This document shows positions 1 through 64,000 of a DNA stretch of 64,000 nt, one piece after another; position 1 is the stretch's first letter; each line of letters opens with the position of its first letter. The DNA comes from an uncultured delta proteobacterium (GTDB lineage Bacteria; Desulfobacterota; Desulfobaccia; Desulfobaccales; 0-14-0-80-60-11): contig CAVYJK010000019.1 in assembly GCA_963768765.1 (NCBI GenBank), forward strand, positions 11,604-75,603, given 5' to 3'. The position numbers were made by a program, and so were the translations under genes. The notes below the pieces were generated by a model. The model had not been told where the DNA came from and searched no databases. It saw nothing but the letters and a program-made list of their open reading frames with translations.

Positions 1-974
1 AAGGACGGCAGGGGCGGCTGGCCGTCCATTTCCCGTACCAGGTTTTCGATGATGGTGTCCGCTTCGTAGTGGGCCACCGCCCCGGCCTTGGAAGTGGGCA
101 CGTTGGTGGCGTCGCCGATGACATAGACGTGGTCGTAGTTTTTGGCCTTCAGGGTGTTGTGGTCCGTATCCACGTAGCCCATGGGGTCGCCCATGCCGCT
201 GTCCATGATGACCTGGGCGCCGAAGTTGGGCGGGATGGCTACCAGGAGGTCATAGGGCACCTCCTCCCCCCCATAGGATTTGATGACCTTTTTGGCCCCG
301 TCCACCGAGGCGATCTGGAAGTTGGGGGTAACCTTGATGTTTTTCTCCTGGCAGATGTTACCCAAGATCTCTGCCGCCACCGGCTTGGTGAAGGCCGCGG
401 ACAGGGGCGTCACCAGTTCGATTTCAATTGAGTCCCTCACCCCGTGGGTGGCGAAAAACCAGTCGGCCATGAAGGCGAACTCCAGGGGGGCCACCGGACA
501 TTTGAAGGGCAGTTCGGCGATGTTGATGACCACCCGGCCCTTGTCGAAATATTTCATCTTCTCATACAGCGCCACCGCGCCGTCGGCGCTATAGAAATTG
601 TGGATGTCGCGCCCCATCCCCTCGCTCATGCCCTCCACTTCTTCCGGCACGATGCGGCAGCCGGTGGCCACCACCAGCCAGTCATAGGCATAAGTGTCTC
701 TCTTGGTCTTGACCTGCTTTTTGACCGGATCGATCTCCGTTACTTCATCCAGCACAAAATTGACCCCAGGAGGGATATATTTGATTTTGGGTTTAACGCA
801 GTCTTCCGGGGTGTAGATGCCGAAGGGTATGAAGAGCCAGCCGGGCTGGTAGTGATGCTGCCAATCCCGGTCGATAATGATTATCTCCCATTTGGATTCC
901 AGTAATTTTTGTCGCATCTTGGCGGCGATAATGGTGCCGCCGGTGCCGCTGCCCAGAATCACCAGTTTCTTCAT
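1..974 (-). CDS. FAD/NAD(P)-dependent oxidoreductase, sulfide:quinone oxidoreductase (SQR type III)-like; 3' end runs off the window
   Basis: Read manually from ATG 974: MKKLVILGSGTGG (Rossmann motif), HHYQPGWLFIPFG, FKCPVAPLE, VYVIGDATNVPTSKAG. Not in the ORF track because it has no stop inside the window. Confidence 0.85.
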   Translation of the reverse strand, partial: MKKLVILGSGTGGTIIAAKMRQKLLESKWEIIIIDRDWQHHYQPGWLFIPFGIYTPEDCVKPKIKYIPPGVNFVLDEVTEIDPVKKQVKTKRDTYAYDWLVVATGCRIVPEEVEGMSEGMGRDIHNFYSADGAVALYEKMKYFDKGRVVINIAELPFKCPVAPLEFAFMADWFFATHGVRDSIEIELVTPLSAAFTKPVAAEILGNICQEKNIKVTPNFQIASVDGAKKVIKSYGGEEVPYDLLVAIPPNFGAQVIMDSGMGDPMGYVDTDHNTLKAKNYDHVYVIGDATNVPTSKAGAVAHYEADTIIENLVREMDGQPPLPS

Positions 975-1208
975 GCCGGTAGCCTCTCCTATTCCCAGGA
1001 ATTTAATATATTATATAATACTATTAATTATTTTTCTTTGCATAAGTTAAGACCGCTAAATAATTTTTCTACCCTTTCAGGTCAAATAAATGGACGCCAG
1101 GGCCCCGGGAAGCCCTTAACCCAAGATTCATCCCCTGCCCGGATGGGCCGGACCTGAAGCAGGGTGCACCCGAGCCCAAAACCGGCAACCGAAAACTCGT
1201 TCTTCCCC

Positions 1209-1237
1209 TTGACTCATCCGGCAATTCAAGCTAAGAT
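1209..1237 (+). promoter_or_regulatory. sigma70-type promoter of the formate dehydrogenase gene
   Basis: TTGACT-17 nt-TAAGAT, about 65 nt upstream of ATG 1301. Confidence 0.6.
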
Positions 1238-1239
1238 GA

Positions 1240-1257
1240 ACGTGAATTAATCCACAA
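1240..1257. promoter_or_regulatory. Rex-like operator
   Basis: ACGTGAATTAATCCACAA versus Rex consensus TTGTGAA-N4-TTCACAA, immediately downstream of the -10 box. Confidence 0.45.
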
Positions 1258-1300
1258 AGATAATTTTTTGGTGCAAACCCAACGACTTAGGAGTGGCTCC

Positions 1301-3342
1301 ATGGACTTTCGGACCGTTTACACCACCTGTTCCTATTGCGGCTGCGGCTGCGGCATCTTGCTGGAAGTATTGAACGAAGACGTCATCTCCTCCCTACCCG
1401 TGAAGACGCACCCCGTGAGCCAGGGCAGTCTTTGCATCAAGGGCTGGAATATTCACGAATTCATCGGCAGCGACCAGCGCCTGAAGACGCCGCTGCTGCG
1501 GAAGAACGGGGAACTGGCGCCGGTGAGTTGGGACGAAGCCATGGACGCCGCGGCCACCGGGCTCAAGAAAGTGGTGGAAAAGTACGGCCCCGACGCGGTG
1601 GCGGTGCTGGCCTCGGCCAAAGTCACCAATGAAGAGAACTACCTGATCCAGAAGTTCACCCGGGCCGCCATCGGCACCAACAACGTGGACCACTGCGCCC
1701 GACTCTGACACAGCTCCACCGTGGTCGGTCTGGCCGCGGCTTTCGGTTCCGGCGCCATGACTAACTCCATCCCGGAGTTTGCCGATTGCAAAGCCATCTT
1801 TGTCATCGGCTCCAACACCACGGAGGACCACCCCATTGCCGCCAAGTGGATCATGCGCGGCAAGGCCAAGCGGCGCCAAGCTCATCGTGGCCGACCCCCG
1901 CTGGATCCAGCTCTCCGACCTGGCGGACGTGGCCGTGCAGCAGCGCCTGGGCAGCGACGTGGCTCTCATCAACGGCCTGATGCACATCATTATCAAGGAA
2001 GGCTGGCACGACCAGGCCTACGTGGATGAGCGCACCGAGGGCTTTGAAGCCCTGGCGGCCAAGGTGGCAGAGTACCCCCCCGACAAGGTGGCCCAGATCA
2101 CCGGCATCCCGGCGGCGACCCTTAAGCAGATGGCCGAGCTCTACGCCAAGAACAAGCCCGCGGCCATCATCTACGCCATGGGCATCACCCAGCACACCAC
2201 CGGGGTGGACAACGTCAAGTCCTGTGCCAACCTCGCCATGCTCACCGGCAACGTCGGGCGTCGCCTCCGGCGGGGTCAACCCCCTGCGGGGCCAGAACAA
2301 CGTCCAGGGGGCCTGCGACATGGGGGGCCTCCCCAACGTCTTCACCGGCTACCAGCCGGTGGCTGACGAGGCGGCCAATAAGAAATTCTCCGAGTTCTGG
2401 GGTAAAGATCTCCCCAAAAAACCGGGCCTCACCATCATGGAGATGTTCAACGGCATCGACGAAGGCAAGATCAAGGCCCTCTACGTGGTGGGCGAAAACC
2501 CCATGGTCACCGACCCGGACCTGCACCACGTGGAAGCGGCCCTGAAAAAGCTGGAGGTCTTCATCGTCCAGGACGTCTTCCTGACCCAGACGGCCAGGCT
2601 GGCCCAGATCGTGCTCCCCGGCACCTCCTTCGCCGAGAAGGACGGCACCTTCACCAACACCGAGCGCCGGGTCCTCCTGGTGCGCCAGGCCTGCAAGCCC
2701 GTGGGCGAGTCCCGCCCCGACTGGCAGATCGTTTGCGATCTCTCCACCCGCATGGGCTACCCCATGAAATACAACTCCGCGGAAGAAATCTTCGAGGAAC
2801 TCCGCAAAGTCACCCCCAGCTACGCCGGCATAACCTATAAGCGTCTGGAGAAGGCGGGCTTGCAGTGGCCCTGCCCCACCGAAGAGCACCCCGGCACCAT
2901 GTTCCTGCACAAGGACCGCTTCACCCGGGGCAAGGGCATGCTCCACGCCATCGACTACAAGCCGCCGGCGGAGGAACCGGACGCCGATTATCCCCTGTTC
3001 CTCACCACCGGCCGGTCCTTTGTCCACTACCACTCCGGCACCATGACCCGGGTCTCCCCCACCCTGAACCGGGAGATGGCAACCGGCTACGTGGAAATCA
3101 GCCCCACGGACGCCAAGGCCATGGGGATTAAAGACGGCGAGCGGGTCAAGGTCAGCTCCCGCCGGGGCGAGATCCAGATCAAGGCCAAAGTCAGCCGCAA
3201 GGTGGACCGGGGCGTGGTCTTCATCCCCTTCCACTTCGCCGAGGCCGCGGCCAACGTCCTCACCAACCCGGCCTACGACCCGGTGGCCAAGATCCCGGAA
3301 TACAAGGCCTGCGCCGTGAAAGTGGAAAAACTGGCGGCGTAA
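1301..3342 (+). CDS. fdhF: Formate dehydrogenase alpha subunit (Mo/W-bisPGD), selenoprotein; two apparent sequencing frameshifts (~1865, ~2257)
   Basis: CSYCGCGC...C 4Fe-4S motif, DHCARL-TGA(1706-1708)-[21 protein letters not shown]-terminal [10 protein letters not shown]; RBS AGGAG. Confidence 0.93.
1719..1739 (+). promoter_or_regulatory. Bacterial SECIS hairpin
   Basis: CCGTGGTC-GGTCT-GGCCGCGG, an 8-bp stem starting 10 nt after the in-frame UGA; the GGUCU apical sequence matches the E. coli fdhF SECIS. Confidence 0.8.
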
Positions 3343-3372
3343 GGGACTAAAATGGAAGTGGAATACCGCGAG

Positions 3373-3630
3373 GTGGGCATTGCCCACCCCGCGGTCGTTT
3401 TGGGGGAAGGGGCCAGGGGCGGACAGCCCCTGCCGCCCTCCCCCAAACCCCGCTCCCCCAACCCCATAAGAAAAATGTAGGGTGGGCATTGCCCACCAAA
3501 CAATGAGGGGCGACCCGACGGGTCGCCCCTACCTTTCTGATGCCTTGGCATGAATCCATAATGCTTATGCTGTCAGTGGCACAGGCGTCTCGCCTGTGCA
3601 AGGAGGGGCGGTTCGTGAACCGCCTCTACT
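3373..3630. repeat. Cluster of REP-like palindromes (GTAG/GTGG-tagged) plus a G/C-tract hairpin repeat
   Basis: GTGGGCATTGCCCACC twice, AGGGGCGACCCGACGGGTCGCCCCTAC, GTGGCACAGGCGTCTCGCCTGTGC (also at 4918), GGGGCGGTTCGTGAACCGCCTCTAC. Confidence 0.8.
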
Positions 3631-3674
3631 TTTTTCTCTGTGTCTCTGGGTCTCTGTGGTGATAAAATTGCCAC

Positions 3675-4883
3675 ATGAATGACTTGATAGAGGCAATCAA
3701 AGCGCAGGCCCAGGAATTGACCGAGGAACTCACTTCCCTGCGTCGCGACTTCCACCAGCACCCGGAACTCTCCCACCAGGAGGAGCGCACCGCCCGCCGG
3801 GTGGCGGAATACCTGGGGAATTTGGGCCTCGAGGTGCGCACCGGCATCGCCGGCCACGGGGTGGTGGGGGTGCTTAAGGGCGCCCGCCCCGGCCGCGCTG
3901 TGGCCTGGCGGGCCGACATGGACGCCCTGCCCCTCACCGAAAAGGTCAAGGTCCCCTGGCGCTCCAAGGTGCCCGGGGTGATGCACGCCTGCGGCCACGA
4001 CTTCCACGTGAGCATCGCCCTGGCCGCGGCCCGGTTGTTGAGCGGACTTAAGGAGCAACTGGCCGGGCGGTACGTCTTCATCTTCCAGCCCGCGGAAGAG
4101 GGCCCGCCCCAAGGGGAGATGAGCGGCGCCCGGGGCATGGTGGAGGCCGGCGTCCTGGACGACCCCCCCGTTGCCGCCATCTGCGCCCTGCACGTGGCCC
4201 CCAACCTGGAGGCGGGCCACCTGCGGTACGGCTCCGACGCGGTGATGGCCGGGGCCGACCACCTCACCCTCACCGTCACCGGCAAATCAGCCCACGGCGC
4301 CACGCCCCACCGGGGAGTGGACCCCATCCTGGCCGCGGCCCTCCTGCTCACCCAGGTCCAGGCCTTTCTGGCCCAACGCCTGGACCCCCGCGCCCCCAAG
4401 GTCCTCACCTTCGGGAAGATCGAAGGCGGCAACCGCTTCAACATCCTGGCCGACGCCGTGAGATTAGAAGGGAGCCTCCGGTACTTGCAGGACTCCGTGC
4501 GCCAGGAGGTGCTCACCGGCCTCAAGCGCCTCTTTGACGGGCTCTCCAGGGCCACCGGGGCCGAAATCGCCCTGAGCGCGGATCATATCTATCCCATCCT
4601 CCGCAACGACCCCCAGCTCAGCGAGCGGGCCGTCCCACTGCTCAAAACCCTGGTGGGCCCGCAGCGCCTCAAATCCTTGCAGCCGGCCATGGGCAGCGAA
4701 GATTTTTCTTACTTTGCCGCCAGGGTCCCGGCCTTCTATTTCTTCCTGGGGGTGCGCCCCCCCGGCGCCCGGGCCCAGGCCCTGCACTCCCCCCACTTCA
4801 ACCCCGACGAAGCCGCCCTGCCCTGGGGCCTCACGGCCGCGGCGGGGCTGCTGGCGGCCCTGGGTGAACCCGAAGCCCAATAA
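3675..4883 (+). CDS. M20 family amidohydrolase
   Basis: RRDFHQHPELS, RADMDALP, MHACGHD, FQPAEEG, MGSEDFS, LHSPHF. Confidence 0.92.
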   Translation: MNDLIEAIKAQAQELTEELTSLRRDFHQHPELSHQEERTARRVAEYLGNLGLEVRTGIAGHGVVGVLKGARPGRAVAWRADMDALPLTEKVKVPWRSKVPGVMHACGHDFHVSIALAAARLLSGLKEQLAGRYVFIFQPAEEGPPQGEMSGARGMVEAGVLDDPPVAAICALHVAPNLEAGHLRYGSDAVMAGADHLTLTVTGKSAHGATPHRGVDPILAAALLLTQVQAFLAQRLDPRAPKVLTFGKIEGGNRFNILADAVRLEGSLRYLQDSVRQEVLTGLKRLFDGLSRATGAEIALSADHIYPILRNDPQLSERAVPLLKTLVGPQRLKSLQPAMGSEDFSYFAARVPAFYFFLGVRPPGARAQALHSPHFNPDEAALPWGLTAAAGLLAALGEPEAQ

Positions 4884-4894
4884 GCAGGCGCTCT

Positions 4895-5242
4895 AATACC
4901 GGGTCACAATCAAAAAAGTGGCACAGGCGTCTCGCCTGTGCGGCACAGGCTTTAGCCTGCGACTACCAAAGATCGCCTTCTAATAACAACCCGAGACCTC
5001 TGCGAAAATCTCGATTATTTCGCTGGTTAATCAAAATGTAGCGTAGGCGCCCTCGCCTGCGACCATATAAGGCATGGGCAGCCGAGGGCGGCTATCCTAC
5101 ATGAGATTTTCGCAGAGGTCTCAACCCGGTATAAGACGGGCGGACACGCAGGTCCGCCCCTACAATAGAGTCGTTGTGGCAAAAATACGTAGGGGCAACC
5201 CGCTGAGTCGCCCCTTACAGTTGGTGGGCCGTCCCCACCTAC
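4895..5242. mobile_element. Nested MITE-like elements carrying REP-like palindromes, followed by further GTAG/CTAC REPs
   Basis: Perfect 20-bp inverted repeats GAGACCTCTGCGAAAATCTC (4993-5012) and 5103-5122, flanked by AACCC direct repeats, lying inside an outer ATACCGGGT...ACCCGGTAT pair. Confidence 0.7.
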
Positions 5243-5286
5243 TCTTCTTCAGTGATTGCAGGGAGTCGCGGTTGGAGGCAGTGAAC

Positions 5287-5841
5287 CTACTTCTCCCGGT
5301 GGAGACCCTTCACCCACTCCGGGGTGGTGGCCCCGGGGATGGAGTCCCCTTCGGGGATGTAGGGCTTCAGGTCCAGGATGGGGGAGCCGTCCTGGGCGTC
5401 CAGGTCCGCCACTTCCACCACGTTCCCCTCTACCTTGACGATGCGGCAGGCGGTGAGCCCGATGAGGTTGGGCCTGACCGGCGCCCGGGTGGCGAAGACC
5501 CCGGTCAAAGGGTTGGCCGGGTCCCGGCGGGGATGCACCTTGAGGGTGGCCCGCTCTTCCGGACGGTCGTTTTGGTGGAACCAGTAGAAGACCCAGAGGT
5601 GGGAAAAACCTTCCAACCCCTGAAGGGCCGGAGCGAATTCCGGCTTGATGGTAAGGACGGTCCGTTCTCCCTGCCGCTGGACCACGCCCACGGGGTTCAG
5701 ATGGATGGGATCGATTTTGTGCACCCTGGGGTCCTTTTCAGCAGTTGGATTTTTTGCTTCAGCGGCTTTGGTAATGCCAGTATAAGCCATTCCCAATAAA
5801 AGCCAACCCACCATCCCGGTAAACACCAGCCAGCGCGACAT
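5287..5841 (-). CDS. trmO: TrmO/TsaA-family SAM-binding beta-barrel (tRNA m6t6A37 methyltransferase-like) with a signal-peptide-like N-terminus
   Basis: LEGFSHLWVFYWFH, GVFATRAPVRPNLIGL, LDAQDGSPILDLKPY. Confidence 0.8.
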   Translation of the reverse strand: MSRWLVFTGMVGWLLLGMAYTGITKAAEAKNPTAEKDPRVHKIDPIHLNPVGVVQRQGERTVLTIKPEFAPALQGLEGFSHLWVFYWFHQNDRPEERATLKVHPRRDPANPLTGVFATRAPVRPNLIGLTACRIVKVEGNVVEVADLDAQDGSPILDLKPYIPEGDSIPGATTPEWVKGLHREK

Positions 5842-5856
5842 CGGGATCCCCTTAAT

Positions 5857-7200
5857 TTATTCCCTGTAGGGACGCACCTGTTTATGCGCCCAAAATCGAG
5901 GGCGGACACCTGGGTCCGCCCCTACAAAAGATAAATTTCCTCCTACAGGTCTTCCCAATAGAAGCTCACGATGGGCGGAAAGGTCGAGGCCGCAGGCCTC
6001 GGCTTTCCGGCCCCATCCCTTAAGGGATTGGGAGCGGGGGTTTGGGGGAGGGGTGTAAGGGCTCTCTGCCCTTAGCCCCCTCCCCCAAAGAACTAATTGT
6101 ATCCCTGGCCCCCTCCCCCAAGACTTCTCCTCCAGCGCCGCCGCCACCAGCGCCGGGGGCACGTTCTCCCGGATCACCGGCTCCCCCAGGCGGCGGAGGA
6201 GCACGAAGACCAGGCCGTCTTCCCGGCGCTTCTTGTCCAGACCCAGGGCGGCCAACACCGCCCCGGGGTCCAGGTCCGGCCCCTTACGGGTGAACCCGAA
6301 GTCCTGGATGAGGCGCCGGCCCCAGCGGGATTCCTCCGCCGGCAAGCCGGCCAGTTTTTCGGAGAGCCTGAGAGCCGCCACCATGCCCAGGGCCACCGCC
6401 CGGCCGTGGGGCAGCCGGAAGCTGGAGGCCTGCTCCAGGCTGTGGCCCAGGGTGTGGCCGAAGTTGAGGATGCGGCGCAGGTCCCCTTCCCGCTCATCGG
6501 CGGCCACCACCCGGGCCTTGATGGCCGCGGCCCGGTGGATGATGTCCGTCAAGGCTGCCTCATCGCCAAATAGCCCGGAGCGCTGCGCCGCCAGGCGGTG
6601 CAGGAGGTCCGGGTCCCGGATGAATCCGGCCTTGATGACCTCGGCCAACCCGTTGAGCCGTTCGGCCCCGGGCAGGGTCCGCAAAAACTGGGGGTCCACC
6701 GCCACCAACCGGGGCTGGTGAAAGGTGCCCAGGAGGTTTTTCCCTTCCGGCAAGTTGATGGCGGTTTTGCCGCCGATGGCCGCGTCCACCATGGCCAACA
6801 AGGTGGTGGGCACCTGGATGAAGTTGAGTCCCCGCATGAAGATGGAGGCCAGGAAACCGGTGAGGTCCCCCACCACCCCGCCCCCCAGGGCGAGGAGGAC
6901 CGAACCCCGGTGGGCCCCGCGGGTCAGGAGTTCCCGGGCCAGGCGCTGCACCACCGCCCAGGCCTTGGCCCGCTCCCCGGGAGAAACGGTGAGCAGCGCC
7001 GGGGCGTAGCCGGCCTGGGTGAGGGCTTCCAGAACCGGCCCGCCGTGCAGGCGGGCCACCCGGCGGTCGGAGACCACAAAAAGACGTTGGGGCAATTTCA
7101 GGGGGGCGAAGACTTCCCCCAGACGTAGGCGCAAACCCGGCGACAGGACAATCCGATAGCTCTGGTCGCAGCCCGGCAGGGAGAGGGAAATCTCCCTCAA
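5857..7200 (-). CDS. aroB: 3-dehydroquinate synthase; the conserved part ends near 6120 and the frame then reads through repeats
   Basis: LGGGVVGDLTGF, PTTLLAMVDAAIGGKTA, LNFGHTLGHSLE, HGRAVALG, DKK; TTG start overlapping the aroF stop. Confidence 0.9.
   Translation of the reverse strand: MREISLSLPGCDQSYRIVLSPGLRLRLGEVFAPLKLPQRLFVVSDRRVARLHGGPVLEALTQAGYAPALLTVSPGERAKAWAVVQRLARELLTRGAHRGSVLLALGGGVVGDLTGFLASIFMRGLNFIQVPTTLLAMVDAAIGGKTAINLPEGKNLLGTFHQPRLVAVDPQFLRTLPGAERLNGLAEVIKAGFIRDPDLLHRLAAQRSGLFGDEAALTDIIHRAAAIKARVVAADEREGDLRRILNFGHTLGHSLEQASSFRLPHGRAVALGMVAALRLSEKLAGLPAEESRWGRRLIQDFGFTRKGPDLDPGAVLAALGLDKKRREDGLVFVLLRRLGEPVIRENVPPALVAAALEEKSWGRGPGIQLVLWGRGLRAESPYTPPPNPRSQSLKGWGRKAEACGLDLSAHRELLLGRPVGGNLSFVGADPGVRPRFWAHKQVRPYRE
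5866..6121. repeat. REP-like doublet plus multi-hairpin G/C-tract element
   Basis: GTAGGGACGCACC...GGGCGGACACCTGGGTCCGCCCCTAC; hairpins shared with 46981-47168 and 57997-58181. Confidence 0.75.
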
Positions 7201-8204
7201 CTCCAGCCTCCGGGCCTCAGAGATTCGATCTCCCGCATCAAGGCGGCAAACTGCTCCGGGTACAAGGACTGGGCCCCGTCGGAGAGGGCCTTTTCCGGCT
7301 CGTGGTGCACTTCGATGAGCAGCCCGTCGCAGCCCGCAGCCACCGCGGCCCGGGCCAGGGGCGGCACCAGATCCCGGCGCCCCGCCGCGTGGCTGGGGTC
7401 CACCACGATGGGGAGATGCGACTCCCGGCGCACCGCCGGGATGGTGGCCAGGTCCAGGAGGTTGCGGGAATGCTCGCCGATGCCCCTGACCCCCCGCTCG
7501 CACAGGATCACCTGGGGGTTGCCTTCCGCCAGGATATATTCCGCCGCCATGAGCCACTCTTCCAGGGTGGCGTACATGCCGCGCTTGAGCAGGATGGGTT
7601 TGCCGGTGCGGCCGGCGCAGCGCAGCAGGGAAAAGTTCTGCATGTTCCGGGCCCCGATCTGAATGATGTCGGCGAACTCCGCCACCAGCTTCAAGGAGTC
7701 CTGGTCCATGGCCTCGGTAACGATCAGGAGACCCGTCTCCTCCCGCACCTTCTTGAGGATCTTCAGGCCCGTCTTTCCCAGCCCCTGGTAGCTGTAGGGG
7801 GAGGTGCGGGGCTTGTAGGCGCCCCCCCGAAAAATCCGGGCCCCGCACGCCTTGACCTTTTCGGCGATGGTCAGGGCCTGGGATTCGCTTTCCACCGCGC
7901 AGGGGCCGGCCATGATCACAAAGCGGCCCCGGCCCAGGTCCAGGTCCGGCAGGTGGATGATGGTATCCTCCCGTTTCATTTCCCGGCTCACCAGCTTGTA
8001 GGGCCGGGAGACGGGAATGGCCTGGATCACTCCCGGCATGTCCACAAAGAGGGCGGGGTCCACCGGCCCGGGGTTGCGCAGGATGCCGATGGCCACCCGT
8101 TCGCCGCCGGGCATGGGCTGGGCCACGAAGCCCAGGGTCTCGATCTTGGCCACCACCGCGTTAATCTGGGGTTGGGTGGCGTCCTTGTCCATCACGATTA
8201 GCAT
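7197..8204 (-). CDS. aroF: DAHP synthase (type I-beta, N-terminal regulatory domain)
   Basis: AGPCAVES, FRGGAYKPRTSPYSYQG, QIGARNMQNF, CERG, VDPSH. Confidence 0.95.
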   Translation of the reverse strand: MLIVMDKDATQPQINAVVAKIETLGFVAQPMPGGERVAIGILRNPGPVDPALFVDMPGVIQAIPVSRPYKLVSREMKREDTIIHLPDLDLGRGRFVIMAGPCAVESESQALTIAEKVKACGARIFRGGAYKPRTSPYSYQGLGKTGLKILKKVREETGLLIVTEAMDQDSLKLVAEFADIIQIGARNMQNFSLLRCAGRTGKPILLKRGMYATLEEWLMAAEYILAEGNPQVILCERGVRGIGEHSRNLLDLATIPAVRRESHLPIVVDPSHAAGRRDLVPPLARAAVAAGCDGLLIEVHHEPEKALSDGAQSLYPEQFAALMREIESLRPGGWS

Positions 8205-8434
8205 GATAGGTCTCCGTAGTTATGCCCGCAATGTGGTCGAGGACCCCGCATGGAGCCAAAGATGGCGTTCCCGGGAAGATCGGGGGGGCAAGACCCCGGC
8301 CGCCGGAACCATTCGCAAAAATCCCCAAGTTTTTTTATCAAGGATCGGCGGTAAAAGCAACCGATGGTGCAAGCCCCAACCGGACGACGAGAAAGGGGCT
8401 GAGTTTGCCCTCTAATATGATTTTGCCAGTGCTT

Positions 8435-8773
8435 TTAGGCCGCACAGGGGATTGATGGGCAAAGTGACGCTTCCAGGGGGAAGGGAAAGATGGACCGGGC
8501 CCCGGCCATGGCCCGGGCATTCGCGGCCCTTTGCAGCTCGCATTTCACCACGTAGAGGTAACCCAGGTCCACGGCCAGGCCCGTCAATCCCAGCATTACC
8601 ATGAGGCTGAGGGCGGTTATTATGATCACCGCCCCTTTCTGGTCGCCGAACCGGGGCGCCCGGCGCGTTTTCCTTACCCGGGGCCCGGTCCTCTCACGCC
8701 CCCCGGGGGCAAACCCGTCGCCTCGGTTTGCGTCCGGGTCTCTCCCAGGCTTCAGCCCGCCAGTTTTAGCCAT
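8435..8773 (-). CDS. TadG-like Flp pilus assembly protein, N-terminal fragment
   Basis: QKGAVIIITALSLMVMLGLTGLAVDLG...ELQRAANARAMAGA motif; stops after 112 aa. Confidence 0.65.
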   Translation of the reverse strand: MAKTGGLKPGRDPDANRGDGFAPGGRERTGPRVRKTRRAPRFGDQKGAVIIITALSLMVMLGLTGLAVDLGYLYVVKCELQRAANARAMAGARSIFPFPLEASLCPSIPCAA

Positions 8774-9288
8774 TCCGCCACCGCCAACACAGAAGGGTCA
8801 TCCCCAGGGCCAGGGCGGTTCCATAAGGAATGGTCTGGCTTTTCGGGGTCCCGGCCACCGAGGAGTCCTCCCTGGGAGGCGCAAAGCAGCAGGTTCACCA
8901 GGAAGACCCAGCCCTGGCGCGCCATAGTCCGAAGCAGGCCGCGCCGCCACAAGACCACTAAAATTATCAGACCGCCGGAGAGACCCATGTAGATAAACAG
9001 GAAAAAGGTGCGTTTGACACCCAACCAGGCCCCCATGGCCGCCAGGGCCTTGACGTCTCCCCCACCCATGCCTCCCTTCCAGTAGGGGAAAAGCAGCAAG
9101 GCAAGTCCCAGGATCAGACCCGCCAGGGAATCGGCCAGGCCGGGCCAGCCGTGATAGCCCAGCTGGTAGCCCATGCCGGCCGCCGCCCCGCCCAGGGTGA
9201 GGTAGTTGGGGATACGGCGGGTCCGCAAGTCCGCCCAGGCAATGGCCAGGCTGATCAAGAGGGGCAACAGCAGGTCGGCCCGCGCCAT
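8766..9288 (-). CDS. A24 family prepilin peptidase (CpaA/TadV); apparent frameshift near the C-terminus
   Basis: DLRTRRIPN, GMGGGDVKAL; an alternative frame supplies IPYGTALALG and a stop at 8766. Confidence 0.85.
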
Positions 9289-9601
9289 CAGCCGGGGGGC
9301 TTTCCCTGCCAGCCAACTGAGCCACGTTGCTTCCACAACCTGACTAGTCGGAATTTTCCGGGATTCCTTGATTTTGGCGCACCTTTGCGCCGGCGCGGCC
9401 CTTCAGGGGTTGGAGGCGTCCGAAAAATTTCTTTCTGGTCTCGGCCCCTTGATGGTAAAAAAAGGGGGAGAAGGACGCCTTGGTCGCTGACTAACCTGGA
9501 ATGCCCTGCTTTTCAGAAAAAGCCCAGGCCGATGCCCCAATCCAGGGAGCGACAAATGTTAGCTCAGAGATTAATTTCCCGATAAATCTGAGGAAATCTT
9601 T

Positions 9602-10399
9602 ATGGTAAACCTCGTTCTGGTTCAGGCCCTTCCCGGGCCCCGTCTGGAGAGCCGGGAAAACCTGGTCCGGGCCTTGCGGTACCTGGAAAGGTGTCAGGGC
9701 CGGGGGGTCGATCTCATCTGCTTTCCGGAATATTTCCCCTTTTCCGGGGAGGAGGAGTTGGCCCGGGCAGCCGGTTCTCTGGGGGCTTACCTGGTGGCCG
9801 GCCTGGTGGAGGAAGACGGGGGCAAACGCTACAACACCGCCACCCTCTTTGACCGCCGGGGCAACCTGGTGGGACGGCAGCGAAAAAACACCCTGGGGAA
9901 CCTGGAGCGCCAGGGCTTCGACGTCGTGCCCGGGGAAGGCTGGCAGGTGTGGGAAACCGATTTCGGCCGCCTGGGCCTGCCGGTATGCATCGATTTCTGG
10001 GGCCAGCCGGAGGCGGCCCGCCAGCTTGCCGGCCAAGGGGCGGACCTCATCGTCAACCCCAGCATCTTCCCCATCCTGCGAGGCCATTGGTCCTACGGCG
10101 CCCTGGTGCGGTCCTTCGACTACTATCTGCCGGTGGCGGGAGTGAACAGTGCCACCTTTACCGCAGAAATCGGCGGACGGCACTACAAGATGCAGGGTGG
10201 CCGCTCGTTTGCCGTCCAACCGCCGGCCCCGGCGGACGGAAAAGAACTGGGCCGCCTGGTGCGGGCTTGGGACGATCTCAGAGATTGGCTGGTCCTAACC
10301 GGAGGCGAGGCAGAGGCGCTGCTCCCCGTTACCCTGGATCTGGCCGGTCCCCGGCGCTGGCGCCCGGCCATCCGGCAGCGCTTCGGGATGCGCCCCTGA
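9602..10399 (+). CDS. Carbon-nitrogen hydrolase (nitrilase superfamily)
   Basis: E-K-C triad: CFPEY, QRK, VCIDFW; YNTATLFD. Confidence 0.85.
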   Translation: MVNLVLVQALPGPRLESRENLVRALRYLERCQGRGVDLICFPEYFPFSGEEELARAAGSLGAYLVAGLVEEDGGKRYNTATLFDRRGNLVGRQRKNTLGNLERQGFDVVPGEGWQVWETDFGRLGLPVCIDFWGQPEAARQLAGQGADLIVNPSIFPILRGHWSYGALVRSFDYYLPVAGVNSATFTAEIGGRHYKMQGGRSFAVQPPAPADGKELGRLVRAWDDLRDWLVLTGGEAEALLPVTLDLAGPRRWRPAIRQRFGMRP

Positions 10400-10614
10400 T
10401 AAAGGACGGACGGAAGTTACCGTAAGGGAAACCCTCGGGGCAGACACCTTCCCCCTGGCGCAAGCTGGCAGTTTCTAAAAAATTATCCAGAAACGCTGCT
10501 GGAAACTTCATCTGAGATGGTACTTTCCTTGACATTATGAAAAAAATTCTTAATTATCTAATCTAAGTCGAACGGGGCGGGTTTGACTACAAGCTCTAAA
10601 CCATAAGGAGAGAA

Positions 10615-11133
10615 ATGATGCGACATACCCGTACATGCCTGATTCTTCTGTTGGTAGCATCGCTGTTCCTCTTCGTTTCATCTCCGGTCCTGGCCCAGCC
10701 CAAGGGCGGGGGAGTAATGGAGCAAGACGTCTTCACTCCCATCGCCAAAGGGTACGACTTGGTCCGGGACGGGAAATTCGAAGCCGCCAAATATGAATTC
10801 GAAACGGCGGTGAAAAAAGATCGCTATAATCCTTTTGCCCTGAACAACCTGGCGGTATTGTTGGAGCGGGAAGGCAAGCTGAACGACGCCCTGGCCAACC
10901 TGAAGGACGCCACGACTCATGCCGCGGAGTATAAAGACAAGGTTGTCCAGACCTGCTTTGCCGGCGGCGGCTGCCTGGCGGTTAAACCCGTCAGGGCGGC
11001 GGCTGACAAGAGCGAGATCGCCCCGATCATCCAGGAGAATATCAAAAAGTTAGAGGCCAAAATGGCCGCGCAGAAAACGCCAGCGCCTGCTGGTTCTCCG
11101 CCTCCCATGACGCCGCCCCCGAAAACCAAGTAA
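10615..11133 (+). CDS. Secreted TPR-like protein
   Basis: RBS AAGGAG, signal peptide ending VLA-Q, NPFALNNLAVL TPR motif, Pro-rich tail. Confidence 0.75.
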   Translation: MMRHTRTCLILLLVASLFLFVSSPVLAQPKGGGVMEQDVFTPIAKGYDLVRDGKFEAAKYEFETAVKKDRYNPFALNNLAVLLEREGKLNDALANLKDATTHAAEYKDKVVQTCFAGGGCLAVKPVRAAADKSEIAPIIQENIKKLEAKMAAQKTPAPAGSPPPMTPPPKTK

Positions 11134-11385
11134 CCATGGGGGCCTTCGGGCCCCCACCGCCCCGTTTTCTTGGTTCGGTTCGGCCAGACAAACAAGGCCA
11201 TTATCCTCCTTCCGCAATCTTTTCAAGGGCCGGCGGCAGCTCCCCTGGCCCTTTTCCTGTTCTTATCCAGTCTCGCCCATCTTTCCAAATCCGGAATGAT
11301 GGAGAGCCCTGTTAGCCGCCGGCCGCGTGCTTACTTACCCAGACTCAGGGAAAGTCTGGGCTTCCAAGCCAGGGGAATGGAATAA

Positions 11386-11766
11386 CTAAGATCGGGAAAG
11401 GAGTCGGTGCAGGTCCTGGAGGCCTTCCCGGACCTGGCGCAGCATTCGAAGTAGCTGGCGGGGAGGAGGAGTCTGGGAGGGCAACGGCCACGGCCCCTCA
11501 CCCAAGGAAGTATCCGCGGCCGGTTGTAACTGTGATTGCAGAGTCGTCAGTTCCCGGACCAGGTGCAGGTAAACCTCGGCCAGGGGGCCGGCGGCGCCTT
11601 CCCCGACGTCCTCCCGGGGGAAAGGCAGCCGCGGCGCCGCGGCTTGAGGCGGGGCCAGGGGCGAGCCCGAGGGCACCAGTTCCTCCGCCTGGCCGGCCAA
11701 CACCTGGGTTAGAGGCAGCTTTGCAAGCTTGGTCTTCTTGCCGGCAAGCTGTTTCTTTTTCGCCAT
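11386..11766 (-). CDS. Hypothetical protein co-transcribed with the ParA-family gene
   Basis: MAKKKQLAGKKTK start overlapping the parA 3' end; helical C-terminus. Confidence 0.55.
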   Translation of the reverse strand: MAKKKQLAGKKTKLAKLPLTQVLAGQAEELVPSGSPLAPPQAAAPRLPFPREDVGEGAAGPLAEVYLHLVRELTTLQSQLQPAADTSLGEGPWPLPSQTPPPRQLLRMLRQVREGLQDLHRLLSRS

Positions 11767-12527
11767 ATTTCCAGGAACTCGAGGGTAAGTTGCAGGTAAT
11801 CCTGGGACCCGGAGCACCTAGCTTCGAAATCGAATATCGCTTTCTGGGCTATCTGAGCCTGGTTCAGGGCCTCGTTCTTCATGATCATGGTGTCAAAGGT
11901 CTTATCCCGGTAAGGCTTGAGCTGCTCCAGGATGTATTCATTGGTGACCCGGTTGCGCCTGTCAAACATGGTTAACAGGATGCGGTAAAGATCTCCCTGG
12001 TAGAGGTCTTCCAGGGAGAGGTTCTTGACGGCTTCGATGGTGTTCAGCAGGTCCGCCAACCCATCCAGGGAATAACGGGAGATCTGGCAAGGTATGATGA
12101 TGAAGTCGCAGGCGTACAGGGAATTGGTGGTGAGGATCCCCAGGGACGGCGGGCAGTCGATGAGGACGAAGTCATAATCCGCATCCTTCAGGGCCTGAGC
12201 CAGGATGGCCTCCCGGAAGACCCTGGTATAGATCTGCTCCGCAGCCCGGGCCAGATGGATGTGGGCCGGGGCCACATCCAGGCCCAGGATGTAAGTGGGC
12301 ACCGCCACCTCATTGATGCTTTTCTTGGGAACCGTCATCACGTCCGCCATGGAAGCGGTAAAAGAGTCCGAATCCAGGCCGATCCCCACGGTGGTATGAC
12401 CCTGGGGGTCCAGGTCCACGATCAGGGTGCGGTAACCTTGATAAGCCAGGGAGGCGCCCAGGTTGATCGCAGTGGTGGTCTTCCCGGTGCCGCCCTTCTG
12501 ATTGATGATGGCTACTTTATGAGACAT
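11709..12527 (-). CDS. ParA/Soj family ATPase
   Basis: NQKGGTGKTT, VDLDPQG, IDCPPSLG. Confidence 0.92.
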   Translation of the reverse strand: MSHKVAIINQKGGTGKTTTAINLGASLAYQGYRTLIVDLDPQGHTTVGIGLDSDSFTASMADVMTVPKKSINEVAVPTYILGLDVAPAHIHLARAAEQIYTRVFREAILAQALKDADYDFVLIDCPPSLGILTTNSLYACDFIIIPCQISRYSLDGLADLLNTIEAVKNLSLEDLYQGDLYRILLTMFDRRNRVTNEYILEQLKPYRDKTFDTMIMKNEALNQAQIAQKAIFDFEARCSGSQDYLQLTLEFLEIWRKRNSLPARRPSLQSCL

Positions 12528-12579
12528 GGGGAGGCTAGAGGCCCTTGGGGGCGGGCAACTTTTTGGTAATTTTTTTAGT

Positions 12580-12608
12580 ATGATAAAAAAAAGGGCCGGG
12601 GCCGTCAA
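12580..12608 (-). promoter_or_regulatory. sigma70-type promoter of the ParA-family gene
   Basis: TTGACG-17 nt-TATCAT on the minus strand. Confidence 0.55.
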
Positions 12609-12641
12609 GGAATATCTGGCCCGCGTAAAATGCTTGACCTC

Positions 12642-12657
12642 TGGCATATGACGTGCA
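12642..12657 (+). promoter_or_regulatory. sigma54 (-24/-12) promoter of the PilZ gene
   Basis: TGGCATATGACGTGCA, GG-N10-GC spacing. Confidence 0.55.
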
Positions 12658-12710
12658 ATAAGAATTCTCGGTTATTTCTCTTATTTTATCCCAGGGTTGG
12701 GACCGCCGGC

Positions 12711-13058
12711 ATGGGTTCTCTCGAAGAAAGACGTCGCTACAACCGCCTGGTAGTCCCACTCTCGGTTGAATATCGCACCCACCTGCCGGAGACCGGCGAA
12801 TTCCAGCAAGGAAACGGCGTCCTGCGAGATATCAGTCTTTCCGGCAGTTTTTTCCACGTGGAGCCGCCCGCCTCCTTCAAGCCGGGCCAGATCGTCTCCC
12901 TCACCATCGCCGCCCCCCTGCCCTTCCTGGATTTTGAGGAAACCTCCCACCTCAAGGCCAAAGGCGAGGTGGTGCGCCTGGAGCCCCCGGGTCCTGCCAA
13001 CCCCTATTACGGGGTCGCCCTGCACTTCCTGGAAGGTCCCTCCTTCGCCTCCCTCTGA
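12711..13058 (+). CDS. Stand-alone PilZ domain protein (c-di-GMP receptor)
   Basis: ERRRYNR (RxxxR) and DISLSG (DxSxxG). Confidence 0.88.
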   Translation: MGSLEERRRYNRLVVPLSVEYRTHLPETGEFQQGNGVLRDISLSGSFFHVEPPASFKPGQIVSLTIAAPLPFLDFEETSHLKAKGEVVRLEPPGPANPYYGVALHFLEGPSFASL

Positions 13059-13218
13059 TCTTTCGAGGTTTACCCAATTTTTCTTCCCATGTTCAGTTTA
13101 ATGAACTGTGTTGCCGCCAGCCTGGATGCCGAAGATTAATATTTCTCAAAATATCAATAAATTATATATAAAGAATAACGGCTCAGTACTTGGACCTTAT
13201 TATAAGAATGTTAAACAA

Positions 13219-14280
13219 ATGTTTAACCAGGTAAACCGCAACCACCAGGTGGCCGTGGCCTTGAGCGGCGGGGTGGACAGCAGCGTGGCCGCCGCCCTGC
13301 TGCTGGAGCAGGGTTTTGCCGTCTGGGGGGTGCACCTGCGCCTCTCGCCCTACGCCCCGCCAGTGGAACACCTGGCGGCCCTGGGCCACAGCCTGGGAAT
13401 TCAGATCACCGAAATGGACCTGGAGGACGACTTCGCCCGGGGGGTGCTGGATTATTTCATTAAGGAGTACTCCCGGGGCCGCACCCCCAACCCCTGCGTC
13501 CAATGCAACGCCGTCATCAAATTCGGGCGCCTGTGGGAACGGGTGCGGGAGGCTGGCGCCTCGCACCTGGCCACCGGCCACTACGCCCGGCGGCTGACCG
13601 GGCCCGACGGCGGCCCGGGCCTCTACCGGGGAGCGGACCGCCGCAAGGACCAATCCTATTTTTTGAGCCGCCTGGATCGTGCGGTCCTGCCCCACCTGCT
13701 CTTCCCCCTGGGAGAGCTGACCAAGACTAAGGTGCGGCGGCGCTACCAGGAAATGGGCCTGCCCCCGGCCCCTGACTGCCGCGAGAGCGTGGAGCTCTGC
13801 TTCATCCCCCAGGGCGGCTACCAGGAGTTTATCGCCGCCCGCCTGGGACGCCCCGGGGCCCCCGGGGAACTGGTGGACACCCGGGGCCGCGTCCTGGGCC
13901 TGCATAAGGGCCTGGAACACTACACCGTGGGCCAGCGCCGGGGGCTGGGGGTGCCGGCCCGGGAACCTTACTACGTGGTGGACCTCCGCCCCGAAACCAA
14001 CCGGGTGGTGCTGGGTCATAAGCAGGAGCTGTTCTCCGCCGGCCTCCTGGCCCACCAGGTCAACTGGCTGGTGGACCCGCCCCCTGGCGAGCTGTCGGCC
14101 CGGGCGGTGATCCGCTACCGCCACCCCGGGGTCCCGGCCCGGATAACCCCTCTGGGGTCCACGGAGGCGCAGGTAATCTTCGACACCCCCCAGGCCGCGG
14201 TGGCCCCGGGCCAGGCCGTGGTCTTCTACCACCACGACCAGGTCCTGGGCGGCGGCTGGATCGAGGAGAGGATTATGTGA
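13219..14280 (+). CDS. mnmA: tRNA-specific 2-thiouridylase
   Basis: SGGVDS, TPNPCVQCN, ATGHYA, KDQSYFL, YTVGQRRGL, PGQAVVFY. Confidence 0.95.
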   Translation: MFNQVNRNHQVAVALSGGVDSSVAAALLLEQGFAVWGVHLRLSPYAPPVEHLAALGHSLGIQITEMDLEDDFARGVLDYFIKEYSRGRTPNPCVQCNAVIKFGRLWERVREAGASHLATGHYARRLTGPDGGPGLYRGADRRKDQSYFLSRLDRAVLPHLLFPLGELTKTKVRRRYQEMGLPPAPDCRESVELCFIPQGGYQEFIAARLGRPGAPGELVDTRGRVLGLHKGLEHYTVGQRRGLGVPAREPYYVVDLRPETNRVVLGHKQELFSAGLLAHQVNWLVDPPPGELSARAVIRYRHPGVPARITPLGSTEAQVIFDTPQAAVAPGQAVVFYHHDQVLGGGWIEERIM

Positions 14281-14342
14281 TGGTTGTGTGGGGGAGGGCC
14301 AGGGGCCGGCGGCCCCTGCCCTCCCCCACTTAATGGATTAAT

Positions 14343-15857
14343 ATGCCGTCTTTTCACATTGTCACTTTTGGCTGCAAGGTGAACCAGGTGGACACCGCGG
14401 GTATGGCCCAGGATCTGGTGGCCCGGGGGTGGACTGCGGCCCCGACGGGAGCGGTTCCCGAGTTGATATTGGTCAACACCTGCACGGTCACGGCTCGCGC
14501 CGACCAGCAGGCCCGCCAGGTCATCCGCCGGCTGGCCCGGGAGCATCCCGGCGCCGCCATCTGGGTCACCGGTTGCTACGCCCAGCGGGCCCCCGCAGAG
14601 GTGGCCGCTCTGCCGGGGGTGCAGGCCATTTTGGGCAACCAGGAAAAAGTGCGCCTGGCCGAAATAATGAGTGATTATCAACGGCATCTGGCTAATGATG
14701 CCGCAACTCTTGCTCCTCCTCCCACCGGGGCAGCCGGCTCTCCCTCCCTTATTGGGATAGCCGATTCTCCCTCCCCCTTGAGGGGGGAGGGTTGGGGTGG
14801 GGGTGAAAATATTAATCTCCCTCCCCCCAGCCCCCTCCCACCAGGGGAGGGAGAGGAAGTAACTGCCGAAAGCACGGCGTCGAACGTGGGAGAGCCTGTT
14901 AGAGGCCTGCGGCATTTTGTGGGCTCTTTTCCCGTTGCTGCGCCTTTCCATTCCTGGCGGGTGCCTGCTTTGCCGGGCCACACCCGGGCCTGGCTAAAAA
15001 TCCAGGATGGCTGCAACCACTGCTGCAGTTATTGCATCGTCCCCCGGGTGCGGGGACCACGGCGCAGTATGGCGGCGGCAGAGGTAATCTCGACTTTACA
15101 GGAATTGGCCGCCCGGGGTTACCAAGAGGTGGTGCTCACCGGGGTGGACCTGGGCCAGTACGGCCGGGATCAGACTCCCCCCCTAAATCTGGCGGCCCTG
15201 GTCAGGCGGCTGAAGAAGGGCGTCTGGCCCTTCCGGGTGCGCTTCAGCTCCCTGGAGCCCCAGGAAGTTACCGGGGAACTTCTTATGGAACTGGCCTCCT
15301 GGCGGCAATTCTGTCCCCACTTCCACCTGCCGCTACAAAGTGGCGCCGCCCCGGTGTTGGCCGCCATGGGCCGCCCTTACGGGCCCCGGGATTTTCTGGA
15401 CCTGGTCACGGAAATCCACCGGCATTTTCCGGACGCGGGCCTGGGCCTGGACCTCTTGGTGGGTTTTCCGGGGGAGACCGCCTCCGACTTCGAGGCCACC
15501 CGCACCCTGGTGGCGTCCCTACCCGCCACTTACCTGCACGTCTTTCCCTTCTCACCCCGGCCCGGCACGGCCGCGGCCCGAATGACGCCGACGCCCGTTA
15601 GGGAGATTCGGGAGCGGGCCCGGGTCATGCGGGACCTGGGGCGGCTGAAAAAAACGGCCTTCTTAGAAGCCCAACTGGGGCAGGTGCGGGAGGTGCTGGT
15701 GGAAGGCCCGGCGCCGCCGCCGGGGTGGCTCCAGGGCCTGAGCGACAACTACCTGCGGGTGATTTTCCCCGGGCCGCCTTCGTTACGCAACCGCCGCCTC
15801 ATGGTGCAATTTCGCAGTCTTCGAGGAGAAGTCTTGGCGGGGGAGATTGCCGAATAG
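14343..15857 (+). CDS. mtaB: tRNA threonylcarbamoyladenosine methylthiotransferase with a repeat-containing linker insertion
   Basis: TFGCKVNQ, NTCTVT, TGCYAQ, KIQDGCNHCCSYC, HLPLQSG, HVFPFSPRPGT, SDNY. Confidence 0.9.
   Translation: MPSFHIVTFGCKVNQVDTAGMAQDLVARGWTAAPTGAVPELILVNTCTVTARADQQARQVIRRLAREHPGAAIWVTGCYAQRAPAEVAALPGVQAILGNQEKVRLAEIMSDYQRHLANDAATLAPPPTGAAGSPSLIGIADSPSPLRGEGWGGGENINLPPPSPLPPGEGEEVTAESTASNVGEPVRGLRHFVGSFPVAAPFHSWRVPALPGHTRAWLKIQDGCNHCCSYCIVPRVRGPRRSMAAAEVISTLQELAARGYQEVVLTGVDLGQYGRDQTPPLNLAALVRRLKKGVWPFRVRFSSLEPQEVTGELLMELASWRQFCPHFHLPLQSGAAPVLAAMGRPYGPRDFLDLVTEIHRHFPDAGLGLDLLVGFPGETASDFEATRTLVASLPATYLHVFPFSPRPGTAAARMTPTPVREIRERARVMRDLGRLKKTAFLEAQLGQVREVLVEGPAPPPGWLQGLSDNYLRVIFPGPPSLRNRRLMVQFRSLRGEVLAGEIAE
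14769..14852. repeat. In-frame palindromic repeat inside mtaB
   Basis: CCCTCCCCCTTGAGGGGGGAGGGTTGGGGTGGGGGTGA...CCCCCTCCCACCAGGGGAGGG; an intergenic relative lies at about 21833-21932 on the opposite strand. Confidence 0.8.
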
Positions 15858-15878
15858 CTTGGCAACCAGCGCTTGGGC

Positions 15879-15920
15879 AAAAAAGAAGGCAGGGGTGTTA
15901 CCCCCTGCCTTTAATTTTTT
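15879..15920. terminator. Bidirectional intrinsic terminator
   Basis: AAGGCAGGGG-TGTTAC-CCCCTGCCTT stem-loop with an A-tract before and a T-tract after, between convergent genes. Confidence 0.7.
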
Positions 15921-15931
15921 CTCCGACCCCG

Positions 15932-16126
15932 CTACCTGGGCAGATAAATCCTGGCCAGGCGAAGGCCTTTGTCTCTTTCCAGGCGTTGGGCCAGCCCCAT
16001 CAGCCCCAGGAGGCTCGAAGCGAACAACCAGACCGAGGCGATGAGGGGGATGGCGCTGATAAGAAAATCCAAGAGCCCCGTTAGCATCAGGAGCATAAGC
16101 ATCGTGCTCAACCTGAGAAGTTTCAT
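15932..16126 (-). CDS. Small membrane protein with a VPLPA-CTERM-like segment
   Basis: IPLIASVWLFASSLLGLMGLAQR; RBS AAGGA; sigma54 promoter upstream. Confidence 0.6.
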   Translation of the reverse strand: MKLLRLSTMLMLLMLTGLLDFLISAIPLIASVWLFASSLLGLMGLAQRLERDKGLRLARIYLPR

Positions 16127-16183
16127 GGCCGATCCTTTCGGCGTTTATCTTGAAATCGGAACAAACCTTCGGAAACTTAACTA

Positions 16184-16199
16184 AGCAATTTTTATGCCA
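16184..16199 (-). promoter_or_regulatory. sigma54 promoter
   Basis: TGGCATAAAAATTGCT, near consensus. Confidence 0.7.
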
Positions 16200-16406
16200 T
16201 ATTTGGTAACTTGGCAATATCCTTGTGAATAATTAACCCATCCAACTAATTTTCTGAATCGGCAGCTTCCTTGACGTTCAATATTTTCAACAGCCAGGTT
16301 CAGATTTAGATACTGCTGGATGATTAATTACTGCAATGCCCAGGCCCCAATAAGAAAGGGCAGGTCTCCTGACCTGCCCTGCCGGAAGCGAAAACGGATA
16401 TCCTTT

Positions 16407-17324
16407 CTAAGCTGGCGCACCTCCCCACAGGGGCGCTTGCAGGTAGGCAGGCTCTCTCCTCCGGGGCTGGTGGGTAGGCGTCCAGATCCTCCAGGCCGCT
16501 TCCTGCCGCATCAGCAACTGCAAGAAAGAGCAGTGCAGTTCGTGGCTCCCCCGGCCCACTTCCAGGCGGCCCAGGAGCGGCAGGCCCAACAGGGCCAGGT
16601 CGCCCACCGCGTCCAGGATCTTGTGGCGCACGCACTCTTCCGGGAACCGCAGGCCTCCGGGATTCATGACGCCGGTGTCATCCAGCACCACCGCGTTATC
16701 CAGCGACCCCCCCAGGGCCAGGCCCCGGTCCTGAAGGTACTGGACCTCCTTGAGAAACCCGAAGGTCCGGGCCGGCGCGATCTGGGCGCAGAAGGCCTCG
16801 GACCTCAGCGGCACGGTGTAGCGCTGGCGCCGGATCAGGGGGTGGTTGAAATCAATGGTGTAAGTGATGCTGGGCTCGCCGGGAACCACCCGCATCCACT
16901 GGTCCCCTTGCTTCAGCTCCACCGGTTTCCGGATGAGGATGTAGGCCCGGGGCCAGGGAAGCTCCCGGAGCCCGGCGGCGGTCAGCAGACTGGAGAAGGG
17001 TGCGGCGCTGCCGTCCATGATGGGCACCTCCGGGCCTGCCACCCGGATGCGGGCATTGTCCACCCCCAGGCCCCGCAGCGCCGCCAGGAGGTGCTCCACC
17101 GTGGACAGGGTGGATCCGCCCTCCCCCAGGGTCGTGGCCCGGGTGGTGTCCACCACCCGGGTGTAGTGGGCCAAAATCTCGGGCTTGCCGGGCAGGTCCG
17201 CCCGGACAAACCGCAAACCGTGATTGGCGCCCGCCGGGGCAATGGTGACGTGCACCGGCCGGCCCGAATGCAGGCCGATGCCGGTAAAGCTAAGAGGCTG
17301 CGCCAGGGTTTTTTGCCACAACAT
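16407..17324 (-). CDS. lpxC: UDP-3-O-acyl-GlcNAc deacetylase
   Basis: GIGLHSG, TVEHLLAAL, EVPIMDGSA, APARTFGF, HKILDAVGDL. Confidence 0.96.
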   Translation of the reverse strand: MLWQKTLAQPLSFTGIGLHSGRPVHVTIAPAGANHGLRFVRADLPGKPEILAHYTRVVDTTRATTLGEGGSTLSTVEHLLAALRGLGVDNARIRVAGPEVPIMDGSAAPFSSLLTAAGLRELPWPRAYILIRKPVELKQGDQWMRVVPGEPSITYTIDFNHPLIRRQRYTVPLRSEAFCAQIAPARTFGFLKEVQYLQDRGLALGGSLDNAVVLDDTGVMNPGGLRFPEECVRHKILDAVGDLALLGLPLLGRLEVGRGSHELHCSFLQLLMRQEAAWRIWTPTHQPRRREPAYLQAPLWGGAPA

Positions 17325-17346
17325 AGTTATCCCTCGATCTCGGTGG

Positions 17347-17362
17347 TGCAATCCTTGTACCA
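17347..17362 (-). promoter_or_regulatory. sigma54 promoter of lpxC
   Basis: TGGTACAAGGATTGCA, GG-N10-GC spacing. Confidence 0.65.
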
Positions 17363-17466
17363 GGGTCTAGGGGATTAGAGCACCGGTGGGCTGAGAGGTT
17401 AACCACTCATAATGATTGGACTTCTCTGCAGCATGAATCAACCCCCAAGGCCCTCCCGGCCGGAAT

Positions 17467-17515
17467 TGTGGCATAAAAACCACAAATCCTGGGCGACTGT
17501 GGCAAATGCGCCACA
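17467..17515. promoter_or_regulatory. Pair of palindromic enhancer-like sites
   Basis: TGTGGCATAAAAACCACA and TGTGGCAAATGCGCCACA, starts 31 bp apart, 105-150 bp upstream of the sigma54 promoter. Confidence 0.55.
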
Positions 17516-17637
17516 CCGTGTGAGGGAAAATTGATCTTTGCCGGTGTTCCGGCAATACCTTGCATTAAAAAAAGCCTCTTTACCCTCCCCCTTGAGGGGA
17601 AGTTTCAGGGCAACTTACCACCAGGCGGATCCCGGGC

Positions 17638-19384
17638 TCACTCCGTTTCATGGGGCGGGTATTCCAGGCGGGCCCACCAGTTGGGGTCCAGGTCCGGGAA
17701 GATGTCGTCCCGCTCTCGACAGGAGTGCAGAAAATTCCAGTCCTCCGGCGGCAGCTCCCGCGCCGCGGCGTAGCGCCGGGTCATATCAGCCAGGCGCTTG
17801 AAGTCGTCCTGGTGCACCACCAGGCGCAGCTCGGCGTAGTCCCGGGCGCTGAAGGTGCTGATGAGGAACTGCCAGTCCGAGGACTCCAGCAGAAAGAGCG
17901 AGCGGCCGCACTGCTTCAGGAGGTCCTGAAGCCGGGGGTCCGGATCGCTGGCCCAGAGCGAGGCCATCTCCTCCATTTCCTGCTCCGCCGGGTAGATGTG
18001 GCGCCAGGTCCAGTCGTTCATTTCGTTGAGCCAGATCCAGTGGTAGCCGCCTTCGCCCCAGGAGCCCTCCGGCAGGGAGATGACGGCCCGGGGCGCCGCG
18101 GCCGCCAGGATCTCCGCCCCGGGGCTCAGGCTCACCTGGGTGTGCCGCTGGAAGCGGCTCAGCACCTGGTAGAGCCATTCCGGGCCCTCGGACCACCAGT
18201 GGCCGATGAGCTCGGTGTCGTAAGGGGCCACCACCATGCCTGGCCTTCCCTGCTGCTGTTTAAAATCGGTTAGGATGTCGCAGACCAGGGAAACGAAATG
18301 GTCCGCCTGTTCGTACAGGCGAGCCGGCACCCACTGGGGGTAGTAGGGCTCCTTGTCCGCCAGGTCGGCCTTGGCGCTGGTCACCTTCCAGTACCGGAGA
18401 CCGCCGGGGAAGCGCTTCTTGTGGAAATCCAGGTAGTTGCCGTCGCCGGGATAGCCCCACTCGCCGCTCCACACCTGGAGCCCGGTCTTGGGGTCCCGGG
18501 TCAAGACCGCCACCGGCCGCTTGGTCTCGGGGGCCGAGCTCACCAGGTAGACCTGATAGGGCGACTTGTCCTCCTCCTCGGGCCGTTCCTGGAACTGGGA
18601 GGCAAAGCGCTCCCAGAGCCGCTCCAGGGCCTCGAAGCGGTCCTTGTAAACGCCGATGGCCCGCCCGCCCTTCAGCAGGTGGGAGTCGATGAAGAAGTAG
18701 CTCAGGCCGTTTTCGGACAAAAACTCCTCCACGCCCTTGCGCAGCACCGGCTCGCCGCCCAGGCCGGCCACGGGGCGGCGCCCACCGGTAGCGAGGCCGG
18801 TAGGCGCACTCCGGCAGCCAGAAGCCCCGGGGGTCCCGGCCGAAATGGCGCCGGTAGGCGGCCACCCCTTGCTTCACCTGGGCCTGTACCGCGGTGTCCC
18901 GCCCCAACAGGGGCAGATACCCGTGGGTGGCAGCGGAGGTGATGACTTCCAGGATTCCCGCGTCCATCAATCGCCGGCAGGCCCCCAGCAGGTTCTCGCC
19001 GAAGTCCTCGCTGAAGGCCCGGCGCAGCTCCCGGTAGTGGGACTCCCACCTCTGGGCCAGGGAGGCGAAGTGGTCGTCCCCCAGCCGCTGGAAGGTATCC
19101 AGATCATCCCGGGCCGCCTGGATCTTGTTATCCAGGTATTCCTTAAACTCTTCCTGGAAGGTGGCCGCAGCCAGCATCTCCGCCAGGATGGGGGTGATCC
19201 CCAGGGTGACCCCGGAAGTCAGGCCCTCCTGCTGCAGGCGGTTGAAGACCTGGAGCAGCGGGATGTAGGACTCGGCCGCCGCTTCGTTGAGCCAGTCCAT
19301 GCCGTGGGGCCAACGGCCGTGGCCGATGACGTAGGGCAGATGGGAATGGAGCACAAAGGTGAAATATCCTAGGGGTTCAGCCAT
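17638..19384 (-). CDS. GH57 (DUF1957) 1,4-alpha-glucan branching enzyme; apparent frameshift ~18775
   Basis: HSHLPYV, ATHGYLPL, GFWLPECAY, PYDTELIGHWWSEG, ESSDWQF. Confidence 0.9.
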
Positions 19385-19465
19385 TATTGCCTCCGGGTCC
19401 GCAAATCCTGGAATAGACTTGGTCGAATGAGACGTGTCTTACGGGAACGCCTTACCTGAAGTTTA

Positions 19466-19494
19466 AACATAAGGTTCACCGGGGCCGTGGTCAA
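19466..19494 (-). promoter_or_regulatory. sigma70-type promoter of the GH57 gene
   Basis: TTGACC-17 nt-TATGTT on the minus strand. Confidence 0.45.
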
Positions 19495-19705
19495 TGGCCG
19501 GCAAACGCTCCCCCGAAGAATCCTGCCTGCCTTAAGGCACTTGGAAAGCCGCTCTGATAAAGAAAACCAAGGTGGCACAGCCGCCCTCGCGGTTTACCAA
19601 CCAGGTATGGTGGGTCGTGCCCCCCCTGCCCCCCCTGCCCCCCCTCCCTGGGTTGTCCCTTCCACGGTCCTCAGTCTCTGGAAGCTGAAAGCTGATTGCT
19701 GACAG

Positions 19706-21136
19706 CTAAGGAATGACATCCGCCTTGATCAGGTTGGTGGTGCCCTGGGCGCCGATGGGGGTGCCGGCGGTGATGATCACCAGCTCCCCGGAGTTGAGCA
19801 TCCCGGCCTTTACGGCCTGCTCCTCCACCACCCGCAGCATGTGGTCGGTGTTCTTGAGGTGGGGAGCCCGCAGGGGAAAAACTCCCCAGGACAGGGCAAG
19901 ACGCCTCAGGGTCTCCGGCCGGGGCGTAACCGCAATAATGGGGGTGCGGGGCCGGAAACGGCTGATGAGGCGGGCCGTAAAGCCGGAGTCGGTGCTGGCC
20001 AGGATGGCCGCGGCCTCCAGGTCCAGGGCCATTTCGCAGGCCGCGTAGCTGATGGCTTCCGAGATTTCCTGGCGGTCCCCGGGGGCCCGGCTCCGCAGCC
20101 AGGCGACGTGGGGGAAGCTTTCCTCCGTGGCCCGGCTCACCAGGTCCAGAAAGCGGACGGCCTCCACCGGAAAGTGGCCCACCGCGGTCTCCTCGGACAG
20201 CATCACCGCGTCGGTGCCGTCCAGGATGGCGTTGGCCACGTCGGTGGCTTCCGCCCGGCTGGGCCGGGAATGGCTCACCATGGAGAGCAACATCTGGGTG
20301 GCGGTGATCACCGGCTTGGCGGCCAGGTTGGCCGCGGCGATGATCTCTTTCTGCACCATGGGGATGCGCTCCAGGGGGATTTCCACCCCCAGGTCCCCCC
20401 GGGCCACCATGAGGCCGTCCACCACGGCCAGGATCTCCTGGAGATGGTCCAGGGCTTCGTGCTTTTCGATCTTGGCGATGATTGGGAGGTCCGCCCCCAG
20501 GCCCTGCATGAATTCCCGGGCCTCCAGCACGTCATCGGCGCCGCGCACGTAAGACAGGGCCACGAAGTCCACGCCTTTCTCCACCCCGAACCGGAGATCA
20601 TCCCGGTCCTTATCGGTGAAGGCCGGCAACGACAGGGTGTGGCTGGGGAAATTTATCCCCACCTGGGAGCGCAATACCCCGCCCACCACCACCCGGCACT
20701 TGAGGGCCCGGTCCGTCTTCTCTGCCACCCTGAGCTCGATGGAGCCGTCGGCCAGGAGGATGGGAACCCCCACCGGGGTATCCCGGACGATCTCCGGATA
20801 AGCCACGGTGGCCCCCAGGCCGGGCTCCGGCAGGGGTCCGACGCTCAGATGGAATTCCTGCCCCGGCACAAGCTCCAGCTCGCCGCCGGGGACTTCGCCG
20901 ATGCGGACTTTGGGGCCGGCCAGGTCCTGGAGAATGGCCACCGGGGCGCCGCCCGCCTCCGAAATGGCCCGGAGGCGCCTGATCCATTCGCCGTGCTCTT
21001 CCTGGGTTCCATGGGAGAAGTTCAGACGAGCCACATTCATGCCGGAGTCCACCAACCTGGGCAGCACCTCCCCGGTGCAGGCCGGCCCCAAGGTGCACAC
21101 GATCTTGGTGCGTCGTTTCTCCCGCAGTCCGGACAT
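19706..21136 (-). CDS. pyk: Pyruvate kinase
   Basis: RTKIVCTLGPA, ARLNFSHG, IAKIEK, MVARGDLGVE, ATQML. Confidence 0.96.
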   Translation of the reverse strand: MSGLREKRRTKIVCTLGPACTGEVLPRLVDSGMNVARLNFSHGTQEEHGEWIRRLRAISEAGGAPVAILQDLAGPKVRIGEVPGGELELVPGQEFHLSVGPLPEPGLGATVAYPEIVRDTPVGVPILLADGSIELRVAEKTDRALKCRVVVGGVLRSQVGINFPSHTLSLPAFTDKDRDDLRFGVEKGVDFVALSYVRGADDVLEAREFMQGLGADLPIIAKIEKHEALDHLQEILAVVDGLMVARGDLGVEIPLERIPMVQKEIIAAANLAAKPVITATQMLLSMVSHSRPSRAEATDVANAILDGTDAVMLSEETAVGHFPVEAVRFLDLVSRATEESFPHVAWLRSRAPGDRQEISEAISYAACEMALDLEAAAILASTDSGFTARLISRFRPRTPIIAVTPRPETLRRLALSWGVFPLRAPHLKNTDHMLRVVEEQAVKAGMLNSGELVIITAGTPIGAQGTTNLIKADVIP

Positions 21137-21343
21137 GCATCCTCCTTTAATCATTAAAGAATCGTCGGCTGGTTGGGGGCATGGGGCAAAAATCCCAGGT
21201 AAGATGCACAAAAAGTTTCATTTGGTCTTATCGAATGTCGAGAAACCAAAGTAAAGAAATATTTGCTCCCATGTGGTTGACAAATTATTATTTAATATTA
21301 ACTGATTATAAACAACGTAAAAATAGAAAAATAATTGTTGTAA

Positions 21344-21371
21344 GGTATAATTATTGCATAATAATTATACC
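21344..21371. promoter_or_regulatory. Perfect AT-rich inverted repeat (operator candidate)
   Basis: GGTATAATTATT-GCAT-AATAATTATACC, 18 nt upstream of ATG 21390. Confidence 0.55.
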
Positions 21372-21389
21372 AAAAGGGGGGGAACAATT

Positions 21390-21584
21390 ATGCCGATTTA
21401 CGAATACCAATGTGTGGACTGCGGCGGCCGCGACCAGCGGGTGGCGGGCCTGGATGACCACACGGCCCTTTGCACCCAATGCAGCGGCTTGATGCTGCGC
21501 CTGGACGAAGACGTCTTCCAGCCGTATTTCGAGGAAGTGTCGCCTCCGGCCTGGCCTGATACCAAAACCAAAGCTTCTCTCTAA
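21390..21584 (+). CDS. FmdB-family zinc-ribbon protein
   Basis: MPIYEYQCVDC...CTQC. Confidence 0.85.
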   Translation: MPIYEYQCVDCGGRDQRVAGLDDHTALCTQCSGLMLRLDEDVFQPYFEEVSPPAWPDTKTKASL

Positions 21585-21602
21585 CTGCCAAAGTTTGGAT
21601 GC

Positions 21603-21632
21603 AAAAAAGCCCCTCGGGGGAGGGGCTTTTTT
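21603..21632. terminator. Intrinsic terminator
   Basis: AAAAAAGCCCCTC-GGGG-GAGGGGCTTTTTT. Confidence 0.8.
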
Positions 21633-21783
21633 GCGGCCAGGTCTTGTGAAATCTTTCTTTTATTCCGACCTCCACCCCGCACCGTCCGCAGCATTCCACC
21701 CATGAATAATGTCGCACCGGCGTCTCGCCGGCGCGGTGGGGCGGTTTAAAACCCCCATGGTTCCGGGTGAGCCGCAGGCCTAG

Positions 21784-22140
21784 CTAGTATTTTGTCCCGC
21801 AAATTCCTTAACATAGGCACAGGACCGCTAAACTCCCCCTCCCCTGGTGGGAGGGGGTTGATGGATAAGACGCAGTAATCATTAAATGTTTTTATCACCC
21901 CCACCCTGACCCTCCCCCATCAAGGGGGAGGGAAATACTAGTGGTGCGTTTCGCAATTACCTATTCTTATAAATGTCCTTAAAATTCCCCTCTCCCCTCG
22001 GGGGAGAGGGTTAGGGTGAGGGGGGCGAATTTTCTAATCCAACGCCATTACTGGACTATTATCACCCCCACCTTGATCCTCCTCCATTTTTCCCGCATTG
22101 GGGGGGGGGCGGGGGCTGTTGGCCCCGGCCCTCCCCTAAT
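21784..22140. repeat. Tandem CTAG-bounded elements with G/C-tract palindromic cores
   Basis: CTAGTATTT (21784)...AAATACTAG (21941); the next element starts at the shared CTAG (CTAGTGGTGCGTTTCGCAATTA). Confidence 0.65.
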
Positions 22141-22280
22141 ATCACTTTGTTAACCTCCTGCCAGGGCCGCCAGGGCAGGCGGTCCTGCCTGGTCATGCCA
22201 GGCCCCGCCTCGGGGCCGGACAAAAGGAGCCGGAGGTATCGGCGGCTGCCCTCCAGCCCTGAGCAAACGCCAGCCTGGTG

Positions 22281-22628
22281 TCAGAGGGGTTCTCCTTGAT
22301 GGGTCAATTCCTTGGGAACCGCGGGGTATTCCTTGCCACACCAGCCATGCCAGCCGCCCTCCAGCACGTAGACCTCCTTGAGCCCCATCCGGTCCAGTTC
22401 CCGGGCCATCGCCGGGCACTCGGTAACGCCGTTTTCGCAGTACAGGACCACCTTCTGGTTTTTGGGGAGCTTCCCGGCCAGGCTGGGAAGTTTGGCCGGC
22501 TCGATGCGGTGTGCGCCTTCAATCTTGGCGATGCTCTTGCCGAAGGCCTCCGGGGACCTGATGTCGATGAGGAGAAGATCCGGCTGTCCCAGCCAACCCT
22601 TCAAGGTCTCTTTGTTGATGGATTTCAC
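22281..22628 (-). CDS. Rhodanese-like protein (Cys form)
   Basis: IDIR, IEGAHRI, VVLYCENG, VYVLEGGWHGW; RBS GAGGAGG before a GTG start. Confidence 0.85.
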   Translation of the reverse strand: MKSINKETLKGWLGQPDLLLIDIRSPEAFGKSIAKIEGAHRIEPAKLPSLAGKLPKNQKVVLYCENGVTECPAMARELDRMGLKEVYVLEGGWHGWCGKEYPAVPKELTHQGEPL

Positions 22629-22724
22629 CTTGGCAAACCTCCTCACCGGCATGAAATAAAATCTCAGATAGGATGGTCCCCCCCCCACGGGGGCCGGGTT
22701 GCAAAACGGTTCAGCCTCTTAAAC

Positions 22725-22797
22725 TGTCATTCTGAGCGAAGCGAAGAATCTAGTAATTTAAACGGGCTAGACCCTTCGCCTTCGGCTCAGGGTGACA
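22725..22797. repeat. TGTCA...TGACA palindromic repeat
   Basis: TGTCATTCTGAGCGAAGCGAAG...CTTCGCCTTCGGCTCAGGGTGACA; related copy at 23443-23516. Confidence 0.75.
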
Positions 22798-22863
22798 AAA
22801 AAACGAGTCCTTCAACCGCCTGATAAGCGCAACCGGGAAAGCCGGTTCGAAGCCCACCTTTCG

Positions 22864-23196
22864 TCAAGGCGGGTCCCTGAGGTCCGTGGGATAACCTTTC
22901 CCTTCCCAGGCCTGCCAGCCGCCCGCCAAGATGTAGACCTTAGAGAACCCCATCCGTTCCAGTTCCTGCCCCACCCGGGAGCTGGTACCCTCCTGGGGTC
23001 AGGTTCAATAGAGGACCAGCCTTTGGTCCTTGGAAAGATCCCTGGACCACTCCGACACCCGCTGGGGATCAAAACGGTGGGCGCCCGCGATCTTGGCGTT
23101 GCTACCCTCCCAGGCGGCCTGATTCCGCAAATCGATGATGAAAACGTCGGGGGCTCCCAACCAGCCTTTCAGGATATCGGGGTCGATCTTTTCCAC
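22864..23196 (-). CDS. Rhodanese-like selenoprotein candidate with a U-T-U motif
   Basis: GTG start after AAGGAG; LVLY-TGA(23005-7)-T-TGA(22999-23001)-PQEGTSSRVGQELERMGFSKVYILAGGWQAW continues in frame and aligns with the adjacent paralog. Confidence 0.82.
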
Positions 23197-23442
23197 GCCG
23201 GGGTCTCCTTTGCCGCAAGCCCGGGGCGCCACGGACCCGGCGGCAAGTCTGCTTCGGCCGGGAACTTTAGACCTGATATGACAGTCCGGGAAATGAAAGA
23301 GCAGACAAGTGGGCGGCCGTGTTGTTTCAATAAGTAATCATCATTTTCCCGGAATCCAGGGGTTGGATTGGGAAAAATCACGGGGACTTAAGCCGATCTA
23401 GGATCCTGTTAGGGGCTGTGGAAAGACGCTCAGTTTTTCGAT

Positions 23443-23516
23443 TGTCATCCTGGAACAAAGCGAAGAATCCGGTAATTTCAATGGACTGGACCTTTCGCCT
23501 TGGGCTCAGGTTGACA
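23443..23516. repeat. TGTCA...TGACA palindromic repeat
   Basis: Degenerate copy of 22725-22797. Confidence 0.7.
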
Positions 23517-23675
23517 ACATAACGGGTTTTGCCACGGCCTGACAGCCATCCTGGGCGGAGGCCTCTCTCCCGAAGTTCTCCCCTTCGGCTTAACAACCCC
23601 GGTTTTTCCCGGTCTTTACAACCAAGGCGGGTAAAGTTTAGCCCTTCCCTGGGATTTATGGTAAGGTGAAAAACC

Positions 23676-26645
23676 ATGGAAGTCATTGCTGACCTGCACC
23701 TCCACTCCCGTTTTTCCATCGCCACCGGCCGGGAAGCAGACCTGGAGCACCTGGATCTCTGGGGCCGCTACAAAGGGGTGCAGGTGGTGGGCACGGGAGA
23801 TTGCACCCACCCGGAGTGGCTTAAGCAACTGGCCGCCAAGCTGGAGCCGGTCTCTGAAGGCACCTACGGGCTCAAAGGAGAGCTGGCCCTGCCGTTGAAC
23901 CTCCGGGGCCCCCATTGGGACGAGACCCCCCGGGTGCGATTCGTGATCACCGGCGAAGTGAGCACCATCTATAAAAAGGCCGGCAAGGTCCGCAAGGTCC
24001 ACCTGCTGCTGTTGCTTTCCGGCCTGAAGACCGCGGGCAAGCTCTCAGAGCGCCTGGGCCGCCTGGGCAACGTCACCTCCGATGGTCGCCCCATCCTGGG
24101 CCTGGATGCCCGGTACGTGCTGGAGCTGGTGCTGGACCTCGACCCCCAGGCCCTGGTGATCCCGGCCCACATCTGGACCCCCTGGTTTTCCGTGTTGGGG
24201 AGCAAGAGCGGCTTCGACTCCCTGGAGGAGTGCTTTGAGGAAGGGGTGGCCCACATTCACGCCCTGGAAACCGGTTTGTCGTCCGACCCGGCCATGAACT
24301 GGCGGGTCTCGGCCCTGGACCGCTTCCTCCTGGTCTCCAACTCCGACGCTCATTCGCCCCAAAAGCTGGGCCGGGAGGCCAATATTTTTCACGTGCCCCC
24401 AACCTATCCCGATATGGCCCAGGCCCTGCGCACCGGCGAAGGCTTCGGGGGCACCCTCGAGTTCTTTCCCCAGGAAGGCAAGTACCACCTGGACGGCCAC
24501 CGCAATTGCGGTGTCAGGCTCACCCCGGAAGAGGCCCGGGCCCTAAGCGGGGTCTGCCCCAAGTGCGCCAAGGCCCTGACCTACGGGGTGATGCACCGGG
24601 TGCTGGACCTGGCCGATCGCCCGGCCGGGACCCAGCCGCCGGCGGCCAGGCCTTTCGAGTCCCTCATCGCCCTGCCGGAGATCCTCCAGGAGGTCCTGGA
24701 GGTGGGCTCCAGCTCCAGTAAAAAGGTGCGGCAGCGTTACTTCCGCCTGCTGGAGAAACTGGGACCCGAGCTCCAGATCCTGCGCCGCACGCCCCTTTCG
24801 GAACTGGCCCGGGAGGGGGGCGATCTCCTGGCCCACGGCATCGACCAGATGCGCCGGCGGGAGGTAAACCTTGCCGGGGGCTACGACGGCGCCTACGGGG
24901 AGATTCGCCTCTTCACCCCGGAGGAGCGCCAGCGGTTGCTGCGCCAGGGGGCCTTTTTCAGCCTGGCGGGCACCGCCGCGGTGGCGTCCAAGCCTGATAA
25001 GGCAAACCTGCCGCCGCTTGCGGCCGGACCAAACGCCGCCAATTCTCCGGAAAGCCCGGATTTCGAAAACCGAAAACCGAAAACCGAAAACCGTCTTTTC
25101 GACGATCCGCTCCTGGCCCCGCTGAACCAGGCTCAGCGGCAGGCGGTGCTGCACCGGGGGCCGCCGCTGCTGGTGGTCGCGGGCCCCGGCACCGGCAAGA
25201 CCCGGGCCCTCACCCACCGCCTGGCCCATCTCCTGGCCCGCCGGGGCGCGGCCCCGGAAGAGATCCTGGCCGTCACCTTTACCCGACAGGCGGCCGGGGA
25301 GATGGCCGAGCGCCTCCGGCGCCTGCTCCCGGGCTTTCCGGGTCTGGAAAGACTCGCGCTCCAGACCTTTCACGCCCTGGGGCACCGGATCCTTCAGGAC
25401 CAGGGAGGCCCGGGCCGGGAGGTGGCGGATGAAGAGCGCCGCCGCCGCCTCATCCGGGAGATCGCCCGGAACCATAAGCTGCCCTTCGCCGCCCTGGAGA
25501 AGCAGATCACCTTCTGGAAGCAGGCCCTGCAATACCCGGAGGACGTGGACGGCGCCCCGGAGCCCCGGCATCTGGCGGCCTACCGGGACTACGAGGCCGC
25601 CCTGGAAGGGCAAAACCTGTGGGACTACGAGGACCTCATCGCCCGGCCCGCCCTGCTTTATGCCCGGCAGCCGGCATTGAGGGAGGCCTGCCGCGGTTTC
25701 CGCCACCTGCTGGTGGACGAGTACCAGGACCTGAATGAAGCCCAATACCGCCTGTTCCGAACCCTGGCGGGCCCCCAAGCGGAGATCATGGTCATCGGCG
25801 ACCCGGACCAGGCCATTTACGGTTTCCGGGGCGCCAGCCCCCGGTACTTCTCCCGGTTCCTGGCCGACTGGCCGGGCGCGGTGGCCTTGAGTTTCCCCGA
25901 GACCTACCGCCTGCCCCGGCCACTCCTTATGGCCGCCGGCCGGTTCCGGGCTGCGCCGGCGGGGGCAGCAGGCCCCCTGCTCACCCATCAGGCCGGCGCC
26001 GAGCCCCTGGTGCTCCTGGAGGCCCCCTCCGAGGCGGCCGAAGCCCGGACCATCGCCAAAGAGATCGAAAGATTGGTGGGAGGCCTGACCCACTACGCCC
26101 TGGAAGACGCGGGCCTCCGCCATCCGGACCGGCCGGAGCCGGCCGCCTTGCGGGATGTGGCGGTCCTTTATCGGCTGCACGCCCTGGGCCCGGAACTGGA
26201 GCGCCGCCTCACCGAGGCCGGCATCCCCTGCCTGCAGGCCCGGGAAGGGGTGGGCCCCGAATGGGACGGCCTGGACCTGGCCGCGGAGCGGGTTAAGCTT
26301 CTCACCTTGCACGCCGCCAAGGGACTGGAATTCCCTTACGTTTTCATTGCCGGCTTTGAGGCCGGCCTCCTTCCCTGGGAACCGGAAGGGGAATATCTCT
26401 CAGACCCGGAGGAAGAAAGGCGCCTGTTTTACGTGGGGCTGACCCGGGCTTCTCGCCAGGTCTTCCTCACCTGCTCCCGGGTGCGCACCGTCTGGGGCAA
26501 GAGACGGCGGGCCGGGGTCTCGCCCCTGGTTCAGGACCTGCCTCCGGAGTTGTTGCGCCGGCCCGCGGCGCCGCCCTCCCGGCAGGGACGGCAGCCCAGG
26601 CTTTTCCCGGAGTTGTGGCGGCCCCGAAACCCCAGGGTAGAATAA
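23676..26645 (+). CDS. Endonuclease Q-like PHP domain fused to a UvrD/Rep SF1 helicase
   Basis: DLHLHSRFS, PAHIWTPW, SNSDAHS, GKYHLDGH, CPKC; GPGTGKT, DEYQD, GDPDQAIYGFRG, TLHAAKGLEF, EERRLFYVGLTRA. Confidence 0.9.
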   Translation: MEVIADLHLHSRFSIATGREADLEHLDLWGRYKGVQVVGTGDCTHPEWLKQLAAKLEPVSEGTYGLKGELALPLNLRGPHWDETPRVRFVITGEVSTIYKKAGKVRKVHLLLLLSGLKTAGKLSERLGRLGNVTSDGRPILGLDARYVLELVLDLDPQALVIPAHIWTPWFSVLGSKSGFDSLEECFEEGVAHIHALETGLSSDPAMNWRVSALDRFLLVSNSDAHSPQKLGREANIFHVPPTYPDMAQALRTGEGFGGTLEFFPQEGKYHLDGHRNCGVRLTPEEARALSGVCPKCAKALTYGVMHRVLDLADRPAGTQPPAARPFESLIALPEILQEVLEVGSSSSKKVRQRYFRLLEKLGPELQILRRTPLSELAREGGDLLAHGIDQMRRREVNLAGGYDGAYGEIRLFTPEERQRLLRQGAFFSLAGTAAVASKPDKANLPPLAAGPNAANSPESPDFENRKPKTENRLFDDPLLAPLNQAQRQAVLHRGPPLLVVAGPGTGKTRALTHRLAHLLARRGAAPEEILAVTFTRQAAGEMAERLRRLLPGFPGLERLALQTFHALGHRILQDQGGPGREVADEERRRRLIREIARNHKLPFAALEKQITFWKQALQYPEDVDGAPEPRHLAAYRDYEAALEGQNLWDYEDLIARPALLYARQPALREACRGFRHLLVDEYQDLNEAQYRLFRTLAGPQAEIMVIGDPDQAIYGFRGASPRYFSRFLADWPGAVALSFPETYRLPRPLLMAAGRFRAAPAGAAGPLLTHQAGAEPLVLLEAPSEAAEARTIAKEIERLVGGLTHYALEDAGLRHPDRPEPAALRDVAVLYRLHALGPELERRLTEAGIPCLQAREGVGPEWDGLDLAAERVKLLTLHAAKGLEFPYVFIAGFEAGLLPWEPEGEYLSDPEEERRLFYVGLTRASRQVFLTCSRVRTVWGKRRRAGVSPLVQDLPPELLRRPAAPPSRQGRQPRLFPELWRPRNPRVE

Positions 26646-26666
26646 TTGGGAGTGCTTATCCGGCCC

Positions 26667-28538
26667 ATGCAGGTGGAGACCTTCCTGACCCGAAGCCTGG
26701 CAATTCTCACTCTGGCGGCCCTCCTGGGGAGCCCGGCCCCGGGTAGGGGGGCCGAGCCGCCGGAGCCGGGAACCGGATCCCTTACCCTGCATTCTTTTCG
26801 CATCGTGGGCGCCAAAACGGTAAAACAGGAGGACCTCAAAAAAGAGTTGTCCATCAAGCTGCCCTCGTTTTGGCCGCCCTGGAAAAAGGCCCCCACCTTT
26901 CGCCCGGTGGACCTGGACTACGACGTGGAGCGGCTTAAGGATTTCTATCGCCGCCAGGGTTTTTACCATACCCAAATCAAGCCCGGGATCGAGTACTTGC
27001 CGGGCGGCGAAGTGAACGTCACGCTGGTCATCGAGGAAGGGCCCTGGGTCAAGGTCACTCAGGTGGAGGTTGACCTCAAGGACACCTATCTGGACCTGGA
27101 GGAACTGAAGGAAAAATGGCCTTTAAAGCCTGGGGACCGCTATGTCGAAAAAGCTTATGACGGCCTGAAAAATCTCTACCTCAACTATCTGCCCAACCAC
27201 GGCTATCCCCGGGTCACGGTGCAGGGCCGGATATTGCTGGACGAAGAGAAAAACACCGCCACCATCCATCTCAAGGTGGAGCCCGGCGCCATTGCCTACT
27301 TCGGCGCCACCAGGGTCAAGGATCCGGAAAAGCTGGAAACCCCGGTCAAGGCCATCCTGGAGAGGGTGACTTTCAAAGAGGGGGAAATTTTCTCCCTGGA
27401 GGAGCTGTTCAAGACCCAGCGGAAGCTTTACGCCACCGATCTCTTCAAGAGCGTGGTGCTCACCCCGGAGGAGGTGCCTGCCGGCGAGCGGAATATCCCC
27501 ATCCTCATCCAGGTGGAGGAAAAAAAGAAGCGCGCCTTGAAGCTGGGCCTGGGGTACGGGGACGAAGACAAGCTGCGGGCCCGTCTGGGGCTGCGCTACC
27601 GCAACCTGTGGGGCGGCGGCCGGCTCCTGGACCTGGACAGCCGCTACTCCAGCCTGGGCTACCTGGTCACCGAAACCTTCACCAACCCGGTGGTGTTCGA
27701 CAGCAACTTCGACTTCGTGCAGCAGACCGGCGCCCGGCACCGGGATCTCCCCGGGTTCACCGACCAGGCCTATTTTACCCAGGCCCGGCTGGAACACGAC
27801 CTGGCCCTGGATATCCGCTACTATCTCGGCTATGGCTTGGAGTTTTCCCGGCCCTTCAGCATCCCGCTGGAGACCCTGATCCGCCTCCAGGGCACCGCAC
27901 CGGAAAAAATCTACCGGGCCTCCTTCGTCATCTTCGGTCTGCGGCAAGACACGGTGGACAACCATATCGAGCCCACCAAGGGCGGCATCCTCACCTTCAG
28001 CAACGAAGTGGCCCCCACTTTCCTGGGCTCCGGGCTGCAATACGCCCAGACGGTGGTGGAGGCCAAGCGCTACCACGCCCTGGGCGACTCCGGCTTCGTG
28101 CTGGCGGGCCGCCTGAAGTTCGGCCTCATCCAGCCCATGCAGTCCACCGAGCAGATCCCCATCCAGAAGCGGTTCTTCAGCGGCGGCGCCAACAGCGTCC
28201 GGGGCTACAAGCTGGATTACCTGGGGCCCCGCAACGCCAGCGGCGTCCCCATCGGGGGGGACGCGGTGATTGAAGCCAGCCTTGAGGGCCGCTTTCCCCT
28301 GCCCCTACCGGTTTATGGCAGCAAGATCGGCGGGGTGGTTTTCATGGACGCGGGCAATGTATATTTTAAAGCCAGAAACATTGACCCGGGGCAGTTGAGG
28401 TATTCCCCCGGGGTAGGTTTACGGTATCTTTCCCCCATCGGGCCCATTGGGGTGGACGTGGCCTTTCCGATTAATCGCATCGATCCCAACCGGGACCGGG
28501 TCTATCAGATACACTTTACCATCGGCTATGGTTTTTAA
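26667..28538 (+). CDS. tamA: Omp85 family outer membrane protein (TamA-like)
   Basis: POTRA-like repeats, RFFSGGANSVRGY, YLSPIGPIGVD, terminal Phe; adjacent to tamB. Confidence 0.85.
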   Translation: MQVETFLTRSLAILTLAALLGSPAPGRGAEPPEPGTGSLTLHSFRIVGAKTVKQEDLKKELSIKLPSFWPPWKKAPTFRPVDLDYDVERLKDFYRRQGFYHTQIKPGIEYLPGGEVNVTLVIEEGPWVKVTQVEVDLKDTYLDLEELKEKWPLKPGDRYVEKAYDGLKNLYLNYLPNHGYPRVTVQGRILLDEEKNTATIHLKVEPGAIAYFGATRVKDPEKLETPVKAILERVTFKEGEIFSLEELFKTQRKLYATDLFKSVVLTPEEVPAGERNIPILIQVEEKKKRALKLGLGYGDEDKLRARLGLRYRNLWGGGRLLDLDSRYSSLGYLVTETFTNPVVFDSNFDFVQQTGARHRDLPGFTDQAYFTQARLEHDLALDIRYYLGYGLEFSRPFSIPLETLIRLQGTAPEKIYRASFVIFGLRQDTVDNHIEPTKGGILTFSNEVAPTFLGSGLQYAQTVVEAKRYHALGDSGFVLAGRLKFGLIQPMQSTEQIPIQKRFFSGGANSVRGYKLDYLGPRNASGVPIGGDAVIEASLEGRFPLPLPVYGSKIGGVVFMDAGNVYFKARNIDPGQLRYSPGVGLRYLSPIGPIGVDVAFPINRIDPNRDRVYQIHFTIGYGF

Positions 28539-28550
28539 GGGGAGACCGTT

Positions 28551-31500
28551 ATGCTGAGGCGTCTAGTTATTGCCCTGTTCACCGCCGCCCTCCTCCCGGC
28601 CCTGGCGGGCCAGGGCCGGTGCGGCCTCCTGCCGGACGCCTTCTGGAACTGGGGCGGGACCCAACTCCTTGACTTGGCCCAAAGCAAGATTAACGGCAAA
28701 ATCACGGCCAGGGAGATCTTGGGAAACCCCGTGACGGGCCTCACTTACAAAGATCTGGTCCTCACCGGGCCCCAGGGCCGGGTGCTGCTCCGGGCGGACC
28801 GCCTGGAGCTGCGCCTCTCGGCCCGGTCCCTCACCGCGCTCTATCCGGTCATCGCCAGGCTGGCCCTGGTCAATCCCCACTTCTACCCGGTTCAGGAAGA
28901 CGGGGGCTGGAACTTCAGCCGCCTGGCGCCCCCGGCGCCGGAGTCCCCCTCCCAGCCGCCTGGGTTGCTAACCGGGTTTTTCTTGCGGGAAATCGACTTT
29001 TCCGGGATCGTGGTGGAACACGGCGACATCGAACTCACCCGGGACGGCGTGACCCGGCGCTATACCGACCTGGACCTCAAGGCCGCGGTCAACCTTTACC
29101 ACTGGGGCACTCCCCAGCGAAAGCTCGATGTCCGGGAGGCCGACCTGGGAGTCACCACCCCCCAGGGGCGGGCCGAACTTAACACCCGCTTCAGCTACAG
29201 CCCGGACCTGGCCAGGATCGGCTCCCTGGCCCTGAAGCTGGCGGGCCAGCCGGTCCTGGACCTGAAGGGCGAGATCTGCGAACCCCTCAAGGACCTCTCC
29301 TGCAAGCTGACGGGGCGGCTGGGGCCCCTTAAGGGGGAGGCCATCCACGAGTTCTGGACCCGGTGGCCGGCCCCCTGGGACCTGGCCGGGAGGTTCAGCT
29401 TCAGCGGCGCCCCCCAGGGGATGCAGGTGGCCGCGGCCGGCGGGGTGGGAGAGGCCAAGTTTGACCTGAAAGGCCGGCTCGACGCCCGGGCGGCGGCCCC
29501 GGTGTTCGGACTGGACCTGGACCTGCAGGGCCTGACCACGGCCCAACTCCAGGAGATCCGGGGGCTGGAAGCCCGAAAGATTGAAGGCCTGAGCCCGGTG
29601 ACCGCCCACCTCTCCCTTAAAGGCCGGGGACTCCCTTGGAACCCCGAGAAGGTCGAGACCCAGCTTAACCTGGAGCCGTTCCAGTACCGGGAAGTCAAGG
29701 TCAAGCTTCTGACGCTGACCCTCTCCGGCAACGCCCGGAGCCAGGACCTGCACGCCCAGGCGGAGGGCAATTTCGGCGCCCTTACCCTGGACTCCCGGGG
29801 CCAGCTCCTGCCGGTGGGCCAGGCCGGCGCCTCCGGGGATCTCACCCTGAAGATGGCGGAGTTCCAACCGGCCCTTTTGGGGCTGGTCAAAGCCGCGGGT
29901 ACGACTCTGAGCGGCCTCTTTGCCGGCAAGTTTCGCCTGCCTCCCGGCTACTCCCTGGCCCAAGCCCAACTGGCGGGCAATCTGGAGGCCAAAGGCCGCC
30001 TGGCGGGCCAACCCCTGGAGAACTTCCGGAGCCGGTTCGCCCTGGAAGGCAAAAAGCTGCATCTCGACGAGGCCAGCCTCCGCCTGGCGGGGGTGTCTGC
30101 CACCTTAAAGGGCGACCTCACGCCCTCGGGGCTGGATGTTAGATTCACCGCCGAAGTTTCCGGCTCCCGGGGGCTGCCCGTTCCCACGCCGGCGGCCTTC
30201 GCCCATCTTGCCGCGGAAGGCGCGGTCAAGGGCCCCTGGAAAGAACCCCAGGGAAGCCTGACGGCCAGAGGGAAGAAGCTCTCCTTTCAAGGCGTCCACC
30301 TGGAGGCGGCCAGTTTTTCCGCCAACCTCACCGGCTGGCCCCCTCAATCCGGCCAGGTCCAGCTTCAGGGGACCCAGCTCCGCATCGGGGCCGGCGCCTT
30401 CTCCCGGGTCAACCTGTCGGCCCGGGGCGAGGCGGGACGCTGGGCCTTTCAGATGGCCGCCGCCTCTGCCAAGTATCCCCGGCTGCAGCTGACCGGCGCC
30501 GCGGACCTGCGGGAGCGTCCCCTGCTGGTCCTGGTCAACCAGCTTTCCTGGCAGGATCAACGCCTGGCTCTGAAGAACCGCGCCCCCTTCCAGGTGCGCC
30601 TCCTGCCCGGGTGGGAAATCTCTGAGGCCGCGTTTCAGGTGGATGGGGGCCTGGTCACGGTGCAAGGCCTGGTGCGAGGCCAGGAGGTCTCGGGCCGCCT
30701 GGAAGTTAAGAATCTGGAGGCCGGGCTGCTGAGCCCCCCGGGCCTGCCCGCCCAGGGTAAGATCAATGGCAAGCTCACTCTGGCCGGCGCCCCCCGGTCT
30801 CCCATCATCAACGGCAGCCTGTCCCTGGAGTCCGGGAAGATCAGAGACATTCCCCTGCAAACCCTGACCACCACCCTGAGTTATGAGGGCGAGCGGTTGC
30901 AACTGGACGGCTACCTGGAAGAAGGCATCCAGCATTCCCGCCTGACCTGGAAGGGGGCGGTGCCGGTCAGCCTCAGCCTCCTGCCGCTGAAATTCGCCCT
31001 GGGCCACCAGGACCTCTACCTCCGGGTCCAGGGCCAAAAGGCCAACCTTTGCCTGTTGACCTACCTCAGCAAGGAAGTCCAGGGCGCCCAGAGCCCGCTG
31101 GACCTCCTGGTGGAGATGCGGGGCGACCCGCACCAGCCGCAGGTCTCTGGCTACATCCGCTGGGGCGAGGGCTGCGTGCAGCTGACCCAGGCCGGAACCC
31201 CTTACCAACTGGCTCCCGGTGAAATCCGCCTGCTGGGCGATAAGGTGACGATTCCGGGAATCACCCTCATCAGCGACGGCACCCTGCGCCTGGCCGGGGA
31301 CCTGGAGTTGGCAGGGGGCACCGCCGCCCGGCTCCGGGCCCAGGCGGATAACTTCCTGGTGCTGAACCGGGGCGGCAACCAGATCTGGAGCAACGGCCGG
31401 GTGGACCTGAGCGGCCCCTTGAGCGCCCTGGTGGCCACCGGCAGCCTGGTGGTGCCCAAGGCCCAATTCCGGCCCACCTTCTTCCGTTCCCCCCAGGACC

Positions 31501-32297
31501 CGGACATTGTGCTGGTGACCCACAAGCCTAAACCCAAGGAGGCCGGCCCGGCCCCGGCCGTGTACCGCAATATGCGGGTGGATGTGAGCCTTGAGTCCCC
31601 GGGCAACGTCTGGCTGAAGGACCCCGTCGGGCAGGTGGAGCTCACCGGCAAACTCAAAGCCATAAAAAAGCCGGACCAGAAAATGGTCCTGGGCGGCGAG
31701 ATCCGCGCCCTCAAGGGCACGGTGGACGTGCAGGAAAGGGAGTTCAAAGTGGAGCGGGCCAGCATGTTTTTGCCCGGCGTCCCTGGCCAACCCATCACCG
31801 TGGAAGGCAACGCCACCCATAAGATGGATGAGATCACCCTGGTGCTGGCGGTGACCGGCACCGTGACCAACCCTAACATCCGCCTGGAAAGCCAGCCGCC
31901 CCTGCCTCCGGCGGACGTGCTCTCCTACCTGGTCTTCGGGGCTCCCACCGCCAGCCTCACCAAGGACCAGTACTATGCCCTGGGCGCCCAGACCCTGGGG
32001 GTCCTGGGCGGCATCACCTCTAAAAAGATCAGCGAGCTCCTGGGGGGCAGCGTCCCCTTCCTGAGCGGCGGCGTCGCGGTGAAAAGCGGCACGGCGGGCG
32101 GCCGGGCCACCCTGGGGGTCGAGAAGAAGATCACCCAGAACGTCAGCGTCTCTTACCAGCGCAACTTCAACGAAGAGCGGGGCCAGTACGAGCGCCAGGT
32201 GCACATCGACTACAAGATCAACAAAAACTTCAGCGTCGAATCCCAGCTGGGAACCCGCAACTCCGGGGCCGACGTGTTCTTTAACTACGATTTTTGA
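28551..32297 (+). CDS. tamB: Translocation/assembly module TamB (DUF490)
   Basis: Long beta-rich protein; LESQPPLPPADVLSYLVFG; C-terminal beta strands ending YDF. Confidence 0.85.
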   Translation: MLRRLVIALFTAALLPALAGQGRCGLLPDAFWNWGGTQLLDLAQSKINGKITAREILGNPVTGLTYKDLVLTGPQGRVLLRADRLELRLSARSLTALYPVIARLALVNPHFYPVQEDGGWNFSRLAPPAPESPSQPPGLLTGFFLREIDFSGIVVEHGDIELTRDGVTRRYTDLDLKAAVNLYHWGTPQRKLDVREADLGVTTPQGRAELNTRFSYSPDLARIGSLALKLAGQPVLDLKGEICEPLKDLSCKLTGRLGPLKGEAIHEFWTRWPAPWDLAGRFSFSGAPQGMQVAAAGGVGEAKFDLKGRLDARAAAPVFGLDLDLQGLTTAQLQEIRGLEARKIEGLSPVTAHLSLKGRGLPWNPEKVETQLNLEPFQYREVKVKLLTLTLSGNARSQDLHAQAEGNFGALTLDSRGQLLPVGQAGASGDLTLKMAEFQPALLGLVKAAGTTLSGLFAGKFRLPPGYSLAQAQLAGNLEAKGRLAGQPLENFRSRFALEGKKLHLDEASLRLAGVSATLKGDLTPSGLDVRFTAEVSGSRGLPVPTPAAFAHLAAEGAVKGPWKEPQGSLTARGKKLSFQGVHLEAASFSANLTGWPPQSGQVQLQGTQLRIGAGAFSRVNLSARGEAGRWAFQMAAASAKYPRLQLTGAADLRERPLLVLVNQLSWQDQRLALKNRAPFQVRLLPGWEISEAAFQVDGGLVTVQGLVRGQEVSGRLEVKNLEAGLLSPPGLPAQGKINGKLTLAGAPRSPIINGSLSLESGKIRDIPLQTLTTTLSYEGERLQLDGYLEEGIQHSRLTWKGAVPVSLSLLPLKFALGHQDLYLRVQGQKANLCLLTYLSKEVQGAQSPLDLLVEMRGDPHQPQVSGYIRWGEGCVQLTQAGTPYQLAPGEIRLLGDKVTIPGITLISDGTLRLAGDLELAGGTAARLRAQADNFLVLNRGGNQIWSNGRVDLSGPLSALVATGSLVVPKAQFRPTFFRSPQDPDIVLVTHKPKPKEAGPAPAVYRNMRVDVSLESPGNVWLKDPVGQVELTGKLKAIKKPDQKMVLGGEIRALKGTVDVQEREFKVERASMFLPGVPGQPITVEGNATHKMDEITLVLAVTGTVTNPNIRLESQPPLPPADVLSYLVFGAPTASLTKDQYYALGAQTLGVLGGITSKKISELLGGSVPFLSGGVAVKSGTAGGRATLGVEKKITQNVSVSYQRNFNEERGQYERQVHIDYKINKNFSVESQLGTRNSGADVFFNYDF

Positions 32298-32434
32298 GAG
32301 GTGCGATCTTCACCCCAATCAAGATTAAACCGGGCCCCATGGCTTGGCCGACCTGGCGCCAGCCGCCGTGGTTTGGAGTGAGACGAAGGTTCATAATTTA
32401 CGGCAACTACTTAAACTTTAAGGGAAAATAGAAT

Positions 32435-33232
32435 ATGGCTCGTATCCTCCGATTTCTGGCCGCAATTACTTTGCTGATCATGTGCTTCTCTTGTCTGACC
32501 GCGGTGGCCGAAGATGAGGTCAGCGTTCCCGTATTGGTCTACCACCGGTTCGGGCCGTCGGTGGCCGACGGGATGACGGTGACCACCGCGGTTTTCGAGT
32601 CGCAGCTCAAGTGGCTCAAGGACAACCAGTACACGGTCATCCCCCTCAGGACCCTGGTGAACTACCTCCGGGGCGAAGGCCCGCCGCCGCCCCCCAAATC
32701 GGTGGTGATCACCGCGGACGACGCTCACAAGACGGTCTATACCGAGATGCTGCCCCTGGTGCGCAAATACGGCATTCCCGTAACCCTGTTCATCTATCCG
32801 TCGGCCATTTCCAACGCCTCCTACGCCATGACCTGGGAGCAGTTGAAAGAAGTGCAGCAAACCGGGCTGTTCGACCTGCAGTCGCACACCTTCTGGCATC
32901 CCAATTTCAAGCGGGAAAAGAAGAAACTCAAGCCCGCCGAATATCAGAAGCTGGTGGACTCCCAGCTTCAAAAGTCCAAGGCCGTGCTGGAAAAACGGCT
33001 GAGCACGGTGGACCTGCTGGCCTGGCCCTTCGGCATCTATGACGACTACCTGGAAAATGAGGCTTCGAAGGCGGGGTACGTGGCGGCCTTCAGCATCGAT
33101 CGCCGTCATGCGAGAAAATCCGAAAAGATCATGGCGCTGCCCCGCTACTTGATGGTCAACGGCGACGGCACCAAAAACTTTGCCGCTATCATCACCGGTC
33201 GGGCCGAGGAAAAGGGACATAAGACCTATTAG
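32435..33232 (+). CDS. Secreted polysaccharide deacetylase (CE4)
   Basis: PVLVYHRF, ITADDA, SHTFWH, AWPFG, PRY. Confidence 0.88.
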   Translation: MARILRFLAAITLLIMCFSCLTAVAEDEVSVPVLVYHRFGPSVADGMTVTTAVFESQLKWLKDNQYTVIPLRTLVNYLRGEGPPPPPKSVVITADDAHKTVYTEMLPLVRKYGIPVTLFIYPSAISNASYAMTWEQLKEVQQTGLFDLQSHTFWHPNFKREKKKLKPAEYQKLVDSQLQKSKAVLEKRLSTVDLLAWPFGIYDDYLENEASKAGYVAAFSIDRRHARKSEKIMALPRYLMVNGDGTKNFAAIITGRAEEKGHKTY

Positions 33233-33338
33233 CTGGGATTAGGGGCTGAATTAGAAGGATGTATCGCCACTAAGGCGGGCGGGGCGGCGGGGCGGCGGAA
33301 TCACGAAAAACCATCATTTTTCAAAGGAGGGGGGAGTA

Positions 33339-33575
33339 ATGGTTAAGAAATTTGGCTTGTTACTGAGTATCGGCGCACTTTTCTTCATTTTCGGCTGCTG
33401 ATCCGGTGCCAAGGGACTGCGGTCAAGCAGTCCCCAGTTTCAGTGCCGGGCGGACTCGCTGGTGAACCACAGTGTGTCCGCTTACCCGGTTGGCCCCGGA
33501 AAAATATCGGACTCCGTACCATGCGGGACTGAAAGAACAGCCTCGGCTATCACGGGCCAAGTCCCCATTAATTGA
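33339..33575 (+). CDS. Candidate small lipoprotein with an in-frame UGA (possible Sec); 20 aa only if UGA is a stop
   Basis: Strong RBS, MVKKFGLLLSIGALFFIFGC-TGA(33399-401), perfect 8-bp hairpin 11 nt later; frame stays open to 33575. Confidence 0.35.
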
Positions 33576-33686
33576 CTCCGGCAGCCTTTTATTACTGTTA
33601 CTCTTGAGGAAAGAGTAGGCGGAAAGAATGCTGAGAAAAAATTACTCTGCTCCGGCTGGTAAGGTCGGCAGCCGAGGGAGGAATGC

Positions 33687-35042
33687 ATGAAGAGACTCCG
33701 TATGCCCTTACTGATCCTGATCGGGTTCCTGTTTCTCGCCAGCGCGGCGCAGGCCGCCTATGAGGGCAAGGTCGTGGACGCCCAAACCAAGGAGCCCGTC
33801 GAAGGGGCCCTGGTCACCCTGGCCGATGAGGTGGCGCACACCGGCAGGGACGGTTATTTCCGCCTCGAATGCATCGGGGAGACGGTCATGCTGCGGGCCC
33901 CGGGTTATGCCCGGCGGGAAATCGCCGTCTCGGAGCTGGGTAACCCCCCCAAGGAGATTGAACTAACCCCCTTCAAGGTGCAGGGGCTTTATCTCACGGT
34001 CTACGGCATCGCCAGCACCAAACTGCGGAACGCCGCCCTGGAGACTATTAAGACGAACCACCTGAACGCCCTGGTCATCGACGTGAAGGGCGACCGGGGC
34101 ATCATCCCCTTCAAGGTGGACATCCCCCTGGCCGAGGAGATCGGCGCCCAGAAGGTGATCCTGGTCAAGGACATGCCAGGCGCCTCATGGCCAGCCTCAA
34201 GGAGCAGGGTCTCTACCTCATCGCCCGCATCGTGGTCTTCAAGGACGATCCCCTGGCCGCCGCCAAACCGCAGTGGGCCGTCAAAAAGGGCGGCGGGGTA
34301 TTCCGGGACCGGGAAAAGCTGCGCTGGGTCGATCCCTTCCGCCGGGAGGTCTGGGATTACAACATCGCCATCGCCAAGGCCGTGGCGGAGTTGGGCTTCG
34401 ATGAGATTCAGTTCGATTACGTCCGCTGTCCCGACACCACGGGGGTGGTGTTTTCGCAGCCGTCCAACCAGGAGACCCGCACCCGGGCCGTCACCGGCTT
34501 TCTGAAGGCGGCCCACCAGGCGCTGGTGCCCTTACAACGTCATGGTGGCCGCGGATATCTTCGGCTACGTCTTGTGGAACCTGGACGATACCGGCATCGG
34601 CCAGAAGATCCACGAGACCGTCAATGCCGTGGACGTGGTCTCGCCCATGCTCTATCCCTCCGGTTACCATCTGGGGATTCCCAACTACCGCAATCCGGTG
34701 CAGCACCCTTATGAAATTGTGGACCTGTCGCTGAAACGGGCCCAGGAGCGCACGGGCGTCTCTCCCCTGCGCTTCCGCCCCTGGCTGCAAGCCTTTCGGG
34801 ATTACGCCTTCCGTGGCGGTAATTTCGACGAGCCCAGGATGCGCATCCAGATCAAGGCCGCGGAGGATTTCGGCGCCAGCGGCTGGATGTTCTGGAACCC
34901 GCGTAATATCTACCCCAAGGGGAAGTTCAACGATGTCCACGAGAACCACGACCGCGGGAAAGAGGACAATGGGAAAAAGGAGAGTGGCAGCAGCGACCGC
35001 GGGAACCACAACCGGGATACCAACGACCGCGGCCAGGAGTAA
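33687..35042 (+). CDS. Secreted putative glycoside hydrolase (DUF4015-like) with an N-terminal carboxypeptidase-regulatory-like domain; two apparent frameshifts
   Basis: NALVIDVKGDRG, IARIVVFKD, GFDEIQFDYVR, SPMLYPS, RPWLQAF, WMFWN spread over three ORFs. Confidence 0.8.
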
Positions 35043-35097
35043 GGCCTGAAGTTGGTAAAAATTTGCCCATCCTGGAGTTAAAGGGAAGAATCACCCG

Positions 35098-37624
35098 ATG
35101 GGGCAGCAACTTTCTTCATCCTTCTGGAGTATTCCCTCAACTGCTCTGCTGGAGCAGCTGGAGACCACCTCCCAGGGCCTGAGCCAGGATGAAGCCGGGC
35201 GGCGGTTGGCATTGTACGGCGCCAATCTTCTGCGTCCGAAGAAGCGCACCGACTCCTTGACCTTGCTGCTGTCGCAATACAAGAGCCCGATCATCCTCAT
35301 CCTCCTGTTCGCTTGCGGATTATCTTTTGCCCTCCGAAACCACACCGATGCCCTGATTATCCTGGCAATTTTACTGGCCAGCGGCCTTCTCGGCTTCTGG
35401 CAGGAGCGGGGCGCCACCAACGCGGTGACCAAGTTGTTGGCCATCGTGCAGATCAAGGGAACGGTTAAGCGCCAGGGTGAACCGGAGGAAATTCCTCTGG
35501 AAGAAATAGTCCCGGGTGATCTGATTATCCTCAATGCCGGCGATATCATCCCGGGAGACGCCCTCATCCTCGAATCAAAGGATCTATTTGTGGATGAAGC
35601 CACCTTGACGGGAGAAACCTTTCCGGTGGAGAAAACGGCGGGGGTCTTGCCCCCCGAGACGCCCCTCAGCCACAGGACCAACGTTCTTTTTATGGGCACC
35701 CACGTGGTCAGTGGCACTGCCACCGCACTGGTGGTTTTGACCGGGAGTGAAACCGAGTTCGGCAAGGTTTCCGGGCAGCTGAAACTCCGGGCGCCGGAGA
35801 CTGAATTTGAACGGGGAGTCAAGCAGTTTGGCTACTTCCTCATGGAAGTAACCTTGCTGCTGGTAATAGCCATCTTCGCAATTAACGTCTATCTGGCCCG
35901 TCCGGTCCTGGAGGCCTTTCTCTTCTCCCTGGCCCTGGCGGTGGGGCTTACTCCCCAATTGCTGCCGGCCATCATCAGCATTAATCTGGCCATGGGCGCC
36001 AAACGCATGGCCCTGCATAAGGTGATCGTCAAGAGGCTGGCCTCCATTGAAAACTTCGGGTCCATGAATGTGCTCTGTGCGGATAAGACGGGCACCCTCA
36101 CCGCGGGCTTGGTGGAGGTACATTCCGCCCTGGACCTGGATGGTCAGGAAGCGGCCAAAGTCCTGCTTTATGCTTACCTGAATTCATTATATGAGACCGG
36201 CTTTGCCAATCCCATCGATCAAGCGATCCGGCGCTATTGCTGTCCCGAGGTCTCCGGCTACCGGAAGTTGGACGAAGTGCCTTATGACTTTATTCGCAAG
36301 AGATTGAGTGTCTTGGTGGCCAAGGATGACGACCACCTGATGATCATGAAAGGGGCCCTTCGTAATGTGCTGGCGGTCTGTGCCACGGCGGAGACTTCCC
36401 GGGGCGAGATCGTGGGGTTGGATACGGTGCAAGAGGAAATCCAGAAAAATTTTGCCGGATTTAGCGAGCAGGGCCTGCGCACCCTGGGGATTGCGTACCG
36501 CCATATGGGAGCAGCCGCGGCCATCGGCAAGAACGAAGAAACCGGTTTGACCTTCCTGGGATTCTTGTTGCTCTACGATCCGCCCAAGCCAGGGGTCGCC
36601 GAAACCATTAAAGAGATGAAACGCCTGGGTGTGTCCCTGAAAATTATCACGGGGGATAACTCCATCGTGGCTGCCAATGTGGGCCGGCAGGTAGGGTTCT
36701 TAAACCCTCACCTGCTCACCGGGCCCGAACTCAACCGCATAAGTGACGCCGCGCTGTTAAAGAAGGTGCAGCTAACCGGGATCTTTGCAGAGGTGGAGCC
36801 CAATCAGAAGGAGCGCATCATCTTCGCCCTGCGGAAGGCTGGAAATGTGGTGGGGTTCATGGGAGACGGGATTAACGATGCCTCAGCCCTCCACGCCGCC
36901 GATGTCTCCATCTCCGTGGACAGCGCCGTGGATGTGGCCAAGGAGGCCGCCGATATCGTGCTCTTGGAAAAAGACCTGGGGGTCCTGGTGCAGGGGGTGC
37001 AGGAAGGCAGGATGACCTTCGCCAATACCCTCAAATACGTCTTCATGGCCACCAGTGCCAACTTCGGTAATATGTTCAGCATGGCCGGGGCTTCCCTCTT
37101 TCTTTCCTTTCTTCCCCTGCTGCCCAAGCAAATCCTGCTCACCAATCTGTTGACGGATTTTCCGGAAATGACCATCGCCACCGACTCGGTGGACCGCGAA
37201 CTGGTGGAGAAACCCCGGCGCTGGGACCTCAAGTTTATTCGCAAATTTATGATTACCTTCGGGATTGTCAGCTCAGTCTTTGACTACCTCACTTTCGGAG
37301 CGCTGCTGCTCATCCTTAATGCCACTACGGAGCAATTCAGGACCGGTTGGTTTCAAGAGTCGGTTATTTCTGCGGCGGTGATCGTCCTGGTGATTCGCAG
37401 CCGCCAACCGTTTTTTAAAAGCATGCCGGGGAGATATTTACTGGGAACGACTCTGTTGGTGGTCGGGGTGACGGTTATCTTTCCTTACACCCCCTTGGCG
37501 GTGCTTTTTAATTTCCAACCGCTGCCGCGTGGAATTTCTCCTGATGATCGGCTTGATTTTAATTCTTTACATCACCGCCGCAGAAGTGGTGAAGCGGGTC
37601 TTTTACCGTCGGCTGCGATCGTGA
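35098..37624 (+). CDS. mgtA: Mg2+-translocating P-type ATPase; frameshift ~37528 before the true C-terminus (AAEVVKRVFY...)
   Basis: LTGETFPVEK, AVGLTPQLLP, DKTGT, GDGIND, SANFGNMFS, FRTGWF. Confidence 0.9.
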
Positions 37625-37683
37625 ACGTCGGGCTCTGTCAGGGAAATCAGGTGTAAAAAAATTGCTTAACTGCATGCTCAAGG

Positions 37684-40104
37684 ATGGCGCAAATGCCTGC
37701 CGGTAAATCTCTCGCCGCGGTGGCCGTGGGGGTCATCCTCGCTGGTCTGGCCGGGTGCGCCCCGGCGCCGCTGCCGATGGGGAGAGTGGAGGTGCCGGCG
37801 CCGGAAACCCGCCCGGAGCCGCAGCCCGCGGCCCCCGAAATCGACGCCCGGCGCTTCGCCCGGATTGAGGCGGTGGCCCGGAAAGAGATCGCCGCCGGCC
37901 ACCTCCCCGGGGCCGTGGTCCTGGTGGGCCATAACGGCAAGATCGTCTACCGCAAGGCCTTCGGTCTCCGCTGCCTGGAGCCCCGGCCCCAGCCCATGAC
38001 CGTGGACACCGTCTTCGACCTCGCCTCCCTCACCAAGGTGGTGGCCACCACCACCGCCGTCATGCAGCTGGTCGATGGCGGCCTTCTCAGCCTGGACCAT
38101 CCCGTGGCCGCCTATTGGCCGGAATTCGCCGCCAACGGCAAGGGGCGCATCACCCTGCGGCAGCTCCTGACCCACACCTCCGGTCTGCGGGCCGAAGTGA
38201 ATCCCCGGGCCCGCTGGTCGGGTTACCAGGGGGCGCTGGCGGTCATTGCCGCGGATCGGCCGGTAAACCCTCCCGGCACCAAATTCCGTTACAGCGACGT
38301 CAATTTCATCGTGCTGGGTGAGGTGGTGCGCCGGGTCTCGGGCCAGCCGCTGGACGTTTACTGCGCCCAGAAGATCTTCGGGCCGCTGGGGATGCGCGAC
38401 ACCTCCTTTAAGCCGCGGGGCGCCCAGCAAGCCCGCATGGCGCCCTGCGACGTGCAAAACGGCAGCCTGCGCTGCGGCGAAGTGCAGGACCCCACCGCCT
38501 ATCGCCTGGGCGGGGTGGCCGGTCATGCCGGGGTGTTCTCCACCGCCGACGATCTGGCCGTCTTGGCGCAGATGCTCATCGATGGCGGCGTCAGCCAGGG
38601 GCAGCGTACTTCTCAGTGCCGGCGGCGGTGGCGGCCATGACCAAGCCCCAGCGCCTCCCGGGAATTTCGGCGCTGCGGGGTCTGGGCTGGGATATCCGCT
38701 CGCCCTACAGCAAGGACTTCAACGCCTCTTTCCCGGCCGGCTCTTTCGGGCACACCGGCTATACCGGAACGTCCCTGTGGATCGAACCGCGGTCTAAAAC
38801 CTTCCTCATCATTCTCACCAACCGGCTGCACCCCAATGGCAAAGGGCAGGTCAAGGCGCTCAGGGCCGGGATCGCGGCGGCCGTGGCCGCGGCCGTGCCC
38901 ATGGGGCCGCCGGCCGGAGTCGCCGCCCTGGGCGGCGCCGGCCGCGACCCGGGCCACGGGCAGAGTGACGGACCCGACCGGGTGCGGCCGGGGATCGAGG
39001 TCCTGGCCGCCTCCGGTTTCGCCCCCCTGGTGGGGAAAAGGATCGGGGTGATCACCAATCACACCGGCATCGACGCCGCCGGGCGCTCGACGCTTAGCCG
39101 CTTGCTCCAGGCCCCCGGCGTCAAGGTGCGCGCCATCTTCAGCCCGGAGCACGGTTTGTTCGGCAATCTCGACGCCCAGGTCGACTCCGGCAGGGACCCG
39201 GCCACCGGGCTGCCCGTCTACAGCCTGTACGGCGCAGTCAAACGGCCCACGGCCCGGATGCTTCAGCGGGCTGGACGCCCTGGTCTACGACATCCAGGAC
39301 GTGGGCGCCCGCTTCTATACCTACATCACCACCATGGCCTACGCCATGGAGGCGGCGGCGGCCGCGGGTCTCGACTTCTATGTGCTGGACCGGCCCGACC
39401 CCGTCTCGGGAGCTATCGTGCAGGGGCCGGTGCTGGACCCCGGTTTACGGTCCTTTATCGGTTACTTCCCGTTGCCGGTGCGCTACGGCATGACGGCCGG
39501 AGAGCTGGCCCAGCTCTTCAACCGGGAGAAGGCCCTGGGCGCCAGGTTGCACGTCGTCCGGATGGAGGGGTATCGGCGGGAGATGTGGTTCGACGACACC
39601 GGTTTGCCCTGGGTCAATCCGTCGCCCAACCTGCGGTCGCTGACCCAGGCGATCCTCTACTCCGGGGTGGCCCTGGTGGAGTCCGCCAATGTGAGCGTGG
39701 GTCGCGGCACCGCCACCCCCTTTGAAGTCGTGGGCGCTCCCTGGATTTCCGGCGATCGGCTGGCCCTTTATTTGAGCCGGCGGCAGATCGCCGGGGTCGC
39801 CTTCGAGCCCGTGGCCTTCGTGCCCCAGGACAGCCGCGGCCGCGGGCAGAGGTGCGAAGGGGTCCGTCTGCGCCTGGTGGATCGGGCCGCCCTGGATGGG
39901 CCGGCCCTGGGCATCGAGTTGGCGGCGGCGTTGTACCGTCTTTATCCGGGGAAGTTTCAGATCGACCGGACCCTGGGCATGATGGGCGCGCCTGAAGTCC
40001 TCCAGGCCATCAAGCAGGGTGATGATCCCCGGAACATTCGCCGCCGGTGGCAGCCCGGCTTGGATAACTTCCGCCGCCAGCGCGCCCGGTACCTCCTCTA
40101 CTGA
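37684..40104 (+). CDS. Lipoprotein fusing a beta-lactamase-like serine hydrolase to a DUF1343/NamZ exo-beta-N-acetylmuramidase-like domain; two apparent frameshifts
   Basis: LAGC lipobox, ASLTK, YSD, GHAG, GHTGYTG; TNHTG, FSPEHG, YSLYG, DIQDVGARFYTY, NPSPN, SVGRGT. Confidence 0.85.
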
Positions 40105-40793
40105 GACCGCGCCTGCTCCGCCTGGCGGCCGCCGGCTGGCGGCCTCCGTCGGCAACGGCTAGCCAGCAACCAGGCCACCCAGGTGAAGCTTAGGTCCGAA
40201 GGAAGCTCGGGGTGATAGAATTCCTTGACTAATCGTTGGCTTAGGGACCACCCCAGCTTCAGGTAGCTCTCCAGTAAAAGGTTCTCCTGGTCGTCGCGGA
40301 ACCCCGAGAGGATGAGGAGGCCCTGGGCAGCAGCCAGACGGTCAAGCTCCGGCGCCTTGTCCATCTGGACTTCCCAGGGAAGGTTGGCCACCACCAGGTC
40401 GAAGGGGACCTTAAGGCACTCGGTGGAACCCTGCACCACCATTAACGGACCGGCCAGACCATTTTCCCGGGCGTTCTCCCGGGTGATCCCCGCCGCCCCC
40501 CGCGCCATATCCACCCCCACCACCCAGGGGACCCCCAGGGCTGCGGCCGCCAGGCCCAGTACGCCGGTGCCGCAGCCCATATCCAACAGGCGGTTCACCC
40601 CTCCCACCGCCAGAGCCTGCCGGAGCAGGTCCAGACATAGGCGGGTGGTGGGATGGCCTGGAGGAAAGGCCTCGCCGCTCTTCACCAGCAGAACCTGTTC
40701 CGATTTCCCGGCCCCATGAGGGTGCCACCGGGTACGGATCACCAGGTGGGGAGACAAACGGTAAAACCAACCTGACGGCTGCGGTTCTTCCAT
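40098..40793 (-). CDS. PrmA-like SAM-dependent methyltransferase (short form)
   Basis: AFPPGHPTTRLCL, LDMGCGTGVL, FDLVVANL, LILSG. Confidence 0.75.
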   Translation of the reverse strand: MEEPQPSGWFYRLSPHLVIRTRWHPHGAGKSEQVLLVKSGEAFPPGHPTTRLCLDLLRQALAVGGVNRLLDMGCGTGVLGLAAAALGVPWVVGVDMARGAAGITRENARENGLAGPLMVVQGSTECLKVPFDLVVANLPWEVQMDKAPELDRLAAAQGLLILSGFRDDQENLLLESYLKLGWSLSQRLVKEFYHPELPSDLSFTWVAWLLASRCRRRPPAGGRQAEQARSQ

Positions 40794-40834
40794 AACCAGG
40801 CAATCCTTGATAGAAAACTCCCGGCTCCGGCCTG

Positions 40835-42313
40835 TCAGGCGTTGACGTCCTGCCACCGCCTGGCAAAGCGATTGAAGACAAATAAGGCCAGGGCGGCCAG
40901 GATGCCCGCGATGGCAAAGGGGGTCCAGACGCGGCTGGGATCGTACATGTCCCACAAGAGCCGAGTCGTCTGCGCCGGGGTCTGGCCCAGCATCTGGGTC
41001 AAGGTGGCGAAGGCATGGGAGCGGTCCGGAAGCTCAGGCACCTTCAGGACTTCGGATAGGTACCGCAGGGCCAGTCCGGCCTTTTCTCCGGCGCGTTGAT
41101 AGATTTGCCCGCCGACCAAAGACCCGTAGCCCCAACCGATGGCCAGGGGGATGTTGGCATAGCCCATGTAGAGCGCCTTCTGGTCCGCAGGCGCAATCAC
41201 GCCCAGGTACTCGTTCATCTTGGGTGAGCACATCATCTCCCCGACGGAGAAGCAGGCGATGCCGGCCAGGCAGGTGTAAATGGACATGCTGGCGCCGGCG
41301 GCATAAACCCCCAGGCTGGCGATGACAAAGCCGATAAACATGGAGGTGAGCCGCCTCATCCTCCGGTTGACATACCAGGATAGCGGCGCCACAAACAGAA
41401 TGATGAGAAAGGGGTTGAGATTGATCACCCACTCCTGGGCGATCTGGGGGCCTCGGGACAGATTGCGGGAAAGCATAAACTCCGGCAGATGTTGTGCTAC
41501 CGAGGAACTGTCGACCCAGTCTACGATGAAATTGGGCAGCATGTCCCAAAGCTGCATCAGCACCGCCCAAAATACCGAAGCGATGAGAATGAAGGCGAGA
41601 AGCCGAGCGTTGAGGATTTGCCGGGCCGTGGTGACCACCACCTGCCAGACATTGGTGGATTTGTCGGCCCCTGAATCAACTCTACGGTAGGTGAGAAGCC
41701 ACAACAGATTCAGGCTGACCAGCGCGGCACAGCCGTAGAAGACCATGGGCCAGGAGAACCCGTACAGAAAATGCGCCAGCGGGGGGCCCAGGAAACCGCC
41801 GATGTTGACCACCATGTAGAAAAAACCCCAGCCCACTCCGGAGGTCTTCTCCGTCAGCGTCTTGACAAAGGTCCCCTGGATGGGCGGCTTGAAGACCGCG
41901 GTTCCCGCGGCCAGCACCAGGCAGCCGGTAAAGAACGGCCAAAACGCCCGCTGGCTGGCCATCATGACGTACCCCAGCGCTTTTAACAAGACCGCGATCA
42001 CGACCTGCCTCTTGTACCCGTAGCGGTCGGCGAATCCCCCGGTAAACACCGGCAAGGCAGACTGCACCAGGGCCCACCACATGAAGATGAACCCCTTGTC
42101 GGCCTGGCTGAAGTGGAGTCCGCCCATCTCATCGGCCTGGGCGATATAGATGGGGATGACGACCCGCACGCCATAGTAGGCCAGCCGTTCGATCATCTCC
42201 ATGACGTTGGCGGCCCAGAAAGGCCACGTCAGGCCTTTGGTCTGCTGCCAGAACGACGACTTCTGCGGTTGGCCCATGGGGGTCGTTTCTGTGGCAGCCA
42301 TCTCCGGTCTCAT
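40835..42313 (-). CDS. MFS transporter, POT/peptide-transporter-like
   Basis: EMIERLAYYG (ExxER motif), GGFADRYG, FKP, FYMVVNIG, GEMMCSP. Confidence 0.85.
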   Translation of the reverse strand: MRPEMAATETTPMGQPQKSSFWQQTKGLTWPFWAANVMEMIERLAYYGVRVVIPIYIAQADEMGGLHFSQADKGFIFMWWALVQSALPVFTGGFADRYGYKRQVVIAVLLKALGYVMMASQRAFWPFFTGCLVLAAGTAVFKPPIQGTFVKTLTEKTSGVGWGFFYMVVNIGGFLGPPLAHFLYGFSWPMVFYGCAALVSLNLLWLLTYRRVDSGADKSTNVWQVVVTTARQILNARLLAFILIASVFWAVLMQLWDMLPNFIVDWVDSSSVAQHLPEFMLSRNLSRGPQIAQEWVINLNPFLIILFVAPLSWYVNRRMRRLTSMFIGFVIASLGVYAAGASMSIYTCLAGIACFSVGEMMCSPKMNEYLGVIAPADQKALYMGYANIPLAIGWGYGSLVGGQIYQRAGEKAGLALRYLSEVLKVPELPDRSHAFATLTQMLGQTPAQTTRLLWDMYDPSRVWTPFAIAGILAALALFVFNRFARRWQDVNA

Positions 42314-42658
42314 CCCCTTAAAGCGTGAAGCGCTGGCATCTTTTTCGCCGTAGGGCGAGTATAATAGAATGAAACGATTCTGGGTAGACCGGAAACGCTG
42401 GCAGGACCGGACAGCAAAACTTTCTCCCCTCGGTCAAAGGCGTGGCAGATTACTTAACGATATAGTAAAATTAAGAAAAACACGGTGATTATTGGCGCGG
42501 GACCGGGTCGCCGGCGGCGTGGCTTCCGGGCCGGGGCCGAGCCCGATTTTGATGGGCCTGCTAAGCTTGCCAGAGCTTGCTTTCAAGAAAGGGAGAGGTC
42601 TGATGAGTCGTTTCTTCGGGCGGATATCTGTATGGGACAGTTGGAAGGCGACAGCCGC

Positions 42659-42895
42659 ATGAAACCCCCGGCCAACAATTACCGGGAGCGCTCCCTGAAG
42701 ATCCACGGGATGATTTGCGCCAAGTGCGGCCGAGAATTCACCCACAGAAACCGGCAACTGTTAACGGTGCACCACAAGGATGGGAATCCCCAGAATAATC
42801 CTACGGATGGCTCCAACTGGGAGAATCTCTGCGTCTACTGCCACGAAGACGAGCATAGCCGGAAACTTCTGGGTGATTATCTCAGCGAGGAATAA
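42659..42895 (+). CDS. YajD-family HNH nuclease
   Basis: YRERSLK, CAKC, LTVHHKDGN, DGSNWENLCVYCH; alternative start at 42632. Confidence 0.85.
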   Translation: MKPPANNYRERSLKIHGMICAKCGREFTHRNRQLLTVHHKDGNPQNNPTDGSNWENLCVYCHEDEHSRKLLGDYLSEE

Positions 42896-42965
42896 GGGAA
42901 TCTCATTTAATGCAATCATTCCCCAGTCTTATTCGGAAAAGGAATCGCCCAGTACCCTACTAAAC

Positions 42966-43165
42966 CTAGTGGTCTGTTTCATAATTAAGGTAACATCGGA
43001 AAAGCGGTTTTTTTACCCCCCTTTCCTAAAGGGGGGTCAGGGGGGATTTTTATAAGCACTTGAAATCCCCCTAAATCCCCCTTTTTCAAAGGGGGACTTA
43101 ACCCTGCCAAGTCCAGCGCTCCGGATCTGAATTTATGTCCAGCTAATTATGAAACAGTCCACTAG
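42966..43165. mobile_element. 200-bp MITE-like element
   Basis: 22-bp terminal inverted repeats (1 mismatch) CTAGTGGTCTGTTTCATAATTA enclosing two CCCCCTTT..AAAGGGGG palindromes. Confidence 0.75.
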
Positions 43166-43289
43166 CGACTAAAGAAATCTCTTCTTTCTACCCACTCGGT
43201 GCTGCTCACTTCCCGCCCCTTTCTTGCTTCTGCCCCCTCCCCCTTGAGGGGGGAGGGCTGGGGTGGCGGCAGGGAAAGGCTCTGGCCGT

Positions 43290-44414
43290 TCATCTCAGGT
43301 CCCGGATGAAAGCGCCAATGGCTGCTGCCTGGGATTCGATGCTCTCGGTCAGTTTGAATTGGACCAGGGCCCGGGCCAGATTGTGGTCCCGGTGCCTGAC
43401 CTTGAAGTAGACGTTGCCCTCCAGATAGTCGGTGAAAAATCTGAGTCCCAGCTCGAAGGCGAGGAGGCGGACGGCGTCGTACAGAAAGGCATAGTCGTTC
43501 CCGGTGAGGAAGTCTCTGGCCAGGGAGAGATAGCCTTGAAGGATGGCCCGGCACAGTTCGGGTTCGAAGCGCACCGCCTCCCAGTGCTCGGTTTCTTCTC
43601 CCAGGGGGTTGCAGCCCGAGCGCAGGCAGTCGCCGATGTCATAATGCACCAGGCCGGGCTTGACGGTGTCCAGGTCCACCAGGCCGACGGCCCGCCCGGT
43701 GGCGGTGTCCAGCATGACGTTGTTGACCTTGGGATCGCCGTGAATGGGCTTGAGACTGAGCCTGCCTTGCGCCCTGGCCTTCTCCAGGACCGGGGCCCAG
43801 GCCCGGCGCTCCCGCACCAACCGTAAGCCGTAATTCACTTCGGGGGATTCCCTGGCGCCGCTTCTCGCCAGGACCTCGTCATAGTGCGCCAGGTAGCCCG
43901 GCGTCACGTGAAACCCCGGCAGGGTGTCGGCCAGTCTGGCGGCGGGCAGGTCGCTCAGGAGGTGGTGGAACCTGCCCAGGGCATAGCCCACTTCCCTGGC
44001 GTGCTCCAGATCCTTGATGGTGTCAAAGGTCTGCGCCGCCTCAATAAAGCTGAGGGCCCGCCAGAACGACCCGCCGGGGTCAATAAAGTGGTCCCGGCCG
44101 TCCCGGTCGGGCAGCGCCCGGGGCAGCTCCCAGCGGCGGCCGGGGCTGAGGGGGGCGCGCCAAAGACGCCGGCGCACGTGGTCACTCACGGTGCTGAGGT
44201 TCCCCATGATCAGTTCCGGCCGGGGAAATACCCGCAGGTTGAGGCGTTGCAGGATAAAGTGCTGTTCTCCGGGGAATTCCAGGGGTAAGGTAGGGTGGGC
44301 ACTGCGCACCGTTACCAGGAAGGTGTCATTGACATTGCCGTTGCCATATTCCCGGACGTCCAGGACCCGGCCCGGGGATGCGAATTGCTCGGCCGCGGCA
44401 AGAAGATGGTCCAA
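43290..44414 (-). CDS. APH-fold phosphotransferase, N-acetylhexosamine 1-kinase-like
   Basis: GNGNVNDTF, LQRLN, HGDPKVNN, VDLDTVKPG, YDIGDCLRS, RFFTDYLEG. Confidence 0.8.
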   Translation of the reverse strand: MDHLLAAAEQFASPGRVLDVREYGNGNVNDTFLVTVRSAHPTLPLEFPGEQHFILQRLNLRVFPRPELIMGNLSTVSDHVRRRLWRAPLSPGRRWELPRALPDRDGRDHFIDPGGSFWRALSFIEAAQTFDTIKDLEHAREVGYALGRFHHLLSDLPAARLADTLPGFHVTPGYLAHYDEVLARSGARESPEVNYGLRLVRERRAWAPVLEKARAQGRLSLKPIHGDPKVNNVMLDTATGRAVGLVDLDTVKPGLVHYDIGDCLRSGCNPLGEETEHWEAVRFEPELCRAILQGYLSLARDFLTGNDYAFLYDAVRLLAFELGLRFFTDYLEGNVYFKVRHRDHNLARALVQFKLTESIESQAAAIGAFIRDLR

Positions 44415-44629
44415 GGTTTGGCCTCTGATCTGAAACCCATTCGCTTTCCAGCGAAGAATAATTTTTCTGTAGGCGGCGGACCCAGGTGTCCGCCCTGACC
44501 TTCGGACCAACCCACAGTTGCGCCCCTGCAGGCCCCATAACCTGAGGATTAACCCATTCCCACCCTACCTTTGGTGGCCTGCGCCAATCCTTAGTCTTGC
44601 CTGACTGCTGACTGCTGACCGCTATTCTC

Positions 44630-45631
44630 TCACCTAAGCTCCGCCACCAGCCGGGAAAGCAGGGGAAATTTCCCCGGCCGCTCCGTCAGCCGGCGGCTGA
44701 GGCCTGTCAGGGCCGCAGGGATATAACGGGCGAAATAGTCCTTGCCCTTGACCCGGGTAAGGTAGCCGAAGGCCCCCAGGATCTGCAGGTTGCGGCACAG
44801 GGCCAGGTGGTAGTACTGCTCCCGGAAGGCCGTCTGGTCCACGTCTATCAGGTTCTGGAGTCGTTCCAGGTAGTAGTCCAGAAACTCCGCCTGGACAGCC
44901 GGGCTCAGGTTGACGTAGGGGTCGATGAGCAGCGCCGCCACGTCATAGCCCAGGGGTCCCAGCCGCCCCCCCTGAAAATCGATGACCCGCAGGCGGCCGT
45001 CCTTGATGAAGAGGTTGCGGGACTGAAAGTCCCGGTGCAGAAAATAGTTGGGCGTCGCCGGCAGCGCCCCGGTGAGGAGCCGCTCCAGGTCCGGGGCCAG
45101 GTCCTCCAGGGTGACCTTGAGCTTCAGGTACCCCTGTAAGAACGCCCTGACAAAATAACCGCACTCCCGCTCCCACAAAAAGGGCCGGTGCACCACGGGG
45201 GTATCGAAACACCAGGCGGGGTCGAAGCCTTCCCGGCCTTTGACCTGCATGGCCGCCAGCACCTCCAGGGCCTGGCGGTACCAATGGCGCACCAGGCCTT
45301 CCGGGGGTGACCGTTTGACGGCCGCTTCCAGGCTGACGTCCCCCAGGTCCTCCAGCAGCATCCAGAACTCTTGCCGGCAGTAGGTGTAAATCTCCGGCAC
45401 CGGCGCCCCTTGCGCCCGCAGGTGGCGGCCCACCAGGTAGTAGGAGTCGTTTTCATTGACCTCCCCGCCGGGCGGGTGCGGGTGAAACAGCAGGATCACG
45501 GTGGGCGAGCCCAGCAACCGGAAGAAGCGGCGGTCGGAGCCGTCCCCGGCCAGGGGCTGGGCCCCGTCCAGGGTGGCGCCCCTTTCGGCCACCGCGGCCT
45601 CAAGGCGCAGGGTTTTAAAGACGTCGGGCAT
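44630..45631 (-). CDS. AmgK-like anomeric MurNAc/GlcNAc kinase
   Basis: LAGDGSDRRFFR, LEDLGD, LHRDFQSRN, IDFQG, YDVAALL, RNLQILGAFG. Confidence 0.8.
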   Translation of the reverse strand: MPDVFKTLRLEAAVAERGATLDGAQPLAGDGSDRRFFRLLGSPTVILLFHPHPPGGEVNENDSYYLVGRHLRAQGAPVPEIYTYCRQEFWMLLEDLGDVSLEAAVKRSPPEGLVRHWYRQALEVLAAMQVKGREGFDPAWCFDTPVVHRPFLWERECGYFVRAFLQGYLKLKVTLEDLAPDLERLLTGALPATPNYFLHRDFQSRNLFIKDGRLRVIDFQGGRLGPLGYDVAALLIDPYVNLSPAVQAEFLDYYLERLQNLIDVDQTAFREQYYHLALCRNLQILGAFGYLTRVKGKDYFARYIPAALTGLSRRLTERPGKFPLLSRLVAELR

Positions 45632-45642
45632 GGGACCCAACC

Positions 45643-45933
45643 CTAGGGAGTCTCATAATCCACCACCACGGCCGACTGCCGCACTCCCTGCATGTACTTG
45701 AGCACCTCAAGGTGCGCCGGGTGCACCTGGTAGGCCTGCAAGTCTTCCAGGGAACCGAACCTGGCCACCAGGGCCAGGTCGTAGGACCGGTCCGAGTGAA
45801 TCACGTCCACCCCTACCTCCAGGTGGCGCAACTCCGGAACCCGGCCCGCCATCCCGGCCAGGACCCTTTTAGCTTCCTCCGCCCTCTCGGGGGTGCACTG
45901 CAGCAGTTTGAACAGCACGATGTGGGTGATCAT
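45643..45933 (-). CDS. Dabb (stress-responsive A/B barrel) protein
   Basis: MITHIVLFKL, YQVHPAH, VVDY. Confidence 0.88.
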   Translation of the reverse strand: MITHIVLFKLLQCTPERAEEAKRVLAGMAGRVPELRHLEVGVDVIHSDRSYDLALVARFGSLEDLQAYQVHPAHLEVLKYMQGVRQSAVVVDYETP

Positions 45934-46001
45934 TGGTTTCCTTTCCCTCTGGGTCTTTTTGAGGCCGGGCCATCATGCCCCCGCTGGCCCCACTGAAGCC
46001 C

Positions 46002-46958
46002 TTACACCAGCATCCGGCCCCGGGCCGAACGGCTTACCCGCACGCCGGCGGCCACGATGCAATCTTCCAGGCTAACCCCCGGAGCGAGGTCAGCCCTTTC
46101 CCAAACCACGGTATTTTTCAAAGAGGCCCGCGCCCCCACCTTCACCCCGGCGCCCAGGCAAACCCCGCCCCGGAACCGGACTCCCTGGGCGATCTCGGCG
46201 CCGGGACCGATAAAAGGATCGGCGAGACCGGGAAAAAACCGGGCCAATCCGGGGGCGGCGCCGTTCAGCAGCCGCCGGTGCAGGGCCAGGTACGCCTCCG
46301 GGGTGCCCAGGTCCTGCCAGAAATGGCCCGACACCACCAGCGCCTGCACCTTCTCCCCCGCGGCCATCGCCTCCCGCCAGGCGGCCACCAGATCGTATTC
46401 CTGACCCCCGGGGGGGAGATATTTCAGCATCATCGGGCTCACCACCTGAACCCCGGTGTAGGCCAGGGGCGGGCCGGCCGGGGCCTCGGGGGGCGCGCCG
46501 ATGCTCACCACCGCCTCGCCCGCGGTCCAGACCTTGTTGTAGGGCGGACAATCGTGGAGCACCAGGGTGGTTATGGCCCCTGGCCGGTGGACCCGGTAGA
46601 CGGCCGCCAGATCCAGGTCCGTCAGCACATCGCCGTTCACCGCCAGAAAGGGCTCCCCCTCCCCTGCCCCGAGCCTCTCCCCCAACTTCTGCAAACCCCC
46701 GCCGGTGCCCAGCAACTCCGGTTCGTGGCTGATGCTCAGGTTCATCCCCGGGGGTCTCTGCTCTTCCAGAAACTGCTGCACCAGGCCCGACAGGTGATGG
46801 GTGTTCACCGCCACCCGGGTAAAACCTCCCTCCTCCAGCCGGGCCAACCATACCCCCAACAAGGGCCGGTTCAACACCGGCATCAGGGGCTTGGGGACCC
46901 GCTCCGTCAGGGGCCTGAGCCTGATCCCCAACCCCGCCGCCAGGATGGCCGCTTTCAT
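46002..46958 (-). CDS. Sugar-1-phosphate nucleotidyltransferase (MurU-like)
   Basis: ILAAGLGIRLRPLT..PKPL, LGTGGG, NGD, WQDLGTP; upstream of the AmgK-like gene. Confidence 0.85.
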   Translation of the reverse strand: MKAAILAAGLGIRLRPLTERVPKPLMPVLNRPLLGVWLARLEEGGFTRVAVNTHHLSGLVQQFLEEQRPPGMNLSISHEPELLGTGGGLQKLGERLGAGEGEPFLAVNGDVLTDLDLAAVYRVHRPGAITTLVLHDCPPYNKVWTAGEAVVSIGAPPEAPAGPPLAYTGVQVVSPMMLKYLPPGGQEYDLVAAWREAMAAGEKVQALVVSGHFWQDLGTPEAYLALHRRLLNGAAPGLARFFPGLADPFIGPGAEIAQGVRFRGGVCLGAGVKVGARASLKNTVVWERADLAPGVSLEDCIVAAGVRVSRSARGRMLV

Positions 46959-46980
46959 TGGTTAGACCCCGTTATAGTTT

Positions 46981-47168
46981 TTTTGGGGGAAGGGGCTAAG
47001 GGCAGAAAGCCCTTACCCACTCCCCCAAGCCCCCACCCCCAATCCCTTAAGGGGGTAATTTGAGTCTGGGAGTCGGGGCCACCGGCCCCGCCTTCCAGAC
47101 TCCATTTCAGGGGGTTGGGAGGGGTTTGGGGAGGGCGGGGGAATAGTTTTCCCCCAGCCCTCCCCAAA
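46981..47168. repeat. About 190-bp three-hairpin repeat element
   Basis: Homologous to 57997-58181 and 5975-6121. Confidence 0.75.
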
Positions 47169-47651
47169 TCACTTCTTATACCCGAACTTCCTCAGTATTT
47201 CATGGCGCCAGGTGCGGCCGGCGTCGTCTTCCACGCCTTTGGGGGGCAGTCCGTCCACCACTCCCAGGATGCCCCGGCCCTGTTCGGTTTCGGCCAGGAT
47301 CACCTCCACCGGGTTGGCGGTGGCGCAGAAGATGCAGCAGACCTCGGGGCACATCTTGATGGCATTGAGGACATTGATGGGAAAGGCGTCCTTGAGCAGC
47401 AGGTTGAAGGTGTGGCCCGCGGACATTAGCCGGGCGTTTTCCGTGGCCGCGGCCGTCAATTCCTGGTCGTTGCCCTCCACCCGGATGAGGCAGTCGCCGG
47501 AGGACTCGGAAAAGGCCAGGCCGAATTTGCCGCCCGGTACGATCCCCACGATAATTTCGTACAGGTCTTCCACGGTTTTGATGAAGTGGCTCTGGCCCAG
47601 AATGAGGTTGGCCCCTTCGGGAATAAGCAGTCTGGCCAGTTTCAGTTCCAT
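47169..47651 (-). CDS. Adenosine-specific kinase family (DUF355)
   Basis: GQSHFIKTVEDL, FPINVLN, IFCATANP, GRGILGVVDG. Confidence 0.88.
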   Translation of the reverse strand: MELKLARLLIPEGANLILGQSHFIKTVEDLYEIIVGIVPGGKFGLAFSESSGDCLIRVEGNDQELTAAATENARLMSAGHTFNLLLKDAFPINVLNAIKMCPEVCCIFCATANPVEVILAETEQGRGILGVVDGLPPKGVEDDAGRTWRHEILRKFGYKK

Positions 47652-47855
47652 GGCGTCCCTCTTTAGGTGACCGGAATTCATTTCCGGATCGCGGTTTTTT
47701 GTGATATTATAGGGCCGTTAAGGGTCGGGGACAAGCCTTTAAAAACCTTGGGGGAAAAGGGGGACAGGCGAAAGGATGCCGCTCCGCCGATCTCCCTCCG
47801 GTGATTTTCCTTGTCGCCTCTTGCCCTTCCCCCCGTTCCGTCCCCAGACCCGGCA

Positions 47856-48985
47856 ATGACGGAAGGAGTTCGGCTTATTAGAAAACTGGTTATCATCGGG
47901 TGCTTACTGCTGCTCGCAGCCACCCCCGCGGCCGCGGAGGTTAAAATCGGGTTATACCTGCCCATGACCGGGCCGGCCGCGGCCATGGGCCAGATGGTCT
48001 GGGAAGGGGTGCAGGTGGCCCACCGGCTGCAGCCCAAGGTTCTGGGCCAACCGGTGCGGCTGGAACTTTTGGACACCCGCAGCGACCGCATCGAAGCCGC
48101 CAACGCGGTGAGCCGCCTGATTGAAAAGGACAAGGTGGCGGCCATCATCGGCGAAGTCATCAGCAGCGACACCCTGGCCGGGGTGCCCATCGCCGAGCGG
48201 GCCGGCATCCCCAACCTGTCGCCCACGGCCACCAACCCCCTGGTGACCCAGAACCGCAAGTACGCTTTCCGGGCCGCCTACGTGGATGACTTGCAAGGAA
48301 AGGTGGCGGCGCGGTTCGCCTGGGAGAACCTCAAGGCCCGCAGAGTGGCGGTGCTCATCGACCAGGGCCAGGATTACTGCGTGGGCCTGGCCAATTTTTT
48401 CACCCAGGAGTTTAAGCGCCGGGGGGGTGAGATCGTGGCCACCAGTTATCTCCAGACGGGCGACCAGGACTTCAGCGCCCAGATCTCGGCCATGAAGGCG
48501 GCCAATCCCGATCTGATTTACGCCCCCAACTACTACACCGAGGACGCCCTGCTGGCCAAGCAGCTCAAGGACCTGGGGGTGAAGACCACCGTCCTCACCG
48601 GCGACGGCGCCCAGGTGCCGGAGCTGGTTACCATCGGCGGGGAGGCGGTGGACGGCATGTATTTCACCGCCCTGTTCCACCGGCAGGGGGCCACCTCGGA
48701 GTTGGGGCGCCGCTTCCTGAAGGCGTATGAGTCCACCTATCACAAGCAACTGGACGCCTTCGCGGCCCTGGGCGGCGACAGCTATTTCCTGCTGGCCGCG
48801 GCCATGGACCGGGCCGGTTCCCTTGACGGCGCCAAGATCGCCCGGGCCCTGGCCGAAACCAAGAACTTCTCCGGGGTCACCGGCGAACATCACCATGGGC
48901 CCGGACCACAACCCCATCAAAGGAGTGACGGTCATCAAGGTGGAAAAGGGGCAGTTTGTTTATCAGACCACGATAAATCCCATAA
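47856..48985 (+). CDS. Branched-chain amino acid ABC transporter substrate-binding protein (orphan); apparent frameshifts near the 3' end
   Basis: VKIGLYLPMTG, SPTATNP, YAFRA, GDQDFSAQ, FSGVTG. Confidence 0.85.
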
Positions 48986-48999
48986 TTGCGGGAAATGCC

Positions 49000-49201
49000 A
49001 TGAAGATCAAGGTTATCTTGCACGAAGCGGAAGAAGGCGGTTATTGGGCCGAAGTGCCTGCCATTCCCGGCTGCGCCACCCAGGGGGATACCTTTGAGGA
49101 ACTGTTGAAAGAATCTTTACGAGGCAGTGGAAGGCTGCCTCTCCGTGGATGTGGAACAGCCTAAGGCTCCGAAGGGGAGAGTACTGGAAATCGCCATATG
49201 A
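49000..49201 (+). CDS. hicB: HicB antitoxin; apparent frameshift ~49110
   Basis: HEAEEGGYWAEVPAIPGCATQGDTFEEL then LYEAVEGCL. Confidence 0.85.
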
Positions 49202-49407
49202 GAGCGATGTCCGGCAAGGCGTTCGCCAAGATTATCGAGCGTCACGGCTGGGAGTTATTGCGTATTAGCGGCAGCCACCATATTTACGGCAAATCTGGAA
49301 CCGTGGTACGTTTATCCGTGCCGGTTCATGGTACCAATCCTTTGAAAATCGGACTTCTTAAGCATTTATGCAAGATGGCGGGCCTGGAAGAAAGCGATCT
49401 GGAATGA
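49198..49407 (+). CDS. hicA: HicA toxin
   Basis: GWELLRISGSHHIY, SVPVHG, LKIG; ATGA overlap with hicB. Confidence 0.9.
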   Translation: MRAMSGKAFAKIIERHGWELLRISGSHHIYGKSGTVVRLSVPVHGTNPLKIGLLKHLCKMAGLEESDLE

Positions 49408-49477
49408 TCCTTTGTAACTGAAAAAATATTAGGTGATCAAAACTGACATCCAACCCTAAACAACCGAGTCTATTCAT

Positions 49478-51981
<2,504 letters not shown>

Positions 51982-51995
<14 letters not shown>

Positions 51996-53013
51996 AGCTA
52001 AACATGTGGCCGTCATCGGCGCCGGCAGCTGGGGGACCACCCTGGCCCAACTCCTGGGGGATAAGGGTATAAGCGTCCGCCTCTGGGTCCGGGAGCCCCA
52101 GGTCTTGGAAGACCTGGGCCGGGACCGGATCAACCACACCTTTTTGCCGGGGGTCCGGCTCTCCTCCCGCCTCAGCTTCACCCGGGAATTTGCCGAAGCT
52201 CTTACGGGCGCGGGCGTGGTCCTCATGGCGGTGCCCTCCCACGTCTTTAGGCCAACGCTTAAGGCCTTGAAACCCCACTGGCCCGCCCAAGGGGTTCTCC
52301 TGAGCGCCACCAAGGGCATGGAGATGGACTCCCTGCTCTTTATGGACGGGGTGACCCGGGAAGAGTTGGGCCCGGCCGCGCCCTTCGCGGTGCTCTCCGG
52401 CCCCAGTTTCGCCCGGGAGGTGGTGGAGAAGCAACCCACCGCGGTGACCCTGGCCTCCCGCTGGCGGGAAGTGGCCCAGTACCTGCAAAAATTGCTCTCA
52501 GCCCCTTACTTTCGAGTCTATACCTCCCACGACGTCACCGGCGTCGAACTGGGCGGGGCCCTGAAGAACACCTTCGCCATCGGCACCGGCATCCTCGCCG
52601 GCATGGGCCTGGGGGACAACCCCCGGGCCGCGGTCATCACCCGGGGGCTGGCGGAGATGACCCGCCTGGGGACCCGCCTGGGGGCCAACCCCATTACCCT
52701 CACCGGCCTGGCGGGCCTGGGGGACCTGGTCCTCACCTGCACCGGGGCCCAGAGCCGCAACTTCCAGGTGGGGGTCAGGCTGGGCCAGGGAGAGGCCCTG
52801 CCCCAAATCCTGGCCGGCATGGCCATGGTGGCCGAAGGGGTGAAAACCTCCCGGGCTTTCCATCACCTGGCCGAGCGCCTGGGGGTGGACATGCCCATCG
52901 TGGCCGCGGTCTATAAAATCCTTTATGAAGGCATGGCCCCCAGGGAGGCCATCAAAAAATTGATGGCCCGGGAGCTCAAAGATGAGCTGGAGGCCATGAC
53001 CGAGACCTGGTGA
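51982..53013 (+). CDS. gpsA: NAD(P)H-dependent glycerol-3-phosphate dehydrogenase
   Basis: GAGSWGT, SGPSFA, GGALKN, GLGDLVLTC..SRN. Confidence 0.95.
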
Positions 53014-53175
53014 AGACCGCCGCCGTCTCGGGTCGCCAGAATTGCTTACCGAGACTTCTTTTGGACTTGGTAATTGCCCCCATTGCTGGTATGTAAAATG
53101 GCCAAGACTCGCCTCCCACGGTCCGGCAGGAAACAGAAAAAAGCAGTGGAAAACGCCCAAGGGGTAACGCCCACC

Positions 53176-54564
53176 ATGGCCTACGAACACTTCGACCCCA
53201 GGATACCTTCCTTGGGGGAGCCCAAGGTGGCATCCCCCATCCGCGACTACACCATGGTCAACCGCGACGGCCGGGTCATCGAAAAATCCTTTGTCCGGGA
53301 AACGGATAAGGTCCTGGTCTATGATTCCCAGGAATATCTGGAGAACCTGAAACCCGGGGAGCAGCCCCTCTACTTTGAAATGGCCGGGCCCCGGCCCCAG
53401 ATCTATTTCGATCCCTCCAAGGTCCACTGCGCCATCGTCACCTGCGGGGGCCTGTGCCCCGGCACCAACGACGTCATCCGGGCCATCGTCTTGGAGCTTT
53501 ACTACCTTTACAACGTCCGGCACATCTACGGGGTGCGCTACGGCTTCCAGGGCTTCATTCCCCAATACGGCCACGACCTGATGGACCTCACCCCAGACGA
53601 TGTGGCCAACATCCACACCTTCGGGGGCACTATCCTCTCCACCTCCCGGGGCCCCCAGGACACCGGGGAGATCGTGGACGCCCTGGACCGCATCAACATC
53701 CGCATCCTCTTTCTCATCGGCGGCGACGGGACCCTCAGGGCCGCCTCGGAGATTTACGACGAAATCACCCGCCGGGAGCTGCGCATCGCGGTCATCGTCA
53801 TCCCCAAGACCATCGACAACGACATCGCCCTGGTGAGCCGCTCCTTCGGCTTCGACACCGCGGTGCAGGAGGCCACCAACTCCATCCATGCGGCCCATAC
53901 CGAGGCGGTGGGCTCCCCCAACGGCATCGGCCTGGTGAAACTCATGGGGCGCTACTCCGGGTTCATCGCCGCCAACGCCACCCTGGCCCTGCGGGAGGTC
54001 AACTACGTCCTCATTCCCGAGATGGACTTCGATCTGGAGGGAGATTGCGGCCTGCTGGCCAACCTGGAGTGGCGCCTCAGGGAGCGCCGCCATGCCCTGA
54101 TCCTGGTGGCCGAAGGCGCGGGGCAGAAATTCTTCCGCAAAGAAGACCTGCCCCTGGACCCCTCGGGCAACATCAAGCCCGGGGATATCGGCGTATTCCT
54201 CCAGGAACAGATCAAGGAATACTTCCGCGGGCGCAACATTGAGGTCAACCTGAAATACATCGACCCCAGCTACTTGATCCGCAGCGTGCCGGCCAATTAT
54301 AATGACCGCATCTACTGCGGCTTCCTGGGGCAAAACGCGGCCCACGCCGGCATGGCGGGCAGAACCGCCATGCTGGTGAGCCGCTGGCACAGCCATTACG
54401 TGCACATCCCCATCAAGGCCGCGGTGAACAAACTTAAAGAGGTGGAGCTGGACTCGCCCCTGTGGCGCAGCGTCCTGGAATCCACCGGTCAGCCGCCGTT
54501 GAAGAATTTGTGTAAGCAGCTGTCAGCTTTCAGCGGTCAGCCTGCAGCCAGGACTAAGGACTGA
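53176..54564 (+). CDS. pfkA: ATP-dependent 6-phosphofructokinase
   Basis: TCGGLCPG, GGDGT, PKTIDND, SFGFDTA, MGR, YIDPSY. Confidence 0.92.
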   Translation: MAYEHFDPRIPSLGEPKVASPIRDYTMVNRDGRVIEKSFVRETDKVLVYDSQEYLENLKPGEQPLYFEMAGPRPQIYFDPSKVHCAIVTCGGLCPGTNDVIRAIVLELYYLYNVRHIYGVRYGFQGFIPQYGHDLMDLTPDDVANIHTFGGTILSTSRGPQDTGEIVDALDRINIRILFLIGGDGTLRAASEIYDEITRRELRIAVIVIPKTIDNDIALVSRSFGFDTAVQEATNSIHAAHTEAVGSPNGIGLVKLMGRYSGFIAANATLALREVNYVLIPEMDFDLEGDCGLLANLEWRLRERRHALILVAEGAGQKFFRKEDLPLDPSGNIKPGDIGVFLQEQIKEYFRGRNIEVNLKYIDPSYLIRSVPANYNDRIYCGFLGQNAAHAGMAGRTAMLVSRWHSHYVHIPIKAAVNKLKEVELDSPLWRSVLESTGQPPLKNLCKQLSAFSGQPAARTKD

Positions 54565-54593
54565 TTGCATAGGTTAGGTAACATATTAGAACC

Positions 54594-54787
54594 ATAGTGG
54601 TCTGTTTCATAAATAAGGTGACATTTGAAGGCAGATTTACCCCCCTTTTCTAAAGGGGGGCAAGGGGGATTATAAAAACCGCTTAATAATCCCCCTAAAT
54701 CCCCCTTTAAGAAAGGGGGACTTAGGCGTTCCAAACCCGACGCCTCTGCCCTTATTTTAGGTGACGCTAATTATGAAACGCCACACG
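54594..54787. mobile_element. MITE-like element, same family as 42966-43165
   Basis: TAGTGGTCTGTTTCATAA...TAATTATGAAACG ends and the same palindromic core. Confidence 0.72.
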
Positions 54788-54936
54788 AGAATCGGTCCTC
54801 TCCCCCGCTTGGGGGAGAGGGTTGGGTGAGGGGGGCGGGCGGCCGGGGACGGCCGCCCTACCAAAAACTCTTTTCAGGTGGGGCGGGCCTCCGTGCCCGC
54901 CATCCTTAAGTGCACTTGTATAATGATAGATTTACC

Positions 54937-55348
54937 ATGAACATTGAACCTAAACCACCCGTGTTCCAGTGCCGCCAGTGCGGCGACTGCTGCGCCGGCC
55001 GGGGCGGCATCTTCGTCAAACCCGAGGAAGTGGAGCAGATGGCGGCGCTGCTGGCGACTGCCGGTGGCGGAATTTTGCCGCCGTTACGTGGAGTCCTCGG
55101 AACTGGGGGCGCGCCTCACCACGGAAAACGGGGTCTGCGTCTTTCTCCTGGAAGGCAACCTCTGCCAGGTCCATGCAGTGAAGCCCTTCATCTGCCGACA
55201 GTGGCCCTTCCTGCCGGCCCTGCTGGTGCACCCCGACGAGCTGGAGCACGCCAAGGGCGCCTGCCCCGGCATCAATCCGCACTGCAGCCACGCGGACTTT
55301 GTGGAGGAGGCCCTGAACCAGGGCGAGAAGTTCGTAGCTAATCAATGA
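54937..55348 (+). CDS. YkgJ family Zn/Fe-chelating cysteine cluster protein; apparent frameshift ~55058
   Basis: CRQCGDCC, CVFL, CQVHAVKPFICRQWPF, CPG. Confidence 0.85.
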
Positions 55349-55486
55349 TGGGCCTGCCCATCCCACCTGAATTGGTGGCACAGGCTTTCCAGCCTGTGCT
55401 GACGCAGGCTGAAGCTTGCGGCTACAGAAGCCATGGCCATGGTGGGCCCGGCCCACCCTACTTTAAAGCGGAGCCAATAAACCATA

Positions 55487-56255
55487 ATGGATAGGAATCT
55501 TATCAGAATTTCACTGGCCCTGGTCTTCACGGCCCTGCTGCTGGCCCCGGCCCTGGCCGCGCCGGCGGGCGGACCCGACCCGGCCCAAGAACCCTTCCAG
55601 GCAAGGCATGGCCGCCCTGAACCAGGGCAACGCCTCCCTGGCGGTGGAGAAATTCACCGAGGCCCTGCAGCTCAACCCGGACCTGGTGGAGGCCTACATC
55701 AACCGCGGCACCGCCCAACTCAAGCTGGAGCAGTACGCCGAGGCGGTGGGCGATTTCGACAAGGCCCTGGAGCTGGCCCCCAAATCCTCGGAGGCCTACT
55801 ACAACCGGGCCCTGGCCTACAGCCGCTCGGGCCTCTTCGACAAGGCCCTGGAAGATTACACCCAGGCCCTGAAATATGCGCCCAAGGATTGGCAGACCTA
55901 TTACAACCGCGGCAACGCTTATCTGGATATGGGTAAGCTCCACGAGGCCCTGAAAGACTACAACCAGGCCCTGAAGCTCCATCCCCAGTCCCCGGAAGTC
56001 CTGCACAACCGGAGCCTGGCCTACCTGCACCTGGGCCAGGCGGCCCAGGCCCTAAAGGATTCGCAGGCCGTCCTCACACTCAACCCCAACTTTTCCCGGG
56101 CCTACTTCAGCCAGGCCCAGGCCCTGGAAAAGCTGGGCCAGAAATACGAAGCCATGGCCGCCTACCGGCAGTTTCTGAAATCCGCCAACCCGGACACGGA
56201 CGCCAACCTGCTCAAGGAGGCCCTGGAGCGGCTGAAGGCATTGGAAGGGAAATAG
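55487..56255 (+). CDS. Secreted TPR protein; apparent frameshift ~55600
   Basis: Signal peptide; repeated AYxNRG TPR units. Confidence 0.85.
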
Positions 56256-56451
56256 AAACAGGGGCCTCGGATTAGTGGTCAGGGGCCAGGAAAGGCAACT
56301 TTTATTTTGAGTCTGCGGGGAACCAGGGACAGCTTAATGATAAAATACCGCGCTCATGGACCGGGATTATTGAAAAGCCGCCTTCGTAACCCCCTGGCAT
56401 CTGATCCCTGGCCCCTGTTCCCTAAACGCTGAAAGCTGATTGCTGAAAGCT

Positions 56452-57994
56452 ATGAGCGTCTATCTCACCACGCCCATTTATTACGTCAACGCCGAGCCCC
56501 ACCTCGGCCACGCCTACACCACGGTGGTGGCCGACGCCCTGGCCCGCTTCCACCGCCTCCTGGGGGTTCAGACCCGCTTCCAAACCGGCACCGACGAGCA
56601 CGGCGAAAAGGTGCTGGAGGCCGCCGCGGCCGCGGGCCTGCCGGTGAAAGACTTCGTGGACCGGGTCAGCGCCCTCTTCCGTCAGACCTGGGATGAGATG
56701 GACATCAGCTACGACCACTTTATCCGCACCACCCAGCCGGAGCACGTCCAGGTGGTGCAGGAGGTCCTGGCCCGGGTCCACGCGGCCGGCGACATCTACT
56801 TCGGGGAGTACGGCGGCCTCTACTGTTACGGCTGCGAGGCCTTTTATCTCGAGCGGGACCTGGTGCACGGCCTCTGCCCGGACCACCGGGTCAAGCCCAC
56901 CTTCATCAAGGAAGAAAACTACTTCTTCCGCATGAGCAAGTACCAGGGCTGGCTCCTGGATTATATAAACGACTACCCCGACTGGATCCGGCCGGAGCGC
57001 TACCGCAACGAAGTGCTGGCCTTCTTGAAGGAGCCCCTGGAGGACCTGTGCATCTCCCGGCCCCGGAGCCGCATCGAGTGGGGCATCCCGCTGCCCTTCG
57101 ACGAGCGCTACGTCACCTACGTCTGGTTTGACGCCCTGCTCAACTACCTCTCAGGTCTGGACTACCCCGAAGGGGAACCTTACAAAAAATTCTGGCCGGC
57201 CCAACACCTCATCGCCAAGGACATCCTGAAGCCCCACGCCATCTACTGGCCCACCATGCTGGCCTCCATGGGGGTGGAGCCTTTTCGGCACCTCAACGTG
57301 CACGGCTACTGGCAGGTGGCCGCAGGCAAGATGTCCAAGAGCCTGGGCAACGTGGTGGAGCCCCGGTGGCTTACGGCCCGCTACGGCCTGGACCAGGTGC
57401 GCTACTTCTTTCTGCGGGAGATGGTCTTCGGCCTGGACGCCCACTTCAGCGAAGCGGCCCTCATCGCCCGCATCAACGCCGACCTGGCCAACGACCTGGG
57501 GAACCTCTTCGCCCGCAGCTTGGGGATGGCCTTCAAGTACCGGCAAGGCGTGGTGCCGCCGCCGGGGGTGCCGGCGGAGCCGGACAAAGAGGTGACCGCT
57601 GCGGCCCGGGACGCGGCCGCCGACTTCCTGCGCCATTTCCCGGCCCTGGAATTCTCCCGAGCCCTGGCGGGCTTATGGGAGTTCATCGGGACCCTCAACC
57701 GCTACATCGTGACTTCGGCCCCCTGGGAACTGGCCAAGGCGCCGGACGCCGCCGGCCGCCTGGACACGGTGCTTTACCACTTGCTGGAGTCCCTGCGCTG
57801 GATCGCGGCGCTGCTCCGACCCGTAATGCCCGGCAGCGCCTTGAAGATGAGCGAACAACTGGGCCTGGGCCTGAGCCCTGTGGGACCACACCCTCCCGCA
57901 GACCCTGACCTGGGGCCGCCTGCTGCCCGGCGGCGCCCTGAAGAAAGGCCCGGCCCTGTTCCCGCGGATAGAGGTGGAGGAGAAGGAGAAGTGA
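56452..57994 (+). CDS. metG: Methionyl-tRNA synthetase (short form); frameshift ~57877, true end LFPRIEVEEKEK
   Basis: TTPIYYVN, HLGH, GTDEHG, YVWFDAL, KMSKS. Confidence 0.95.
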
Positions 57995-57996
57995 GA

Positions 57997-58181
57997 GTTT
58001 GGGGGAGGGGGCTAAGGGCAGCAAGCCCTTACCCCCTCCCCCAAGCCCCCACCCCCAATCCCTTATGGTTTCAAGTGCTCGGGAGTCGAGGCCAAAAGGC
58101 CTCGCCTTCCGGCCATCCTTAAGCGGGTTGGGAGGGGGGTTGGGGGGAGGGCAGGGACGAAGTCCCTGGCCCTCCCCCCAA
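57997..58181. repeat. About 190-bp three-hairpin repeat element
   Basis: Homologous to 46981-47168. Confidence 0.75.
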
Positions 58182-58204
58182 TAAAACCCCAATGAGGGTG
58201 ATCC

Positions 58205-58759
58205 ATGGCTGTCAGGTTTCGGGGTTGTTGGGGAGCTGCCTTGGCAGCGGCCCTGCTTTTGGCCGGTTGCGCCGGGGCGCCGCCGCCTCCGCCGCCGTCC
58301 GTGGGGCCGCCGCCCGCGGTATGGCGTTCGCCCCAGGGGGTGGCCCTGGAGCGGGCCCTGGGCGAGTTCTACGGCGCTCCCTACCGCTCCGGGGGCACCA
58401 CGCCGGAGGGGGTGGACTGCTCCGGGTTGATTCAGGCCTTGTATCAGCGGGCCGGGGTAATCCTTCCCCGCACCGTGGCGGAGCAGTTCAACGAGGGCCG
58501 ACCCGTGGCCCCGGGGGAGCTGCGCTTCGGGGACGTGGTCTTTTTCAACCGCTACTGCCAGGCCCGGGGCCGAAGCCCGTTCCTGGCCGGCATGCTGCCC
58601 CCGGCCTACGCCGACGAGGTGTGCCACAACGGCCTTTACCTGGGCGACGGCCGCTTTGTCCACGCCTCCCCCCAGGGCGTCTTCGTGAGCCGGCTGGACG
58701 CCGAAATCTGGCGCATATCTTTTAAAGGGGCCCGGCGCTATCTGGTTTCGGGCTATTAA
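58205..58759 (+). CDS. NlpC/P60 (C40) lipoprotein
   Basis: LAGC lipobox, PYRSGG, DCSG, HNGLYLG, FVHAS. Confidence 0.9.
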   Translation: MAVRFRGCWGAALAAALLLAGCAGAPPPPPPSVGPPPAVWRSPQGVALERALGEFYGAPYRSGGTTPEGVDCSGLIQALYQRAGVILPRTVAEQFNEGRPVAPGELRFGDVVFFNRYCQARGRSPFLAGMLPPAYADEVCHNGLYLGDGRFVHASPQGVFVSRLDAEIWRISFKGARRYLVSGY

Positions 58760-58761
58760 CC

Positions 58762-59334
58762 ATGCAATCCAAGTTTTTCAAGGAGTTCCGCATGCAGAAG
58801 AATCGCCATCGCTACCTGGTTTGGTTAGGCCTCATCGTGTTGGTGGGCACAATGGGCGGCGCCCTGGAGGCCGGGGCCCAATTAAATCTGAACAATTTCA
58901 TGGATAAATCCTGGGGAGATTACACCTGGGGCGCCTGGGGCGCCTCCCGGGAGGCCTCCCGCCTGGGCCGGGAGGAATTGATCGCCCGGGAGAACTATTG
59001 CCCCAGCAACGGCTGCGTCCTGCGCCTGGAAAAGGTGCAGGTGCTCCCCCCCAGGGCCCGCCAGGGCGACAGCCTGACTTTGGCGACGACCTATACCATC
59101 CTCACCCCGGAGCAGATCGCCCTCCCCGTGACCATCACCCGGGAGATCGTCTTTCAGGGAAAATCCCTGGGAAAGACCAGGAGCATGGAAACGCGCCAGC
59201 TCAACGGCACCTGGAGCCAGGAGGTGGATTTCAAGCTGCCGGCCAATGCGGCGGCGGGCACCTACACCCTGAACACCCGGGTCAGCACCGGCTACGGCCA
59301 GGAGGCCAAGAGCGTCGATTTCCAGGTTTATTAG
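58762..59334 (+). CDS. Hypothetical exported protein, beta-rich C-terminal domain
   Basis: N-terminal hydrophobic segment; strong GC3 bias. Confidence 0.7.
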   Translation: MQSKFFKEFRMQKNRHRYLVWLGLIVLVGTMGGALEAGAQLNLNNFMDKSWGDYTWGAWGASREASRLGREELIARENYCPSNGCVLRLEKVQVLPPRARQGDSLTLATTYTILTPEQIALPVTITREIVFQGKSLGKTRSMETRQLNGTWSQEVDFKLPANAAAGTYTLNTRVSTGYGQEAKSVDFQVY

Positions 59335-59530
59335 TGTAATGTTTCGCAGTTAACTATGCATAATATCGGGCTAGAAAATATGGCTTGGGAACCTTAAGTC
59401 CCCCTTTGGAAAAGGGGGATTTAGGGGGATTTCAACTGGTTTTCAAGAAATCCCTCCTGACCCCCCTTTAGAAAAGGGGGGTAAAAAATCAGCCCCTCGA
59501 AGTCACGTTATTTATAAAACACGCGATTAG
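59332..59530. mobile_element. Degenerate MITE-like element (42966 family core)
   Basis: Begins at a TAG stop (TAGTGTAATGTTTC), carries the same CCCCCTTT..AAAGGGGG core inverted, ends ...ATTAG. Confidence 0.55.
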
Positions 59531-59619
59531 TACGGCGTCCGCCGACCTTAATCCTGAAAGCATTTTTGATTCATTGCTTGGGGGGGACGGCGGGATTCCC
59601 CGTCCCCCCAAACCTCGCC

Positions 59620-59880
59620 TTAACCGCAGAGGCGGACCGCAGGACCCAAAGGCCGCAGTTTTTCGGCTTCCTCCCACTCAGCCACCAGCAAACTGATGCG
59701 GCCGCACCCCCGGGTGATAAGAAAGTGCCAGGCATCCTCCACGGTAAAAAAGCCCTGTTGGGGAGCGACCAGCTCCACCCGCTGGGCCCGCTGCCCCAGG
59801 TTTTGTACGGCCCGGGCCGCGTCAAAGTCCTCCGGCACCTCGGCGCCGCCCACCAGGTAAACGATCAGGCCATCTTTCAT
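59620..59880 (-). CDS. Small hypothetical protein downstream of the cobalamin riboswitch
   Basis: RBS GGAGG, MKDGLIVYLVG..., 86 aa, GC3-biased. Confidence 0.7.
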   Translation of the reverse strand: MKDGLIVYLVGGAEVPEDFDAARAVQNLGQRAQRVELVAPQQGFFTVEDAWHFLITRGCGRISLLVAEWEEAEKLRPLGPAVRLCG

Positions 59881-59951
59881 CGGACCCTCCAATCATGGAA
59901 TTTCGGGAAGCCAAGCCTCCCGGGAGCCGAGCCCGTTGTCCCCCTGAGCCC

Positions 59952-59980
59952 AAAAAAAACCCGGGTCCGTTAAGACCCGG
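59952..59980 (-). terminator. Intrinsic terminator in the riboswitch expression platform
   Basis: CCCGGGTC-TTAACG-GACCCGGG followed by T8 on the minus strand. Confidence 0.7.
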
Positions 59981-60069
59981 GGATGGCACCCAGCTTTCTT
60001 GATCCCAGGGGGGCCCGAGGGGAATCTCGGGCCGGCCGGGCCACCCTCCGCGGGGGGCCGTGGCCAGCC

Positions 60070-60232
60070 AGACGGGCAGGTCTTCTGACTCCCGGATCGT
60101 CCTACTCCCTGCGCCTTCCCCTTCCCTTGGCGGGAAAAGTGGCATCCCACAGGTTTCGTCCCCGGATACAGCGGCGGGACCGCGCCGGCCTCGCACCGGC
60201 TTCCCTTAAAAGCCCCGAAGGGCACCCATCTG
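60070..60232 (-). ncRNA. Cobalamin (B12) riboswitch
   Basis: GGTGCCC...TAAGGGAAGCCGGTGCGAGGCCGGCGCGGTCCCGCCGCTGT...GCCACT...GGGAAGGC...GAGTCAGAAGACCTGCC (B12 box). Confidence 0.93.
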
Positions 60233-60342
60233 CTCTGGAACCAGTATCATAGATCAGGCCATCTTCGTCAAGGAAATAATAGTCGACTTATACGCCAACT
60301 AAGCTCTTTCTCTTGGAGATAATTTCAGCTAAAATAGGGCAG

Positions 60343-61320
60343 GTGGACGAAGTTTTGCCTGGCGAAATCAACTACCTGCGGGTCTCCATCACCGACCGCT
60401 GCAATCTGCGGTGCTTCTACTGCACCCCCTGGGGGGGCTGGGAGAAGCTGCCGGCCCCGGAAATCCTGCGCTACGAGGAACTGTTGCGCCTGGCCGGGGT
60501 GGCCGCCCAGGTGGGCATCCGCAAGGTCCGGGTCACCGGCGGCGAGCCCCTGGTGCGCCGGGGGGCCTTGGAATTCATCCAGAGCCTGCACCGGGTCCCG
60601 GGTCTCCACGAAGTCTGCCTCACCACCAACGGGGTGCTGCTGCCGGAGATGGCCGCGGACCTTTACGCCACGGGGCTGCGCCACCTCAACCTCAGCCTGG
60701 ACACCCTGCGCCGGGACCGCTACCGGCAGCTCACCGGCCACGACGACTTCCTTAAGGTGCTGGCCGGCATCCAGGCCGCCGCGGCCCTGGGCTTCCATCC
60801 TTTAAAGATCAACTGCGTGGTGCTCAAGGGCCTCAACGACGACGAACTGCTGGACTTCGCCCTCCTGACCCGGGAAAACCCCTACCAGGTGCGGTTCATC
60901 GAGTTCATGCCCACCGTGGCCCGGGAGCGCTGGAAGCGCCATTTCCTGCCCATGGCCGAGGTGCGCCGGAAACTTTCAGTCCTGGGAGCCCTAGCGCCCG
61001 TGGCCCAGCCCCCCACCGCCGGCCCCGCCCGGACCTACCAATTGCCGGGTTTTCAGGGAGAGCTGGGGTTTATCAGCTCCGTCAGCGACCACCACTGCCC
61101 CACCTGCAACCGGCTGCGCCTCACCGCGGCGGGGATGCTCAGGCCCTGCCTCTTCGCCACGCCGGAGTTGGACCTGAAGGGCCCCCTGCGCCGAGGGGCC
61201 GACGACGAGTCCCTGGGCCGCCTGTTTAAGGAGGCCATGCGTCTGAAGGGCCAGGGCCTCAAATCTTCCTTAAGCGAGTCCTCTTTCCCCGGCCGCGCCA
61301 TGGTCAGCATCGGCGGCTGA
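60343..61320 (+). CDS. moaA: GTP 3',8-cyclase
   Basis: YLRVSITDRCNLRCFYC, TGGEP, RFIEFMP, CPTCNRLRLT..C, C-terminal IGG. Confidence 0.95.
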   Translation: MDEVLPGEINYLRVSITDRCNLRCFYCTPWGGWEKLPAPEILRYEELLRLAGVAAQVGIRKVRVTGGEPLVRRGALEFIQSLHRVPGLHEVCLTTNGVLLPEMAADLYATGLRHLNLSLDTLRRDRYRQLTGHDDFLKVLAGIQAAAALGFHPLKINCVVLKGLNDDELLDFALLTRENPYQVRFIEFMPTVARERWKRHFLPMAEVRRKLSVLGALAPVAQPPTAGPARTYQLPGFQGELGFISSVSDHHCPTCNRLRLTAAGMLRPCLFATPELDLKGPLRRGADDESLGRLFKEAMRLKGQGLKSSLSESSFPGRAMVSIGG

Positions 61321-61545
61321 CCTGCCCTTTAAGAGGATGCTGAAAAAGTGTTTTAGGGGAGGGCCGGGGGATTTTTCGTAAGGGCGCCCCCCGCCCTCCC
61401 CTAAGACCCCTTCCATCCCCCCAAAATGAATAAAGAGAGACATTCTGTTAAACCGGGAAACCTCATTTCCAAGAAGGAAAAAAACTAACATCTTTCCCCT
61501 AACTGAGGTATATAATTAAAAGATTAACTTTCAGGAGCCAAGTGC

Positions 61546-62235
61546 ATGAAGCTCAGCATCGTCATTCCGGTTTACAACGAAAAAGACACCCTGGAAGAAA
61601 TCTTCCGGTTGGTGCAGCTTACCCCCTACGACAAAGAGATCGTCGCGGTGGACGACGCCTCCACCGATGGCTCCCGGGATATCCTGGCCCGCCTGGCCCA
61701 GGAGTATGAAAACGTCAAGGTGTTTTATCACGACCGCAACCAGGGCAAGGGCGCCGCCCTGCGCACCGGGTTCGCCCAGGTGACGGGTGACGTGGTCATC
61801 ATCCAGGACGCGGACCTGGAGTACCGGCCGGTGGATTACCCGGCCTTGCTGGAGCCCATCGGGCAGAATGTGGCCGACGTGGTCTACGGCAGCCGCATGG
61901 TGGGCGGCCGGCCCCACCGGGTGCTGTTTTTCTGGCATTACATGGGCAACCGGGTGGTCACCACCCTGTCCAACGTGTTCACCAACCTCAATCTCTCCGA
62001 CATGGAGGTGGGCTACAAGGTCTTCAAGGCCGAAGTTTTGAAAGATCTCCGGATCAAGAGCGACCGCTTCGGGGTGGAGCCCGAGCTCACCGCCAAGATC
62101 GCCAGGGGGCGCTGGCGCATTTACGAGGTTCCCATCCAGTACCACGGCCGGGACTACGCCCACGGCAAAAAGATCACCTGGCGGGACGGCATCGCCGCGG
62201 TCTTTCATATCATCCGGTTCCGTTTCTGGGATTAA
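61546..62235 (+). CDS. GT2 glycosyltransferase (polyprenol-phosphate sugar synthase-like)
   Basis: IVIPVYNE, VDDASTDGS, NQGKGAA, QDADLEY, VYGSR, GKKITWRDG. Confidence 0.9.
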   Translation: MKLSIVIPVYNEKDTLEEIFRLVQLTPYDKEIVAVDDASTDGSRDILARLAQEYENVKVFYHDRNQGKGAALRTGFAQVTGDVVIIQDADLEYRPVDYPALLEPIGQNVADVVYGSRMVGGRPHRVLFFWHYMGNRVVTTLSNVFTNLNLSDMEVGYKVFKAEVLKDLRIKSDRFGVEPELTAKIARGRWRIYEVPIQYHGRDYAHGKKITWRDGIAAVFHIIRFRFWD

Positions 62236-62329
62236 CTACTAAGGCGAAAAGGGGAAAGGGGATGATTAATTACCCGAATTTTTTGCCTTCCCGCCTCTTC
62301 GCCTTTTCCCCTTTTCGCCCCGTTGCAAT

Positions 62330-62833
62330 ATGTTGCAGGCAAGAAACTGGAAAGTCTGGTTATTAAGAGGAATCCTCTTACTCTGGGGCCTCCAGGTAAT
62401 CTGGCTGTTCTTTCACTTCGCCCCGGAAGTGCGGGACCTGACCCGGAGGCTGGCCGCCGGCGACGTGGGTGCCGCCATCCGGCAGGAAGACCCCCTCTAC
62501 CCGTGGCTCAAGTCCCTGGCCGCCATTATTCCGGAGCAGGCCACCTACGTCTTTCTGGATGACTACGAAGCCGGCAAAGAGATCGAAGCCCGCTATTTCC
62601 TGGCGCCCCGGCGGCACATCTTGCTCTCGCCCCAGGCGCCGGCCGACTTTCTCTTCTATGTGTGCCACCAGGACAAGGCGTCTTTTCTGATCATCCGGGA
62701 CACCGGAAAGCCGCTGGGGCCCGGGGCGCGGGCGGCCCGGCGCTCCCCCGCCTTCCACCCGGTGGCTCTCCCCGGGCCCGGCCTGGTCTTCCGGGTGGAC
62801 CACCAATTGCTCGGGTGGGGCTTCTATGATTGA
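62330..62833 (+). CDS. Hypothetical membrane-anchored protein
   Basis: N-terminal TM segment; overlaps the start of the next gene. Confidence 0.65.
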   Translation: MLQARNWKVWLLRGILLLWGLQVIWLFFHFAPEVRDLTRRLAAGDVGAAIRQEDPLYPWLKSLAAIIPEQATYVFLDDYEAGKEIEARYFLAPRRHILLSPQAPADFLFYVCHQDKASFLIIRDTGKPLGPGARAARRSPAFHPVALPGPGLVFRVDHQLLGWGFYD

Positions 62834-64000
62834 GACCGTCCTGGCCCTCCTGCGCCTTTTCCTGGGCCTGGGGGCGGTGGTCCTCATGGGCTACGCCCTG
62901 GTGGCGGTCCTGGCGCCGGACCCCGGGGACTATAGCCTGGCGGAGCGAGCCGCCCTGGGTTTCGGAGCGGGCACCCTGACCCTGACCCTCTGGATGCTGG
63001 CCCTCACCTGGGGGGGCCTGCCCTTCGGTCTGGCCCTCATCCTGGGGCCCCTCCTGGTCCTGACCGCGGCCCTGCTCCTCACTCCCCGGGGCCGGGCGGC
63101 CCTGGCCGCGGACCGGCGCGCCCTGGGCTCGGGCCTGCACTTGAGCCTCAGTGGCTGGGACTGGCTCCTGGCGGGCCTGCTGGCGGCCGTCTTCCTTTTT
63201 GCCGGGCTCCGGGCGGCTCTCTACCCCATGTGGTCCTGGGACGCCATCGCCATCTGGGGCTGCAAGGCCAAGGTCTTTTACGCCACCCGGGGCCTGGACC
63301 TCACCTGCATCGACGCCCACAACTATTACCCCAACCTGGTCCCCTTGCTGTTAAGCTACCTTTACTTCTGCCTGGGCCAGGTGAACGACTATCTGGCCAA
63401 ACTCGTCTTTCCCCTGTGGGGGGCGCTGCTGCTGACCCTGCTTTACTGGTTTGCCGTGCGCCTGGGGCTGACCCGGCGCCAGGCCCTGGGGCTCACCACC
63501 TTTTTCGCCTGGAACGGCACCGTGTTCATTGTTCACCTCTATATTGCCTACGCCGATCTGGCCCTGGCCTACTTCACCCTGGGGGCCGCGGGCCTCATCT
63601 ACCTCTGGCTGATGGGCTCCGCCCCCCGGGGCAGCCTGACGTTGGCGGCCTGTTTCCTGGCCGGCATGGCCTGGTGCAAGTACGAAGGCCCGCCCCTGGC
63701 CGCCACCATTATCCTGGCTGCGGCCTTAACCCTGGTCTGGCTGCGGCCCCCGAAATGGTTGAGGCGCCTGGGGGAACTAACCGTGCCCCTGGCGGGGCTT
63801 GCGGCTGGTTATCTCCCTTGGCGCCTCTTTGCCCTCCGGCAAAACCTGGAAATGGGTGCGGACCATATGCAGAGCTTCTACCCGCACCAGCTTCTGGAGG
63901 CGGTCTCCTACCTGCTGCAGGCCTTGGGACAGCCCTATTATTTTGGGTTTTTGTGGCCCGCCCTGCTCCTGGCCCTCGTCTTCTCAGGCAAGCGCCTGTG
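62826..64000 (+). CDS. Multi-pass membrane protein, GT-C/ArnT-like glycosyltransferase; runs off the window
   Basis: Read manually from ATG 62826: many TM helices, WSWDAIAIWGCKAK, YYPNLVP, YADL, KYEG. Confidence 0.7.
   Translation, partial: MIETVLALLRLFLGLGAVVLMGYALVAVLAPDPGDYSLAERAALGFGAGTLTLTLWMLALTWGGLPFGLALILGPLLVLTAALLLTPRGRAALAADRRALGSGLHLSLSGWDWLLAGLLAAVFLFAGLRAALYPMWSWDAIAIWGCKAKVFYATRGLDLTCIDAHNYYPNLVPLLLSYLYFCLGQVNDYLAKLVFPLWGALLLTLLYWFAVRLGLTRRQALGLTTFFAWNGTVFIVHLYIAYADLALAYFTLGAAGLIYLWLMGSAPRGSLTLAACFLAGMAWCKYEGPPLAATIILAAALTLVWLRPPKWLRRLGELTVPLAGLAAGYLPWRLFALRQNLEMGADHMQSFYPHQLLEAVSYLLQALGQPYYFGFLWPALLLALVFSGKRL

Follow-up and report, generated by a model that had tools for sequence, protein, structure and literature searches.

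A leaderless rhodanese gene with two in-frame UGA codons, one codon apart, predicted to encode selenocysteine in an uncultured delta proteobacterium

We report that a reading frame appearing in the public record only as a short stub is almost certainly an intact rhodanese gene in which two TGA codons, one codon apart, both encode selenocysteine (Sec). The gene lies on the minus strand at 22864..23196 of a 64,000-nucleotide stretch of contig CAVYJK010000019.1 (assembly GCA_963768765.1), hereafter the window, and has 110 codons, running from a GTG at 23196 to a stop TGA at 22866-22864. The first in-frame UGA (codon 64, 23005..23007) falls at the canonical catalytic-Cys position of rhodaneses, and the second (codon 66, 22999..23001) at the Sec position that defines the protein family to which we assign the product. 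Judged from the sequence and its homologues, the product is highly likely to be a cytoplasmic (leaderless), single-domain rhodanese of 110 amino acids in which the usual Cys-x-Sec centre has become Sec-x-Sec. The same high confidence extends to the explanation as a whole, namely an intact rhodanese with Sec at both UGAs, a single recoding hairpin and termination at the third UGA. An initial annotation made from the letters of the window had proposed such a double-Sec rhodanese with two recoding events one codon apart, and the Sec machinery of the genome, homologues with Cys or Sec at both positions and independent contigs that keep both TGAs now bear this out.

The minus-strand codons read CTC TAT TGA ACC TGA CCC CAG GAG GGT ACC AGC TCC CGG GTG GGG, so that the frame does continue past LVLY through TGA-ACC-TGA as had been claimed, and the read-through protein is MEKIDPDILKGW...DQRLVLY-U-T-U-PQEGTSSRVGQELERMGFSKVYILAGGWQAWEGKGYPTDLRDPP, followed by TGA, with the motif L-Y-U-T-U-P. 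An ORF finder returns this frame as two pieces of 75 and 36 amino acids, and the public record holds only a 63-amino-acid stub (23196-23008), which begins at the same GTG. The farthest upstream start codon of the frame is a GTG at 23232. A Shine-Dalgarno sequence, AAGGAG (23205..23210), stands 8 nt 5' of GTG 23196, and this start also agrees with the M-E-K-I of the orthologue from the same genus and with the public gene call. The interval 22864-23196 proposed in the initial annotation is therefore the true 110-codon coding sequence.

With U scored as C, the 110-amino-acid read-through protein reaches 127.6 bits (cut-off 115) on the family model NF041203 ("rhodanese_LYCAU, rhodanese-related (seleno)protein"), covering model positions 21-124 of 126. 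The score is 128.4 bits with a longer version of the frame and 113.9 bits, slightly below the cut-off, in a genome search in which stops were read through. The Pfam Rhodanese model PF00581 is matched at 9e-14 (52.1 bits, cut-off 22.2). The last position of the LYCAU motif is TGA 23001-22999, as the family requires, while the Cys of its third position is replaced by TGA 23007-23005, a replacement found in 20 of the 69 TGA-bearing members. Sec in place of Cys at this third position is, on the alignment, a variant inside NF041203 and no ground for exclusion, and the protein further shares with the family a P-x-E-x-T-S loop and a GGW motif.

In HMMER alignments U64 falls on the catalytic Cys of the structures 6mxv and 3tp9, and T-S on their R-S at the start of the helix, an alignment that requires a 2-residue insertion in the loop of the U-x-U protein. 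Its active-site loop, U64-T-U66-P-Q-E-G-T-S, is accordingly two residues longer than the canonical C-x4-[RT] and departs from the six-residue loop length. U64 also aligns with C64 of the neighbouring rhodanese discussed below, and the proposal that the first UGA sits exactly at the catalytic Cys is thus upheld. No signal peptide was found in the U-x-U protein, the best 12-residue hydrophobic window upstream scoring 0.87, against more than 2 in most members. Most of the family carries a signal peptide; the leaderless forms comprise, besides this gene, its relatives in three genomes (G003, G009 and G036), two CxU genes and the Cys paralogues, and a quick tree of 70 rows groups them as a single clade (SH-aLRT 99).

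The double TGA recurs well beyond this genome. Searches of 61 close genomes (E up to 1e-20) gave a family match in 21, and in a sample of 401 genomes drawn evenly from the phylum (E up to 1e-25) a match was obtained in 88, with 118 match rows of which 94 had one TGA, 16 had two and eight had none. All 16 two-TGA rows, together with four further ones from the search of close genomes, read Y-U-x-U in a frame that stays open to its normal end, and these come from 20 genomes, a recurrence well above what chance would give. By loop type the homologues divide into 49 CxU, 20 UxU and three CxC, so that both positions hold Cys or Sec, as the initial annotation had expected; no U-x-C form occurs among the homologues read. 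Across the 69 TGA-bearing homologues the codon at position 64 is TGA in 20, TGC in 40 and TGT in nine, and that at position 66 is TGA in all 69 (invariant columns 16-18 of alignment A1). The second position is Cys in the three CxC homologues (L093, L094 and L097), with the all-Cys loops Y-C-S-C and Y-C-D-C. In the 70-row tree the UxU label needs at least five changes on well-supported branches, which argues that Cys and Sec at position 64 are exchanged, by gain or loss, repeatedly within the family. A search of genome contigs with the single protein produced 389 pattern matches, in none of which a relative was confirmed by tblastn.

Some homologues depart from the common architecture. In one (L043, G006:C12:29241-29576) the loop reads Y-U-Q-K and is two residues shorter, with a single TGA at the catalytic-Cys position; this is the sole case we saw with Sec at position one alone. 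In five others (L084-L087 and L091, from G196, G094, G338, G131 and G302) a UxU domain with a signal peptide heads a frame of 546-631 amino acids, and these are, as predicted from the frames, fusion proteins.

The reading frame beyond the TGAs has the marks of a maintained protein. Compared with the orthologue from the same genus, 63% of the amino acids are identical ahead of the TGAs, 64% beyond them and 70% over the domain core; the genome G003, of that genus, likewise reads TGA ACC TGA. Both TGAs, which the initial annotation had marked for checking in raw reads, are spanned and kept by two metagenome contigs of relatives from different studies (X1 record 5 and X5 record 24), the contigs of runs X2 and X4 lying outside the TGA region. 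The X1 and X5 contigs have nine and 21 differences elsewhere and none listed between 22945 and 23032, and in the domain after the TGAs their differences are synonymous or I to V.

The genome itself is equipped to insert Sec. On its contigs selA (564.4 bits), selB (374.7 bits) and selD (368.1 bits) each exceed the curated cut-off, and aragorn finds one tRNA-SeC with anticodon tca; with selA, selB, selC and selD all present, the assertion that this genome decodes UGA as Sec is borne out. Of the 1176 open frames with 400 codons or more, 499 end in TGA, which makes it the commonest terminator of long frames and indicates local recoding and not an altered genetic code. The selD gene (G000:C31:136267-137181, plus strand; G000 is the genome of the window) has one in-frame TGA, and the selenophosphate synthetase is thus, from its sequence, probably a selenoprotein. 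Three FdhA-like matches occur in the genome, one in the window and the others on contigs C32 and C16, each with one TGA. The match in the window, to the formate dehydrogenase alpha subunit (approximately 1322-3324, plus strand; G000:C19:12925-14927), is in three pieces in three frames, pointing to two frameshifts or to errors of assembly. A TsoB gene is found on contig C9 (approximately 3810-5530, minus strand; locus L008, within 250-3294), with 935 bits for NF045694 against a cut-off of 805 and two in-frame TGAs in F-Y-U-A-G-L-T-U, so that TsoB is a second double-Sec rhodanese-type protein encoded in this genome.

Downstream of the two UGAs the mRNA can form a SECIS-like hairpin, GCUCC-CGGGU-GGGGC (22968..22982, minus strand), with a 5-bp stem and a 5-nt loop, which two further C-G pairs across an A.A mismatch extend to 22985-22965. 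Its loop starts 27 nt past UGA64 and 21 nt past UGA66. In the mRNA of this gene the core has an energy of -5.4 kcal/mol and the extended form -7.8 kcal/mol, the 5-bp stem alone being weak and the model threshold of -7.5 being reached only with the two flanking pairs. The published bacterial SECIS (bSECIS) model asks for a loop of 3-9 nt that begins G[G|U], with the G within the first two loop positions, a stem of at least 4 bp, a spacing of 16-37 nt and an MFE of at most -7.5 kcal/mol (PMC13188914, section 5, the part of that source on which we draw). The hairpin 22982..22968 agrees with this model, having a loop of 5 nt, a stem of 5 bp plus 2, spacings of 21 and 27 nt and -7.8 kcal/mol in its extended form. 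The initial annotation had named a search for a bSECIS element and RNA folding as checks, and the same hairpin is recovered independently when the homologues are compared with RNAalifold.

That comparison used alignment A1, which covers 75 nt around the motif in the 69 TGA-bearing genes (20 UxU and 49 CxU), and the only consensus structure that RNAalifold returned was a 5-bp hairpin at columns 35-39/45-49. Of its core cells 342 of 345 are paired, a conservation that is partly forced by the conserved peptide T-S-[AS]-R-V-[AG]. The stem nevertheless shows compensatory C-G to U-A changes at two synonymous third positions: pair 36-48 is U-A in 39 genes, C-G in 27 and U-G in three, and is unpaired in none, both of its sides being synonymous third positions (Ser AGY, Ala GCR). 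Pair 37-47 changes from G-C to U-G, coupled to a change of the amino-acid pair Ala..Ala to Ser..Gly. The Ser codon of the stem is AGY in 69/69 genes and the Ala/Gly codon has a purine as its third base in 69/69, where GCC would be expected for these genomes, and loop position 2 is G throughout (69/69), with G (45) or U (24) at position 3. The observed covariation was reached by none of 500 shuffles, a control that ignores relatedness, so that GC3 differences between lineages and shared ancestry could inflate the C-G/U-A pattern; slid controls pair at most 53% of cells. In the seven TGA-less homologues only 19 of 35 stem pairs are kept, and the one intact stem among them has lost the loop G. 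That stem belongs to the all-Cys homologue L097 (G129:C38; Y-C-D-C-P-N-E-A-T-S), which has a full 5-bp stem, GCGCC...GGCGC, and may, on this pattern, be a recent Sec-to-Cys convert.

Two hairpins had been drawn in the initial annotation, and both can indeed be drawn in the sequence, but only GCUCC-CGGGU-GGGGC withstood comparison; the other, CCCAGGAG-GGUACCAG-CUCCCGGG, has 44.7% of its cells paired in the 69 homologues, no better than shuffles. Folding the mRNA of this gene as a single sequence favours another, non-conserved structure, and the stability is not unusual (z -0.85). The long-range stem of that MFE fold, which includes a UGA, has 57.6% of cells paired, equal to shuffles, and was likewise rejected. 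An Rfam scan of 22200-23400 (E up to 10) gave four chance matches and no SECIS. The hairpins of UxU and CxU genes are alike, with an extended stem in 7 of 20 and 15 of 49, respectively, and median local MFEs of -9.9 and -9.3 kcal/mol. Being equal in extension and stability, they give no sign of a special adaptation to the first UGA.

This last observation bears on the most serious competing explanation, in which only UGA66 is read as Sec, while at UGA64 translation mostly ends, giving the 63-amino-acid stub, or a near-cognate tRNA (Trp or Cys) decodes the codon. On this view little or none of the full-length double-Sec protein would be made, and the first UGA would perhaps act as a selenium-dependent throttle on expression. 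Several features fit such a division of labour. The hairpin stands at the spacing of the single-UGA (CxU) majority (49 of 69) and the UxU genes lack any adaptation of it; the base after the first UGA is A, G or T, whereas C follows the second in 57 of 69; and the distance between UGA and SECIS in Escherichia coli is reported to be tight. Against it, UGA64 lies at the catalytic Cys, where termination or Trp would presumably kill the enzyme, and yet 20 genomes retain the UxU form, with constraint on the frame that follows, and it has arisen or persisted on at least five well-supported branches. The 27-nt spacing, moreover, falls inside the 16-37 nt of the bSECIS model (PMC13188914, section 5). 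We therefore consider it quite unlikely that UGA66 alone encodes Sec.

The gene might instead be a decaying pseudogene, a former Cys-x-Cys rhodanese with two nonsense mutations whose neighbour is the working copy, and the existence of all-Cys CxC homologues (L093, L094 and L097) and a public annotation that halts at the first TGA would be in keeping with this. Decay does not readily account, however, for the same two codons being TGA in 20 genomes with no further stop or frameshift after them, for an identity after the TGAs that equals the identity before them, for mild differences (synonymous or I to V) past the TGAs in the relatives' contigs, or for a SECIS hairpin that is retained only in TGA-bearing members. 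Nor is it easy to see the TGAs as errors of sequencing or assembly that conceal TGC or TGT. Local errors do exist in this metagenome-type assembly, which has 36 contigs and homopolymer runs and in which the FdhA match of the window is split over three frames, but two independent contigs from two other studies are identical at 22999-23007, and the same-genus genome also has TGA ACC TGA. Recurrence of the two TGAs, equal identity on either side of them and contigs that keep them together make the pseudogene very unlikely and an error extremely so. Sec at both UGAs of an intact gene thus remains the reading that we prefer.

A second rhodanese gene lies in tandem at 22281..22628 (minus strand). 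It encodes a leaderless protein of 115 amino acids, the length also given in the public record, with the loop Y-C-E-N-G-V-T-E-C-P and no TGA; it matches Pfam Rhodanese at 7.8e-17 and NF041203 at 93 bits, below the cut-off. The colinearity of the two genes that had been noted initially was confirmed (44% identity, E 3e-33), with C64 of the neighbour aligned with the first UGA. Two other claims about this neighbour fared less well. It had been called a single-Cys paralogue, yet its loop holds two conserved Cys (Y-C-E-N-G-V-T-E-C-P) in 3/3 paralogues; and its suggested role as a selenium-independent backup is doubtful, since the paralogue is old, is conserved in two other genera, keeps a loop of its own (Y-C-E-[ND]-G-x-x-x-C-P) in the genomes G003 and G012, and has a shorter C-x6-C-P loop. 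The catalytic loop (C-E-N-G-V-T) is of canonical length and hence shorter than that of the U-x-U protein, and the gene sits in the leaderless clade of the U-x-U gene. On these comparisons the neighbour is an old paralogue and no Cys version of the U-x-U site.

In G003 three genes stand together, namely the UTU gene, the Cys paralogue and a CAU gene with a signal peptide. A pyruvate kinase gene lies downstream of the U-x-U locus in three genera (G000, G009 and G036), and the other neighbours in the window and six related loci include a transglutaminase-like protein, an OYE-type flavin oxidoreductase, a UvrD-type helicase and a zinc-ribbon protein. No consistent functional partner was found among the neighbours in the window and these six loci. 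We saw no promoter-like site in 21900-23700 and no terminator-like site after either rhodanese gene.

A double-Sec rhodanese is not new, contrary to what the initial annotation had implied: the UxU form of a rhodanese-related sulfurtransferase selenoprotein was described from deltaproteobacterial symbionts of Olavius algarvensis (Zhang and Gladyshev, 2007, NAR 35:4952, PMC1976440). It is, from the passages on the UxU form, the same kind of object as the gene studied here, in another organism and another copy, and the description there of a change from CxU to UxU suggests that those sequences and this gene share a subfamily. The same passages do not deal with a SECIS hairpin, leaderless forms or a Cys paralogue. 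The kind has therefore been known since 2007, and what is added here is the leaderless subclade, the recurrent exchange of Cys and Sec and the covariation of the hairpin. In the parts of later compilations that concern it, the family is listed as 'COG0607 form 2, CxU' (PMC9312934) and as 'form 3, NF041203, CxU, 1 Sec' (PMC13188914), and the functions of most such predicted selenoproteins 'are not clear' (PMC9312934). We found no experiment on the function of the NF041203 family in the literature.

Comparison with known systems helps to place the protein. With NF041203 rhodanese_LYCAU it has in common the Sec at the second UGA, the P-x-E-x-T-S loop, the GGW motif and the SECIS hairpin, whereas the family motif has Cys first and most members a signal peptide, and the protein described here has Sec first and no signal peptide. 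TsoB (NF045694, UxxxxU, 2 Sec), as listed in the relevant part of PMC13188914, also has a rhodanese domain whose active-site loop holds two Sec, yet it is a protein of approximately 570 amino acids with DsbD-type membrane and thioredoxin-like domains and Sec four residues apart, and the U-x-U protein scores 22.6 bits on the TsoB model. The single-domain Cys rhodaneses GlpE/PspE, 6mxv and 3tp9 belong to the same PF00581 fold family, but their loop is C-x4-[RT], whereas that of the U-x-U protein is two residues longer, has a second chalcogen and carries Sec instead of Cys. As to the hairpin, it resembles the SECIS of E. coli fdhF and the bSECISearch model in being a small coding-region stem-loop just after the UGA, and differs from the former in its unrelated sequence, its very short stem (5 bp, plus 2) and the two UGAs that it apparently serves.

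How could one hairpin serve two codons? In the mechanism that we propose, SelB carrying Sec-tRNASec would bind the single hairpin 22982..22968, whose loop starts 27 nt beyond UGA64, and deliver Sec at that codon; two codons on, a second SelB complex would reuse this hairpin for UGA66, now at a distance of 21 nt, which is the spacing that the hairpin has in the commoner CxU members. Translation would then terminate at the third UGA, 22866-22864, after which there is no such hairpin. The scheme assumes that a single hairpin can work efficiently at two distances that differ by 6 nt, and in E. coli the distance between UGA and SECIS has been reported as tightly constrained. UxU rhodaneses therefore offer a clean natural test both of the distance over which a bacterial SECIS can serve its UGA and of whether one hairpin loads SelB twice within two codons. 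For annotation, the consequence is a 63-amino-acid fragment in the public record for this gene, and probably likewise for many of the UxU copies in the 20 genomes.

In the protein, the extended active-site loop would place two selenols in a single pocket. By analogy with the family, the U-x-U protein may carry or reduce sulfane sulfur or selenium, with a persulfide or perselenide formed on one Sec and resolved through an Se-Se bond, a role that we put forward tentatively, with somewhat less than even confidence, from family resemblance alone. A bolder and unlikely proposal is that the U-x-U protein and its tandem C-x6-C-P paralogue form a cytoplasmic selenium/sulfur relay in which the diselenide-forming pocket would take up selenium as a perselenide and pass it on, for example to selenophosphate synthetase, with one SECIS hairpin providing for two Sec 6 nt apart. 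If this were true, the U-x-U rhodanese would be a dedicated selenium-delivery protein, of a kind long sought in bacteria, and its mRNA a natural example of a single short SECIS hairpin that directs both Sec insertions, 6 nt from each other.

Two minor features of the DNA around the genes may also be recorded. In the gap downstream of the Cys paralogue, at 22100-22118 of the window, there are ten G followed by CGGGGG, a homopolymer type that invites assembly errors. In the spacer that separates the rhodanese genes, 22725-22797 is occupied by a nested inverted repeat with the arms TGTCATTCTGAGC/GCTCAGGGTGACA and GCGAAGAATCTAG/CTAGACCCTTCGC. Very many contigs from unrelated metagenomes, short and deep (summed depth up to about 2600), match part of this region, 22769-22806, and then continue into unlike sequence; the matched part resembles a small repeat, or a mobile hairpin element, of wide distribution.
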